DNA from: a virus
Lineage: Duplodnaviria > Heunggongvirae > Uroviricota > Caudoviricetes
Virus record (IMG/VR): IMGVR_UViG_3300038393_003162
Location: 148,407 to 212,406 of that record
Length of the DNA stretch: 64,000 nt
Direction: 5' to 3' (one strand)
Notes under the pieces: generated by a model
Seen by the model: only the letters and a program-made list of their open reading frames with translations
Databases searched by the model: none
What the model was told of the DNA's origin: nothing
Program-made: the position numbers and the translations under genes
In this document: in pieces, positions 1-64,000 of the stretch
Numbering within the stretch: the stretch's first letter is position 1
Layout: each line of letters begins with the position of its first letter

Positions 1-13
1 CAGGATATAGCAA

Positions 14-60
14 GTGCAATCAAAAAGAGCAAGTTTTCGACTTACTCTTTTTGATTGCAC
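14..60. repeat. 16-bp perfect inverted repeat (GTGCAATCAAAAAGAG / CTCTTTTTGATTGCAC) with a 15-nt spacer; hairpin or terminator-like element downstream of the minus-strand gene ending at 84
   Basis: Direct reading of both arms; sits just past the stop of ORF 84..560 (-). Confidence 0.6.
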
Positions 61-83
61 TAGTGAAATTAGATGGTTAAAAA

Positions 84-560
84 TCAGAGGCTCTGCATAC
101 AAACTGTCACAGCCGCAATATAGGCGCGACTATAAACGTTACAAAGTGGGTTCAGTGGTGGCGAACAGGTGACCCCATATTGCTGCATGGTGACGTTCTT
201 GTAAACCGGAAGTCCGGTGTAGCTCACGAGAGCCGAATTCGATCCAGGAGCCTGACTCCAGGTCAAGACCACCTTGCCAGTCCCCAAGTTCAGCGTCCCG
301 GCGGTGGCTTTAGCTGTAGGCGTGCCAATATCATCAAACGAGAATGACCCATCAACATCAACCTCGAAGGTCTGGATGGCGACATTGCCGTCGAAGATGG
401 TCCCGGTCAGCGTACCGGCTACGATCGGCGTATTGGTCAAGGTGTAGGTTGTTGTGGTGGTGCTGCCAAGGTCAACACCCGTGTTCTGATTAGTGACTGT
501 TTTCGACTTAAGACAACGGAAAAATGCCATAGCAGATCCTCCATAAACGAAATTTCCCAT
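84..560 (-). CDS. Thr/Gly-rich hypothetical protein (158 aa), possibly structural
   Basis: Intact ORF; T-rich runs (TTTTTYTLTNT) typical of virion surface or fibre-like proteins; no recognised catalytic motif. Confidence 0.45.
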   Translation of the reverse strand: MGNFVYGGSAMAFFRCLKSKTVTNQNTGVDLGSTTTTTYTLTNTPIVAGTLTGTIFDGNVAIQTFEVDVDGSFSFDDIGTPTAKATAGTLNLGTGKVVLTWSQAPGSNSALVSYTGLPVYKNVTMQQYGVTCSPPLNPLCNVYSRAYIAAVTVCMQSL

Positions 561-599
561 GATTATTTATCGACGTTATCGCATTTTTTCAAAATTACC

Positions 600-1463
600 T
601 TATTCACCTTCCTTGATCAGTAGTTTGATATCCTCACAACAGAGATCAAAATTCTTTTCAAAAATCTTTTTTCGCTTCTTATCTTTTGTACAAACCTCTT
701 CGACGGTAGCCGCGCCAGCATGGAGTACAAAACTTCTCGCCGAAATCGCCTGCTTGAACCCATGGCAATGCATTCGACACGCGAATTCCAAATCTTCGTA
801 CCATCCCAATGGATATTCCTTGATTGGACCAAGTCGAGCAAATAACTCACGATGAGCCAACACACAAACAAAAGGCAAAAACATGTCTTGATCAAGAATC
901 TGTTCGATATTATCCGGCAAAATTACCTCATTTTTGACATGATCCCCTCGCTTGCCTTCGACTCGCTTATCACCCAGTGGCGCATTGCTATATCTGGCAC
1001 TCACCATCTTGACATTCTGGTCCCTGAAATCCTGGTAGACCTTCCCGAGTTCGGCAAGCCAAAACCCATTGTCGAACTCCACGTCAGAATTCAAGATGAC
1101 CACCCAAGGACTCTTGGTGGCACCGATGCCGGAATTGATTGCTGCCCCGAAACCGCGCTGCTCCTCATGCCTGATGCAGATAACACTCGGAATTTCTCTT
1201 TTGCTGATCCGGTCCATGAAGTCTTTATTGGGTGAACCATCATCTACCAGGCAAAGATTATAGTAAATGCCCTGCGTCGTATCCCACAATGATTGAATCA
1301 GACGACTCAACCTCTCATACTGCCCATGGAAAGGTACGATCAAGTCCACTTCGGACAAGATCGTCTTATTGGTCAGGGGTGTCCACTTCTCTACCTTGTT
1401 CTCGCGATTCGCCTTGAGCAGGAGCGTCTGCTGCTGTGGTGTGACTTGTGTGATTCTCGGCAT
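600..1463 (-). CDS. glycosyltransferase family 2-like
   Basis: CLVDDGSPNKDF motif (GT2 DDGS); 287 aa ORF. Confidence 0.55.
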   Translation of the reverse strand: MPRITQVTPQQQTLLLKANRENKVEKWTPLTNKTILSEVDLIVPFHGQYERLSRLIQSLWDTTQGIYYNLCLVDDGSPNKDFMDRISKREIPSVICIRHEEQRGFGAAINSGIGATKSPWVVILNSDVEFDNGFWLAELGKVYQDFRDQNVKMVSARYSNAPLGDKRVEGKRGDHVKNEVILPDNIEQILDQDMFLPFVCVLAHRELFARLGPIKEYPLGWYEDLEFACRMHCHGFKQAISARSFVLHAGAATVEEVCTKDKKRKKIFEKNFDLCCEDIKLLIKEGE

Positions 1464-1980
1464 AAACCATTTCTTTCAATGTTTGAGGAGTGATATCTCC
1501 ATGACCAAATAAATGATAAGAAGTACGAGGGTGAGACAGAGAAGATGCCTGTAATAAGACATCCGGCTTTGTCCCCATTTCAATCAACCAGAAATGACAT
1601 CCGGCATTCAAGGTAGAATCTAAATTCAGAGCTCGCGACACGCGGCGATGCCTTGAATTTGACCCGCGATCCGTAAAATAAAGCACATGCTTATTGGCAT
1701 TTTCATCATCAATTCCGAGAACCTTGATCGTCTGTACCAACGATTTTTCGGGATCAATTCGCCGGTCTTCTTGGTACTTGGCAATATCGACAATACTCTC
1801 ACTCAGCCAGCGATTTAGTTCAAGGATTTCGGGACGATAGATGTAAACCTTATTTTCGGTTTCAGCATCCAATCCTTGGACAAAGCTTATGATAATTTTT
1901 TTGAGATGTTCAAGTGTGAAAAAATCGCCGATATCGAATACGAACCCTAGGAGGCTTGGTGTATAGAAAAGGTTTTCCAA
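1366..1980 (-). CDS. hypothetical protein
   Basis: 204 aa ORF overlapping both neighbours at its ends; no motif recognised. Confidence 0.35.
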   Translation of the reverse strand: MENLFYTPSLLGFVFDIGDFFTLEHLKKIIISFVQGLDAETENKVYIYRPEILELNRWLSESIVDIAKYQEDRRIDPEKSLVQTIKVLGIDDENANKHVLYFTDRGSNSRHRRVSRALNLDSTLNAGCHFWLIEMGTKPDVLLQASSLSHPRTSYHLFGHGDITPQTLKEMVYAENHTSHTTAADAPAQGESREQGREVDTPDQ

Positions 1981-2822
1981 TTTCTCTGTCTCTTTCTCCG
2001 CTCACGATAATAATCTCGGAGCGGGTGGTTATAGGTTTTGAGGGGGTGAATAATGCTCGCATCGGGGAATTCAGGGTCGCCATTCGACCCGATCTCCGGT
2101 CTGAATCGCATCGGATAACGCTCGGCATCGCCCGACCAACCGATCTGATCGTTGAAATGAGCAAATTGCTCCACCTTACCTCCCAGATGGACCGCCAATG
2201 TAGGATAAATGATCTCCCCGATATCGTAAGCGCCCTGCTCGTCAAAACCGGGCACGGACTCTTGGAACGGATTGGTCAGATGAAGGAATCTCGTAAAGAA
2301 ATCAATTTCCCGTAGCGATTCCATGAATTTGCGATGGAAAAAGACGCAGCATCCCAGCAAAATGCGAGTTTCTTTCAAAGGACCAACGATCTTCTCCACC
2401 AATGGCAAATCATAGTTAGACCAACGATGGTCATTGCCGATCATCCAGACCCCACGGTGGGCAGCCTCCTCAAGGTCTTCCTTGAAATCTGCCGAGGCAA
2501 TGAGGCAGTCGTACTCGATATAGCAATACCAATCTGCCTTCCACGTTTCTCCCAACGTCTTCAAGCCCAAGGTCAAGTTCCTGTAGGGACTTTTGGACCG
2601 CCCGTGGTAAAACCCTTCGACTTGATATGTCGGCAACATATCAACGAACGGATCGGTCCTGGCAAGCACTTCCGCCTTGCCTCGAATCGACTTGGATTTC
2701 CAATGCGCTGCCCCATCAGTCAAAACCAAGATATTATTGGTCATATACATCTTGATCGAATCGATGGTATCCATGACCACTTGGGAATTGCCATGTACAT
2801 TGAGTAGAGTCGCTATTTCCAT
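1947..2822 (-). CDS. hypothetical protein (291 aa), possibly a glycan-modifying enzyme
   Basis: Long intact ORF inside the glycosylation cluster. Confidence 0.45.
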   Translation of the reverse strand: MEIATLLNVHGNSQVVMDTIDSIKMYMTNNILVLTDGAAHWKSKSIRGKAEVLARTDPFVDMLPTYQVEGFYHGRSKSPYRNLTLGLKTLGETWKADWYCYIEYDCLIASADFKEDLEEAAHRGVWMIGNDHRWSNYDLPLVEKIVGPLKETRILLGCCVFFHRKFMESLREIDFFTRFLHLTNPFQESVPGFDEQGAYDIGEIIYPTLAVHLGGKVEQFAHFNDQIGWSGDAERYPMRFRPEIGSNGDPEFPDASIIHPLKTYNHPLRDYYRERRKRQRNWKTFSIHQAS

Positions 2823-2829
2823 AATATAA

Positions 2830-3732
2830 TTGAGTAATCATTTCCCCAATAACTCAATTATATTCATGCCAGAGATAAGCAATGCCCAGATTGATAAGCT
2901 CATTAATTCCTTAAATGAGATACGTAATTTCTTAGAGTCGATCAAGACCAAAGAAGTTGCTAGGCAGGGGATCGCACTATCCGCCAACAAGTACAAGAAG
3001 TTGATCTACAGATCAGTCTGGCCCAAAGCCGTTCCTGATTACCATCTCGTCATCGATTCCGACCAGGAAAGGTCCCAACGTGCCTCAAGGATGCTTGACC
3101 AATTAGTTGACCTTCCTCTCAAAGATAAGAATGTCCTGGTTTTCCATTGCGGTCCCGGAGACCTTGCTTACGCTGCCTCCAAGATTACCAATGCGGTGGG
3201 TTATAACCCCCAATCGCTGGGATGGTCGAGATTCCCAGCAAATCACAACCTCAAATTCACCACGGATTTTGATGAAGCTACATCATTAAGTCCCTATGAT
3301 GTAATCATCCACGATTCACTCGAATACAGCCAGTCTCCGATAGATCGATTGGTCATGGCATCACATCTACTTAGCGACAAAGGAAGGATTTATCTCAGGT
3401 GTCACCCATGGTCTTCTCGCCACGGCATGGACAATCTAAGGGTTTTTAACAAAGCCTTCGCCCATCTTTACTTGACCGACCTAGAGCTAAAGGAGATGGG
3501 CATAACTTCGCTGCCAACGCAACGAGTCATCAACCCGGAAACCTATCGCGAATGGATCACCGCAGCCGGGTTGATGATCCGCCGCGCGAGAAACATAACC
3601 CAATCGGTCGAAAACGTCTTCAGAGGTTCTATCATGTCGCCAGTCCTCAAAGATCTATACACTACAACAGAATTTCCTGAAGATATGCTCAAGATTTGTT
3701 ACATTGACTATATTTTGGAAACGCCTCAATGA
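2830..3732 (+). CDS. SAM-dependent methyltransferase-like protein (paralog family M)
   Basis: Shares the C-terminal YLRCHPWSSRHG motif with three other MTase paralogs; GPGD in place of a canonical motif I. Confidence 0.5.
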   Translation: MSNHFPNNSIIFMPEISNAQIDKLINSLNEIRNFLESIKTKEVARQGIALSANKYKKLIYRSVWPKAVPDYHLVIDSDQERSQRASRMLDQLVDLPLKDKNVLVFHCGPGDLAYAASKITNAVGYNPQSLGWSRFPANHNLKFTTDFDEATSLSPYDVIIHDSLEYSQSPIDRLVMASHLLSDKGRIYLRCHPWSSRHGMDNLRVFNKAFAHLYLTDLELKEMGITSLPTQRVINPETYREWITAAGLMIRRARNITQSVENVFRGSIMSPVLKDLYTTTEFPEDMLKICYIDYILETPQ

Positions 3733-4622
3733 TCTTCGAAGAAATGGCTCCTAAACGGATTCAGGAATTACTTGCATCTTGCGTAGCCCAGCATGATCAG
3801 GTCGTTCGCCTGATCGTGGAGACCAAACCAATGTTCCGCCCTGATCGCTTGCGATGGCTCTTGGACAGCACGCAATGGGCGTACGCTGTCAACCCCAACC
3901 TGATTGTCAACCTTTCATCTAAGTCCGAACAAATATCGCGTGCCAATTCGATACTCGACTATTTCAATTTGTCCCATTCAATCCTGGAAGGTAAGAAGTT
4001 TCTCGATTTCGGCTGCGGACAGGGGTACGTGCCGCGACAAACGAGCGAACGCGGAGCCATTGCTTTCGGCTATGATATCAACCACCAATGGCGAGATACT
4101 GAAACCTATTTGACTGATCAATGGAATAAAATCCTAGACAATGCCCCTTACGATTTCGTGATGATTTACGATGTCCTAGACCATTTGCAGGATGATCACC
4201 CCATAGACTGTCTTCATAAAATAAAGACAATTTTAGCTCCGGAAGGTGTTGTTTACCTGAGATGTCATCCCTGGTGCTCCCGTACAGGCAATCATTCATA
4301 CAATAACAAAAACAAGGCATACATTCATTACTTTTTCACCGATGAAGAACTCGAAGAAATGGGAGCTTCCGGCATCTACACACACAAGATCGTCCATCCC
4401 TTGACCACTTATAATGACTGGCTCCTCAAAGCGGGGTTTCACAAGATCAAGGAAGAGGTCAAGAGAGATTGGTTAGAGCCATTCTGGCAGGAAGACCCTT
4501 TGCTCTATCAAATGATTTGTTCTCACTGGAAATCTTCATATGAAGAAACCCTAGCAAACGGAACCAAATTTCCTCAATACCAAATGGAAATCTCCTTTGC
4601 TGATTATATCCTACGAGCGTGA
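3729..4622 (+). CDS. class I SAM-dependent methyltransferase (paralog family M)
   Basis: Motif I LDFGCGQGYV; conserved YLRCHPWCSRTGNHSY; ATGA overlap with the upstream gene. Confidence 0.65.
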   Translation: MIFEEMAPKRIQELLASCVAQHDQVVRLIVETKPMFRPDRLRWLLDSTQWAYAVNPNLIVNLSSKSEQISRANSILDYFNLSHSILEGKKFLDFGCGQGYVPRQTSERGAIAFGYDINHQWRDTETYLTDQWNKILDNAPYDFVMIYDVLDHLQDDHPIDCLHKIKTILAPEGVVYLRCHPWCSRTGNHSYNNKNKAYIHYFFTDEELEEMGASGIYTHKIVHPLTTYNDWLLKAGFHKIKEEVKRDWLEPFWQEDPLLYQMICSHWKSSYEETLANGTKFPQYQMEISFADYILRA

Positions 4623-4623
4623 G

Positions 4624-5517
4624 TTAAAGCATCTTCCTGGCATCCAAGACGGCACAGACCGACTTGGCATTACACCCTTGAGAGATTCGCTTGTAGGCTC
4701 GCAGGAGCTTGGGATCGATCTCCCTACCAGCACAATGCGGCTTCCGGTGTTTGTAAAAGGCATGGTGGGCGACCATCGCCTTACCGCAGATGACGTTCGG
4801 TCGCGACAACTCCCTCGCCTTGATACAACACATCCAAAGCTCTTCATCAATATGGTCGATAATCCCTCCAAACTCAGCGAAATCGCTTCCTTTCCACGCA
4901 ATGCAATTGATCGCCACCCGCTGGTAATGTGAGAGTTCCCATGACTCAAATTTATATTTCTCCAAATCCTGATTACACCAATCATGGATAAATGTCCTAT
5001 GGACATATTCGGCATAATTTACGTCACTCCAGACTTTATTGGCAAATTCGGGCGGGATTCGCTCGTATTGTCCGTCAATCTTGAAGTCTTGCGCCCCATA
5101 TTTCTGGTGGATGTAGGCGCAATACCCGTTCATCACCGTGTTCGCCATAACGAACAAAGGCGTCGGGTGACCAAGGCGGAATCTGACCAGGTTTTCTACG
5201 GCATCGGGAGCAACCCAACAAATGTCATCGTCGAACTTTACATAGACAGTCTCAGGGTCGATCGCCGTCTTGAAGAACGGTGCCTGCGGTCGAGAGCCAG
5301 GCTTCAAAGGAATCTCGGGATAGACCAATCGAATGAAATCCGGATTCTTTGCTTGCATTGACCGAATACAATCAATGTCTACCTGATGCGGTGTATTGAC
5401 CCATATCATCCAAGAATCGATTGGTCCCTTGTTTGCAAGGACATAAGGTTCGAGGACTTCAAGGTTGGCTTGCCTTCCAGCCGGGGTGATCGCAACAACT
5501 TTGTAATTCTCAATCAT
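4624..5517 (-). CDS. putative glycosyltransferase (DxD)
   Basis: 297 aa ORF with VKFDDDICW DxD-like motif. Confidence 0.4.
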   Translation of the reverse strand: MIENYKVVAITPAGRQANLEVLEPYVLANKGPIDSWMIWVNTPHQVDIDCIRSMQAKNPDFIRLVYPEIPLKPGSRPQAPFFKTAIDPETVYVKFDDDICWVAPDAVENLVRFRLGHPTPLFVMANTVMNGYCAYIHQKYGAQDFKIDGQYERIPPEFANKVWSDVNYAEYVHRTFIHDWCNQDLEKYKFESWELSHYQRVAINCIAWKGSDFAEFGGIIDHIDEELWMCCIKARELSRPNVICGKAMVAHHAFYKHRKPHCAGREIDPKLLRAYKRISQGCNAKSVCAVLDARKML

Positions 5518-6044
5518 ACTAGGTCCACATTGATTTTTAAATTCAAATTGACTTTACCGATCCATTCTCTATAGCCAACACAGTCGTACTCCCTGTAGCT
5601 ATCCCCTTCCACGGCAAGATATCGTACCTTCTTGTATTGCTCAAAAGGAGTATGTTTATACATCTTCTCGAACATCATCCGGTGAGCGTCCTCGCTCTTG
5701 ACCTGAACCCGATACCTTTGTAAGATATTGAAGTAATGATCGAACAATACAACAAGACACGCTTCGGGCTTCTGTGAATAAAGTTCCTGCCCGAGACTGT
5801 CCTCGGTGGTCCAATTATCGAGAACAAACTTTCCTTCACATCCTTGAATAATTCGTTGCCAGTTCTTTCGGTGAGAAAAGCCCGGCAGGCGACTCTTCCG
5901 GTAGTCGTACTGTGCATCGAAGGAATAGTATCGATAACCGTAATCTTTCTTGAGCAGATTAGCCAATTCCGTCTTCCCAACACACGACATTCCCATAAAA
6001 ACCAATTGATTATCCAATGGTTTTAGCAGGTGAAATTGACTCAT
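5514..6044 (-). CDS. P-loop NTPase / small-molecule kinase-like protein
   Basis: Walker A GMSCVGKTE; start moved to the internal Met that forms a TGATGA overlap with the upstream stop at 6044-6046 (the ORF track extends it to 6113). Confidence 0.5.
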   Translation of the reverse strand: MSQFHLLKPLDNQLVFMGMSCVGKTELANLLKKDYGYRYYSFDAQYDYRKSRLPGFSHRKNWQRIIQGCEGKFVLDNWTTEDSLGQELYSQKPEACLVVLFDHYFNILQRYRVQVKSEDAHRMMFEKMYKHTPFEQYKKVRYLAVEGDSYREYDCVGYREWIGKVNLNLKINVDLV

Positions 6045-6931
6045 CAGAGGAAAGCCCTGGTTGGGTGATAGTGTCGAACCCATTTGGATATCTCGTGCGC
6101 TCTGTGGGTCCATGTATGATTTGCAGCAACTTTTCGAGCATTGTTTCCCATAACCATTAACTCATCTGCATGGTTCTTGTAATAATCGATAATTTCCATA
6201 AGTTCGTCAAAGTCATGGTAAAATAAGACAGATTCCTTGTGCTTGTAACCTAAGTCTTCGAGTTCGGGCTGGTAATCACGAATTACAACCGATCCCAACG
6301 CCGAGCATTCGAACTGCTTTGCCATCGGTTCATTCATGGTCTCATCATTGGTCGCGACTCCTGAATAACCGGACACCACTGAAGCGAATTCCCCGAAGGG
6401 GCAAGCGATGGGACCGATGACGCCCTGCAGTTTCTTCGCCATCTTATATCGGGATTCGTAGAAATAGAATTGATTGCCGGTTTCCTGTTCGGCGATCGGG
6501 CAGGCGAAATAACCCATGGTCCCCCGAGATTGATTAGGGACCGTCAGAAATTCGGCGTTCGTTCCTTTTGGAACCCAAACGGCTGGAAGTCCTTCCTCTC
6601 TAAGGCGATATGTGGTTTCCTTGCCCGACGAGATAATAAGGTCGAAATTACAGGCACGATACAACTTGGTCCAGCATTTGTAATAGGGCGATTGAGGCAT
6701 GAAGTTGAGATAGGCGTCATGCTCCACGATGATTTTAGGTCCGCTGAGACTCTTGAGCCACTCGGCATTCTGGAAGAGCCAGCGTGCCAACACCATCAGA
6801 ACGTGTACGCCCGAAGCCGCCCGATGGTCTTCTCGGGGTTGGACATTGAATTTCAAGGAGAGTTGCCGCAGAAGATCATGGTGGTAAAACTTTGGCGTAT
6901 TGATCGTATCATTAGTCCATAAATGGGTCAT
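6044..6931 (-). CDS. glycosyltransferase group 1 (GT4-like)
   Basis: C-terminal GT1/GT4-like region (…ESVLFYHDFDELMEII…NARKV); 295 aa. Confidence 0.45.
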   Translation of the reverse strand: MTHLWTNDTINTPKFYHHDLLRQLSLKFNVQPREDHRAASGVHVLMVLARWLFQNAEWLKSLSGPKIIVEHDAYLNFMPQSPYYKCWTKLYRACNFDLIISSGKETTYRLREEGLPAVWVPKGTNAEFLTVPNQSRGTMGYFACPIAEQETGNQFYFYESRYKMAKKLQGVIGPIACPFGEFASVVSGYSGVATNDETMNEPMAKQFECSALGSVVIRDYQPELEDLGYKHKESVLFYHDFDELMEIIDYYKNHADELMVMGNNARKVAANHTWTHRAHEISKWVRHYHPTRAFL

Positions 6932-6974
6932 CGAGATTCTATCTTTTTAATTTGAAAACTACTCTCTTAAAAGA

Positions 6975-7733
6975 GTGAACAAGTCATCGAAAATCCTGAT
7001 CCTAGTAACTTATTTCGAACGTCCCAACTTGGTTCGGGGACTCCTGAGAAGTATCGCCACAGCGAACCAATACTACGAAAATTGGTCATTAGCATTCATC
7101 GACGACGGCAGCCAACAACCCGGCCAGCCGATTGTTGAACGGGTGTTGAAGGATATGAAATCGAAAATCAGGTTCTTCAACACCGAAATGAGTCCTGAAA
7201 TGAAGAGCCTCTGTAAAGGGACATTCATCGGTCTTTATATGAACCAGGCGATCGACGAATCCGATGCCGACCTAGTCATTATGATCGGCGATGACGACGA
7301 AATATGCCCTGATTACCTAGTCAATCTCAACCTGTTCTTCCACAACCATCCCGATTGTCTGAGTTGCTATTCCAATACATACGTCTTCAACCCAATGACT
7401 GAACTGGCATCTGCAACAAAGCGACTATACAGCGATAACCCCAACTGGAAAGGACACGGATGGTTTGGCAAGCCAATCAATCCGGCAAGAAAGGTAGACG
7501 GAATCCAAGTAGCCTTCAGGTCGTCGTGCTGCAAGATGTACGGGGCTCGTTTCCCTTATCCGATCGCCATTAATCACGATGCCATCTTCTTTGAAGAACT
7601 CTACAATCGTTGTGGTCCCAGCATCTATACTGGATTCATCGGCACCTGGAAGGGACGCCACGACGGACAATTGGTCAAGCGAGAAAGCTTGACCCGAGGT
7701 ATCAAAGACAAGAAACCAAAGTTATTCCTATGA
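6975..7733 (+). CDS. glycosyltransferase family 2
   Basis: FIDDGSQQPG plus GDDDE DxD; apparent GTG start. Confidence 0.6.
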   Translation: MNKSSKILILVTYFERPNLVRGLLRSIATANQYYENWSLAFIDDGSQQPGQPIVERVLKDMKSKIRFFNTEMSPEMKSLCKGTFIGLYMNQAIDESDADLVIMIGDDDEICPDYLVNLNLFFHNHPDCLSCYSNTYVFNPMTELASATKRLYSDNPNWKGHGWFGKPINPARKVDGIQVAFRSSCCKMYGARFPYPIAINHDAIFFEELYNRCGPSIYTGFIGTWKGRHDGQLVKRESLTRGIKDKKPKLFL

Positions 7734-8488
7734 ATGTTTTCCTACTATCAGCAATCCGTAGTGGCTCGACCTATCTCATCAACATGCTAGGAGATACAGG
7801 TCTTTTCCATTATCCCGAAGCTCATTCTGGTCACAAGTCCCTGGTCCCTCAACGGAAGATCCGCGAATTCCTTGCGCCGAATCACCATGTCGACCCTTGG
7901 TGGCTTAATGGCAGAGAAACCCCGGCGAATCGTCAAGAATCCATCAGTTACCTTCGACACAAAGTCAGCTTCATGACCGAACAGCCATGCCTCTTCAAGA
8001 TACTCATGGAGCAGTACCAATACTATCTACTCGACCATAACGACCGTTCACTCATGGAATCTCTCTTTCCAGATCTCAAATACATCTGGCTCGAACGTTC
8101 CGATATCATCGCTAGGACAGTCTCTGCATACATTTTCTTCCGTTCCAAGATCGACCACATCTATGACCAAAAATCTTACGATGCGTACATGGATGAAGCC
8201 GTCCATCTCGACAAGGAAGGATTACTTGATGTCTACAAAAACCATGTCAAACGATGTGATTGGGCAAAATATCTAAATGGCGTCAATTATCTCAAGGTCG
8301 ATTACGATGACCTGGTAGCCCGTCCCCAGGAGACATTGAAGGAGTGTCTGGATTATCTAGGTTTAGCGTATAACCATATAGACCTGCAAGCAATCGTTGA
8401 TCGACATCCGAAATTCAAGACCGAAAGACCGGAAAGTGCCGCTTGGAAAGACACGCTTCGCGCGTTGCTTAGGAGACAAACTCTTTGA
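7730..8488 (+). CDS. sulfotransferase-family protein
   Basis: N-terminal LLSAIRSGSTYLINML (PAPS-binding 5'-PSB-like loop); start placed at the ATG overlapping the upstream TGA (ATGA); the ORF track starts it at 7610. Confidence 0.5.
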   Translation: MNVFLLSAIRSGSTYLINMLGDTGLFHYPEAHSGHKSLVPQRKIREFLAPNHHVDPWWLNGRETPANRQESISYLRHKVSFMTEQPCLFKILMEQYQYYLLDHNDRSLMESLFPDLKYIWLERSDIIARTVSAYIFFRSKIDHIYDQKSYDAYMDEAVHLDKEGLLDVYKNHVKRCDWAKYLNGVNYLKVDYDDLVARPQETLKECLDYLGLAYNHIDLQAIVDRHPKFKTERPESAAWKDTLRALLRRQTL

Positions 8489-9153
8489 TTACAATATTGA
8501 CCGTCAATTACAATTCGGAAGATTTTCTGAAAGTCTTGTTCAAATCCATTGACCCAATTACACCGATTGTAGTGGTCGAAAACTCCCACACACCAAAGAA
8601 GTACCCACGCGCCAGCACCATCGTCAATCAGGGCGAGAAAACGCATGGCGAGGGGCTAAATCTGGGGCTGAAGGCGGTCGAGACCGAACACGTCTTGATC
8701 CTGGACGTTGATTGTCATATCATTTCAAGTCAGTGGATAAAGCTGTTCTCTAAAGCCCTGGAAGGATACGATGTGATCACGGTCGCCGGACCACCTCAGA
8801 AACCCATCCGCCCAGCGTGCGTCTTCATGAAAACCGCTGATGCCAAGAAATTTGACTGGCGAGCAACCCCCGGATATAAGGGACACAGGGTGACCCCAGA
8901 GGGCTTCGATGTCGGCATTCAGGCATATCGCCAAATGAGAATTGATGGTTTTAAGATCAAGTACATGACTACCATCAAGCCGAGCCGATACGGCACATTG
9001 AATGGCGAAGAATATTCCATCGACGATGTCGCCTTGATCTATCACCATTGGCATGGGTCTCATCTGGTCGAACGGTCCAGCGATTATCCCGATGTTGATT
9101 TATTGGCTGATAAAAAAAAATTACTGAGGCAGAGAACTCAATTGATGCTATGA
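8485..9153 (+). CDS. glycosyltransferase family 2
   Basis: MITILTVNYNSEDFLKVL N-terminus typical of GT2; LDVDCHI DxD. Confidence 0.6.
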   Translation: MITILTVNYNSEDFLKVLFKSIDPITPIVVVENSHTPKKYPRASTIVNQGEKTHGEGLNLGLKAVETEHVLILDVDCHIISSQWIKLFSKALEGYDVITVAGPPQKPIRPACVFMKTADAKKFDWRATPGYKGHRVTPEGFDVGIQAYRQMRIDGFKIKYMTTIKPSRYGTLNGEEYSIDDVALIYHHWHGSHLVERSSDYPDVDLLADKKKLLRQRTQLML

Positions 9154-9200
9154 TTAATCGAAAATATTACTCCCAACTCAATCCGACCCAGCCCAAATCC

Positions 9201-10088
9201 TCAAAGCATAAGGGGAACAAATGCTGTTCGCTCGTTTTCCGGCAGCGAAAGATGAGCATCAAGCTGGTCTCGGACTCGTTTGACAAAACACTGGCTCAGC
9301 TTCAGGCATGCCGCGATGTGCCTAGCTCGCCCGAAACCGATGCCCCACTTTGAGCAGTAATAAATGTAGTTGTTCAAGCAGAGAATTTCAACATCCCTCT
9401 GGGTGAGTTGCTTCAATGTCGAGACCTTCTCGTGGTAAAGATGTAGCTCCAATACTCCTAGATTGAACATCTCCATACCCATCTCGTAACACTGCTTGTG
9501 GAAGTCGCTATCCGCATAAGCCCCATGGTCCGCATAGAACGGATCGACCCCGCCAGACCGAAGATAAGTCGCCTTGGTAAATGCCGTGTTGCCCGACATG
9601 ACGCCCTTTCCAGGACCCTCACAAGGCAACCGATACCTTGGGTCATACCACAAAACCTTCTTATGGTCATCATAATCCCGCCTCAATATGTCAGGCGTGG
9701 TTCGGTCGCGATACTCCTTGACCAAACTGGTCTCCATCGGCTTCTTGAAAGTGAAGAGGTCTTGGGAGAAGAGGAAGCGATTGTCCTCGATTCGAGACAA
9801 GACAAGTCTCAGGTAGTCCCTAGGCAAAATGCGGTCAGAATCGAGGTAGAGAATGACATCGTTCCTCGACTTGTCAACGCCGACTTCCCACATCCTCGAC
9901 CAATTGAAGGAATCCCCATGCCTAGGAACCTGATGGGTTTCCCAGCCGAGTAGGTCCGCGTTAGGTTCTCCATCCACTAGAAGGATTTTCTGACATTGGG
10001 GATAGATGTCCATATCCCCCATGCATTCGACCATCTGCTCAAATTGCGGCTTGCGATCAGGTGAATAAAACACCAAAATTGTTATCAT
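9201..10088 (-). CDS. putative glycosyltransferase (paralog family P1)
   Basis: YLDSDRILPRDYL DxD motif; paralog of 19476..20318. Confidence 0.45.
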   Translation of the reverse strand: MITILVFYSPDRKPQFEQMVECMGDMDIYPQCQKILLVDGEPNADLLGWETHQVPRHGDSFNWSRMWEVGVDKSRNDVILYLDSDRILPRDYLRLVLSRIEDNRFLFSQDLFTFKKPMETSLVKEYRDRTTPDILRRDYDDHKKVLWYDPRYRLPCEGPGKGVMSGNTAFTKATYLRSGGVDPFYADHGAYADSDFHKQCYEMGMEMFNLGVLELHLYHEKVSTLKQLTQRDVEILCLNNYIYYCSKWGIGFGRARHIAACLKLSQCFVKRVRDQLDAHLSLPENERTAFVPLML

Positions 10089-10139
10089 CTATTATGCTTC
10101 CACCCGTAAGTTTTTAAATCCTCTCGGGATAATATCCTG

Positions 10140-10439
10140 TCAATACAAGTGAGGGGGGCTGATACAGTCTTTCCAGTTCTCTTCGTACTTCGGCGCTAAA
10201 CTCCGAAATACACTTTTGCTTGGATCACTTTTTGCGTAATAATCCGCCATGCCGGGCAACGCCTCTTCAACCACGAAATGCTCCGCGATGGGCAATCCGG
10301 AATATTCCCACTGCAGTTCGTCATTGACTTTTTTCAAGTCAGCCAACGTAGGCTTCTCATCCATCACCTGAAAATAAAATACCACAGGAATAAGTCCTGT
10401 TCCCCGGTAGACGACTTTCGCCTGAATTCCATATTTCAC
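10140..10439 (-). CDS. hypothetical protein (99 aa)
   Basis: Intact ORF in an operon-like array. Confidence 0.4.
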   Translation of the reverse strand: MKYGIQAKVVYRGTGLIPVVFYFQVMDEKPTLADLKKVNDELQWEYSGLPIAEHFVVEEALPGMADYYAKSDPSKSVFRSLAPKYEENWKDCISPPHLY

Positions 10440-11206
10440 ATGAATATCCTTCTGTTTTTATTGTACCATGACTTGAAGATGTTTTCGGCATTGCCGAGGG
10501 AAATCCTCATATTCGTATCGCTCAGGTCCTTGCTCTTATGCGTCAGCGGGTTGGTCAAACCTTCGACCATGCCGGAAATACAATAGAGGTAATCGACGTT
10601 GCCGGTGTTCTGATAAGCGATCGAAAAGAAATCGAAATGATTCTTGGCGCGGCTCTTCAGATCTCTGCCGCCTATGAAATGCGACTCCAGGATCGTTTCC
10701 GGATGCGACCGAGTCACCATATAAAGGTCACGGTATTTCGCGTAGCAGAAGAAATTACCCCGGACCACATGGTCACCGATCGGCTGTTCTTCCATTAAGT
10801 TTACCGCCTTATATCCGGCTCTGTCCAAATCTTTGTAATGCTTGATATCCGGACAAGGATCATCCTGGTAGCGGAAGTTCTTGATGATGTCCATGTCGAA
10901 GACCTTGAGTGCCATGATCTTTCGCGCCGTCAAGGTGTCCCACAAGGGAAACAAGAGTGAATGCCATCCCGAGGGATGCTTGTCGATGGCTGACGTGATC
11001 CGTTCCATGAACCCTAGATAAAGGATCATGTCGGCGTCCAGAGGAACAAGATATTTGGTCTTGCATAGATCGAACATCTTGTTCAAAGCAACCGACGCTG
11101 GCGTGATGTTCCTGACCTCTTGAAATGTCACCTTATCCGGATAAGCCCTGACCCCCGTTCGGAACGCCTCCAGACACTCTTTCTCGGTCTCTTCCCCACA
11201 CGTCAT
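10436..11206 (-). CDS. putative glycosyltransferase (paralog family P2)
   Basis: CGEETEKECLEAF and VPLDADMILY motifs shared with 16942..17697; start trimmed to an internal Met to remove the overlap with the MTase. Confidence 0.45.
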   Translation of the reverse strand: MTCGEETEKECLEAFRTGVRAYPDKVTFQEVRNITPASVALNKMFDLCKTKYLVPLDADMILYLGFMERITSAIDKHPSGWHSLLFPLWDTLTARKIMALKVFDMDIIKNFRYQDDPCPDIKHYKDLDRAGYKAVNLMEEQPIGDHVVRGNFFCYAKYRDLYMVTRSHPETILESHFIGGRDLKSRAKNHFDFFSIAYQNTGNVDYLYCISGMVEGLTNPLTHKSKDLSDTNMRISLGNAENIFKSWYNKNRRIFM

Positions 11207-11220
11207 TAAAGTAAATGTAA

Positions 11221-12159
11221 TCAATGCACTGAATCCAATTTTAATGTATATTCGACAAACTCGATTTCTAATGCTTGCCTCGCCTCCTGCGGGGAACATA
11301 CTCCAAAAAATTTCTTCATCAGGGCATCATAGGCAAATGTGTTCTCAACGAAGAACCGGTCAAGAGGCTCGGATATGATTTCTTCATTCTTGATGCTGAA
11401 CCCCGACAAGGTAAACCATTGGCGATAACTGGAGAGCGGGTTCAGCCACTTCATGACATGCTCGGGACGAATCCCTCTGGCATGGCTCTCGGCTTCGTCA
11501 AGCACGAGATGGGCATATGCCTTGTTATACTGCCTGTAGTAGTGTCCCCCATGCTTCGAAGTCCAAGGGTGGCAACTGGCGTAGACCGTGCCGCCTGGTG
11601 CCAGCAATTGCCCGACAAGCATCAATACGCTCACGGGATCATCGCAATGATCAAGTACATCATACATCAAGATCACGTCGAATCCCTTGGGTTCCAACTC
11701 TGCAATATAATTGACAAACCTCAGCCGGGGACTCGCACTGGTTAATGATATAGGCTTGATGTCATATCCTACCGACAACGCTGCCCCGCGATCCAGAACA
11801 CACCGAGCAATGTGACCTTCGCCGCAACCAAAATCAAGAAACCTGGCGTCTTTCAGATTGGTCTCAATGATCGAGTCTATGATCCCTTCGGCACGAATCA
11901 TCTTATCTTCATCATTCTCATGAGAACAAAGTGAGAACCCATCGATTGCCTCGGGCCAGTCGGGTCCGTCGATCAATTGGAAAATTGACGGAGGCGACAC
12001 GACCCTTTCTGTGACCAATTCCTGATTTCCGACCCGTATCCTGCACGCCCCGCCATTCACCTTGACGTTGACCGTGGGATTGGAACTAATCTCCTTTTTT
12101 AGTTGCTGGAGAGAGTCTTCGATCGTCTTGATCAATTCGTTGACTTTGATTACATCCAT
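11221..12159 (-). CDS. class I SAM-dependent methyltransferase (paralog family M)
   Basis: LDFGCGEGHIARC motif I; YASCHPWTSKHGGHYY C-terminal motif. Confidence 0.65.
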   Translation of the reverse strand: MDVIKVNELIKTIEDSLQQLKKEISSNPTVNVKVNGGACRIRVGNQELVTERVVSPPSIFQLIDGPDWPEAIDGFSLCSHENDEDKMIRAEGIIDSIIETNLKDARFLDFGCGEGHIARCVLDRGAALSVGYDIKPISLTSASPRLRFVNYIAELEPKGFDVILMYDVLDHCDDPVSVLMLVGQLLAPGGTVYASCHPWTSKHGGHYYRQYNKAYAHLVLDEAESHARGIRPEHVMKWLNPLSSYRQWFTLSGFSIKNEEIISEPLDRFFVENTFAYDALMKKFFGVCSPQEARQALEIEFVEYTLKLDSVH

Positions 12160-13103
12160 TCGGACATCTCCGCTAATGCCTTCTTGACGAATTGCTTGGT
12201 CTTCGTGCGATTCATGGGCGTCTCTTTCTCGGTTATCTTAGCAATTGCCGGAGATCCCACATCTTCCCCGAAACTATAGGCGTACTCATGGGACGATAAA
12301 CATCGTGCCTCATCCTCGTTATACATCATCTCGTGCTGGCTCTCGCCCGACAATGCCACTGCCTCGATGATGTGACACGAGGAATTCTTCAATTCAAGCA
12401 ATACCTCTGCACACAATTTCATATCGACACAGCAGACATCTTTAGGACATATAAAAGTTCCCTTGGGTATCTTACCGTCCAGGAGTGCGCGTACCAGACA
12501 TTGGGCTGCTTGATTCGCGGTCATGCCGAAGCGGATCGCCGGTTTACCGTCGAAGAGCCTGAGGTGGATATCTTCCTTGCGGTCGAGCTTCTTGGTCCAG
12601 ATGGGCAATACTGACCCGTCGGAGCCAAACAAGTTGCCGAAGCGAATGGAGTGGATCTTGCCGGAAACCCGCTTGCTGTATTCCCAGACCAATCGCTCCG
12701 ACAGATACTTGCACATGCCATAGACCTGGTTTCGATGGCATGCCTTGTCGGAACTTACCAGGATCGCGTGGGTGATCTGGTCGCCTATTGCTTCAATAGC
12801 CCCTAGAACGCTCTCAGTGCCTGCCAGAACGCTCGCCACGGCGAGTGAGGGGTTTTGCTCGCAGATGTCCACGTGCTTCAGGGCAGCCGTGTGAACGACG
12901 CCTGTGATCTTGTGGGACTTCATGATGTGCTTGAGTCGTTGAGAATCTTGCACATCTCCAATTTCCCTGATACAATCAGGACAATATTTTAATTGCCTCG
13001 ATGGATCTCGACTGTATGCGACCACTTGGTGCTTACTTTCGATCAATTGCTTACAAACTGCCCGTCCTAACGTCCCCGACGCGCCCGTGACTAGGATATT
13101 CAT
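12150..13103 (-). CDS. NAD-dependent sugar epimerase/dehydratase (CapD/PseB-like, short-chain dehydrogenase/reductase family)
   Basis: N-terminal Rossmann ILVTGASGTLG; YGMCK (YxxxK); overall similarity to UDP-GlcNAc 4,6-dehydratases. Confidence 0.7.
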   Translation of the reverse strand: MNILVTGASGTLGRAVCKQLIESKHQVVAYSRDPSRQLKYCPDCIREIGDVQDSQRLKHIMKSHKITGVVHTAALKHVDICEQNPSLAVASVLAGTESVLGAIEAIGDQITHAILVSSDKACHRNQVYGMCKYLSERLVWEYSKRVSGKIHSIRFGNLFGSDGSVLPIWTKKLDRKEDIHLRLFDGKPAIRFGMTANQAAQCLVRALLDGKIPKGTFICPKDVCCVDMKLCAEVLLELKNSSCHIIEAVALSGESQHEMMYNEDEARCLSSHEYAYSFGEDVGSPAIAKITEKETPMNRTKTKQFVKKALAEMSEWM

Positions 13104-13345
13104 CAGAATCCCAATTCCTCCAGTACCAATTTACAATTGCCTTTATTTTTAGAATATAATTCACGATGCTGAATTGACAGAAGAATTTTTCGAACTTGTC
13201 GGATGCCATAAGCCATACAGCCATCCCAATCATCTTTATAAATTGCTTGATCCCCATTGAATAACCAACCCGATGCGACCAAAGTGGTTTTCTCATAGGA
13301 CGACAGAGGGTAATTCATGTATTCAAAATACTGTTCGTTTGTCAT
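13103..13345 (-). CDS. hypothetical protein (80 aa)
   Basis: Small intact ORF. Confidence 0.3.
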   Translation of the reverse strand: MTNEQYFEYMNYPLSSYEKTTLVASGWLFNGDQAIYKDDWDGCMAYGIRQVRKILLSIQHRELYSKNKGNCKLVLEELGF

Positions 13346-13356
13346 TATTCTATTTC

Positions 13357-14190
13357 TTAAATAAATGGAATTGTTTCGTGAAATATTTGTTTGTATCTGA
13401 TCCAGGATCGGTGTAAAGAAGTACGATTCCCTTGCACAAAGTGACAGCCATATTCATCTCCTGCGATTCTCGGGGGATCGCCCGCGAGTAATTCTCGGAT
13501 TTCTTCTTTTTTGATGCGAATATTAGGATGGCTCTGGATCACAGCCATCAGAAGCCCTTGTTCATCTTCTTGGGTGATTCTTCTGTGTCGCCCATTACTT
13601 TCCCAGGTTTGTCGTATTTTCGCACCAAAGTCATAACCGGGCGGGAATCCCATAAGACCACTATTGATATGATCTTCGAGCGGAATCAGAGCTGCAAATC
13701 GCCCGTAATATCGCACAGGCTCTTCTAAAATAAGAGTCTTGTGGGAATGAAGAAATTCTTCAATCTGGGGAAGTTTTTTCAGGAGGACCAGATCGTTATC
13801 CATGACTACTTCGTGAGACTCGATCCGCATCCTAGGCGGGCAGACCTTCCAGAGAGTACCGCCGCACGAACTACCGTCAAGCTCGACCGTCCCATCGGGT
13901 CGAATAGGAGACCACGCTTCATCATCAATCGGGCAATCATCCCAGGACTGTCGATGCAAAGCCACGGGGCGTCCCGCCACGATCGACTGAAGGAAATCAT
14001 ATTGTTTGTCAGTCAGACCATTATGACAAATCACCCAATCCCAATTCTCTTCTCCCAATATCTTGAGAGTTCGAAAAACAGATTCCTCAAGGATTTCCAG
14101 TCCTTGTTGGGAACAACTGCCACAGGTCCATCGCCAAAGAGGTTTCATGTTTTTGGATTTTTCTACTATATTAACAGAGTTAAATCTCAA
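13357..14190 (-). CDS. putative glycosyltransferase (paralog family P3)
   Basis: KPLWRWTCGSCSQQG N-terminus and VMDNDLVLL DxD shared with 20308..21036. Confidence 0.4.
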   Translation of the reverse strand: MRFNSVNIVEKSKNMKPLWRWTCGSCSQQGLEILEESVFRTLKILGEENWDWVICHNGLTDKQYDFLQSIVAGRPVALHRQSWDDCPIDDEAWSPIRPDGTVELDGSSCGGTLWKVCPPRMRIESHEVVMDNDLVLLKKLPQIEEFLHSHKTLILEEPVRYYGRFAALIPLEDHINSGLMGFPPGYDFGAKIRQTWESNGRHRRITQEDEQGLLMAVIQSHPNIRIKKEEIRELLAGDPPRIAGDEYGCHFVQGNRTSLHRSWIRYKQIFHETIPFI

Positions 14191-14201
14191 GGAATTATAG
14201 C

Positions 14202-15113
14202 ATGATTGATGAATATTTGATTCGCATGGAAAATTACATGAAAGAGATTAAATCTCTTTTGTTAGAACTTAAAAATCAAAATGTTTATATGTCATCGAGT
14301 GAAGATAAACTTTATCTAGAAGAGTTCGATGAATTGAAAGCCTTGTTGTCAAGCAAAGAATGGCCCGAAGCCGTAGAGCCGGACATGATATGCGACCAAA
14401 ACAACGAAGAACAAGTCAAGATTCGGGCACAAGGAATTCTGGATTTCATGATCGAAGAACCATTTGCCAAGAAGAAATTCCTTGATTTCGGATGCGGCAA
14501 TGGAGCGATGGCTGAAGAGGCTTTAGAATTGGGAGCTTCCAGTAGCGTCGGTTATGATGTTGAGAAAAAATGGACCGACAAGGAACGTAAAGTGATTCTT
14601 ACGACCTCGTTAGACACCGTGAAGCAGAATGGTCCCTATGATATCATCTTGCTCTATGATGTCCTTGACCATGCCAATACCAAGCCAGAGGAAATCTTAA
14701 AACAAGTCCATTCTGTTTGTAAGCCACATGGTCGAGTTTTTGTAAGATGCCACCCTTGGTGTTCTCGTACCGCAACCCATGCCTACACGAAAGTCAACAA
14801 GGCATTCTTGCATCTCGTGTTCTCAGATATAGAATTGGTTCGTTTGGGCATCCCCTCTGGGGATTGCACCCAGAGAGCCATCCACCCACAAATGACCTAT
14901 CAACGTTGGTTCGACAAGAGCGGCTTTAAAGTCATCTCCGCATCGCCATCAACCGAAACGGTAGAGAATTTCTTCAAGGAAAACCCGATCATTTCGAAAA
15001 GAATCAAGAGTCACTGGATGACTTCGCACGATTCTAATCTCGCCAATGGTTCCCACTTCCCCGAATTCCAACTGAAGATGCAATTCATTGACTATTCAAT
15101 TTCACCGATCTAA
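14202..15113 (+). CDS. class I SAM-dependent methyltransferase (paralog family M)
   Basis: LDFGCGNGAM motif I; FVRCHPWCSRTATHAY. Confidence 0.65.
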   Translation: MIDEYLIRMENYMKEIKSLLLELKNQNVYMSSSEDKLYLEEFDELKALLSSKEWPEAVEPDMICDQNNEEQVKIRAQGILDFMIEEPFAKKKFLDFGCGNGAMAEEALELGASSSVGYDVEKKWTDKERKVILTTSLDTVKQNGPYDIILLYDVLDHANTKPEEILKQVHSVCKPHGRVFVRCHPWCSRTATHAYTKVNKAFLHLVFSDIELVRLGIPSGDCTQRAIHPQMTYQRWFDKSGFKVISASPSTETVENFFKENPIISKRIKSHWMTSHDSNLANGSHFPEFQLKMQFIDYSISPI

Positions 15114-15115
15114 TT

Positions 15116-16252
15116 TCAGTCACTAGCCAACTGTCGGCTGATGTCTATTTTCTTCAAATCCGCGTCTGCTCGGGACAAGGCAGACGCGATGGTTTGGTCC
15201 ATGTTGTAGTAACTAAAGTCAAACAATCTCCCACCTCCAATCATGTTATGTAATTTGTCCCATTCCCCTTGATACAAGACATGTCGGTTCCTAGACTCGT
15301 TACAACTGACGGGGTAGTACGGAATCTTCGTGCGGTCGTAGTCATCAGGATATTCCTTGGTAATTACCGTATGTTTGGTCTTGGCAAATTCGAAGTGCTT
15401 GTGTTCTACGATTCGAGTATAAGGTACTTCCAAATTGGTATAATTCATGATCGCTATGCCTTGGTAATCCGATTGCGATAAGGTCTCTTCCTCGAATCTC
15501 AACGACCTATATTCGAGTTCACCGAAGCGATAATCAAAGAACTCGTCAATCTTACCGGTGTAAACAACCTTCTTAGCCGACTTATTCCATTCCTCGCGAT
15601 CGTCGAAATAATCGACGCCGAGTTTCAAGTCGGCACCATCTATCATGTTCTCGAACATCTTCGTATAGCCGCCGATCGGGATACCCTCGTAAGGATCGTC
15701 AAAGTATCGGTCATTCCAGGTATAACGAATCGGAATTCGCTTCGCCGTAGAGACGGCAATCTCTGAGGGCGATTTATTCCATTGCTTGGTCGAATATCCC
15801 TGGAAAAACATCTCGTAAATCTGCCGCCCGACGCTGTTGAGGAAGTGTTCCTCCAGGTTGCGAGGACGATCATGCACCTCGCGAACAGATTCGATATGCT
15901 TCCTTGCTTCGTTAGGGCATTTGATGCCCCATAATTGATTAAAGAGGATCATGCTGGGAGGTATCGAATAGACGTGATCGTTATAAACAGCTTTGATATG
16001 AGACCTGAAATGATTAAATTCCGCAAAACGATTGACGAAATCCCATATTTTCTTGCTCTTAGTGTGGAATTGGTGAGGGCCATAGGCGTGAACTTGAATC
16101 CCTTCAACATTCTTGGTGTAACAGTTTCCGGCTATATGATCTCGTTTGTCAATAATCAATACTTTCTTGCCGTGGTCCATGACCTGTCGGGCAAAACTCG
16201 CTCCAAATATACCACAACCTACTATTAAATAATCATAATCAGTTTTCGCCAT
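15116..16252 (-). CDS. glf: UDP-galactopyranose mutase
   Basis: FAD-binding N-terminus YDYLIVGCGIFGASFA; HAYGPHQFHT, RIPIRYTWNDRYF, VPYTRIVEHKHF and EYRSLRFE all match the Glf family. Confidence 0.85.
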   Translation of the reverse strand: MAKTDYDYLIVGCGIFGASFARQVMDHGKKVLIIDKRDHIAGNCYTKNVEGIQVHAYGPHQFHTKSKKIWDFVNRFAEFNHFRSHIKAVYNDHVYSIPPSMILFNQLWGIKCPNEARKHIESVREVHDRPRNLEEHFLNSVGRQIYEMFFQGYSTKQWNKSPSEIAVSTAKRIPIRYTWNDRYFDDPYEGIPIGGYTKMFENMIDGADLKLGVDYFDDREEWNKSAKKVVYTGKIDEFFDYRFGELEYRSLRFEEETLSQSDYQGIAIMNYTNLEVPYTRIVEHKHFEFAKTKHTVITKEYPDDYDRTKIPYYPVSCNESRNRHVLYQGEWDKLHNMIGGGRLFDFSYYNMDQTIASALSRADADLKKIDISRQLASD

Positions 16253-16283
16253 GAAATATTAGAGTGTCAAACTCAAATAGGTC

Positions 16284-16949
16284 ATGACAAGAAATATACG
16301 AGTATTTGCAATGAGACGGTCGGGACACCATGCAGTGATGACATGGATTCTTAGGCAATGTCCCAATCATCATTTCAAAAATGACCCATTATGCTATGCT
16401 GACTTTTCATCTACCTCTGGCAATGGCAAAGACATATTCCTTTTCAACCTGGAAGATTGGGACCTATCAGTCCCAGCCCCAGCATCCCCAGACGACGTTG
16501 ATGTTTTGGTATTAAGAGATCCCTACAACACCTTCGCCAGCCGTATCCGCAAGAAAGAAAACTGGCCGCCCCAAGACCAGAGAGTACATTGGTCTGGTGA
16601 GAAACCGGTTTTCTTATGGAAACAACATGCCAAGGAATTCCTCCGAGACAATCCCCAATTACCCTCGGTCACAGTGGTCAATTACAACCAATGGGTTGTC
16701 GATGAAGCCTATCGTGCCGACATCGTCAAGTCATTAAACCTCGACCTTACAGACAACAGCATCGATTTCAAGGCGATGAGTGGAGCAAAGAGTGATTTTG
16801 CCGATAAGAACTACTTCGATCGCTGGAAACTTTATCGTAATAATCGAGATTTCCTCCGAATGATAAACGACGATGAACTGCGATCATTGTCAGAAAAGAT
16901 ATTTGGTCCCATTGGTAAGAATTTGCCCAAAAAACAATGCCCTATATGA
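16284..16949 (+). CDS. hypothetical protein, possibly sulfotransferase-like
   Basis: AMRRSGHHAVMTWIL P-loop-like N-terminus; weak. Confidence 0.35.
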   Translation: MTRNIRVFAMRRSGHHAVMTWILRQCPNHHFKNDPLCYADFSSTSGNGKDIFLFNLEDWDLSVPAPASPDDVDVLVLRDPYNTFASRIRKKENWPPQDQRVHWSGEKPVFLWKQHAKEFLRDNPQLPSVTVVNYNQWVVDEAYRADIVKSLNLDLTDNSIDFKAMSGAKSDFADKNYFDRWKLYRNNRDFLRMINDDELRSLSEKIFGPIGKNLPKKQCPI

Positions 16950-17697
16950 TCACATTTCTTAAGAATCGTTTCCGATAGATTTTCAAACAGTCCTCAGGAG
17001 AAATAACCATTTGCTCATTCATATCCTTAGATTTATGCATGTCCTCCGACCGGGTAAGACCATCAGTCATCCCGGCAAGACAATACAAGAAATCCGAATT
17101 GTCCGTCTTGCCGTGCTTCTCTATGAAAAACTTGTAGTCGATATACGATTTCTTACGCGCATGTTCATCGCCCCAATACAAACGATATGCTAAATACGTG
17201 TCTTTGTACCGGAAATAACATCGTTGTGGACCACGAACCACATGATCTCCAATTGGCTCTACCTGATTATACAAATTGATATTTTTGTACCCCATAGCCT
17301 CTAACCGACGATAATGCTCAATATCTGGAACCCGGACATCCTTATACGGATTTGACGCCAACACATCATGCCGCATGACCTTCAGCGACATAATCTTCCT
17401 CTCGGAAAGAGTGTCATAAAGAGGTATACAAATATGATACCAGGTTTCGTTTTTATAAGATTCTATATACTTTCGAATTCGAGTTAAGAAATCTGGGTAA
17501 AGTACAATATCGGAATCCAAGGGGATAAAATATTTGGTCTTAACCTTGTCCATAACCATATTATTCGCTGCTGCCTGAGGACGTACGTTACGAACTTCCT
17601 CGAAAGCAAAATTTGCCGATTCATGCTGGATTGCCTGAAGACATTCCTTCTCAGTGTCTTCGCCGCAAGTTATCAAGCATAATGTCAAGTCAACCAT
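16942..17697 (-). CDS. putative glycosyltransferase (paralog family P2)
   Basis: CGEDTEKECLQAI and IPLDSDIVLY; paralog of 10436..11206; start trimmed to an internal Met. Confidence 0.45.
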   Translation of the reverse strand: MVDLTLCLITCGEDTEKECLQAIQHESANFAFEEVRNVRPQAAANNMVMDKVKTKYFIPLDSDIVLYPDFLTRIRKYIESYKNETWYHICIPLYDTLSERKIMSLKVMRHDVLASNPYKDVRVPDIEHYRRLEAMGYKNINLYNQVEPIGDHVVRGPQRCYFRYKDTYLAYRLYWGDEHARKKSYIDYKFFIEKHGKTDNSDFLYCLAGMTDGLTRSEDMHKSKDMNEQMVISPEDCLKIYRKRFLRNVII

Positions 17698-17727
17698 ACA
17701 ATTTCTCTGATAAAATAAGGTGTTTAT

Positions 17728-18738
17728 ATGACGTCGGTCACCACCATAACAACAGTAGCCCAACACCCTAAAGGAGCCGACCTTCATCTAAAAAATTTAA
17801 TGTGGTCTCTGAAAAGTAAAATTCTTCTCTTCACCTTTCCATGGAATAATCTACAACCTAGAAATGGCGTAGAATACATTTATTCTAATACTTGCGGAAG
17901 CAATGGGCATTACGATTTTTATGGCAACCTGTTGTTGCCTCTCTTAGACCGTATCGATTCAGATGTCGTGCTGCTGTGTCAGCAAGATATAATGTTCACA
18001 AGGAAAATTCATGATTTGGTTCAACTATGTCATGACCACAATTCCATTATACTAGGCAAAACAAATCCCGAATATTTCGCAATCTTCGATCAATACGGAA
18101 ATATCTCTTATCCTCGCCTGTGGGAAGGCGCGATCCTTTATCCGACCAATTTCCTTCGAGAAGCCTCCAAGAAAGGCATCTCGATGAGCCATGCAATGAA
18201 CCAGGTGATCGACCAAGACAGGGAAATGGTCGACCAATACCGCCTGTACGATTGTTTTTTCAAAAACACGACCACGCACAAGCTGGTGAAGCTCGAAGAC
18301 TGGCTAAGGAAGGCACCGGATGGTTTGCCGAGATCCGAAAAACTAGTAGAATTGACCATATACAGCCGATCCACCAACCAACCTTACCGCATAGTTGATG
18401 ATTACACAGCCCACTTTCAAGGTCCTGAAAAGACCCATCGAAATATTCCAAACATCTATGAAAATCTAAACCAACTTATGACAAACCAATTGGTCGCCAG
18501 AAGATCAATCAACAATTGCGCCTTTATGTTCTATCTGGCGGAAGCCGTAGACGAAAGCCCCGATTTGGTCACGGCTCTCCTGGCAAATGAGGACAAATTC
18601 GCCCTCCGCAACTTCGTCGCCCGCGTCACAGCCATGTCGGTCCACGCCCAAGAATGGATGACCGAAGAACAATGGCGACGATTCCAGTGGGCTTACGGTA
18701 AAATCATGAAGTGCTGGAAATCAAAAACCATGATTTGA
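17728..18738 (+). CDS. hypothetical protein (336 aa)
   Basis: Long intact ORF. Confidence 0.45.
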   Translation: MTSVTTITTVAQHPKGADLHLKNLMWSLKSKILLFTFPWNNLQPRNGVEYIYSNTCGSNGHYDFYGNLLLPLLDRIDSDVVLLCQQDIMFTRKIHDLVQLCHDHNSIILGKTNPEYFAIFDQYGNISYPRLWEGAILYPTNFLREASKKGISMSHAMNQVIDQDREMVDQYRLYDCFFKNTTTHKLVKLEDWLRKAPDGLPRSEKLVELTIYSRSTNQPYRIVDDYTAHFQGPEKTHRNIPNIYENLNQLMTNQLVARRSINNCAFMFYLAEAVDESPDLVTALLANEDKFALRNFVARVTAMSVHAQEWMTEEQWRRFQWAYGKIMKCWKSKTMI

Positions 18739-19476
18739 AACTTCGTATCCCAAATATTCCATCAATTGCTTCTTCAACCGCCTGCCAGGGAAGTGGGAGG
18801 ACTGCACAAACAGCAATCCTTTATTCCATCCTTTATGATTCACTTCCGGGAATAATTTCATTTCCAACTCTGTTGTCTCAACATAAAAAGAAACAGCGTG
18901 CTCGTCTTGATTGGGCATCATCCCGTTAGCTACCAAATACTCATCATCTGAAAAATACTTCTCATGTATTTTCAGCAAAACATCGCTAAATCCCTTGCTG
19001 GGTTTGGCAATCCAGATTATTCCGCAGTTATAATGTTTCAGCACAGGACGGACAAAGGGAATTCGACTGCCTTCTTGTATGTTTTGATCAAAATAATTAT
19101 AGAGATTAAAAGAATTTTCCGTAATGATGTGATGACGCAAAAAAGGATAATGTAAAATTATATCCGTATCAAGATACATGGATGGCTCATCGAGTAAGTC
19201 CCATACAAGAAATTTATTGAGGTAATTATGAGGAAAAGAAAGACAATGGGAGATGAGCATCTTGCCCCTAGCAATCGGCTTATCCGTAATTACATGAATG
19301 TAAGACCTAGGATAAATCCTCTGCAATTGGTCCACCATGAAGTCAAATAACCGTTCCTGGACCAAACGGTGATAATTATAATCTACTCCTGATTGAAGAT
19401 CATCCCCAGCGGTCTTGTCGTACTTGATTAGGATGAAATTTTTGATCTCGGCAAATGTTTCTCGATGATACAACAT
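18721..19476 (-). CDS. putative glycosyltransferase (DxD)
   Basis: MYLDTDIILHYP DxD motif. Confidence 0.4.
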   Translation of the reverse strand: MLYHRETFAEIKNFILIKYDKTAGDDLQSGVDYNYHRLVQERLFDFMVDQLQRIYPRSYIHVITDKPIARGKMLISHCLSFPHNYLNKFLVWDLLDEPSMYLDTDIILHYPFLRHHIITENSFNLYNYFDQNIQEGSRIPFVRPVLKHYNCGIIWIAKPSKGFSDVLLKIHEKYFSDDEYLVANGMMPNQDEHAVSFYVETTELEMKLFPEVNHKGWNKGLLFVQSSHFPGRRLKKQLMEYLGYEVSNHGF

Positions 19477-20318
19477 CAGAAAATCCTGACTGGTTTGGTC
19501 TTCTGTAAGGCTAATTCCAATGTTGGGAATTGCGGCAACTTATCGAAATTGACCTTCAAGTCTTTTGCCCTCTGTAATATCTGGTTGCTCGGTCTTAGAG
19601 ACCATTGCTTGCAGAACTTCGCGGCATTATACAGATTCATGACCGCCCTGACCCGATGCTCTACAGCGTAAGGATGGTGAAGATGCAACTCATGACAATC
19701 GATAACTTCAAACTTAAACCCCTTCTGCAGGCATCTCCAGAAGAATTCGGTATCAGGGAAGCCGTATCCTTCATATCCAGGATCAATGCCGCCCGCCTCT
19801 AAATAAGTCTTCTTTAAAAATGCCGTGTTGCCGGAAATCGCATTCTTGCCATAATACACCCCCACTGACTCGAAAGGGGGAGGACAAGGAAATCTTAAAT
19901 CCACAAATGCCCGTTTCAATGTCAGTTCCCTAGAATCCCGCATCTGCCTTACAGAATCCAAGCTACAGTGATCTTTTAATTGATACAATTCTTTGCTGTA
20001 CAGATACGTATTAGGTTTCACCTGGCGAACGATGCGATTAAGATAATCTAATGGCAAAATACGATCCGAATCAAGATACAAAACTGTTTCAAATGTGGCA
20101 ATCTCGATCGCTCGCTGCCACATCATCGCCCAATTGAAATGAATGCCGGGACGGGCAACCTCGACAACTTCCCAGCCATCGGGCTGAATGTTCGTCGTGC
20201 CGTCAACGCAGAGGATTTTTTGACACGATGAAGCCCCTTCCATCTCCTCGATACATTCTTTGGCAATTAAAAATTGATCTAACCGATCTTTAGAATAAAT
20301 AACAAATATGGAAAGCAT
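19476..20318 (-). CDS. putative glycosyltransferase (paralog family P1)
   Basis: YLDSDRILPLDYL; paralog of 9201..10088. Confidence 0.45.
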   Translation of the reverse strand: MLSIFVIYSKDRLDQFLIAKECIEEMEGASSCQKILCVDGTTNIQPDGWEVVEVARPGIHFNWAMMWQRAIEIATFETVLYLDSDRILPLDYLNRIVRQVKPNTYLYSKELYQLKDHCSLDSVRQMRDSRELTLKRAFVDLRFPCPPPFESVGVYYGKNAISGNTAFLKKTYLEAGGIDPGYEGYGFPDTEFFWRCLQKGFKFEVIDCHELHLHHPYAVEHRVRAVMNLYNAAKFCKQWSLRPSNQILQRAKDLKVNFDKLPQFPTLELALQKTKPVRIF

Positions 20319-21036
20319 ATTTCGTCCTCAAGGCAAACCTATTTGGAGATGGACTCTCGGTCCAGTTAGTGACCAAGGATTTTATATACTAAAAGAATCA
20401 GTTAAAAAGATAAAACAGACATATGGCACAACATTTCAGTATGTCGTTTGTTGGAATGGTCTCACTCCAAAACAACTCGACCAACTCAAACAAATCAAGG
20501 TCGATCTCTTCCAGCAAATGCCCGACTCCCTGCCGTATCCCCCAAAGAATGAAATGTGGAAACTCTATCCGCCGCGACTCGATATGAATGTTCACGAAAT
20601 CGTTGTGGACAACGACATCGTAATCTTCGATAAAATCCCCATCATTGACCAATTCCTAGAATCTAATTTCAATCTGCTATACGAAGGCTTACACAGGTCT
20701 CTAGGCAGTTATGACAGATATGTGCCGCCAGGATTACGCATCAACTCTGGCATCTACGGCGTTCCTCCAGGATTCGATTTGAAAGCAGGTATCCTGCACC
20801 TGCTCTCAAACGACAAGACCCCCGGATGGAAAGATAGATTCGACGACCAAGGCATCATTGCTCATGTTCTTACCAAGAATGGCAATTTCCAGATACTACG
20901 CCAGTCAACCGTCCCGATCCTGGAACCTCAGATGGTCGCCCCGAAAACAGGATGTCAAGGCATGCACTTTGTTTTCGCCAACAGAATGGAGAGTCAACCA
21001 TGGAATCAATATAAACTTCGTAAATGCCTATTTTAA
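20308..21036 (+). CDS. putative glycosyltransferase (paralog family P3)
   Basis: KPIWRWTLGPVSDQG and VVDNDIVIF; paralog of 13357..14190. Confidence 0.4.
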   Translation: MESIFRPQGKPIWRWTLGPVSDQGFYILKESVKKIKQTYGTTFQYVVCWNGLTPKQLDQLKQIKVDLFQQMPDSLPYPPKNEMWKLYPPRLDMNVHEIVVDNDIVIFDKIPIIDQFLESNFNLLYEGLHRSLGSYDRYVPPGLRINSGIYGVPPGFDLKAGILHLLSNDKTPGWKDRFDDQGIIAHVLTKNGNFQILRQSTVPILEPQMVAPKTGCQGMHFVFANRMESQPWNQYKLRKCLF

Positions 21037-21903
21037 TTATTGTCCTTCTTCTTTGTTCATAGCATCAATCACTACTTTCTTGATTCTGTCTAAGATAAAT
21101 TTGCGACCGACTTCTTCTCTTTGTTTGATCAATTTTTCCCGAGGCGGCACCGGCACGTTGTTATCAACCACCCACAAGGCATCAGCCAACTTTGCCCAAG
21201 CTCGAATTTCACGGATCGGGTCAATGAAGCCGACAACGCTGTCGGCTCTTCGAGTCAATATCCCAATACATTTGCCTTCATAATCAAAAACACCACCGCC
21301 ACTCGAACCGGGGAAATTAGCTACAGTCACCTGGTCGTAAACCTTGCCATCATTGATTCGACCTTGATAGGCAATAATTCCATCACTCAACGAAGCAGCC
21401 GCAATCCGACCGTGATAACACCCCACGTGAAGTACCGGCATCCCAACATATGGCATCTCCTTGTCTTCAGGGTAGAATTCCGCGTCTCCTTCCACGAAAT
21501 TACCGTCCCTAACTCGGAGAATAGCAAGATCGTAATCATCCGAGACCGTCATGATTTCAGCAGCAGAATCCCGGCGTCCGCATGTCCTGCCGTCATAAAC
21601 AGGATATTTAACCACCTGAACATCATTGAAGACCACCTTGCCGTCGTCGCTCAACTCAATCGATTTTGAAATCACATGAAAATTGGTCATCACATAAAGC
21701 GATCCCCCGCGATGGAACGCAATTCCACTTCCGGTACATCCCTTGGCGTCGATCATGACTGATATTTTTTCGACGTGTTCCACTACACTACGATAGTTGC
21801 TGGGCTTCTGAGGAATGGTCGATTGTACTGGCGTACAAGAACTGAAGGTAAACAGGAAAGAACCAAGAGCCAAATTTCTGAGGATCGTATCGAATTGTAA
21901 CAT
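21037..21903 (-). CDS. secreted trypsin-like serine protease (S1/Do-like)
   Basis: Signal-peptide-like N-terminus; catalytic triad contexts TNFHV (His), DLAILRV (Asp), GSSGGGVF (Ser). Confidence 0.7.
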   Translation of the reverse strand: MLQFDTILRNLALGSFLFTFSSCTPVQSTIPQKPSNYRSVVEHVEKISVMIDAKGCTGSGIAFHRGGSLYVMTNFHVISKSIELSDDGKVVFNDVQVVKYPVYDGRTCGRRDSAAEIMTVSDDYDLAILRVRDGNFVEGDAEFYPEDKEMPYVGMPVLHVGCYHGRIAAASLSDGIIAYQGRINDGKVYDQVTVANFPGSSGGGVFDYEGKCIGILTRRADSVVGFIDPIREIRAWAKLADALWVVDNNVPVPPREKLIKQREEVGRKFILDRIKKVVIDAMNKEEGQ

Positions 21904-21952
21904 AATGTAATAAATCTCTTTCTGAAAACACTAACGATATGTTAAAATAGTT

Positions 21953-22234
21953 TCAACATTGGGAAATCTTATTTTCGATGCTTTCGATAAGGTGTGTGTA
22001 GTAGTCAATAGCACGGGCAATTGCCTCACTTTCGGTGCAAAGCTCGTCCTCGTTGTAGATGAAGTTATTCATGTCGAAGTAGAGGGCAAGAGGATAATTG
22101 TCCGAAGTATACCCCCGGATCAGCTTGACCTTTTTAATCGCAATCTTCTCAAGAACTCCTTCGGTGGCGCGATAGCACAGGTAGACCGTAGTCCCTGGTC
22201 CATATTTGACCGAGATATTGATGGTAGCGGTCAC
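21953..22234 (-). CDS. hypothetical protein (93 aa)
   Basis: Intact ORF. Confidence 0.35.
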   Translation of the reverse strand: MTATINISVKYGPGTTVYLCYRATEGVLEKIAIKKVKLIRGYTSDNYPLALYFDMNNFIYNEDELCTESEAIARAIDYYTHLIESIENKISQC

Positions 22235-22354
22235 GTCGGCACAACCGCGTATCGAAATTCCCCCGCTGGCGATGTGGTTAATTTTTAATCTCCTGTGAAA
22301 ATTTCAATTTAATTACTCTTACATTATGTATACCCATTTTAAAGGATTATTGTT

Positions 22355-22657
22355 ATGGAAGAAAATACAGCCGAACTGAAGCTGACCAGGACCGAAGAGA
22401 CCATCATCATTAGCCTCCAGTCCCGTGAACGCGAAATCGCCCGTGAAGTTCTCCTGCCCCTCCAAGAGGCTTTCCGAGATACAATCTCCCAGATCGAAAC
22501 CCGCCTCGGGCTAGAAAAGGGCGCTATCGGAACCACTCACGTCTTTGATCATCAGACTTTGACGGTCAAACTTGCCCCAGAACAGTCCGTTGTGGCAGAA
22601 GAAGCCGAAGAAGTTGAGACCAAAGCTGCCAAGGTTGCCAAGCCCCGCAAGAAGTAA
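22355..22657 (+). CDS. hypothetical protein (100 aa), acidic
   Basis: Intact ORF. Confidence 0.4.
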   Translation: MEENTAELKLTRTEETIIISLQSREREIAREVLLPLQEAFRDTISQIETRLGLEKGAIGTTHVFDHQTLTVKLAPEQSVVAEEAEEVETKAAKVAKPRKK

Positions 22658-22668
22658 AAGCAGTTCTT

Positions 22669-22691
22669 GACGCCATAAATACATTTATGGC
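22669..22691 (+). promoter_or_regulatory. 9-bp perfect hairpin (GCCATAAAT-ACA-ATTTATGGC) spanning the start codon of ORF 22687
   Basis: Read directly; could occlude the initiation region of the downstream ORF or act as a terminator for the upstream one. Confidence 0.4.
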
Positions 22692-22932
22692 ATACATCAT
22701 CCCGGTCATCATCGAAAAGCCCCACAACCAAGATGAATTGAAAAAGGCGTTGAGTCTTGCCCGTAAGAACTTGGCAAGACTCAACGCCTTTTCATCTGCA
22801 CCTGATCCCGATCCTTATGTCTTCCCCTTGACGATCACGAAGGCTCCCGATGACCAATTGGCTCGGAAGCTCAAGCAGGCGAGAATCACACTAGATCGCC
22901 TGCTTGAACTTCAGGACGCGATCAACGACTGA
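22687..22932 (+). CDS. hypothetical protein (81 aa); doubtful because it contains a strong terminator-like hairpin
   Basis: ORF exists, but 22741-22793 inside it is an A-tract, 17-bp stem and T-tract. Confidence 0.25.
   Translation: MAYIIPVIIEKPHNQDELKKALSLARKNLARLNAFSSAPDPDPYVFPLTITKAPDDQLARKLKQARITLDRLLELQDAIND
22741..22793. terminator. bidirectional intrinsic-terminator-like hairpin (AAAAA GGCGTTGAGTCTTGCC cgtaagaact TGGCAAGACTCAACGCC TTTT)
   Basis: 17-bp perfect stem flanked by an A-run and a T-run. Confidence 0.55.
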
Positions 22933-23936
22933 ACCTTCTCGATCTCCGCTTGAATATTGCGGAGAGCTTGGACAGCCTGGTCGGGATTGACCACGCATTT
23001 CTCTAACGATCCGTAATGATGTTCCAGGCAATCCAACAATAACTGACGGATTGCTGGTTCGTCAGGATTTTGTCGCAATGTGCTTTTCTTATAGACTTCT
23101 TCAAGTCCACGTTCACGCTCTGCCGCTACTTGCCTAAGATATTCTTCGGTCCATTCTCCTCGCCGAATTGCCTTCAATTCTTCGCGATTGCGCTGGATAT
23201 CAATATCACCTTCCATCAGGATTTGCTCAACTTCATTCAGAAGACGGATGAGATGCATTGCATACTTGGAATCATATCCCACTCGATCCACATCTTCCTT
23301 ACGTTTCCCGATAGGTTGTTTGGTCGACATCTTATGCAACTGACTGTAGCCGTACCCTTTGTACTTCGAAAAGCACCCTTTGTGAAGGAAGAGTTTACGG
23401 TTTTCACGCACCATATTGCCAACATGGGTCGCATGAAGGACGCAGTTTGCGGGTGTGAAAAGAGAACCAATCATGGTTGGATTGTTTTCCATCGCTAACT
23501 GGAAATATTTCACAATATTATAAATCGTGAAATCATATTCCCTACCATGTCCACCCATGGCACTGGCATCATAGATATGATGTTCAGACCACTGCCCAAA
23601 TCTTTCTCTCTGCTTGCCAAAGCCAGGAATTTCACCGACAAGGTGTGGGAATAGCGTCTCTCTACTTGGTATACAAAATCCATAGATATCAAGATCAGAT
23701 GAATCGCTTGAAGTGCCGTAAGCTGTGGACCCGATAATTGTTAAGTAGGCACAATTCGTCGGAAGCCACTTGGGAGGATTGCAGAGACCTTTTTGGATCA
23801 ATTCCTGAAGTATCATTGTTCTAATCTCCTTGCGAAAAGCATGTTTCAAAACAGAAGTCAAGAATTTGGTCGAGCCAAAACCAACTTCATCTTCCCGACC
23901 TTCTTGGGATACAGCTTGGCATAGCACTTCTTCCAA
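22911..23936 (-). CDS. Pol-beta-superfamily nucleotidyltransferase domain protein
   Basis: GSTAYGTSSDSSDLDIYGF matches hG[GS]x9-13Dh[DE]h; true start may be internal Met (about 23816) because of the 79-nt overlap with the next gene. Confidence 0.5.
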   Translation of the reverse strand: MEEVLCQAVSQEGREDEVGFGSTKFLTSVLKHAFRKEIRTMILQELIQKGLCNPPKWLPTNCAYLTIIGSTAYGTSSDSSDLDIYGFCIPSRETLFPHLVGEIPGFGKQRERFGQWSEHHIYDASAMGGHGREYDFTIYNIVKYFQLAMENNPTMIGSLFTPANCVLHATHVGNMVRENRKLFLHKGCFSKYKGYGYSQLHKMSTKQPIGKRKEDVDRVGYDSKYAMHLIRLLNEVEQILMEGDIDIQRNREELKAIRRGEWTEEYLRQVAAERERGLEEVYKKSTLRQNPDEPAIRQLLLDCLEHHYGSLEKCVVNPDQAVQALRNIQAEIEKVQSLIAS

Positions 23937-24694
23937 TTAGGAGTGTAGCTATGAAAGATGAGCGACTTGCCAAGATCGTCGATGTCCTGCTCGCTCTCGA
24001 TGAGATGACAATCCTCCTTCTCAATGAAGCTGTGGACGAGACCAGCCATACAGACATGCCTCGTCACCGAGAATTCTTCCCTCAGCAGGCAATCGCTGTG
24101 AAGCGTGCGCAACCAGTTGGCTAAAGTGGATTCGTTCTTACGGAAATCCGCCATGTACCTCGGCAACAGGTCGCACCAGTCGCGAATCGTGCCATTATTC
24201 CACAACATCACGCCCGACGAGAACGGACCAACCGGCACCGGCAGGAACCCAGGATTCCAGCCCCTTCGACGCGCCCACATCGCCTCGCACGCCGCGAAAT
24301 CTACGAACTCATGATGGTCGAAGATGTCTTCTACGTCCCCGAAGATGAACGTGTCAGCGTCCAGGTAGAGGATGTGGTCCTCCTTCAACTCGGCGAAATA
24401 CTTGCGGTTGATGTGGAAGAATGATTCCTCCCCAGGATAGATCAAGGGAGGACGATCTAAGACTTCGACGTCGATGCTCTTACACGTCTCAATGAATTGG
24501 TCTGTGGACTCGACATTGATCGATGTATGTTTGGAGACGTTTTCGCGTTCGATGGTCTGGGATGATTGGTCTCGGACCAGGAATATCCTCACGGGGATGT
24601 CCTTGTTATGATTGCGGAGCATCCCCATGCTCGTCAACGCCATCCGGAGATAGAACGGATGCTCATTCGTGATATAAACTACAGATCGATTCAT
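23858..24694 (-). CDS. glycosyltransferase family 8-like
   Basis: ILYLDADTFIFGDVEDIF (GT8 DxD region). Confidence 0.55.
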   Translation of the reverse strand: MNRSVVYITNEHPFYLRMALTSMGMLRNHNKDIPVRIFLVRDQSSQTIERENVSKHTSINVESTDQFIETCKSIDVEVLDRPPLIYPGEESFFHINRKYFAELKEDHILYLDADTFIFGDVEDIFDHHEFVDFAACEAMWARRRGWNPGFLPVPVGPFSSGVMLWNNGTIRDWCDLLPRYMADFRKNESTLANWLRTLHSDCLLREEFSVTRHVCMAGLVHSFIEKEDCHLIESEQDIDDLGKSLIFHSYTPNWKKCYAKLYPKKVGKMKLVLARPNS

Positions 24695-24697
24695 GGG

Positions 24698-25330
24698 TTA
24701 TTCTTGTGTAAGGTACGGCAGATAGGGCGTGTCTTGCAGAGCCTTGACCAGGTCCCGATAGTTCTCGATCCTTGCCTTGGGATCAGTCTTGTCTTGGGAG
24801 GCTATGTCAATGTAGGGCAATTCCAAGAACCAGAGCAGATCATTCCATTGGTCTTCGATCTTGTCGATGGAAATGGAGATCATTGTCGCTAATTTAAAAT
24901 AGGACTTGATGTCGGCTTGGTCCATCTCGAATTTCTTGATGATATTGGTGAACTCAGTTGGGTCGACATAGATATAAAATGCCCTGGACTTCGCCAGGAT
25001 GGACTGAATCGGGCTTTGGACGGCATGGACGATCTGGGTATTCTTGCGTATGAATCCCCAGACCTGGCTCCACGCGGCACACCTAGCTTGATTCTGTGCC
25101 AGGAGAAAACCGGTCGAGCCTTCCCGCTGGAAGACTTGATCTGTGAGGAAGTCGATGGGGTCTTGGTCCATCTGGATCAGGACATTATCTTCGGCAAACT
25201 GCTCCATAGCATCGGGGTCGAGGCGACTGAAGAGTTCTCCGAATACGGTTGTGTCGGGGATTGTCTTGAGGCAAGTGGCTAGGCTTTTCATGGCATGGGA
25301 CTGGTCACCAACAATAACGAAATTGGACAT
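24698..25330 (-). CDS. hypothetical protein (210 aa)
   Basis: Intact ORF. Confidence 0.4.
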   Translation of the reverse strand: MSNFVIVGDQSHAMKSLATCLKTIPDTTVFGELFSRLDPDAMEQFAEDNVLIQMDQDPIDFLTDQVFQREGSTGFLLAQNQARCAAWSQVWGFIRKNTQIVHAVQSPIQSILAKSRAFYIYVDPTEFTNIIKKFEMDQADIKSYFKLATMISISIDKIEDQWNDLLWFLELPYIDIASQDKTDPKARIENYRDLVKALQDTPYLPYLTQE

Positions 25331-25398
25331 GCCTTTAAATTAGTTAATTTATCATTAAGTTCTATCTAAATATTGAAAACTGTTATATAGGTATTGGC

Positions 25399-27342
25399 AT
25401 GTCAAAGTTCCAGGAATTCATTCTGAGGACTGAAGCGGTTCAGGATTTTCTCCCCAATCTGTTCAACCGCATTCAAACTGATCCTCGGCTCAAAGATCCC
25501 GACCTGTGGTTCCACTTCAGCAGCATCCCCAAATTGGGGGTGAATCCGAGGGCATCGCACCGAGACCCTCACGGCATCTACATGTTTCCCAAGCAATGGG
25601 TCCTCAGCCCTCAATTCGGAAGGAACCACATGTTCTTCAACATGCCTTATATTTTCGTGCTAAAAATCAAACCGGGGACAAACCTGCTCAACTTGGGTAC
25701 ATTGACCCGAGACGAAGCCGCCAGGATTCTCACGACCATGGGTCTCCAGGACCAGATTGCCACCTTGGACAATCCGTCCCGCTACGGAGGCACCGAGCCG
25801 GGGCAGATCCTTTGGCAAATCCTCGACCAATATGTTGCTCCGAATCGACGCAATAACGGGGCATGGAATGCTCTGTTCAAGCGGGCTGGCTACGATGGCG
25901 TGATCGATCCCGGCACCAGCGCCATCCACCCCAATGAACCCGAACAAACCATCGTGTTCAACGCAAATAATCTTGAAGTTGTTGATCTGATCCAGAACAA
26001 CACGGCGAATGCCCAGCCGAACATCATCATCAAGTCCTTGACGACGATCAGCGATGTTTTATTTGGTCGCGGCAAGTACAGGATGGAGAGCTATTCCAAC
26101 CCAACGGAGCGGACTTATAAGATCATCGGACAATATCAAGGCAGAGAATTCCAGGTCTACAGCAAGCATTCCAAAGGCGATAGCAAGGACGGACTGCGGG
26201 AGTTTTCCCATGAGATGTATATCTCTTTGATGACCGCGACCTCTCATGGTTCGGATAGCGAGCGAGTTCACGTGAATTTCATTGATAACTACTATGGGTC
26301 TATCCAAGACCAAATCAAGAAGGTCGTAGTGAAGTTTCACACCTTCATGGACCAGGCAATTGCCGAGGATAATCCCGAGGAACGGAATGAGTCGGCTGTC
26401 AAGTTGAAGGAAGTGGCAACCGAGGTTATGCGTTATTTTGGTCTCAAGTTGCCCGCCCCGTCGCACCACAACACCAATTATTTCATCCAGAAGAGTTACG
26501 ATTGGGGATCATTCAGTATCAGCGTGTCTTACGAGAAGTCCTCATGGGACGACAAGCCAGCGGGCATCACGGGGTCGCTGAATATCTTCACGGCTCGCCG
26601 GGGCGACAAACCTTCGCAACTCAGGGAGTTGGGGGCACAGATCTATGGCAACAAGAACACGAGATATCCCTTGGAGATGCCGACACAGGAGATGGCGGCT
26701 GCGATCGTCAAGTTGATGGTCCAGGATGCCGAACAGGAAATTTACAAGCACTATCATCCCGACCCCGACCAGCATTCCAACACTTGGACTCGTTATGAGT
26801 GGGCTGATCGCGGTCGTAGGTTCCTGAAGGTTCTCTCGCGAATCAAGGCAATTCCACCGATCAGGGCATTGCTCGGGCGTCAAGAGGTCAAGGACGAGTA
26901 TCAACGTGAGATTCAGAGTTCGCGAAATCAGATTGACCTCAAAGAATATCTCAAGGGATTCAATACGAGATATCCCAGACTTGCGGCATTACATATTAGG
27001 ACTTACTACAATCACAAGCAGACCACGAAGCCGGGTGAAGTCCGGGAGATTAGTGGCGATATCGCGATCTACGACCCTTTCTTCGAGATGAACAAACAGC
27101 GAAAAGACGAGACCATGATCAAGTTGATTGCCAAGTATCTGATGTTTAATTGGATTACGCCACGGGTCATTCGGAATTATGTTGGCGAGGCACCATTGCC
27201 CTTCGGTGCGACCGACCTTGAAGTCGCATTCACCAAGTCCTTCATCAGGTTTTTCTTGAATAAAGATTCTTTGGAAGAACACCCCGAGTGGCGGAATCTG
27301 ATCCAAGCGGCATACATGAAGGGAATGGCGTCGAGTGCATGA
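25399..27342 (+). CDS. large hypothetical protein (647 aa)
   Basis: Long intact ORF; no motif recognised. Confidence 0.5.
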   Translation: MSKFQEFILRTEAVQDFLPNLFNRIQTDPRLKDPDLWFHFSSIPKLGVNPRASHRDPHGIYMFPKQWVLSPQFGRNHMFFNMPYIFVLKIKPGTNLLNLGTLTRDEAARILTTMGLQDQIATLDNPSRYGGTEPGQILWQILDQYVAPNRRNNGAWNALFKRAGYDGVIDPGTSAIHPNEPEQTIVFNANNLEVVDLIQNNTANAQPNIIIKSLTTISDVLFGRGKYRMESYSNPTERTYKIIGQYQGREFQVYSKHSKGDSKDGLREFSHEMYISLMTATSHGSDSERVHVNFIDNYYGSIQDQIKKVVVKFHTFMDQAIAEDNPEERNESAVKLKEVATEVMRYFGLKLPAPSHHNTNYFIQKSYDWGSFSISVSYEKSSWDDKPAGITGSLNIFTARRGDKPSQLRELGAQIYGNKNTRYPLEMPTQEMAAAIVKLMVQDAEQEIYKHYHPDPDQHSNTWTRYEWADRGRRFLKVLSRIKAIPPIRALLGRQEVKDEYQREIQSSRNQIDLKEYLKGFNTRYPRLAALHIRTYYNHKQTTKPGEVREISGDIAIYDPFFEMNKQRKDETMIKLIAKYLMFNWITPRVIRNYVGEAPLPFGATDLEVAFTKSFIRFFLNKDSLEEHPEWRNLIQAAYMKGMASSA

Positions 27343-27372
27343 AAAAAGGAGAGCAAATTGCTCTCCTTTTTG
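27342..27372. terminator. bidirectional rho-independent terminator (AAAAAGGAGAGCAA ATTG CTCTCCTTTTT)
   Basis: GC-rich perfect hairpin with A/T flanks between convergent genes 25399..27342(+) and 27379..28005(-). Confidence 0.7.
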
Positions 27373-27378
27373 TTGGCG

Positions 27379-28005
27379 TTAATCCTGCAATGGTACAGAC
27401 CAATATGCTTCACTCAAAAAACTGCGCCAACTGTCAATCTGGACGAACTCTTCCTGTCGGAGTTGCTTATATCCGGGTCGAGTCGGCTGACTCAGGAGTT
27501 TCATACCAGCCTGCTCCGGTGTCCGATTAGCCTTGTAGGAGTTACAGGCAACGCAAGCGATGACGCAGTTCTCCCACGTGGTCTGACCGCCCTGAGCTCG
27601 CGGGATGACGTGGTCTACGTTCAGTTCTGACGTTCCGGGACGGTCGCCGCAATACTGGCAGCGGTAGTCGTCGCGGCGATAAAGTTGACGACGACAGAAG
27701 GTCTTGCGGGGCATAGGAAGCTTGTTGTACTCGTTCAGCAGGATCACCTCGGGTATCCGGAAGACCATGTTGGCGGTACGGATACCTTCATCCCCGAGCG
27801 GCTTCAACTTACTCCAATCTTCCCAGGTCATTGCCTGATAATCTTCGGGGTTGATGATTCGCGCAACTCCCTTGCATACTTTGGTGAGGGCTTTCTCCAA
27901 CGTCTCTGTACGCATCGGTGCCCAACTCTTGTTCAATACAAGGACTTTACGCTCCTCAAATGTGAGCGGACGACTCTTCTTAGTTTCCGTCTTAACTTCG
28001 CTCAT
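27379..28005 (-). CDS. HNH endonuclease
   Basis: CQYCGDRPG…NVDHVIPRAQGG…NCVIACVACNSYK (HNH with zinc-ligand cysteines). Confidence 0.75.
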   Translation of the reverse strand: MSEVKTETKKSRPLTFEERKVLVLNKSWAPMRTETLEKALTKVCKGVARIINPEDYQAMTWEDWSKLKPLGDEGIRTANMVFRIPEVILLNEYNKLPMPRKTFCRRQLYRRDDYRCQYCGDRPGTSELNVDHVIPRAQGGQTTWENCVIACVACNSYKANRTPEQAGMKLLSQPTRPGYKQLRQEEFVQIDSWRSFLSEAYWSVPLQD

Positions 28006-28334
28006 TGATCGACCCCCAAAAAAATAGTTTCACTTTGAGACCTGGCTTCCGTCCAAAACGAAGAAGGGAAGCCTTTTGTTGCCGGTAGCTTCCCCGTGCC
28101 AAGTTCAAACTGGCGGGGGTAATCTATCCAAACGATTCATATGCTTTCGCTGCAAGCAACATAAAATTCGGTCCTTCGACTACTCCCAGGCGCAGACCGA
28201 TCCCGTCATTTCTGGGATCTCGCCAATCAATCTGTGCCTGGACATTGCTGTTCATGATAATATTATTTAGTTATTGGAAAAACATTCTCGTTTAAAATCC
28301 GATTCTTGTCAAGGTCAAACAACTATATTATTCT

Positions 28335-29885
28335 ATGGAATCTTATACGTTGAACCAACTGGAAGCGATCCTTCACGAGAAATTCGCCTACCGTTCTCGC
28401 GTCAAGATCGATGGCAACAAAGGCGTCCTCACCGCAACCGATTCCAAGATGTTTGCCGGGCTGGAACTCCTCTACTACTCTCTGACACTGTCCCACGACA
28501 TTGGGTTCGCGGTGGTGGATTTGGGATTGACATCTGTTCAAAGAGCCTGGTGCCTCGATCGCAACATCACAGTTCTCGACCTGAACGACAAGTTCATTTT
28601 CCCCGATAAAAGCGTCAAGGGTTGGCAAACATGGAATAAACCTGTTTATATTGAAAACAGTCCTTTTGAATACACACTATGGCTCGATGTAGATTGCATC
28701 GTCCGAGGCTCACTAGAAACAGCCTTCTGGCTTATTGCCGAGAATCCTCTGGTCATAGAATGCATTCACGCACCGCAGGGCATATTTATCGCCAACAATT
28801 TGAACCTTTACAAATCCCTCAAGTTCTACATCCCTGAGAATCAACGTTCCAACCTTTATCCCAATGCTGGGGTACTTGGTATTGTTCCATCAAGAGATAA
28901 AAATTTAATCAATCATTGGAAAGAAATTATCCTTGTTGCCGCGAAGGATAAGGAAATCAGAAATTTGATTTCCTTATATGACCAGGGAGCTTTGATATGG
29001 GCATTGGAGAAAACCAACAAGACTGATTTGATACGCCAGGATTGGGGGTTGAACTATCCGGGACGCACCGGCAATGATCGAGTCCATTACAATGCCACTC
29101 CGTGGGGACCGGAATCCGCCAATCCGGCTGTCTTCCTCTATAACTTACCTACCAGAGATTCGGCTGTCATTCGCCACTATACCGGACCAAAACCATGGTC
29201 GTCCTGGTCAACCCCTGCCATCAGGTTAGAAGAATCGATTTCCAAGAGACTTCGCGTTCTGGTGATCAGCCACATCCACACCTTGTTCAACTTGACCCCC
29301 AACCGTCCTTACCTGGAGATGGTCAATCTCAATCGATTGGCGATCGATAGACACCAGCGTAATAACCTCGCCGAATCGAGGATTTACCTTGACCCAAACC
29401 TGATGGATCGCTTCGAGGGCAGGGAGTACGTGGGATTGGCGACTGCGAGATGGAATCAGAAGTACATGCATAGCGGCATAGCCAGATTAGAAGACCTTCA
29501 CGAATATGAATATCTTCTTGATGAAAAGGTGGTCCTGGTTGCCGACCTAGCAGATCCAGTAAAGTGGATTGACACGACTTGTTTCTTCAATATAGGCATG
29601 CACAAATTCATTGATGAGCTTGCCGAATGGACGGGTATGCCGCGTACAAATGGTCCTTCTTTCTGGGCAAACAATTTCATCTGCCATCGTTCGGTCTTTG
29701 CCGACTACCTAAAACATTTCCTGAAGGTATTTGATTATTTCACCAACAAGTACGACAATCGATTTGATTTCAAGGGCATGGACCCGAAACGAACCCCGGC
29801 ATTTTTCTACGAGGCAGTAACCGTCCACTATTTTGCCAATCGCTCCGACTTGACATTTAAACTCATTAAAAAACCACCAAGATAA
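28335..29885 (+). CDS. glycosyltransferase family 8-like protein (516 aa)
   Basis: LWLDVDCIVRGS DxD region; long C-terminal extension. Confidence 0.5.
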   Translation: MESYTLNQLEAILHEKFAYRSRVKIDGNKGVLTATDSKMFAGLELLYYSLTLSHDIGFAVVDLGLTSVQRAWCLDRNITVLDLNDKFIFPDKSVKGWQTWNKPVYIENSPFEYTLWLDVDCIVRGSLETAFWLIAENPLVIECIHAPQGIFIANNLNLYKSLKFYIPENQRSNLYPNAGVLGIVPSRDKNLINHWKEIILVAAKDKEIRNLISLYDQGALIWALEKTNKTDLIRQDWGLNYPGRTGNDRVHYNATPWGPESANPAVFLYNLPTRDSAVIRHYTGPKPWSSWSTPAIRLEESISKRLRVLVISHIHTLFNLTPNRPYLEMVNLNRLAIDRHQRNNLAESRIYLDPNLMDRFEGREYVGLATARWNQKYMHSGIARLEDLHEYEYLLDEKVVLVADLADPVKWIDTTCFFNIGMHKFIDELAEWTGMPRTNGPSFWANNFICHRSVFADYLKHFLKVFDYFTNKYDNRFDFKGMDPKRTPAFFYEAVTVHYFANRSDLTFKLIKKPPR

Positions 29886-29928
29886 CATCTTGGTGGTTCG
29901 AGGAAAGGTCATTCTGTATTCGCCGATC

Positions 29929-30339
29929 TCAGGATCGGAGATCGGAGACGACGGCGCGGACGACATCGCCAGCCACGCATCGCTTGCCTTGAGCGAAAGC
30001 TCTCATGGCAACGCCGATCGCGTGACCATCTTTGGGGGACGCCTTGACCTGCTGATCGATGCCGTTATCGACCAAGTATTGCTTCGTAGCAGCATAGTCC
30101 AAGACCGGAGGAACCAGTTCCTGCATGATCTCGGTTTCCCGTTCGCTGAAGGTGCCAGGATTGTTCTTGGCATCTAGCAGCAAGGTCCGGACCAGGGCGA
30201 TGACGATTTCATCGGGGACCGGCTGCTGAATAACCTGGTCCAGTTTGCCCTTAAGGAAGCGATACGCATTACGCGATTCGGCATCCTTGCTCTTGATGGC
30301 GTCGATCATCCGGCTTTGAATCGTGTTTTGCAGCGACAT
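29929..30339 (-). CDS. GatB/YqeY domain-containing protein
   Basis: MSL…AIKSKD N-terminus and C-terminal GVAMRAF…GK…AGDVV pattern resemble YqeY (136 aa). Confidence 0.5.
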   Translation of the reverse strand: MSLQNTIQSRMIDAIKSKDAESRNAYRFLKGKLDQVIQQPVPDEIVIALVRTLLLDAKNNPGTFSERETEIMQELVPPVLDYAATKQYLVDNGIDQQVKASPKDGHAIGVAMRAFAQGKRCVAGDVVRAVVSDLRS

Positions 30340-30345
30340 CTCTGG

Positions 30346-30738
30346 TTAATCCTTGTCTTCAGGAATGGTCTCGAAAACTACAAGTGCCCCGATTTTTACA
30401 GCATAATCAAGCATATGACGCAAAGTTATAATTAAATCCTCGAAATGCGACTTCTTAAGACCAACAGCGATCATCCTGAGGGTGTAAGCATAGACGCTAT
30501 TGGTTAAGCGAGTTCGCAATAACTCGGGCGTATACCGAACCGCCCCAGATGTGGCAAGTCCCAACATATCAGCGACCACCGATGCTACCGCTAGACTCAT
30601 GTGAATTTCAATGCAGTTAGGCGGCTCAGGTCTAGGGATAATCGTCTTTGGTCTGTGGTATTCCGGCACAAAGAGAGCGATTCTTTTCATTTTTCCCCTT
30701 CGTTTACGAGGATTTCGAATGCCCAATACGCGACACAA
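30346..30738 (-). CDS. hypothetical protein (130 aa)
   Basis: Intact ORF. Confidence 0.4.
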   Translation of the reverse strand: MCRVLGIRNPRKRRGKMKRIALFVPEYHRPKTIIPRPEPPNCIEIHMSLAVASVVADMLGLATSGAVRYTPELLRTRLTNSVYAYTLRMIAVGLKKSHFEDLIITLRHMLDYAVKIGALVVFETIPEDKD

Positions 30739-30846
30739 AATGCCAGGGACAAGAACCAGAAATATCCCTTGTCGTCCATCGCAAGCTTGGTCGCAGCGAT
30801 CGTGCTTGCGATGCCGATCGAAGACAGAACCGATACAGCCAACATC

Positions 30847-31038
30847 TTATTGTTTTTCATGAGTTGGTCCTTTCAGGGCAATCGGTTTCTTGTAACCGTA
30901 GGGACAGTGGAGACAGCCATTCGAACAACATCGCCCGCGTTTTAGCAAATAATGTTCAGTGAACACATACTTGCCTTCGGCATTAATGTAGTAATCAATG
31001 CCTTGAATTAACGCGGGCTTGTTGCTCTGGGTGGTCAT
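30847..31038 (-). CDS. small Cys-rich protein (CCSNGCLHCPYGY)
   Basis: 63 aa ORF with a C-terminal cysteine cluster. Confidence 0.35.
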   Translation of the reverse strand: MTTQSNKPALIQGIDYYINAEGKYVFTEHYLLKRGRCCSNGCLHCPYGYKKPIALKGPTHEKQ

Positions 31039-31041
31039 GTG

Positions 31042-40761: not shown

Positions 40762-41351
40762 TCGTTATTAAGCTCCTTGAGATTCTCCCTAAGCAGATCC
40801 TCGAATTCGGCATCGGGAATCCCGAGGTTGGCATCGCTGTTAATCATCTCCAGATCATAATCTTCCACCAATGGGGCATAACCGTTCGTCATCACGATAT
40901 TGCGGCGGATACACATTTCGTAGATGATCGTGGCACAATCCTTGCCGAAAAACTCCTCGTCTCTTCGCGGGAGCCATATCGCCCCGGCATTGTGGATCGC
41001 CCGTTCCATTTCCAAGGTCGTGTCACCCACTTCCCCATGAATGGTAATCACCGGCATCGAGGTCTTGGGAGTCTTGCAAACAGAATGAACCTTGTAGATC
41101 CACGCCATCGCCTCATCAAAGCCCCAATGACACAATTCCAAGCAAAGATGGTCAATTGTAGGGTCCTTCTGAGCGATGCGATCGAGGAAGACATCTGCCT
41201 GCCGAGGCGTCACAATCTCGACCATCATTGACCGATCATAATCAGTCAAGACAAGATCATCCAGGTAGGGGAAAAAGTTATCATTGCTATGATTGCCGAG
41301 TGGGATTACCATTTTGGATTGGTCCTTCAAACCGAATTCCGTCTCTGCCAA
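40758..41351 (-). CDS. hypothetical protein (197 aa)
   Basis: Intact ORF; start/stop overlap with the neighbour. Confidence 0.4.
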   Translation of the reverse strand: MAETEFGLKDQSKMVIPLGNHSNDNFFPYLDDLVLTDYDRSMMVEIVTPRQADVFLDRIAQKDPTIDHLCLELCHWGFDEAMAWIYKVHSVCKTPKTSMPVITIHGEVGDTTLEMERAIHNAGAIWLPRRDEEFFGKDCATIIYEMCIRRNIVMTNGYAPLVEDYDLEMINSDANLGIPDAEFEDLLRENLKELNND

Positions 41352-41701
41352 AGCCGATGAATCCTTTCGGCTTCATTGAGATTTCGCTTCACCGCATTGG
41401 ACAATGTCAAGAGACTTTGAGGTCCCTCTAATACATCCTTCTTACAGCCACGTACAAAATACGCAACAGTCGGGACGCGATTTATCCCAATAATCTTGAC
41501 GATGGCAAAATTTACTTCAAGGTCAACGTCCATATAGCCGACCCTGATCATTGGATAATTGTGCGTAAGCTGAATGAGACGGCGATACATGTATTTATCG
41601 CTAGGAGCCCAAGAAGTTGAGAAGCACAAGACCGATAAAGGAATTCCGGCGACGAAACTTGGGAAATTCCGATTGACCACTTCCCATACACTTTCCATCA
41701 C
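41327..41701 (-). CDS. thioredoxin-fold protein lacking the CxxC active site
   Basis: WAPSD where thioredoxin has WCGPC; RVPTVAYFVRG resembles the Trx cis-Pro region. Confidence 0.35.
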   Translation of the reverse strand: MMESVWEVVNRNFPSFVAGIPLSVLCFSTSWAPSDKYMYRRLIQLTHNYPMIRVGYMDVDLEVNFAIVKIIGINRVPTVAYFVRGCKKDVLEGPQSLLTLSNAVKRNLNEAERIHRLWQRRNSV

Positions 41702-41730
41702 TTAACTCCAATTGGTCAATCAAAGTGGTT

Positions 41731-41979
41731 TCAGGAGAAAGGATCTACTTTCCTTATCACTCTCTGTTGTCCACCCGGAACAACACCACGTCCCTGAGTC
41801 AATCGTATACTCCTAGCACTCTCACCGCTCGATGAAAAAACAGAGCAATTGATGGATACTTCCTTGATCTCGTGATTGTTCGCCTCAGGTACGTATTCCT
41901 TGGCAATATCCTCAAGCGAACCTGGATGTTCTTCCCAAGCCCTGGTCAAACGATCCATGACCGATCTTCGTTTTGTCAT
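41731..41979 (-). CDS. hypothetical protein (82 aa)
   Basis: Intact ORF. Confidence 0.3.
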   Translation of the reverse strand: MTKRRSVMDRLTRAWEEHPGSLEDIAKEYVPEANNHEIKEVSINCSVFSSSGESARSIRLTQGRGVVPGGQQRVIRKVDPFS

Positions 41980-42003
41980 CTTGCACCCTCCTTGGTATGA
42001 AAA

Positions 42004-43371
42004 TCAACCCAACATTCGCTCCAATGCTTCGCGAATCTGGTTGGGTCGACCCTTGCCCATACACGCCTTCATGGCGTTGCCCATAATTCGACCAAATGCA
42101 GCCTTCTTGCCGCACTTGTAATCCTTGACCGCCTGTTCGCTTTCATTGAGAACCCGCTTGATGATCTCCGTCAGGTCGCCGTCCACTTCTTCCATCAACC
42201 CGAGTTCGCGAGCATGATGAAAAACATCGTACCAACCGAAGTTGTCCCAGACCCGTTCCAGCAAGACCTTGGACTGTTGCGACGTAATCAAATCGAAGAA
42301 CCTTAATGCGACCACGTCAGCGACATGACGCGGATTGACCCGACACTGGCGGTCTGCATAGACCGGTTCCAAAGCCACGCAATCCGCATAGATATTCAAG
42401 TTCCAAGACTTGGACGGCGACTTTTCGACCTCCACAACACCAGCCGCCTTTGACGATTCATTCTTAATCGCCGATATCTTGAACCCAATACCGCTTACAT
42501 CCTTCACTGGGATATACCACAGGACCCCGTCAGCCAAATAATAGATTCTCTGGTATGTGCCGTTGACGGAGTTGACAACAACCCGATCACCTGGCTTCAG
42601 AGCCTCCTTGGTCTCGGGATGAATGGCATATACATTATTACGGATCACTGCGACCGTGTCGCCCCGCCGAGGAGCTCGCGAAACAATCCAATCTTGCGGC
42701 GATCCTACGAAGGACTCGATCGCGGTCAACTGCTCCTTCTCGTAGGTCTTGCCCCAGACGTAATCCGTATCATGAACCGGAAGGTCGTTATTCCTTACCA
42801 ACTTCGTTGCCAGGTCGCCACGACGCTCAATCAGGTCTCTCATCGTGTAATCCAGCACTTCGGCAACGACTTTGCGGAACTCATTGATTGCGTCGAATTC
42901 TTCCTCGGTAGGGGGACACTCCGAGAACGCAATCCGGTCTCGCTGAATCAAGAGGTCCAGCATGTGCGCCGGACAAACCCGGTCGCCATATTCAGGCATG
43001 TCGTCCAAGCGGAGCAAGGGGAAATAGTCGTTGATGAGGGTCTTCAATGCCAAGTGATTCCACTTCAAGACATCCGACCAGGAAAAAGGCTTGAGACCAA
43101 GATTAGCCACCCGCAATTCCGCTAACTCCACCGAATCGCCGACCTCAAAAGTCGAGTCATTCAGTGCGTTCTCATAATCCTCTTGGTCGTGACCATGAAC
43201 CACATATCCCGCTCGCTCATTCCTCGCCAAGAACCTGAAATAGGCACGACGGGCAACCCGATCAGTAGCAATCCAAGTCTTCATGGTCATCACCCTCTCA
43301 GCCCAACCAACTTGATTTCGACAAGAAAAAGTATAACAACCTTCATTGAAAATAACTAGCCCAAAACTCAT
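42004..43371 (-). CDS. large protein with C-terminal GatB/YqeY-like domain (455 aa)
   Basis: C-terminal KAAFGRIMGNAMKACMGKGRPNQIREALERML resembles the GatB/YqeY tail; N-terminal domain unassigned. Confidence 0.4.
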   Translation of the reverse strand: MSFGLVIFNEGCYTFSCRNQVGWAERVMTMKTWIATDRVARRAYFRFLARNERAGYVVHGHDQEDYENALNDSTFEVGDSVELAELRVANLGLKPFSWSDVLKWNHLALKTLINDYFPLLRLDDMPEYGDRVCPAHMLDLLIQRDRIAFSECPPTEEEFDAINEFRKVVAEVLDYTMRDLIERRGDLATKLVRNNDLPVHDTDYVWGKTYEKEQLTAIESFVGSPQDWIVSRAPRRGDTVAVIRNNVYAIHPETKEALKPGDRVVVNSVNGTYQRIYYLADGVLWYIPVKDVSGIGFKISAIKNESSKAAGVVEVEKSPSKSWNLNIYADCVALEPVYADRQCRVNPRHVADVVALRFFDLITSQQSKVLLERVWDNFGWYDVFHHARELGLMEEVDGDLTEIIKRVLNESEQAVKDYKCGKKAAFGRIMGNAMKACMGKGRPNQIREALERMLG

Positions 43372-43426
43372 GAGCCAACTATAAATAGAATTAATCGATC
43401 AATCTTAGCCCCTAAGGACAGAAGCA

Positions 43427-44287
43427 ATGTCGTTTTTAGAATTCTATAATTCAATGCAAGAAGCTCGCGAGGATTTTTACGTGGGAAAAATCCTCGTAAA
43501 CCTTCAGGAAGTCTCGAATACGACCTTCGACCTGCTCGCCGAAGCCAACAATACGATCTCCAACCCCAAAACCCTGAAGAATCTAGGAGATCCCTCCAGC
43601 ATGAAGAAGTGGCGGGCGACCTACATCGTCAATGGTAAAGAAATCACCAATTATCTCACTGCCCAGAACAAGAACGAAGCCAAGCGGATGCTGTTCGATT
43701 ACCTCAACATCGGCAGCGATCAAGCTAAAACACATGTTGTTCAGTCATCCGAATTCGCACCTGTCGATAACTGGAACGAACTCGTGAAGTTGCTCCAATA
43801 CTCCATGGTACATGACCGCAAGAAGAAAGGCAGCGACACTGAACCTTTCGGCTCGATCGACAACGCCGACTTCCACCTCATGCTCAACCTGGTCCAGAAG
43901 CATCCTAACTTCGTCCAGAAGCACCTGTCAGCGTTGCCGCAAGAACTTCAATTCTACTTCAAGAAAGCTTATAATGCCCTCGGGAGGCGTGATCTCGACA
44001 AGGATCTGAGCGGGACCAAGGGCGGCTCGTATTGGGGCAACCAAGTCAAAGACCTGGTAGGTAACTTCGGCGATAACATCAAGAAGAAGCTCGCCGCTGT
44101 CAAGACTCGCAACAGCCCAAGCCAGCCAGCACCAGAAGTGCCAGCACCGCAACAAGGCTCACTTGGTGCCGAGGATGATTTCGACGCGCCACGAACCCAA
44201 ATCTCGGGACGGTTGCCTATCGAAGACATGCCAACCCGGCAGCCTGCCCTGCCGCCGCGACAAGCACGACTGCCATTCTGGAGATGA
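43427..44287 (+). CDS. hypothetical protein with Pro-rich C-terminus (286 aa)
   Basis: Intact ORF. Confidence 0.45.
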   Translation: MSFLEFYNSMQEAREDFYVGKILVNLQEVSNTTFDLLAEANNTISNPKTLKNLGDPSSMKKWRATYIVNGKEITNYLTAQNKNEAKRMLFDYLNIGSDQAKTHVVQSSEFAPVDNWNELVKLLQYSMVHDRKKKGSDTEPFGSIDNADFHLMLNLVQKHPNFVQKHLSALPQELQFYFKKAYNALGRRDLDKDLSGTKGGSYWGNQVKDLVGNFGDNIKKKLAAVKTRNSPSQPAPEVPAPQQGSLGAEDDFDAPRTQISGRLPIEDMPTRQPALPPRQARLPFWR

Positions 44288-44970
44288 TTATGACGTTTAA
44301 GGAGTTTCTAGAGAATTGGGATATCATGGGGAGCGGGGCGACCGTCGAAGATGAGATGTTCGCCCAAGAGAAGCTCAAGGAATCTTTGCGCAAATTGGTC
44401 AAAGATCCCTATGCCTATTACAAGAAAAATCGGATATACATGGGCGACGTCAAAGACTATTTCCCCAAAGCCAATGATAAAATCGGCAGAGTTCCCGTCT
44501 TCTGGAACCCTACCATTACAAATTGTGCCGCCAGAATCAATCACGATGATTATTACGCGACCATGGATGTCGGCAAGATGGGATACAAACACCGAGGAAC
44601 TAGTGCCTCGCTCGGTGCCACGTTCATCCACGAAGTCGAACACCTACATGATCTTTTGGTCTCACAAGGCTACGAAACTAGGGACAACCAAGGACGACTT
44701 AACGAATTCACCCCACGGCTCAGGCAAATGCTCCGTCAACTCAAGGATGAGCCAAACTTCCGCATCTGGAATTACCTGGGTCGTCTGGGACGAGACCACG
44801 CAGAGAGCTACGTCGAACGATTTCTCGATGGGATGCCCGCTGATTACTATACTCCTACGCCGCAAGAAAAGGAATTCGCTGTCGATGCCGTCATCAAACG
44901 CGCCCAAGAGATCTTCGACCGGATGGAAGCCAATGGAGAATTCCCTTGGTCCAACAAGCATACTACCTGA
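44284..44970 (+). CDS. hypothetical protein (228 aa)
   Basis: ATGA overlap with the upstream gene. Confidence 0.45.
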   Translation: MIMTFKEFLENWDIMGSGATVEDEMFAQEKLKESLRKLVKDPYAYYKKNRIYMGDVKDYFPKANDKIGRVPVFWNPTITNCAARINHDDYYATMDVGKMGYKHRGTSASLGATFIHEVEHLHDLLVSQGYETRDNQGRLNEFTPRLRQMLRQLKDEPNFRIWNYLGRLGRDHAESYVERFLDGMPADYYTPTPQEKEFAVDAVIKRAQEIFDRMEANGEFPWSNKHTT

Positions 44971-45574
44971 CCTTGCCAGGTAGTATCTTCCTTTCTACCA
45001 AGAAGTCTTTCCACCCGTCATCAGTCCAGCGATTCACGATATCATACCTGTAATCGCCGCTACCGTCGCAATGAACGCATCTCTTGTTAAGACACGTGAC
45101 AGGACACGGCATCCCTTCCACCAGGACCGTGCTATCGGCTTCGGGATCAATCGCCGGATCGTAAGGGATCTCTTCAAATTTCAAATCATACTTCGGCGAC
45201 GCGCACGACGGGCATTTGCCAGTGCCGCCGCAGTTCTTGCAAACATATAGCTTGTCGAGCGACTTTCTGCAGCGAGCCGCTATCTCCTGATCCTTGGACC
45301 AAGTCCCCCACTGCAAAATGCGACCAACCTCAATCCCTCGCCCTTCTAGCTTCCTTTGACATTCCTCGCGAGACGCATACTTGCCACAACCCAAACGACG
45401 AATCATCGCGGCATCCTTCAAAGACATAACCTCTTCCAGTCTAGGATATTCTTTGAAACTGTGGATACTGTCCTCCTGTGACCGAACGAACTCTAGATCA
45501 ACAACCCAATCCGGGGTCTGTGCCTCTCGGGGGGCTGAAGGGATCGCAACTAGGAGTACAAGTGCCGCAAGCAT
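44963..45574 (-). CDS. secreted or membrane protein with DnaJ-type CxxCxGxG zinc-finger repeats
   Basis: Signal-like N-terminus; CKNCGGTGKCPSC and CVHCDGSGDY. Confidence 0.45.
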   Translation of the reverse strand: MLAALVLLVAIPSAPREAQTPDWVVDLEFVRSQEDSIHSFKEYPRLEEVMSLKDAAMIRRLGCGKYASREECQRKLEGRGIEVGRILQWGTWSKDQEIAARCRKSLDKLYVCKNCGGTGKCPSCASPKYDLKFEEIPYDPAIDPEADSTVLVEGMPCPVTCLNKRCVHCDGSGDYRYDIVNRWTDDGWKDFLVERKILPGKVR

Positions 45575-45630
45575 GTCTATGCTCCTTGCCTCAACAAAAA
45601 CACCAGATGTCGATAGAACAACATACTATT

Positions 45631-45879
45631 CTAATCAGTGACTTGCGTGGTGTCAACTGAAGTGGTCCGCGACAAGTAGGCGAGGTAGTTCTTGGCGTCG
45701 TCGGGACGGATCATGAAATAGATCTTGTCATCCCGATTCTCATCGGCTTCCTGAGGATGGGAGAAGACGGCGATGGTGCTGTCCGGTCCCACCATGAACT
45801 CGTAGATGCCCATCACGCCCCCGTAGAAGGGATGATGAGGGTGAATCTGGGTCATATCACCAGGCGCAAGACCAGCCAT
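45631..45879 (-). CDS. hypothetical protein (82 aa)
   Basis: Intact ORF. Confidence 0.3.
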   Translation of the reverse strand: MAGLAPGDMTQIHPHHPFYGGVMGIYEFMVGPDSTIAVFSHPQEADENRDDKIYFMIRPDDAKNYLAYLSRTTSVDTTQVTD

Positions 45880-45927
45880 GACGGACTCCTTCCGTGGAAT
45901 TAAGACGATAGAGTGATTTTAAATGAA

Positions 45928-46025
45928 TCGCAAGATGCCGATTCGAACGGCTGCCTCCGTCTATCTATAGCGACGGTGTGCTAGGTGACGAGGCACCCGG
46001 TTTCCACCATTACACCAAACTTGCG
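45928..46025 (-). ncRNA. expanded tRNA-like RNA (98 nt)
   Basis: T-arm AGCCG-TTCGAAT-CGGCA and acceptor CGCAAGT/TCTTGCG (6 of 7 bp); extra internal hairpin CCGTC…GACGG. Confidence 0.3.
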
Positions 46026-46026
46026 A

Positions 46027-46103
46027 TGGACTGGACGAGGAATCGAACCTCGTGCGTCTTCAAGCCTTGCAACTCGAATACTCTGCCACTGAGTTACCAG
46101 TCC
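46027..46103 (-). tRNA. tRNA (77 nt), anticodon probably GCA (Cys)
   Basis: Acceptor GGACTGG/CCAGTCC, D-arm ACTC-AGTGGCA-GAGT, T-loop TTCGATT; anticodon loop TTGCAAG by hand. Confidence 0.5.
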
Positions 46104-46110
46104 AAATTTT

Positions 46111-46584
46111 TTACTTGTCCTCAAGCAATGCGGCGATCTGCTTCGCCTTCTGCTGCTTGGTCAAGTCGCCGTTCTCGAAGAGCGTCAAAGTCGCGTACAC
46201 GCGATATTCCTGCTCGGTGCCAGTCTCCGACTCCGTCTCTTCCAGAAAGGCAAGCTTGCTGTCCAACGCCGCGATACGAGCTACCAGATCCGCCTTCTCC
46301 TTCTCGATCGACTCCTTGGAGAACGTTAAGGTCACAACCTCCAAGTGAGCCTTCGCAACACCGCAACTCATGTTATTGTCCAAATACACATAACCGGCAT
46401 TACCAGGATAACCGCTCGTCACTTTCGCAACCGTTCCCACCGGGAATCCATAGTTCGTATAGTTGGTAGTAGTAACCTGAACCGTCGACCCAACCTTGAT
46501 TGCCGTCTTCTTCTTCGCCATCTCGTCACTCCCTTTCACTTCACTATAATACTTTGGTTCGTAATACCACATGGCTCGAACCAA
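46111..46584 (-). CDS. hypothetical protein (157 aa)
   Basis: Intact ORF. Confidence 0.4.
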   Translation of the reverse strand: MVRAMWYYEPKYYSEVKGSDEMAKKKTAIKVGSTVQVTTTNYTNYGFPVGTVAKVTSGYPGNAGYVYLDNNMSCGVAKAHLEVVTLTFSKESIEKEKADLVARIAALDSKLAFLEETESETGTEQEYRVYATLTLFENGDLTKQQKAKQIAALLEDK

Positions 46585-46728
46585 TTTTCCAAACTGGAAA
46601 AATCGATCACTTATTTGATTCCTTTGTGATATTATCGGAAGATGTCGCTTGATTCTTTAATCATTCACCAACCGAATTCATCAAGCAACCAACAAGCCGC
46701 AAATGTAATAGTAGCTACCATCACAAAA

Positions 46729-47046
46729 TCACTCATTTCTCACCTCTTTAATAGGAGTGAAAATCACATTCATTTCCATATCAAGAACTGCCGCATATCG
46801 CTCAAGAGCCTTAAGACCAACCTGATGGTCCGTCGACCTCTCGATCTTGGAAACTCTCGATTGCCCACAACCCATTCGCTTCGCGACTTCAACCTGGGTC
46901 AATCCCTTGGAACAACGCAATGCCACCAACTGATTCACTACTTTACGAGCTTCAATGTATCTCTCAAGACTGAAGGCTTCGGTGTTTCCGACTGTAGCTC
47001 GTACCATGTCAACGACACTTGTATAACTCTTGCCGGTCAATTTCAT
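46729..47046 (-). CDS. XRE-family helix-turn-helix transcriptional regulator
   Basis: LTQVEVAKRMGCGQSRVSKIERS HTH. Confidence 0.6.
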   Translation of the reverse strand: MKLTGKSYTSVVDMVRATVGNTEAFSLERYIEARKVVNQLVALRCSKGLTQVEVAKRMGCGQSRVSKIERSTDHQVGLKALERYAAVLDMEMNVIFTPIKEVRNE

Positions 47047-47069
47047 TATTTTCCTGTCCCTTTTGCTTA

Positions 47070-47152
47070 TGGAGCAACGCGGATTCGAACCACGAACCTA
47101 TTTGGGGGGACCTGCCCTTTGCCAAATCGCTCTGCCGTTGAGCTACTGCCCC
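47070..47152 (-). tRNA. tRNA-like gene (83 nt) with enlarged anticodon arm (6-bp stem ATTTGG/CCAAAT around a 17-nt loop with an inner GGG…CCC hairpin)
   Basis: Acceptor GGGGCAG/TTGCTCC (GU pairs), canonical D-arm GCTC-AACGGCA-GAGC, T-arm CGTGG-TTCGAAT-CCGCG. Confidence 0.45.
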
Positions 47153-47158
47153 GTCAAT

Positions 47159-47386
47159 TTACTTATCCAAGACCAATTGATCTTCCATGATCAGGAAATG
47201 GCGCTCGTCGTAATCGCGGACGAGACACACCGTCGGCTCGGTCCCACTGGTCATGAACGACTTGACCACAACGCCCCTGCGAATCACGTCGTGAGATCGA
47301 TGCGTCCGAACCGCCTCGTTCTGATAAGCAGAGACGCCCGCGTCCGCGATCTCTTCAACCTGCTTCCGCGTAATGTACTCAACCAT
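47159..47386 (-). CDS. hypothetical protein (75 aa)
   Basis: Intact ORF. Confidence 0.3.
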   Translation of the reverse strand: MVEYITRKQVEEIADAGVSAYQNEAVRTHRSHDVIRRGVVVKSFMTSGTEPTVCLVRDYDERHFLIMEDQLVLDK

Positions 47387-47412
47387 GATCCTCGTCCTTG
47401 AGAGAGAAGCGA

Positions 47413-47826
47413 CTACTTATTCCGTTTCCCGCGAATTAAATCCAACCCATTGAGCGATTCGGTGTTGGATACATGGATCTCGATGTCGTAATCGTCGCCG
47501 AAATAGGTGTGCTTCCAAATGACCTCGTTCTCCGTTCCAACTCGGTCCAAGAAGATCCTAGGGGATTCCCAGGTATTGAAACTAACTACCGTGACCGAAT
47601 ATTCCTTGCTCTTCGGATCGGTCGAATGGATCTTGAAGGTGTCGTAGTAGCCGAAGTCGATCTTGGTGAAATTCTGGACCCGGTGATGACTGACTTGGTA
47701 CCCATCCCAGATCAAGCGACCAATCAACCCCAATGCCCCAATAACCAACATCACGAAGACAATGACGATGAGCGAGTCCCACATAGAACCCGTATTGCTC
47801 TCATGCGAACGATCTGGTTCCCACAT
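47413..47826 (-). CDS. membrane protein (137 aa)
   Basis: TM segment LIVIVFVMLVIGALGLIGRLIW. Confidence 0.4.
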   Translation of the reverse strand: MWEPDRSHESNTGSMWDSLIVIVFVMLVIGALGLIGRLIWDGYQVSHHRVQNFTKIDFGYYDTFKIHSTDPKSKEYSVTVVSFNTWESPRIFLDRVGTENEVIWKHTYFGDDYDIEIHVSNTESLNGLDLIRGKRNK

Positions 47827-47846
47827 ATCAGAGACTCCCTGTATCT

Positions 47847-48242
47847 TCAGGACTTGGGAAGGTCAACCTTGACCACGAATAGATTATCACGACCATTGAT
47901 TACGGCAGGAGGATTGTAACCTTCGATCTTCACCATGTGTTGCCCCAGATGGTATTTCATTTCCTTCTTGAAATTCTGCGGGGTGGTATATCTTCCGTGC
48001 CACTCATATTTCTTAAGGAATTCGATCCAGCCGTTGTAATCGGTCTTGGGAACCTCGATACCGTCTACAAAGCCCTCAATATACCTATTGCGTTGCCGAT
48101 AAGAATCAGATTGCTCTTTCTGCATCTTGGCTATGAGATCATATGCAGCTTGCTCTTCAGGGAAGACCGCGATGCAAAACGCTCCATCGGCATAGCCGCC
48201 AACGAAATCTATACCCACATCAATGACAGCAAAATAACTCAT
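47847..48242 (-). CDS. hypothetical protein (131 aa)
   Basis: Intact ORF. Confidence 0.4.
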   Translation of the reverse strand: MSYFAVIDVGIDFVGGYADGAFCIAVFPEEQAAYDLIAKMQKEQSDSYRQRNRYIEGFVDGIEVPKTDYNGWIEFLKKYEWHGRYTTPQNFKKEMKYHLGQHMVKIEGYNPPAVINGRDNLFVVKVDLPKS

Positions 48243-48268
48243 AATGTCTTATTCTCTCAATTGAATAA

Positions 48269-48344
48269 TCGGCGATGAGGGATTTGAACCCCCGAAATCT
48301 CCTGGATGTAAGCCAGGCGCTTTGGACCGCTAAGCTAATCGCCG
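48269..48344 (-). tRNA. tRNA-Val (anticodon UAC)
   Basis: Acceptor CGGCGAT/ATCGCCG, D-arm GCTT-AGCGGTCCA-AAGC, anticodon arm CCTGG-CTTACAT-CCAGG, T-arm GGGGG-TTCAAAT-CCCTC. Confidence 0.7.
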
Positions 48345-48354
48345 ATAATTAGGT

Positions 48355-48466
48355 CATCTTTGACGGGGATCGAACCCGCATCACCGCGTACATCCCATCC
48401 ACCGGATCGACGGGATTCTAAAAGGGCAGAGGTTAAGTCCACTAGTCCGGTTTACACTACAAAGAC
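48355..48466 (-). ncRNA. expanded tRNA-like RNA (112 nt)
   Basis: T-arm GCGGG-TTCGATC-CCCGT and acceptor GTCTTTG/CAAAGAT (one GU) separated by about 100 nt with internal hairpins. Confidence 0.3.
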
Positions 48467-48663
48467 AACCTAAAATCTTGCTGTCACTCCTCCTGCCAAT
48501 GTATCGCAGAGGATCGTCCCTCTGACGCCCGGCAACGTACGAACCAGTAAACACTTTGGGGTCAACGCTCGGTCTCAGTCCTAGGCTCGATGCAACGAGT
48601 GTAATCCCAGGAGCATGACTGTTATTGGTTTTGCATAACGACAGCAAGCAGGACCGCGAGGAT

Positions 48664-49278
48664 TCAATAACTTTTGCCTTCTATATAACGTTGGTTTCTA
48701 TATGGTCTACCCCCACCTTTACCAACATTTCTACCAGCAAAAGTCGGCAATTGCATATTACAATTACCACAAACTAATTGCAAGTTATCCAATCGCCAAT
48801 CATCAGGTTTTCCATTAATATGGTCTAAAACCAAAGGTGCCAATTGCCCCATCCATTGTTCTAATCCGCATACTTCACACTTATGCCCACGAATTGAAAT
48901 CATGCATATTTTTACAGTTTTAGCATTGCCAAAGGCAATTCCAGTTTCAACAAACTGTTGTATCCGTATATCTTGTTTATAGGCATACACACATTGAAAT
49001 CCACAGAACTTAGAATTAGAAGTGTTTTTGTCGCAGTGAAGACACTTTTTAATTCCGAACTCACCATTTACATAATTTCTAATCTTACCCTTATTGTTGA
49101 CCTCTACGGCACAAGAGCGAGAGCAAAACTGATTATGTCTTTTGTCATAGACCAAGATTCCCCGGCAACAATCGCAGTAATTGGGAGACAAATTATAATT
49201 TCGAATCCGATCGTTGCGTAATTGCCGAGCAGCCGCATTCGCCTTTTCCAATCTCTCTATTTGCTTAGGAGATAACAT
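48664..49278 (-). CDS. HNH endonuclease
   Basis: CEVCGLEQW…LDHINGKPDDWRLDNLQLVCGNCN; start moved to the internal Met so the gene does not run through the downstream tRNA (the ORF track gives 49332). Confidence 0.7.
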   Translation of the reverse strand: MLSPKQIERLEKANAAARQLRNDRIRNYNLSPNYCDCCRGILVYDKRHNQFCSRSCAVEVNNKGKIRNYVNGEFGIKKCLHCDKNTSNSKFCGFQCVYAYKQDIRIQQFVETGIAFGNAKTVKICMISIRGHKCEVCGLEQWMGQLAPLVLDHINGKPDDWRLDNLQLVCGNCNMQLPTFAGRNVGKGGGRPYRNQRYIEGKSY

Positions 49279-49305
49279 TATAATTAAAAACCTCAGTTTT
49301 TTAAG

Positions 49306-49377
49306 CACCCATGGCAGGATTTGAACCCGCAAGCAGGAGTTTTGGAGGCTCCCCGTCGTCCCAGCGACTACATGGGT
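49306..49377 (-). tRNA. tRNA (72 nt) with 9-nt anticodon loop CCTCCAAAA, anticodon probably UCC (Gly)
   Basis: Acceptor ACCCATG/CATGGGT, D-stem GTCG/CGAC, stem GGGAG/CTCCT, T-arm GCGGG-TTCAAAT-CCTGC. Confidence 0.5.
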
Positions 49378-49384
49378 AACTAAA

Positions 49385-49480
49385 CCCCTTTCGGGGTAGA
49401 GTCGATACCGGTCGAACCGATATCTCGGGGCGAAACTCTTACCTTGTCGCCAAGGCTATCCCTTCCGTCCGGAAGGAACT
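49385..49480 (-). ncRNA. tRNA-like element with T-arm-like hairpin; boundaries and fold unresolved
   Basis: GGTTCGACCGG-type T-loop on the minus strand; CTCGGT-TTTAGGA-ACCGAG and CCTTCC-GGAC-GGAAGG hairpins; could not be assembled into a cloverleaf. Confidence 0.25.
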
Positions 49481-49546
49481 CGGTCCTAAAACCGAGCGGT
49501 GCTGGATCTCCTCACGCCCAACTCCAGCGATCTTTCCATTGTATCA

Positions 49547-49819
49547 TCAAGGTCTGTACCAATTGCCCGGCTCAATCCTGAGATTGCCCATCAGGTACAT
49601 CGGCTGATTGCCGCCTTCGGGGACAAACTTCACAGCCGGTCCCTCGCACGTAAATTCATCCACAAGGTAGTCGTCCCAATACACGCCGTACTCATAGCCA
49701 CCCTTCCATTGGATGATCCGGTAAGCGTAAGTCCGAGGCGGCTTCTGAAGGGTTTCCCTTTCCGCCGCCGAAGTACACCCGAACAAACCCAACAGCAAGA
49801 AACAACTCAGCCATTTCAT
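49547..49819 (-). CDS. small secreted lipoprotein (90 aa), paralog A
   Basis: MKWLSCFLLLGLFGCTSA lipobox; paralogous to 49841..50191. Confidence 0.45.
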   Translation of the reverse strand: MKWLSCFLLLGLFGCTSAAERETLQKPPRTYAYRIIQWKGGYEYGVYWDDYLVDEFTCEGPAVKFVPEGGNQPMYLMGNLRIEPGNWYRP

Positions 49820-49840
49820 GGATTGGTCCTTATTTGCGAT

Positions 49841-50191
49841 TCACTTCAGAGTCCATCTGCCCGATTTGATCTCGATGATTCCTCCCAAGTAAATCGGCTC
49901 CGTCTCGCCAGCCGGGGTGAACATCGTCAATCCCTTGTAATTGACAAAGTCATCCGTCAGATAGTCCCCGTGCCTGATGGCAAGGTCGTTGGCACCGTAA
50001 TATTGCCGGACCCTGTACCGATAGACCTTGACAGGTTGGCGTGCCACTTGCTTCGTCTCTGCCATGGCTCTCTGGTTCTCTTCTGCAAGGCATCCAACGA
50101 AGAATGCCGAGAAAAGAATCGCCCAAACAGCCAAAGCCCAAGGATTCTCGGAACGAATCTGAGCATACATGGTCTTGATCGTCCTACGCAT
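49841..50191 (-). CDS. small secreted protein (116 aa), paralog B
   Basis: Shares YRYRVRQYYG…DYLTDDF…GG.IEIK.G.W with the adjacent gene. Confidence 0.45.
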   Translation of the reverse strand: MRRTIKTMYAQIRSENPWALAVWAILFSAFFVGCLAEENQRAMAETKQVARQPVKVYRYRVRQYYGANDLAIRHGDYLTDDFVNYKGLTMFTPAGETEPIYLGGIIEIKSGRWTLK

Positions 50192-50518
50192 GACTGATCT
50201 CTCTTCGGTTGTAAATTGCCGTCTCTTCCTTGAGCCATCGCATGGGTCTCTGGCAACGAGATCGGAAGACGCCCGAGTGTAATCAACCCCTGCGTTGGTG
50301 CAACAACAAAATCCAAGGGTCGTGCCATTTTACGGTCTTGCACTTACGACGACAAAGCAGGTGTGGATGTTCGCTAATCACCACCTCCGGGACCGATTCC
50401 CCGGCGCTCTAAGCCTTTAAGCTACACACCTATTTATTGGTAGTCCTCGCGGGACGCTTAACCCCGCATCACCGTCAGTATCGCGACGGCATCCTCAACG
50501 ATTTTAGACGATCGGACA

Positions 50519-50592
50519 TCTCAGGGGAAGGATTCGAACCTTCACAAACCAAGGCACAAAACCTTAATTTGAATTCCAATTCACCCAAACAT
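50519..50592 (-). ncRNA. tRNA-like element (T-arm GAAGG-TTCGAAT-CCTTC plus 3' acceptor strand); 5' half not identified
   Basis: Perfect T-arm; anticodon-like hairpin TAAGG-TTTTGTG-CCTTG; no complementary 5' acceptor strand found. Confidence 0.3.
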
Positions 50593-50868
50593 TCAGACAC
50601 TAAAGTCAACTGCTAGTATCTTGACCGTGCGGAATTCTTCGTATGGACATTCCCCGCACAAGAATGCCCTCACGTGTCTCCCTTCCATGAACCATCTACA
50701 GGAGGCTACCCTGCCCCAATGGTCACTTAAACGTCTGACCCCATTACCGTAGTCCCAATATGCGCTCCCGGAATACGAGATGTAATCGGGATCTCGGTCG
50801 GGTATTTCGCATAAACTCCAGTCTGCGACCGTAGCAGCGAAAAAACTACCAAAATCATATTCTCTCAT
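50593..50868 (-). CDS. hypothetical protein (91 aa)
   Basis: Intact ORF. Confidence 0.35.
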   Translation of the reverse strand: MREYDFGSFFAATVADWSLCEIPDRDPDYISYSGSAYWDYGNGVRRLSDHWGRVASCRWFMEGRHVRAFLCGECPYEEFRTVKILAVDFSV

Positions 50869-50889
50869 CTACATTGTAAATAACTTCAA

Positions 50890-51108
50890 TCACTCATCCC
50901 ACAGCCACGAGAACAGCCCATACGTCTCGCCCCGCCACCGCCATGTGAACAAGGGAGTCGGCTGATGCTCCTCGGGAATCTCCACCGGCTTTGAAGGAAT
51001 CATCGCCAGTGAATTCAAATGGTCATCTGGAGACGAACCTCCCTGGCATCGACATCCCAACTCGGAATCATATCCGTTGAAGCAATTGAAACAAAGTATG
51101 TGAGCCAT
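50890..51108 (-). CDS. small Cys-rich protein (72 aa)
   Basis: CFNCFNGYDSELGCRC N-terminus. Confidence 0.35.
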   Translation of the reverse strand: MAHILCFNCFNGYDSELGCRCQGGSSPDDHLNSLAMIPSKPVEIPEEHQPTPLFTWRWRGETYGLFSWLWDE

Positions 51109-51142
51109 GGTATCTTCCTTAATACATGGACCTTTAATTAAG

Positions 51143-51213
51143 TTACAGAGGCAGGAGTCGAACCTGCGGAGTTCAGGTTATGAGCCTGAATGGAATAACC
51201 GATTCTCTCTGTA
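51143..51213 (-). tRNA. tRNA-Met/Ile2 (anticodon CAU)
   Basis: Acceptor TACAGAG/CTCTGTA, anticodon arm TTCAGG-CTCATAA-CCTGAA, T-arm GCAGG-TTCGACT-CCTGC. Confidence 0.65.
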
Positions 51214-51214
51214 G

Positions 51215-51286
51215 TACCCCGGAACGGTTACGCTCCGTCTTCTGGAGATTGAAAGTCTCCCGTCCTAACTACTAGACGACCGGGGC
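51215..51286 (-). tRNA. tRNA-Glu (anticodon UUC) with non-canonical T-loop AGCGTAA
   Basis: Acceptor GCCCCGG/CCGGGGT, D-arm GTCT-AGTAGTTA-GGAC, anticodon arm GGAGA-CTTTCAA-TCTCC. Confidence 0.5.
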
Positions 51287-51362
51287 AAATTGGTTCAGCA
51301 GGATGCGACCTCCTCTCGTCTTTGAGCTATGTCGCGTTTAGTCTCCGAGCCAGTCCTACTGA
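51287..51362 (-). ncRNA. tRNA-sized tRNA-like element between two tRNAs; ends TCAGTAG…CTGCTGA-A-CCA (encoded CCA) but internal arms are non-canonical
   Basis: Exact 76-nt slot; 7-bp terminal complementarity with a GU pair. Confidence 0.3.
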
Positions 51363-51436
51363 TACTCCCAGCGAGATTTGAACTCGCGATTTCCTGATTG
51401 AGAATCAGGCGTCATAAGCCACTAGACCATGGGAGC
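51363..51436 (-). tRNA. tRNA-Glu (anticodon CUC)
   Basis: Acceptor GCTCCCA/TGGGAGT, anticodon arm CCTGA-TTCTCAA-TCAGG, T-arm GCGAG-TTCAAAT-CTCGC. Confidence 0.6.
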
Positions 51437-51485
51437 AACTTATGTTCTATATATTAGTCTTTTTCATCTGTTTTGTCAAGGTCAT

Positions 51486-51887
51486 TTAGATAATTTTTTT
51501 GAGGTCAACCTCGATCCAACTACACCAACCCAACCCCAGAAGTCCCCAAGCCCGTTCGTCATACCTACACTGCGGATGAAGCCCTTGAGCGTATAACTCG
51601 TTAAAAAGGAACTCACAAAAGGTTCCTGATCTCGGTTGAGCCCAACCACAATCGAAATCACATATCTGCTTCATGCCGAATCTATAAACCTCGGCGGTTG
51701 TCTTGCCGCTTGCCGCCGCTTGCTCAATCTTGTCGGGCAAAGCAGCAATCAAACGATCAACCTTGGCTCTGTAACGTTGTGCGATATAGATTCGCTGCTG
51801 GTCTAGCGATTCCTTCGCCTGGACTTGTTGCTCAAAGTATTTACGTCGTCCTCTAGCCAATGCTTCCTTCACGATCCAGTCTTTCAC
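51486..51887 (-). CDS. hypothetical protein (133 aa)
   Basis: Intact ORF. Confidence 0.4.
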   Translation of the reverse strand: MKDWIVKEALARGRRKYFEQQVQAKESLDQQRIYIAQRYRAKVDRLIAALPDKIEQAAASGKTTAEVYRFGMKQICDFDCGWAQPRSGTFCEFLFNELYAQGLHPQCRYDERAWGLLGLGWCSWIEVDLKKII

Positions 51888-51979
51888 GACATCCTCTATT
51901 TAACTTGTAAAAACACGGTTTAGGCAAGCAGACTTCAACCATGATTTGTTCGTCTCTTGATTAACTTATGTTCTATACT

Positions 51980-52252
51980 TTACTCTTTTTCATCAACTTT
52001 GTCAAGGTCATTTAGAAAGTTTTCCAAGCGACCTTTTAGCTGATAAACTTGGTTCTCGTTGAGCATGGAGTCCGCGTGAACAACACTGGCACCCATGAAG
52101 ATGTACTTCAAACCCTGCCAGAGACGCGACCAAAATGAAGGTCGATAAGGGATACAGGTTACAATGTACATGTAACCATATTCAGAATCAAACTCGACCC
52201 GAATCGCATGACCTGGATGCCCGCAGTCACATTCAAGCCAATAATAGGTCAT
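51980..52252 (-). CDS. hypothetical protein (90 aa)
   Basis: Intact ORF. Confidence 0.35.
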   Translation of the reverse strand: MTYYWLECDCGHPGHAIRVEFDSEYGYMYIVTCIPYRPSFWSRLWQGLKYIFMGASVVHADSMLNENQVYQLKGRLENFLNDLDKVDEKE

Positions 52253-52593
52253 CGATCCTCCTTGTTGTAGTTCATTTCTTTCGCCTGTCGGAATGATTTA
52301 GTTACAAAATTCCGCACATGAGAGTAAAGAACCTCGGGAATATCCCCCCTGATGGCTTCCAGCCTCTCCATGGAATCGTCTCGTCCAAGTTCCCATATCT
52401 TCGTGCGGAATCTCTTGTTTTCCTGGAGTTCACGGGTCTTATCGATGCTGGAAAGTCCTGCCAAGTATCTTCGGACGTCGTAGATGATCCTCATGGTCTT
52501 TGCAGTCACCTTGGGATCAGCTATCTCGCCCAGAATGCCCTCTATGGACTTATCCAGCGGCGAATTACCAATCATACCACGATAATCGACCAT
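52249..52593 (-). CDS. hypothetical protein (114 aa)
   Basis: ATGA-type overlap with the downstream gene. Confidence 0.4.
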   Translation of the reverse strand: MVDYRGMIGNSPLDKSIEGILGEIADPKVTAKTMRIIYDVRRYLAGLSSIDKTRELQENKRFRTKIWELGRDDSMERLEAIRGDIPEVLYSHVRNFVTKSFRQAKEMNYNKEDR

Positions 52594-52776
52594 TTAATCG
52601 ACCCATTCAACATCCAGCCACCAACCATGTGGCAGGGAATTTATGGAATGCTTCAGATACCTCTGCTTGACCTTGGACCGTTCCAGCCATCGGGTCTCGT
52701 TGCCAATCGTAGTTGGCAACAACGAAAATATGGTGATAACACGCACATCTCCATCTTTGGGTTTACGCCACCGCAT
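52594..52776 (-). CDS. small hypothetical protein (60 aa)
   Basis: Fills the gap between two genes; weak. Confidence 0.25.
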   Translation of the reverse strand: MRWRKPKDGDVRVITIFSLLPTTIGNETRWLERSKVKQRYLKHSINSLPHGWWLDVEWVD

Positions 52777-52787
52777 TTCATCGTCCT

Positions 52788-53636
52788 TTACTCGCTAAAC
52801 AACAGACTCATTCTAGCATCATGATCGTAACTTCGCAAGGGCTCCCAGGTCATTTCCCTCACCCGAGGTCGTGTCTCGCCCTCAAGCAACTGCCGCTTCA
52901 GATACGTGCCACGACGAAAGAACGCCGGGTAATCGTTCCAGTTCACGCCCTTCGCCATCAGCATGTCCATCTGGTCGGCGCGTCCCTGCCCGTGTAATTG
53001 CTTGTGACTGTAATAGTGCCTCGCAGCCATGCTCACCGAATTACGAGTCGCGTCGATCTCTCGCCACAACAACGCATTAGCCGCCTCGTCCAGGTTCGGC
53101 ACATTGAACGCCCGCGCGTCGAACGCCGCCATCCCAGAAACCTTGCCGTGATTGGTCCAGACGCCGCACGTACACGCAGCCGGGAAGTCCTGAGAGTCCG
53201 CATACGTCGCGTCCACGTAAGGACACGCCTCGTCATGGTCGCCAGCCTTCACCACCTTCTCGGGGATCAGGTCGGGGAGCAATCGATTGAAATACGCCCC
53301 GGTCAAGCCGCCGAGATGGCTCAGTATCTTGGACACCTTGGAGCCGTAGTAGAGTTGCTGGTCAACCTCGTCAGCGAACAAGACCAAGCTGATCTCGTCA
53401 CTTTGGGTGTAACCTATCCTCGCCCCGGTTTCAGCTACTAAAAGCCGAGTCGTCTCGATCATGAGACGGGACAGGCGTCCGTCATAGGGACGCCTCAAGC
53501 CCCTCGTCCACTTGCTAAAGCCTTTGCCGTCCATCCGACAGACAATAGGGAGTTGCGGCATGAAGACGCCGCCTGAAGGCGATAGATACTCAAAAAGCTT
53601 CATCCTATCGCCTAATGAATCCTTTTTGTTTGACAT
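52788..53636 (-). CDS. Thg1-like protein (tRNA-His guanylyltransferase / 3'-5' nucleotidyltransferase family)
   Basis: KLFEY, IVCRMDGKGFSKW and GYTQSDEISLVLF match the Thg1 motifs VVVRLDGRNFHRF and YGQSDEYSFVF. Confidence 0.7.
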   Translation of the reverse strand: MSNKKDSLGDRMKLFEYLSPSGGVFMPQLPIVCRMDGKGFSKWTRGLRRPYDGRLSRLMIETTRLLVAETGARIGYTQSDEISLVLFADEVDQQLYYGSKVSKILSHLGGLTGAYFNRLLPDLIPEKVVKAGDHDEACPYVDATYADSQDFPAACTCGVWTNHGKVSGMAAFDARAFNVPNLDEAANALLWREIDATRNSVSMAARHYYSHKQLHGQGRADQMDMLMAKGVNWNDYPAFFRRGTYLKRQLLEGETRPRVREMTWEPLRSYDHDARMSLLFSE

Positions 53637-53681
53637 GGCTACATCCCTTTAACCATCAAGTTAAATTGAATTAATTAAAAG

Positions 53682-53755
53682 TCGCACCGACAGGATTCGA
53701 ACCTGTGACCTTCGACGTATGAAGTCGCTATTCTAAGCCGCTGAACTACGGTGCG
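53682..53755 (-). tRNA. tRNA-Met/Ile2 (anticodon CAU)
   Basis: Acceptor CGCACCG/CGGTGCG, anticodon loop TTCATAC, T-arm ACAGG-TTCGAAT-CCTGT. Confidence 0.6.
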
Positions 53756-53766
53756 AGCAATTGGTC

Positions 53767-53970
53767 TTAGACCAATTCTTTATGCTTCAGGAACTTCCAG
53801 CCGCATAACCCAACAAAATACAAGCAGGAATTGAATCCAGAATTCAATAATATCTGCCCGAGCGTCATGTTGTAATATGACGGACACACAAGACTGACCA
53901 GCGGGAAATAAATAAACACTCCCACCAAGAAAAATACAAAAACCGACCAAAGCAAATCAGTCCAAGTCAT
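53767..53970 (-). CDS. small membrane protein (67 aa)
   Basis: Two hydrophobic segments. Confidence 0.35.
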   Translation of the reverse strand: MTWTDLLWSVFVFFLVGVFIYFPLVSLVCPSYYNMTLGQILLNSGFNSCLYFVGLCGWKFLKHKELV

Positions 53971-53985
53971 TAGAAATCCTTTTCA

Positions 53986-54252
53986 TTAACCAAAAATTGC
54001 CCTGAAAACTCTTTCAAAAAAGCCTGCTTTACGCTTACACTCATCAACTCTACGCTTACGCTCATCATCAGCGATATCCATGGGCGAAGTATCCATCCCA
54101 GAGACATCGGGAACAAAAGTCCTAGCACATAGATTACACGTTTGCGCATAAGGTCGTCTATCGTACCAGCAAATGTAGCTCGATACACCAGCTTCTCGAT
54201 ACCAAAGACCACAATAAGGGCAATAGACTTTGTAAGTTTTATATTTTTTCAT
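53986..54252 (-). CDS. zinc-ribbon protein (88 aa)
   Basis: CPYCG…CNLC. Confidence 0.35.
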   Translation of the reverse strand: MKKYKTYKVYCPYCGLWYREAGVSSYICWYDRRPYAQTCNLCARTFVPDVSGMDTSPMDIADDERKRRVDECKRKAGFFERVFRAIFG

Positions 54253-54870
54253 TCACTTATCCCATTCCTCAGTCGGTGTCAGCAACATCGCCAACACGAA
54301 GGCATGCCCCATCTTCTTGTCCGTTCTATTGAGGACTTCCTTAATGGTCAGTCCCTCAGCCAAATAATCATACCCGTCGAAATCTCTCAGGAGAAGCTCG
54401 CCCGTCTCGACATAAATCTGCTTGAGCTTGGCAAACGCCTCGGTCTTGACAACCGCCCTGGCATACAACGGAATATAAATCCGCTTCCTGGCAGTCAGGT
54501 AATCCAGCTTCTCGCCATCCCACCACGAATACAAAGGCGTCCTGCCCTTGCCCATCGGGTAGCGATCAGCCTTGTACTGAGACCAACCCATCTGCGCCCA
54601 GCGGAAATACGCCTCGGTAGGGTTGCCGTCCTGGTCCACATGCTCTTCGTAAACCTTGCTGTATTGCCAACCTGCTTCTACACTGCGGGAAGTATAACCT
54701 CTGTACAACTGGCATGGTCCGAGGATGAAGGGACTAAGACCACGGCTCCAGGTCTTCGATCGAGATGTGGTATCTATCGCCTCTCGTTTGTCTCTGTAAT
54801 TACAAACGCTAACACTCATGAATTCTTTTCGCTCTCGACGGCTGGTTCGAATATCCCTACATCCTGCCAA
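54253..54870 (-). CDS. hypothetical protein (205 aa)
   Basis: Intact ORF. Confidence 0.4.
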   Translation of the reverse strand: MAGCRDIRTSRRERKEFMSVSVCNYRDKREAIDTTSRSKTWSRGLSPFILGPCQLYRGYTSRSVEAGWQYSKVYEEHVDQDGNPTEAYFRWAQMGWSQYKADRYPMGKGRTPLYSWWDGEKLDYLTARKRIYIPLYARAVVKTEAFAKLKQIYVETGELLLRDFDGYDYLAEGLTIKEVLNRTDKKMGHAFVLAMLLTPTEEWDK

Positions 54871-55148
54871 AGATAGTTGTGACGATACTCACCCCAAGCC
54901 TCATCCCACCAAGGAGACCAAGTAAGTCTCTGTACAAACGCCACATCACTTCCAGCCTCGTAAGTCTTACTATTTATCGAGACCGAATTTGCGAGCGTCC
55001 TGATGACTATTCGATGATCCCTAGGAACAGATTTATATATTCCTTCGACCACTTCTCCCGGAATGACTTCGGCTGCCGGAACTTCGCCCTCCTCCTTGCT
55101 CGGAGTCGCCTTCCTATTGCAACCAAACAAATAATCCATTATCCCCAT
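54816..55148 (-). CDS. hypothetical protein (110 aa)
   Basis: Intact ORF. Confidence 0.35.
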   Translation of the reverse strand: MGIMDYLFGCNRKATPSKEEGEVPAAEVIPGEVVEGIYKSVPRDHRIVIRTLANSVSINSKTYEAGSDVAFVQRLTWSPWWDEAWGEYRHNYLWQDVGIFEPAVESEKNS

Positions 55149-55260
55149 AATTAACCTCTGAATCCTTCAACATTCCAAATATTATACCACATCTTCATGT
55201 TTAGGTCAAATAAAAACACGAGACCCAAAAAGTCTCGTGTTTTTGCGGCTAAAACCAAAG

Positions 55261-56310
55261 TCAACGCCTGCCGGATCGCTCTCGCACGTACTCTTCCCGA
55301 TTCCTCGGATCACGAAGGTCCAAAGAGCCATCGAGGTTGCGAGGACGATCCCCGCCACGGGAACGATCATGGACGGTACTCATGCCGCGACGACCAAGTT
55401 CCCTCTGACGATTCTCTCGATACCGCATGTCGGGTCTGCCGCTCTGGGTCTGTCGCTCGTCAGACGACGATCCCCTGTCCTGGCGAGACGAACGACGGGA
55501 ATACCCGCTACGATCGCGACGACCACTCTCCTGAGCGTCCTGGATCTCCGCGAAGACTTCGGCTTCTTCCCGTCCTGCCTGCTCCAATTCCTCGGACAGG
55601 TCTTCAACCTTCCTGGCATCACCACGCTCGCACGCCGATTCGAGATCCTCAATGATCTCGAATTCCTTGCTGTTGGCTTCTTCCACATCCTGGATCAGCG
55701 ATCCAAGACGCCTGCCGCCCGACTCACCGAGTTGCTTGATGGCATTGTACTCGTCGCTGTTGAGCCTCCGTGCATCATTGCAGATCTCGTCGAGCGTCTG
55801 CCAGTCAACTCGTCCACCACGGCTCAAAATGTCCCGCATCTCACGGATCGTATCTTCCTCCCGCTCGTGAATCGACTGGAACTTGCGGATGGGATCTTCG
55901 CCTCGATCTCCCTGGCGTCCTCCCGATCGGTCTTGTCTCCTGCCACGACCGCCCGACTGATCGCCCATGTGTTCTTGGGCGACTTCGATGATTTCCTCGG
56001 GATCGATGCCGTCGCGGATTGCTCCCCGCACGAAGTTGACGACACGTTGGAAGGCTCGGTCCTCAAGCTTCTCCCCAAGGAATTCCTCACGATTGCGGGC
56101 GTCCCTCATGTCGGGCGTGTCGTCCGCGTTGAGGCGTCCAGGAACCGAATCAGGGTTGCCGTCCCACGAGCCGAAGTAGGAGTCTCGCTCGGGGGCTGCC
56201 TGAACACGGTCATTCTCCTGGTAGCCGCCGTAGCGATACCTGCCGCGAGTGCGTCCCGAATAGCCTCTAGACATGATGTTGCCTCCAATCTGGTGTTGCC
56301 CACGCACCAT
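55261..56310 (-). CDS. highly charged, low-complexity (R/D/E/G-rich, RG-repeat) disordered protein
   Basis: 349 aa minus-strand ORF in a locally GC-rich segment; a 363-aa mirror ORF on the plus strand is judged a shadow. Confidence 0.4.
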   Translation of the reverse strand: MVRGQHQIGGNIMSRGYSGRTRGRYRYGGYQENDRVQAAPERDSYFGSWDGNPDSVPGRLNADDTPDMRDARNREEFLGEKLEDRAFQRVVNFVRGAIRDGIDPEEIIEVAQEHMGDQSGGRGRRQDRSGGRQGDRGEDPIRKFQSIHEREEDTIREMRDILSRGGRVDWQTLDEICNDARRLNSDEYNAIKQLGESGGRRLGSLIQDVEEANSKEFEIIEDLESACERGDARKVEDLSEELEQAGREEAEVFAEIQDAQESGRRDRSGYSRRSSRQDRGSSSDERQTQSGRPDMRYRENRQRELGRRGMSTVHDRSRGGDRPRNLDGSLDLRDPRNREEYVRERSGRR

Positions 56311-56422
56311 GCGGGGCTAGGATTGTAAAAGGCAAATCTCGTGCCACTTCAGGGGGTAAATTGACATGGATTTGTCACAAGCGTGATAGCATGGATTGGA
56401 TAGATTGACTTGAATTGGTCTA

Positions 56423-56493
56423 AGTCGATGCCAGGATTTGAACCGGTCCTCTCGCTGAGAGCGGCTGTGCTACCATTAACACTACAATCGACA
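56423..56493 (-). tRNA. tRNA-like gene (71 nt), anticodon arm unresolved
   Basis: T-loop TTCAAAT with imperfect stem; acceptor GTCGATT/CATCGAC (6 of 7 bp); D-loop TTAATGGTAG. Confidence 0.4.
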
Positions 56494-56726
56494 AGATCAG
56501 AATATCCTTTAGCTCTATTTTATCTTGGTATTTTTTGGCACTTTAAAATTCAAAAATGCTTGTCGAGCAAGAGAGGAGCTAGGTGTAATCCCTAACACGG
56601 TCTGAGGCACCTGTTGTGGAATTGTTTTACCAACACCGCTGCCCTGGGAATCGGCTCTTTGTTCGCCTGGCATCATTACCACTCTAGTAATACCACTTTG
56701 TCCCGATCTGCCATATTGACTTTTAA

Positions 56727-57164
56727 TCATAAAAAGCACACTCCAACTCCAAAAAGAATAGAAGAAACAATAAGTGATCCCAAAGAATAACCTGTAAGTT
56801 TTTGATTCCATTGGTTATTCATATCTTGAAAAGCCGCCCGGTAGCCGACGTCTTGTAATCCTTCTTCTATCATAAAATCTTTATTGGGTATATATTCTTG
56901 TTCATTACCTTTACAGGATCGTAAGTATTCAACTTTTTCGAGAGCAGACCTTCTGGCATCGTCATTTTCATTACTCTTCGCAGCCGGAAAGAAGCTAAAA
57001 CCTAATGAAGCAACTCCAATTGATGAGACGGCTGCCGCACACCGCATAAGCCATGATGCCGTTCCTGTCTTAGTTGTTTTGACTTGTTCCCCAGCATACA
57101 CCAAAAGAATGACAAGAACAGCACCTAAAAACCCATGCAGTAACCCTACATTCTTGCGGTCCAT
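56727..57164 (-). CDS. membrane protein (about 145 aa)
   Basis: Several TM segments; start moved to the internal Met to avoid running through tRNA-Gln at 57213 (the ORF track gives 57224). Confidence 0.4.
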   Translation of the reverse strand: MDRKNVGLLHGFLGAVLVILLVYAGEQVKTTKTGTASWLMRCAAAVSSIGVASLGFSFFPAAKSNENDDARRSALEKVEYLRSCKGNEQEYIPNKDFMIEEGLQDVGYRAAFQDMNNQWNQKLTGYSLGSLIVSSILFGVGVCFL

Positions 57165-57212
57165 CAACTCTTTCTCTTTCAAGATATAGCAGTGATTAAA
57201 ACACAAAAACAG

Positions 57213-57287
57213 ATCCGAGGGCAAGAATCGAACTTGCGATCTCCACGTTCAGAGCGTGGTGCTACGACCAACAGCAGCTACCTCGGA
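57213..57287 (-). tRNA. tRNA-Gln (anticodon CUG)
   Basis: Acceptor TCCGAGG/CCTCGGA, anticodon arm CCACG-CTCTGAA-CGTGG, T-arm GCAAG-TTCGATT-CTTGC. Confidence 0.65.
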
Positions 57288-57293
57288 ATCATA

Positions 57294-58043
57294 TTAACTT
57301 GCTTGTGACTTAAGCTTGGTCCAATATCCTCTTGTCGGCTTTTCAATGCCATATGATTTAGCCCATTTTGCCACTGCACTGTCGGAGACATCATATGTCT
57401 CGGCTATAACCATCGTTGGAATTTGCCATAACATTTTTTCTAACTCTTCTTTAGTCGGACGTTCTACCTTGCGTCGTTGAAGTTTTTCACACTTAGAACA
57501 TCGTTCAGATATTTTCAATATCTCAACATTGCAGTCTATACATTTGTTTCTTGGTTTCCTGTTTGTATTTTTGCCAGCAAATGTTTCAGTTTGAGTGTGA
57601 CAATTAGGGCACAGAAATCTAAGATTTTCTCGTCTATTATCATTCCTTATGCCATTTATATGATCCAAGGACAAAGCCAACTGATTATCTAACCAAACAG
57701 GACCTAGTCCGCATGTTTGACACTCATAAGGTATTATGCCGTCCTTAATGAGTCTTTTTCGTAAAGCATGCCGACTATAAGTCGAATTTTCTACCATCAC
57801 TTCGTCTAGTGGCACAGCATGACCAGGGAATTTTCTATTCTTATTGCTGGCTCTTCCTTGCACAATGTGCGAATGATCTATCTCATCGTGGTCAAGACGA
57901 TCTTTTAATGTGCGAATATTGCCACCAATATTATTCAATCCAAAAAAGCTCAATATATTACTATAAGTTGAACTTTTAGCAACTAATTCAGCCATATTTG
58001 ATGATGGTATTTTCCAAATAGGACTTCTTTTTTTACGACTCAT
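57294..58043 (-). CDS. HNH endonuclease
   Basis: CQTCGLGPVWL…LDHINGIRNDNRRENLRFLCPNCH plus extra CxxC pairs. Confidence 0.7.
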   Translation of the reverse strand: MSRKKRSPIWKIPSSNMAELVAKSSTYSNILSFFGLNNIGGNIRTLKDRLDHDEIDHSHIVQGRASNKNRKFPGHAVPLDEVMVENSTYSRHALRKRLIKDGIIPYECQTCGLGPVWLDNQLALSLDHINGIRNDNRRENLRFLCPNCHTQTETFAGKNTNRKPRNKCIDCNVEILKISERCSKCEKLQRRKVERPTKEELEKMLWQIPTMVIAETYDVSDSAVAKWAKSYGIEKPTRGYWTKLKSQAS

Positions 58044-58068
58044 TATTTAATCCGAATTACATTAGAAG

Positions 58069-58144
58069 TTCCGGGGGCTAGAATCGAACTAGCGACCTTC
58101 TCGTTCAAAGCGAGTTGCGGCATACCATCAGCCGCCGCCCCGGA
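58069..58144 (-). tRNA. tRNA-Gln (anticodon UUG)
   Basis: Acceptor TCCGGGG/CCCCGGA, D-arm GCGG…CCGC, anticodon loop CTTTGAA, T-arm GCTAG-TTCGATT-CTAGC. Confidence 0.6.
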
Positions 58145-58156
58145 ATTTAACTACAG

Positions 58157-58229
58157 AGCTTCCTCTCGGATTTGAACCGAGACCATCTCGTTACGGGCGA
58201 GACATTCTTGCCAGTTAAACTAAGGAAGC
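58157..58229 (-). tRNA. tRNA-Thr (anticodon CGU), C33
   Basis: Acceptor GCTTCCT/AGGAAGC, anticodon arm TCTCG-CCCGTAA-CGAGA, T-arm CTCGG-TTCAAAT-CCGAG. Confidence 0.55.
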
Positions 58230-58236
58230 ATTTGAG

Positions 58237-58346
58237 TGGACAGGGCAGGACTCGAACCTGCGACCTCTAGACGGTTGCCCGTTTTTCAAGCTATCGCCCG
58301 AAGGCGATGTTTAGTGCCCGCGCTCTTGCCGCTGAGCTACCTGTCC
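58237..58346 (-). ncRNA. expanded tRNA-like RNA (110 nt): canonical acceptor, D-arm and T-arm with a 60-nt central region holding two tetraloop hairpins
   Basis: Acceptor GGACAGG/CCTGTCC, D-arm GCTC-AGCGGCAA-GAGC, T-arm GCAGG-TTCGAGT-CCTGC; inserts ATCGCC-TTCG-GGCGAT and ACGG-GCAA-CCGT. Confidence 0.5.
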
Positions 58347-58351
58347 ATGAG

Positions 58352-58436
58352 AGATACGGGTCGGACTCGCACCGACGTGGGACTTGCGTCCGGCAGGGTT
58401 GCAGCCTGCTCCCTTCGCTACTCGGGTCACCGTATC
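58352..58436 (-). tRNA. class II tRNA (85 nt, long variable arm GGAC-GCAA-GTCC); anticodon read as GCA
   Basis: Acceptor GATACGG/CCGTATC, anticodon arm GCAGG-CTGCAAC-CCTGC, T-arm GTCGG-TGCGAGT-CCGAC; GCA is not a normal class-II anticodon. Confidence 0.45.
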
Positions 58437-58441
58437 ATTAG

Positions 58442-58512
58442 TAGGCGCGGAAGGAGTCGAGCCTTCGCCACGGCGTTATCAACACCGGATTCTTCCGTTA
58501 AACTACGCGCCT
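58442..58512 (-). tRNA. tRNA-Ile (anticodon GAU)
   Basis: Acceptor AGGCGCG/CGCGCCT, anticodon arm CGGTG-TTGATAA-CGCCG, T-loop CTCGACT. Confidence 0.5.
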
Positions 58513-58933
58513 GTCTTCTATCACATAATTCGCTGATGAAACTTATCGGTCTCATCACTCTTGCTCAAGCCCCAACTCATATTACACCACTGGTGGTTCT
58601 TAACGCCGTCCTTCTTGGTCGGCTCGGGGCAACGGCATTGCTTGCCAGGATTTCGCCCCAACAGAAGCTTACACAACTTGCTGATACAGTGTCGCATCCT
58701 TGAATCCTTTCAGAAGACAAGGTCCGCAAGACCAGTTTGAAAGCTGGACCTGTCCTGTGTATTCGGTCAATTACAGTTAACCTTCCGATTGGTTACGGCT
58801 ACCGCACAGTTAGCGGACATTGATCTAAGTAATCCGCAAAGCTTGGCGTAACCACGCCCTGTCCGAAGCAAGTCTATCATTAAGTTCTTAGCCGGTTCAC
58901 ACGGCACTTGCCCGTTAGCGGATGTTTTTGAAT

Positions 58934-59257
58934 TTACGGCAACTCGACCTTCAATTCCTCAGCAAGGGTTTGAATGAAATATTTCATATCGCTTGTATCA
59001 TAGATGCCAGTAAGGTCTTCGCGAATTTTTTCGATGTACGCCAAAAGTCCCGCTTGGTCCTTGGACGATATTTCAACAGGCATCTCAGAGCAATATTCTC
59101 CACTACAGAATGGACAATATTGGTAATCATCATCGATAGCTTTGGATTCTATCAAACATCTCTTACAGAGAATCTTCTTACAATCGTTACATTTAAACTC
59201 TTGGTCTTCGACAGAAAAAATAGATTTACATGTAAGTCGGCTACAAATACAACTCAT
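58934..59257 (-). CDS. multi-CxxC zinc-ribbon protein (107 aa)
   Basis: Four CxxC pairs in the N-terminal 50 aa. Confidence 0.45.
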   Translation of the reverse strand: MSCICSRLTCKSIFSVEDQEFKCNDCKKILCKRCLIESKAIDDDYQYCPFCSGEYCSEMPVEISSKDQAGLLAYIEKIREDLTGIYDTSDMKYFIQTLAEELKVELP

Positions 59258-59281
59258 ACAGTAATCCTCTTGTCTTTACAG

Positions 59282-59352
59282 AGCCTTCGACTAGAATCGA
59301 ACTAGTGCTACAATCTTACCGGGATCGGGGGCTACCACTACACCACGAAGGC
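59282..59352 (-). tRNA. tRNA-Thr (anticodon GGU), C33, weak D-stem
   Basis: Acceptor GCCTTCG/CGAAGGC, anticodon arm CGATC-CCGGTAA-GATTG, T-arm ACTAG-TTCGATT-CTAGT. Confidence 0.5.
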
Positions 59353-59421
59353 AAATCGGTTGCGAATTGTTTAGAATAACGATCCCCTATTGTACAGAGG
59401 ATCGTTATTGACCAAATCTAC

Positions 59422-59676
59422 TTAATCACACGGTTGGATATTGAATCGTTTTGCGAGATCAGCCGGAATCTTGGTGACATTGTAAAAATGCCTCCCCTTG
59501 ATATGGCTGAATTCTCGGGTCATGACGTAGCCTCTGTTCTGAAAATACTCAGCTACTTCAGCTACACGGTCCGAAGGCACAGCCCAATCAATCTCTTGAG
59601 GGAGCTTTCGTCCTTCCATCGCCTTGGGAAAGTCATACTCGGCCGCCGGTTCCAACTGTAATACAACATCGTTCAT
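59422..59676 (-). CDS. hypothetical protein (84 aa)
   Basis: Intact ORF. Confidence 0.35.
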   Translation of the reverse strand: MNDVVLQLEPAAEYDFPKAMEGRKLPQEIDWAVPSDRVAEVAEYFQNRGYVMTREFSHIKGRHFYNVTKIPADLAKRFNIQPCD

Positions 59677-59728
59677 TTTTTTAAAATCCGAATTTGAAAC
59701 TTAACTGCGAACATTGGGCTAGTCCGCA

Positions 59729-59803
59729 TGTGGGTACAGGGATTTGAACCCTGACAGTCTGCTTGGAGGGCAGATATGCTAGTCCGTTAAACATCACACC
59801 CAC
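59729..59803 (-). tRNA. tRNA-Gly (anticodon UCC), C33
   Basis: Acceptor GTGGGTG/TACCCAC, anticodon arm TCTGC-CCTCCAA-GCAGA, T-arm CAGGG-TTCAAAT-CCCTG. Confidence 0.55.
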
Positions 59804-59817
59804 AAATTACTATAAAA

Positions 59818-60126
59818 CTAACTCTTCAATGACCTAATCTCAAAAAAGTTATTGAATGACTCATCTTCGTCCATAAGAAGGCGAGCGTATCGACTACTGA
59901 AATGATCATTGATCTTGAATTTTCTTTCAATCGAATCCGGTCTAATTGCGTAGTGCCACCGAATTCTTTGAATAATGGCGTCTGAGCCGAAACGGTCACG
60001 ACCTGCCTGTTTTAGCTCAGACGCAAATCTTTTGAACAAAGAATAAACTTCCGGATGGTCATTGTGGTAACGCTCAAAACGTTCTTGTATGGTTGGCTTT
60101 GTAACAACCGCATTACATTCAGACAT
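59818..60126 (-). CDS. hypothetical protein (102 aa)
   Basis: Intact ORF. Confidence 0.35.
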   Translation of the reverse strand: MSECNAVVTKPTIQERFERYHNDHPEVYSLFKRFASELKQAGRDRFGSDAIIQRIRWHYAIRPDSIERKFKINDHFSSRYARLLMDEDESFNNFFEIRSLKS

Positions 60127-60250
60127 TAAGAAAATTCCTTTGAATTACACACGCATAATTTGTTGTCGGTCGCCTCTTTGCCATTTTGGCGGTATCACCC
60201 GGCGACTAGGTACTTGTCTTAAGTGACAAGGTTTTGCCAGCGACAACAAG

Positions 60251-60321
60251 AGCGGCTGGGGATAATCGAAATCCCGTATCAGCGTTGGCAACGCCGTGCT
60301 TTACCACTAAGCTACAGCCGC
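60251..60321 (-). tRNA. tRNA-Gly (anticodon GCC)
   Basis: Acceptor GCGGCTG/CAGCCGC, D-arm GCTT-AGTGGTA-AAGC, anticodon arm CGGCG-TTGCCAA-CGCTG, T-arm GGGAT-TTCGATT-ATCCC; 5' end overlaps the last codons of the next CDS by 10 nt. Confidence 0.65.
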
Positions 60322-60869
60322 ATTTTTCTTCCTACAGCTACCGTATCAGTCACCAAGCAAGGTCCATGTTGTTTGGTCCATCTCTCTTCCAGAGGAGCAA
60401 CGTTCCCCATCCAAGAAAACACATGCTCAAGACCAAAATCCTCAAACAATGCCTTGTAGCCATCCGGCAATATCCTCCAGCAATCATAGAGCGGCGAAGC
60501 ATGATACGGCCAGGAAACCGGGTTCACAAAAATGACATGTCCGCCTGGCTTCGTTATTCTAACCAATTCTTGGACCCATGTCCATATCTTTCTCACATGC
60601 TCTGCCACACTCAAACTAAACACAACATCAAACCGATTCGCTTCGACATCTATCTGGTACTCATCGATCATCCTGATAAAACCAGGTTGATGATCGGCGT
60701 TGTTGCGAATATCCGCGAAATTGTAATGACCACCATTGGCGACCACTAGGTCTTTGGATATTCCATCGGCTCTGCCGCCACCTTCTGGTCCAATCTCTAA
60801 TACAGAGGTCCCAGATTGGATGAGAGGCAAACCGTGAAGTCGAAACAATTCTAGACTGTTGTTGTGCAT
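60312..60869 (-). CDS. class I SAM-dependent methyltransferase (Methyltransf_11-like)
   Basis: LEIGPEGGGRADGI (motif I) and ITKPGGHVIFVNP. Confidence 0.55.
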   Translation of the reverse strand: MHNNSLELFRLHGLPLIQSGTSVLEIGPEGGGRADGISKDLVVANGGHYNFADIRNNADHQPGFIRMIDEYQIDVEANRFDVVFSLSVAEHVRKIWTWVQELVRITKPGGHVIFVNPVSWPYHASPLYDCWRILPDGYKALFEDFGLEHVFSWMGNVAPLEERWTKQHGPCLVTDTVAVGRKMRL

Positions 60870-60876
60870 GTTTGAG

Positions 60877-60945
60877 ACCGAGGGCGAGGACTTGCACCCC
60901 GAACTCTAGAGTACGCCAACTGTGTCTCGACTTGGCAGCCCCCGG
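60877..60945 (-). ncRNA. short tRNA-like gene (69 nt) lacking a recognisable anticodon arm
   Basis: Acceptor CCGGGGG/CCCTCGG, stem GCCA…TGGC, T-arm CGGGG-TGCAAGT-CCTCG. Confidence 0.35.
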
Positions 60946-61028
60946 ATATGTCTTTCATTCTTATATAATACCATAACCTCAGTAAAATACAAGACCTTTT
61001 TTGATATTTTCTAGGATTTATTTTACCT

Positions 61029-61127
61029 GAGAAACGTTCGGCTCACTCAAGGAAATGAATCCTTGGTCAGGCTTCGAACCTGTTACACACCTCCACAGCC
61101 TTCTCGTTTAGAAAGGTGACGTTTCTC
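61029..61127. ncRNA. structured element: 9-bp terminal stem (GAGAAACGT/ACGTTTCTC) enclosing three hairpins including a T-arm-like CAGG-CTTCGAA-CCTG
   Basis: Perfect inverted repeat closing 81 nt; internal hairpins CAAGGA-AATGAA-TCCTTG and CTTTCT-AAACG-AGAAGG; no ORF. Confidence 0.35.
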
Positions 61128-61136
61128 AGAATGAAG

Positions 61137-61213
61137 CGTACTCGGCAGGATTCGAACCTGCATATATTCCTGTTTAGAAGACAGGTGCCTAAGTCCATTC
61201 GAGCCACGAGTAC
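61137..61213 (-). tRNA. tRNA-Arg (anticodon UCU)
   Basis: Acceptor GTACTCG/CGAGTAC, anticodon arm CCTGT-CTTCTAA-ACAGG, T-arm GCAGG-TTCGAAT-CCTGC. Confidence 0.6.
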
Positions 61214-61476
61214 ATGTATTTGATATCAGTCTTCGAGAAGACACTTGAGTGCCTTAAGAAGTTCGTCCTTATCAACTCCGACTTCTCGGCTTTCATTGCC
61301 GATCTGAAAGTAAATACAATCCCTGCCTACGGACAAGATCAACTGGTCGTCGGGATAGCTGTTATCAGTATCCATCTCGATTTTAAGTCTGATTTCCATT
61401 ATTTACCTCAATACAACCATGACCCACATTTGGGACATTTTAAAAATGCCATATTTACAATTAATTTTGTAAGAAG

Positions 61477-61550
61477 TACCTCTGGCAGGACTTGAACCCG
61501 CAACCTTCTCGTTCGAAGCGAGATGCGCTAATCCATTGCGCCACAGAGGC
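61477..61550 (-). tRNA. tRNA-Arg (anticodon UCG)
   Basis: Acceptor GCCTCTG/CAGAGGT, D-arm GCGC-AATGGATTA-GCGC, anticodon arm TCTCG-CTTCGAA-CGAGA, T-loop TTCAAGT. Confidence 0.65.
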
Positions 61551-61557
61551 AAAATAA

Positions 61558-61630
61558 TACCCCCACCAAGAATTGAACTTGGTCTTGAAAGCTAGGAACT
61601 TTCCGTGCGATTCCGGCACACTCTGGGGGC
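61558..61630 (-). tRNA. tRNA-Arg (anticodon CCU)
   Basis: Acceptor GCCCCCA/TGGGGGT, anticodon arm GAAAG-TTCCTAG-CTTTC, T-arm CCAAG-TTCAATT-CTTGG. Confidence 0.65.
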
Positions 61631-61636
61631 AAGCAT

Positions 61637-61933
61637 TCAATCCCGTTCATCTTCTTCGAGTGGTCTTTTCACCTTCACCCGGATCTTGTTCCCCAGGTCA
61701 TCATAATGATAAACGTATGACCAGCCCGTCTTGTAGAAGTCCGTATCGATGAAACAAGCATTGGTCATACCGATGAATCGCCAATGGTCGCGGATATCCG
61801 GAGGAATATAGGTCTTCTTCCCATTTTCGTAGAAGTCAATGCTCTCGAAATCAAGAGCATTGATCTTCCTCAACTCTTCCTTGAGATACCTGATATGTTC
61901 GATATCGACTCGATTCCGTATTTCTTGCGACAT
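61637..61933 (-). CDS. hypothetical protein (98 aa)
   Basis: Intact ORF. Confidence 0.4.
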   Translation of the reverse strand: MSQEIRNRVDIEHIRYLKEELRKINALDFESIDFYENGKKTYIPPDIRDHWRFIGMTNACFIDTDFYKTGWSYVYHYDDLGNKIRVKVKRPLEEDERD

Positions 61934-62011
61934 CAGCTTTCCTCATCGCACATACAACCTAAGAGACAAATCGTAAACACACATAGACCAGCCATGATAA
62001 AAAACCACATA

Positions 62012-62461
62012 TTACATTCCTTTATACCTTTTGCTCTTTGCCAACTGTTGTTTTGCTTTTTCCAGGTCGGCATTCTTCATGAACTGCCAGTTGGGGTAAG
62101 GTTCTCGTCTTGTATAGACGCCGTTTTGCTGGTAGTCCGATTGCGGGTGAGATGTGAACATCTGGACGCCTTCGGGCAACTGCTTCTCCATTGCTGCGGA
62201 GAGCGTCTCAAAATCTTCTAGGACCAAATTTTGGCGAGGGTCGATGATGACCAAGGCTTGCGATTCGGTTAAAAGCCATGGAATGATTATATCCAATACT
62301 GGCTGCGTGTTTAGTTCTTTGACTACATAGGTTAATTTTCCTTCAAGCCGTGCCTTCTTGGCGAAAGGGCATACGGGCAAGTTGCCGAATGCCGGATGTG
62401 GCTTTTCGACGAAAGAGATCAAATGGTTTTTCATTATCTGAATAATATCATGATGTTCCAT
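62012..62461 (-). CDS. hypothetical protein (149 aa)
   Basis: Intact ORF. Confidence 0.4.
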   Translation of the reverse strand: MEHHDIIQIMKNHLISFVEKPHPAFGNLPVCPFAKKARLEGKLTYVVKELNTQPVLDIIIPWLLTESQALVIIDPRQNLVLEDFETLSAAMEKQLPEGVQMFTSHPQSDYQQNGVYTRREPYPNWQFMKNADLEKAKQQLAKSKRYKGM

Positions 62462-62499
62462 GTCTATATCAATGATTTAAAGATGGAATTTTATCACAG

Positions 62500-62573
62500 T
62501 AATCGTGGCAAGAGTCGAACTTGCGACCTCCAGGTTCGCCGCCTGGCGCTCTAATCCACTGAGCTACACGATC
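62500..62573 (-). tRNA. tRNA (74 nt); anticodon loop CGGCGAA (G33), anticodon read as GCG (Arg?)
   Basis: Acceptor GATCGTG/CACGATT, canonical D-arm GCTC-AGTGGATTA-GAGC, stem CCAGG/CCTGG, T-arm GCAAG-TTCGACT-CTTGC. Confidence 0.5.
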
Positions 62574-62583
62574 AAATTATAAG

Positions 62584-62654
62584 TAGGCGTAGAAGGTCTT
62601 GCACCTTCACCGGCACCGTTATAAGCAGTGAGTGCTACTTTACACCATACGCCC
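62584..62654 (-). tRNA. tRNA-Ile (anticodon UAU)
   Basis: Acceptor GGGCGTA/TACGCCT, anticodon arm CACTG-CTTATAA-CGGTG, T-arm GAAGG-TGCAAGA-CCTTC. Confidence 0.5.
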
Positions 62655-62701
62655 AAATCAAATTCCTATAATCTTTTAAGCAAAGAGTAGTCATCACAAC
62701 T

Positions 62702-62725
62702 GCTCTCCCACTGAGCTAACCGCCC
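62702..62725 (-). pseudogene. tRNA 5' fragment (acceptor strand GGGCGGT plus canonical D-arm TAGCTCAGTGGGAGAGC) with no T-arm or 3' acceptor
   Basis: Clean 5' half followed by unrelated sequence until the next tRNA. Confidence 0.4.
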
Positions 62726-62731
62726 ATTTGA

Positions 62732-63070
62732 CTACTTGTCTTCCACTTTGTATTGCTTTTTCTCGGCGGCTGTCATTTCATAAGTGTGCTTGGGCAAGCC
62801 CTCGCAACACACCTTGGACTTAGGCTTGGTTCGTTCCTCAAGCTTTGCGACCGTCTGCTGGAGCGTCTTGATCTCGGCATCGTGTATGGTGTCACGCAGA
62901 CTGCCGAGTAAGGAGACAACAACGATCAACAGAAAGGCAATGTCTCTCACAAGTTCATCAAACGTATAGGTCATAATTTGGTCCTTTAAGCTTTTTTGTG
63001 GCTTCGCACCACGAATCGCCTGAGTAGGTTGTAGTGGGACATGTTCTCGTACACGAGACCCTTGAGCCAA
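62732..63070 (-). CDS. membrane protein (112 aa)
   Basis: TM segment IAFLLIVVVSLLGSL. Confidence 0.4.
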   Translation of the reverse strand: MAQGSRVREHVPLQPTQAIRGAKPQKSLKDQIMTYTFDELVRDIAFLLIVVVSLLGSLRDTIHDAEIKTLQQTVAKLEERTKPKSKVCCEGLPKHTYEMTAAEKKQYKVEDK

Positions 63071-63288
63071 CGCCGCTTCATGCCTTCTTGCTCGATCTGC
63101 TTCACGAGTCGCTTTTCGAGGTCGAAGAGTTCCTTGCGGACGAGGGACATCAACTCCGCTTGGGAGGCATCGACAGCCTGCTTGACCTGGTCCTCGGTGA
63201 AAGTGACGGTCTCTGGCTTGAGGTCGTTGGTGATGTCGGTTGCGAGGCTGAAATCACTATTGGTCAGAGTGACATCCTTGTCGCTCAT
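62986..63288 (-). CDS. hypothetical protein (100 aa)
   Basis: Overlaps the downstream gene by 85 nt. Confidence 0.3.
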   Translation of the reverse strand: MSDKDVTLTNSDFSLATDITNDLKPETVTFTEDQVKQAVDASQAELMSLVRKELFDLEKRLVKQIEQEGMKRRWLKGLVYENMSHYNLLRRFVVRSHKKA

Positions 63289-63309
63289 GATCGTCCTCCC
63301 TGAAGGGTG

Positions 63310-63465
63310 TTATATATCTAGTCTTTCCACAGACAACACCGTGTTGTTCCGCTCGATCGATTCGATGTGGCGATAGACTTCGGTCCAGTCTTCTGCCACA
63401 AACTCGTAATCATCGGTCTCAAAGAACTCGGATGTATCGATACGATATCTGATGCGGAATCTCAT
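63310..63465 (-). CDS. small acidic hypothetical protein (51 aa)
   Basis: Hand-translated MRFRIRYRIDTSEFFETDDYEFVAEDWTEVYRHIESIERNNTVLSVERLDI*; below the ORF-track length cutoff. Confidence 0.3.
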   Translation of the reverse strand: MRFRIRYRIDTSEFFETDDYEFVAEDWTEVYRHIESIERNNTVLSVERLDI

Positions 63466-63470
63466 GTAAG

Positions 63471-63545
63471 TACCTCCGGAAGGATTCGAACCTTCTCCAG
63501 CCGGGTAAGAACCGGATATGCTAGACCGTTAAACACCACGGAGGC
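63471..63545 (-). tRNA. tRNA-Lys (anticodon CUU)
   Basis: Acceptor GCCTCCG/CGGAGGT, stem CCGG/CCGG around loop TTCTTAC, T-arm GAAGG-TTCGAAT-CCTTC. Confidence 0.55.
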
Positions 63546-63749
63546 AATTAGTCAGACTAATTATTTCTGCTTCGTACAAGAACAGTGCGACTTACAGCAC
63601 GAATTAGCGGTTGAGTGCCTGCGTGTATTGCTTTCACTCTGTGCTATCAGTCCTAGAAACAGAATCAGCAAAATCCCCAACAGAAGTGCTATGCCTGTTC
63701 CTTTGATTTCAGGCCCATTCGTTGCTCCTCTCAAAATTATTTATCTCAG

Positions 63750-63822
63750 TCCCTCCTCTCGGCCACGATCCGAGACCTAACGGTTTAAAAGACCGCCGCT
63801 CTGCCAATTGAGCTAAAGAGGG
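63750..63822 (-). tRNA. tRNA-Lys (anticodon UUU) with non-canonical T-loop ATCGTGG
   Basis: Acceptor CCCTCTT/AGGAGGG, canonical D-arm GCTC-AATTGGCA-GAGC, anticodon arm GCGGT-CTTTTAA-ACCGT. Confidence 0.55.
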
Positions 63823-63830
63823 AATTTATA

Positions 63831-64000
63831 CTACTTCTTGTTGAGCCATGTATTGATGTGTTCGCCAACACACCCGATCATGCCACCTACCAAACCTGAC
63901 AGGGGTAACACCCACCAGTGATCGCCTAAAACATGTCCCAGCCCGTAGCCGGTAAGGAACCCCACGATCATCACCACAATCAAGATGACCAAACTTCTCA
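63831..64000 (-). CDS. membrane protein, 3' part only (gene continues past the window end)
   Basis: Open minus-strand frame from 64000 to TAG at 63831-63833; hydrophobic sequence …VILIVVMIVGFLTGYGLGHVLGDHWWVLPLSGLVGGMIG…. Confidence 0.35.
   Translation of the reverse strand, partial: RSLVILIVVMIVGFLTGYGLGHVLGDHWWVLPLSGLVGGMIGCVGEHINTWLNKK

Follow-up and report, generated by a model that had tools for sequence, protein, structure and literature searches.

The 103-nt element on the minus strand at 61027-61129 of the 64,000-nt stretch of phage DNA analyzed here (the window) is neither a tRNA nor a permuted tRNA, and it is not among the Y RNAs of the phage, which adjoin the gene for Ro60. We favor, with middling confidence, the reading that it is a lineage-specific, probably tRNA-derived structured spacer, which at most would act in cis as a processing or boundary structure. 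This reading is supported by the following: (i) a canonical T-arm lies on the tRNA-bearing strand, 7 nt after tRNA-Arg(UCU); (ii) of 44 orphan T-arms this one alone is enclosed by a perfect 11-bp stem, and the fold of the whole element has z = -3.5; and (iii) ARAGORN, Rfam and a covariance model of YrlA RNAs place the element in no working family. Among the tRNA-like elements known from phage tRNA clusters it is an orphan variant.

Genomic context

The window comes from a phage genome of ~585 kb that is present in JGI and Logan metagenomes. An earlier note on this DNA had brought up Ro60, and a Ro60 homolog is indeed encoded in the window (37570-39192; PF25045, E = 1e-16); other products of the phage are Thg1, PTH2, a GatB-like protein and HNH endonucleases. 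ARAGORN finds 24 tRNAs in the window and Rfam 18, all on the minus strand, and the large array to which they belong continues beyond the window end. Around the element the order is Ile(UAU), Arg(GCG), Arg(CCU), Arg(UCG), Arg(UCU), the element, a methyltransferase gene, Gly(GCC) and Gly(UCC). The last of the four tRNA-Arg genes, tRNA-Arg(UCU) (61136-61213, minus strand; ARAGORN and Rfam), ends 6-7 nt upstream of the element, the RNA 5' end of which would be 61129. Two ORFs, 61067-61207 and 61083-61244, overlap tRNA-Arg and are mechanical ORF calls.

ORFs and tRNAs are closely interleaved on one strand. The methyltransferase ORF ends (...AUG CGG CUG UAG, 60312-60321, minus strand) in overlap with GCGGCUGUAGCU, the 5' end of tRNA-Gly(GCC), and if this tRNA is excised from a shared transcript the methyltransferase mRNA would lose its stop codon. 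Given the interleaving and a methyltransferase stop that lies inside tRNA-Gly(GCC), processing at tRNA-like folds is plausible. In L007, one of the loci with a homologous methyltransferase gene, that gene begins 2 nt after a real tRNA-Asp. The 266-nt spacer that holds the element also holds a second degenerate tRNA-like fold (60876-60955, minus strand), in which an acceptor-like stem of 8 bp (CCGGGGGC/GCCCUCGG) is combined with a D-like arm and with CGGGG-UGCAAGU-CCUCG, which resembles a T-arm; this fold ends ~6 nt ahead of the methyltransferase start codon at 60869. Its presence in the same spacer fits local turnover of tRNA genes.

Several other tRNA-like genes or orphan T-arms in the window are missed by ARAGORN, all of them on the minus strand (39937-40013, 45935-46021, 48360-48462, 50527-50543 and 58237-58346). 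The last of these is a 110-nt Rfam tRNA match (46.8 bits) with an insertion, and those at 45935-46021 and 48360-48462 are of extra length, with acceptor-like ends that match. The related phage L032 has many orphans of this kind (10770, 11023, 11170, 11219, 12036 and 13909). ARAGORN also calls tRNAs with four-base anticodons at 46027-46103 (gcaa) and 47070-47152 (aaag), both on the minus strand, which implies enlarged anticodon loops; Rfam backs the former (39.8 bits) and not the latter. At 3632-3925 of L007, a non-coding stretch of ~290 nt between tRNA-Ala and tRNA-Asp has complementary ends (UGUCGUGU/CACACGACA) and a T-arm (GTGGGTTCGAGTCCCAC) near its 3' end, a tmRNA-like layout for which ARAGORN makes no call.

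Structure of the element

The earlier note described a 99-nt element in which a perfect 9-bp terminal stem closes three internal hairpins. Both arms of that stem, GAGAAACGT (61029-61037) and ACGTTTCTC (61119-61127), are in the window and the hairpins are present, and the perfect inverted repeat is longer than was claimed: it comprises 11 bp (CTGAGAAACGT/ACGTTTCTCAG), with 61027-61037 pairing with 61119-61129. On the minus strand the 5' strand of this closing stem, P1, is CUGAGAAACGU (61119-61129) and its 3' strand is ACGUUUCUCAG (61027-61037). The 11-mer occurs once in the window, with no second site, and the idea that it is a repeated operator-like site was rejected because no repeat was found there.

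For both strands the predicted fold is a closing stem that encloses three hairpins. The minus-strand fold has an energy of -36.9 kcal/mol (z = -3.5) for the 103-nt element and of -32.7 kcal/mol (z = -2.4) for the 99-nt version, and z for the plus strand is -1.55. We read the element on the minus strand because it folds better there, because all tRNAs of the window are on that strand and because tRNA-Arg(UCU) is 7 nt away. The closing stem is retained when the whole spacer of ~270 nt is folded. The inner 81 nt taken alone gave z = -1.2, and 29 of 200 shuffles folded equally well; the internal hairpins are therefore not beyond chance in energetic terms.

On the minus strand the parts follow one another as closing stem, hairpin, T-arm, an abutting 8-bp hairpin and a 7-nt junction; numbered from 61127 as position 1, the first hairpin occupies positions 10-40, the T-arm 45-61 and the closed hairpin 61-83. 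The first hairpin (61088-61118), which is in the 'V' position, has in the minimum-energy fold a CACCUUU/GGAGGUG stem of five Watson-Crick and two G-U pairs and a 17-nt loop, and between P1 and this hairpin there is no linker. Five unpaired bases separate it from the T-arm, A-CAGG-UUCGAAG-CCUG-A (61067-61083, minus strand; motif scan), which has a 4-bp stem, an A-A mismatch at the fifth pair and a canonical T-loop with G53, U54 U55 C56 G57 A58 and C61 in place. The T-arm mimic of the earlier note is thus a real hairpin but was written on the wrong strand, since the plus-strand loop, CUUCGAA, is not a T-loop. Directly abutting the T-arm is a closed, acceptor-like hairpin, CCAAGGA-UUCAUU-UCCUUGAG in the minimum-energy fold (61045-61066, minus strand), which can be written as ACCAAGGA-UUCAUU-UCCUUGAGU and has up to 8 bp, counting the preceding A, and one bulge. 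The junction GAGCCGA (61038-61044, minus strand) is single-stranded in the fold. A scan for intrinsic terminators found none at the element, where the stem has an interior of 81 nt and GUAAAAUAAA comes next, with no U-tract; likewise, no recognised processing signal was found at the element.

A 9-bp stem is by itself unremarkable, since perfect 9-bp inverted repeats with spans of 40-130 nt number 59 in the window and ~24 in shuffles. Repeats that reach 11 bp are rarer (6 of the 59; ~1.5 expected per 64 kb from shuffles). As calculated from motif probabilities, ~0.005 T-arm motifs of comparable quality are expected in the 266-nt spacer, a figure that agrees with the roughly 3 chance matches in the motif scan. 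The set of orphan T-arms consists of 44 motifs, the element's included, which lie outside ARAGORN tRNAs in the phage and its relatives; for all of the others the best enclosing perfect stem is 5-8 bp.

Comparison with tRNAs

ARAGORN reported no tRNA at the element with default, mitochondrial or tmRNA settings. With the intron option there was none at the default threshold and only low-confidence, spurious calls at a relaxed one; all 99 circular permutations of the element were negative at the relaxed threshold, and ~6,000 single-deletion variants (1-69 nt removed) gave no tRNA. Rfam, run over the element and spacer, returned nothing relevant at the gathering threshold or at E <= 10, and the cloverleaf of the tRNA family (RF00005) was not found. 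The plus strand was also considered as an anticodon arm like that of tRNA-Arg(UCG) (loop CUUCGAA), a reading that was dropped because other arms are missing, because ARAGORN is negative on both strands and also because every gene here is on the minus strand.

Several stretches of the element recall its neighbors: (i) its T-arm matches that of tRNA-Arg(UCU) over 15 nt with one mismatch; (ii) the first hairpin contains UUCUAAAC, which is also in the tRNA-Arg(UCU) anticodon loop; (iii) the same hairpin matches the anticodon-stem/variable-loop/T-stem region of tRNA-Arg(UCG) at 14 of 16 nt; and (iv) the UUCAUU loop recurs in the spacer behind tRNA-Arg(UCU). A tandem tRNA copy that underwent rearrangement would fit these hints. 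Against all 110 tRNAs and in shuffles that preserve the T-arm, however, the 14/16 match to tRNA-Arg(UCG) and the 8-mer match to tRNA-Arg(UCU) lie within the null distribution (p = 0.27 and 0.13), and neither is significant once multiple comparisons are corrected for. As similarity outside the T-arm is not significant, the case for tRNA ancestry rests on the T-arm and its location, and it is from these that we infer such an ancestry for the remaining parts.

Comparison with Y RNAs

YrlA RNAs as described (PMC4201824) are encoded next to Ro60, carry GNCGAAN0-1G on their 5' strand and comprise a variable hairpin, a T stem-loop, and acceptor-like and D stem-loops. In the phiLo study (PMC12135203) CGAA is found in the 5' strand of a stem-bulge-stem. 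The Y-RNA-like architecture proposed in the earlier note is borne out to the extent that the element is a stem-closed module with a T-arm (CAGG-UUCGAAG-CCUG, minus strand, with the tRNA-like conserved bases) and that its V, T and acceptor-like hairpins, read on the minus strand, are ordered as in YrlA; membership in the family fails. Some 22 kb separate the element from the Ro60 gene and ~24 kb from the Y RNAs of the phage, which are beside that gene. Neither GNCGAAN0-1G nor CGAA is present on its 5' strand, and there is no bulged helix. A stretch that fits GNCGAANG does occur (GCCGAACG, 61035-61042), yet it sits on the 3' side of the element, and on reading the element sequence we found no UU(N)CGGC partner for it; the window has 50 copies of the GNCGAAN0-1G motif where 40 are expected. 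In place of a D stem-loop, only the 7 unpaired nt GAGCCGA follow the 8-bp hairpin. As some genuine units beside Ro60 (L027_U3 and L028_U5) likewise have no D-arm, its absence alone is not decisive.

Rfam 15 reports no Y-RNA family in the window, and none beside the Ro60 genes of phages Myrna and Mx1, which served as a positive control. Because it is blank beside the Myrna Ro60 gene, a negative from Rfam is uninformative on YrlA membership, and we therefore built a YrlA covariance model of our own. In the bacterial Ro60 loci L027-L029, tandem YrlA units lie directly downstream of Ro60 and carry, as signatures, GGCGAAUG, ACUACAU, a T-arm, an acceptor-like hairpin, a D-arm and CUUGUCGCC; eight of these Ro60-adjacent units (alignment A2) make up the model, R2. 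It scored 45.3 bits on an unseen bacterial locus, L026, and matched three stretches just downstream of the phage Ro60 gene, at 36315-36382 (25.5 bits), 36454-36587 (21.0 bits) and 36655-36724 (15.6 bits). Its best score within 60960-61140 is 1.5 bits. The comparison with Y-RNA models that the earlier note had called for thus gives no support for membership. Its suggestion of a second Ro60 ligand is not supported, given this score, the absence of a 5' CGAA and of a D-arm, the distance of 22 kb and the absence of the element from Ro60-bearing relatives described below.

The YrlA-type units beside the phage Ro60 gene form a tandem array (36315-37100, minus strand) with T-arms at 36389, 36521, 36729 and 36942 and with repeated CUUGUC, GAAUA and UACAU signatures, all of which ARAGORN and Rfam miss. 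Some of the units appear to follow the order of a tRNA and to have a D-arm and an acceptor stem that is open. Relatives have similar arrays (L015, ~12600-13100; L019, ~12250-12500; L023, ~12000). In phage Myrna (L024), two Y-like RNAs can be seen by eye upstream of the Ro60 gene (~2090-2340), neither of which Rfam 15 reports; one has a terminal stem (GUGAGGCGG/CCGCCUCAC) with GCCGAACG right behind the 5' strand, and the other is stem-closed, with a T-arm and no D-arm.

Occurrence in related phages

Two relatives found through a DUF1415 protein, L030 and L032, have syntenic tRNA arrays with the same order as in the window. Both keep Arg(UCG), Arg(UCU), an ORF and Gly(GCC) in succession, with 48 and 62 nt between Arg(UCU) and an ORF that differs from the one in the window, and the element is absent from the orthologous site in both. 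The slot after Arg(UCU) is thus occupied by different cargo in each phage, and the element is lineage-specific. The amino-acid order of the array as a whole (57212-63822 of the window, L012 1-10000, L030 and L032) is kept though the proteins are only ~50-70% identical, and the small ORFs between the array tRNAs vary from phage to phage, as in variable cargo slots.

Loci with homologs of the methyltransferase (L006-L011, 57-64% identity) showed no synteny and no element. The element was not found in loci with Ro60 homologs either (L015-L023, 60-73% identity), and relatives that retain Ro60 and the Y-RNA array are without it. Megablast of 58000-64000 against GenBank phages gave no match, and four exact or gapped pattern scans of IMG/VR gave nothing. 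A 20-mer scan of JGI metagenomes gave five unrelated loci and also missed the source contig, and is hence a weak negative. A covariance model made from the single sequence (R1) matched the element alone in the loci searched, and no second copy or paralog is present in 74 kb of the source genome (the window and L012).

The element is identical in all fetched contigs of the phage that span it, from several samples, and all eight closely related contigs match the window at 100% identity; contigs that are identical throughout make population variation and covariation uninformative. Two short contigs of the same phage, L002 and L003 (JGI and Logan assemblies, possibly of the same reads), both stop at 61040, inside the element, which could reflect low coverage or a hidden variant at that point.

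Discussion

We infer that the element would be co-transcribed with the tRNA-Arg block and that, in the resulting RNA, the 11-bp closing stem would stack on the first hairpin, to be followed by the T-arm stacked on the closed 8-bp hairpin. Such an RNA would have no anticodon function and would not be a Y RNA; most likely it would be a rearranged or decayed tRNA-like unit. If functional, it may act in cis as a compact structure by which the junction of the tRNA block with the methyltransferase gene is marked or protected, possibly as an exonuclease stop or as a site for tRNA-processing or double-strand-specific RNases. Among the observations that count against this explanation are that the element has no U-tract or recognised processing signal, that its inner hairpins fold no better than shuffles and that its similarity to Arg tRNAs outside the T-arm is not significant.

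The element resembles YrlA and YrlB RNAs (PMC4201824; phiLo Yrl1/2, PMC12135203) in having a terminal 5'-3' stem around a tRNA-like module, the order variable hairpin, T-arm and closed acceptor-like stem-loop, a canonical T-loop, a T-arm stacked directly on the next hairpin, and a Ro60 gene in the same genome. Unlike them it lacks the 5' CGAA motif, the bulged Ro60-binding helix and the D-arm, and it also lacks the UACAU and CUUGUCG signatures of the clade's real YrlA units; its distance from Ro60, its low model score and its absence from relatives set it apart as well. With the tRNA pseudogenes or remnants of phage arrays it shares array position and strand, a canonical T-arm, short matches to tRNA-Arg and the lack of a cloverleaf, but its hairpins are not in tRNA order, and decayed tRNAs normally lack a perfect 11-bp closing stem such as it has. 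That this stem is perfect and free of wobble pairs is unlike neutral decay and suggests selection or a very recent origin. The tRNA cluster of phage T4 encodes stable small structured RNAs of unknown function that are co-transcribed and processed with the tRNAs; they are expressed and are conserved among T4-like phages. The element, which has no known transcript or homolog, can be likened to these RNAs by description only. In the permuted tRNA genes of Cyanidioschyzon merolae, a T-arm is followed by the 3' strand of the acceptor stem, a short linker and the complementary 5' strand. The succession of T-arm, strand, short linker and complementary strand is the same in the element; however, it has no D-arm, no anticodon arm and no splicing endonuclease context, and its permutations were negative with ARAGORN.

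Other explanations of the element as an RNA have to be weighed. We think it unlikely that it is a trans-acting tRNA mimic, that is, a T-loop/minihelix RNA freed from the tRNA precursor that would bind Ro60 or a tRNA-binding factor or would decoy tRNA-targeting enzymes. Consistent with such a role are the YrlA order of closing stem, V, T and closed acceptor-like hairpin on the minus strand, the D-arm-less units adjoining Ro60 in L027 and L028, the stem-closed T-arm RNA that adjoins Ro60 in mycobacteriophage Myrna, the presence of Ro60, Thg1, PTH2 and a GatB-like protein in this phage and the outlying length of the stem; moreover, the loose criterion applied to the Yrl RNAs of phiLo, a bulge with CGAA enclosed by a 5'-3' stem (PMC12135203), would admit the element. 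Against it, the stem of the element has CGAA on the wrong strand, the motif is of chance frequency, the YrlA model gives 1.5 bits, no paralogs were found, the true Y-RNA array is beside a Ro60 gene 22 kb away and relatives that keep Ro60 are without the element. We see only a slight chance that the element is the founder of a new class of phage tRNA mimics, which would be stem-closed RNAs with a T-loop/minihelix 'elbow' and loops that resemble the anticodon loops of tRNA-Arg(UCU) (UUCUAAAC) and tRNA-Arg(UCG) (UUCGAA), released from the tRNA-Arg precursor as decoys for host nucleases that target tRNA-Arg or as a second, non-canonical Ro60 ligand. A functional tRNA of unusual make (permuted, split or intron-containing), perhaps the tRNA-Arg(CCG) that is missing from this phage, is barely credible. 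The element does lie at the end of the Arg block, its T-arm leads into a 7-nt strand, a 6-nt linker and a complementary strand as in permuted tRNA genes, and other tRNA-like genes here escape ARAGORN; the related phage L030 has an Arg(CCG) gene, but at a different position in the array. The permutations, the deletions, the intron option at its default threshold and the Rfam tRNA model at E <= 10 were all negative, and the element has neither a D-arm nor a 7-nt anticodon loop with a properly placed U33.

The remaining explanations do without any RNA function. A palindrome-bounded insertion at the DNA level, MITE-like or created by template switching, would account for perfect 11-bp terminal inverted repeats that flank 81 nt, for the insertion-like appearance relative to L030 and L032 and for a slot with varying gene content. 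We nevertheless regard it as very doubtful: no direct duplication flanks the element, 74 kb of the genome contain no second copy, the IMG/VR scans were empty, the metagenome 20-mer scan, a weaker negative because it left the source contig unrecovered, gave only five unrelated loci, and the T-arm is oriented with the tRNA array. It is quite improbable, in our view, that an inverted repeat and a T-arm-like hairpin have merely coincided, with neither tRNA ancestry nor function, since a T-arm (~0.005 expected) and an 11-bp stem (~1.5 expected per 64 kb) are jointly unlikely, since none of the 43 other orphan T-arms is enclosed by such a stem and since both strand and position match the tRNA array. 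What speaks for coincidence is that 9-bp inverted repeats are common, that the interior folds like shuffles, that similarity to the neighboring tRNAs is not significant and that no conservation was found.

The useful result is mostly negative, in that the element is probably not a Ro60 ligand. There is a positive by-product, namely that the real Y RNAs of the phage are a tandem array by the Ro60 gene that both Rfam and ARAGORN miss. As for the tRNA array, related phages share its amino-acid order, and the tRNAs are separated by gene slots of varying content. If the element is functional, it would mean that the tRNA arrays of megaphages generate new tRNA-mimic RNAs outside the Ro60/Y-RNA system, and it would add to the evidence for huge phages manipulating host RNA metabolism.
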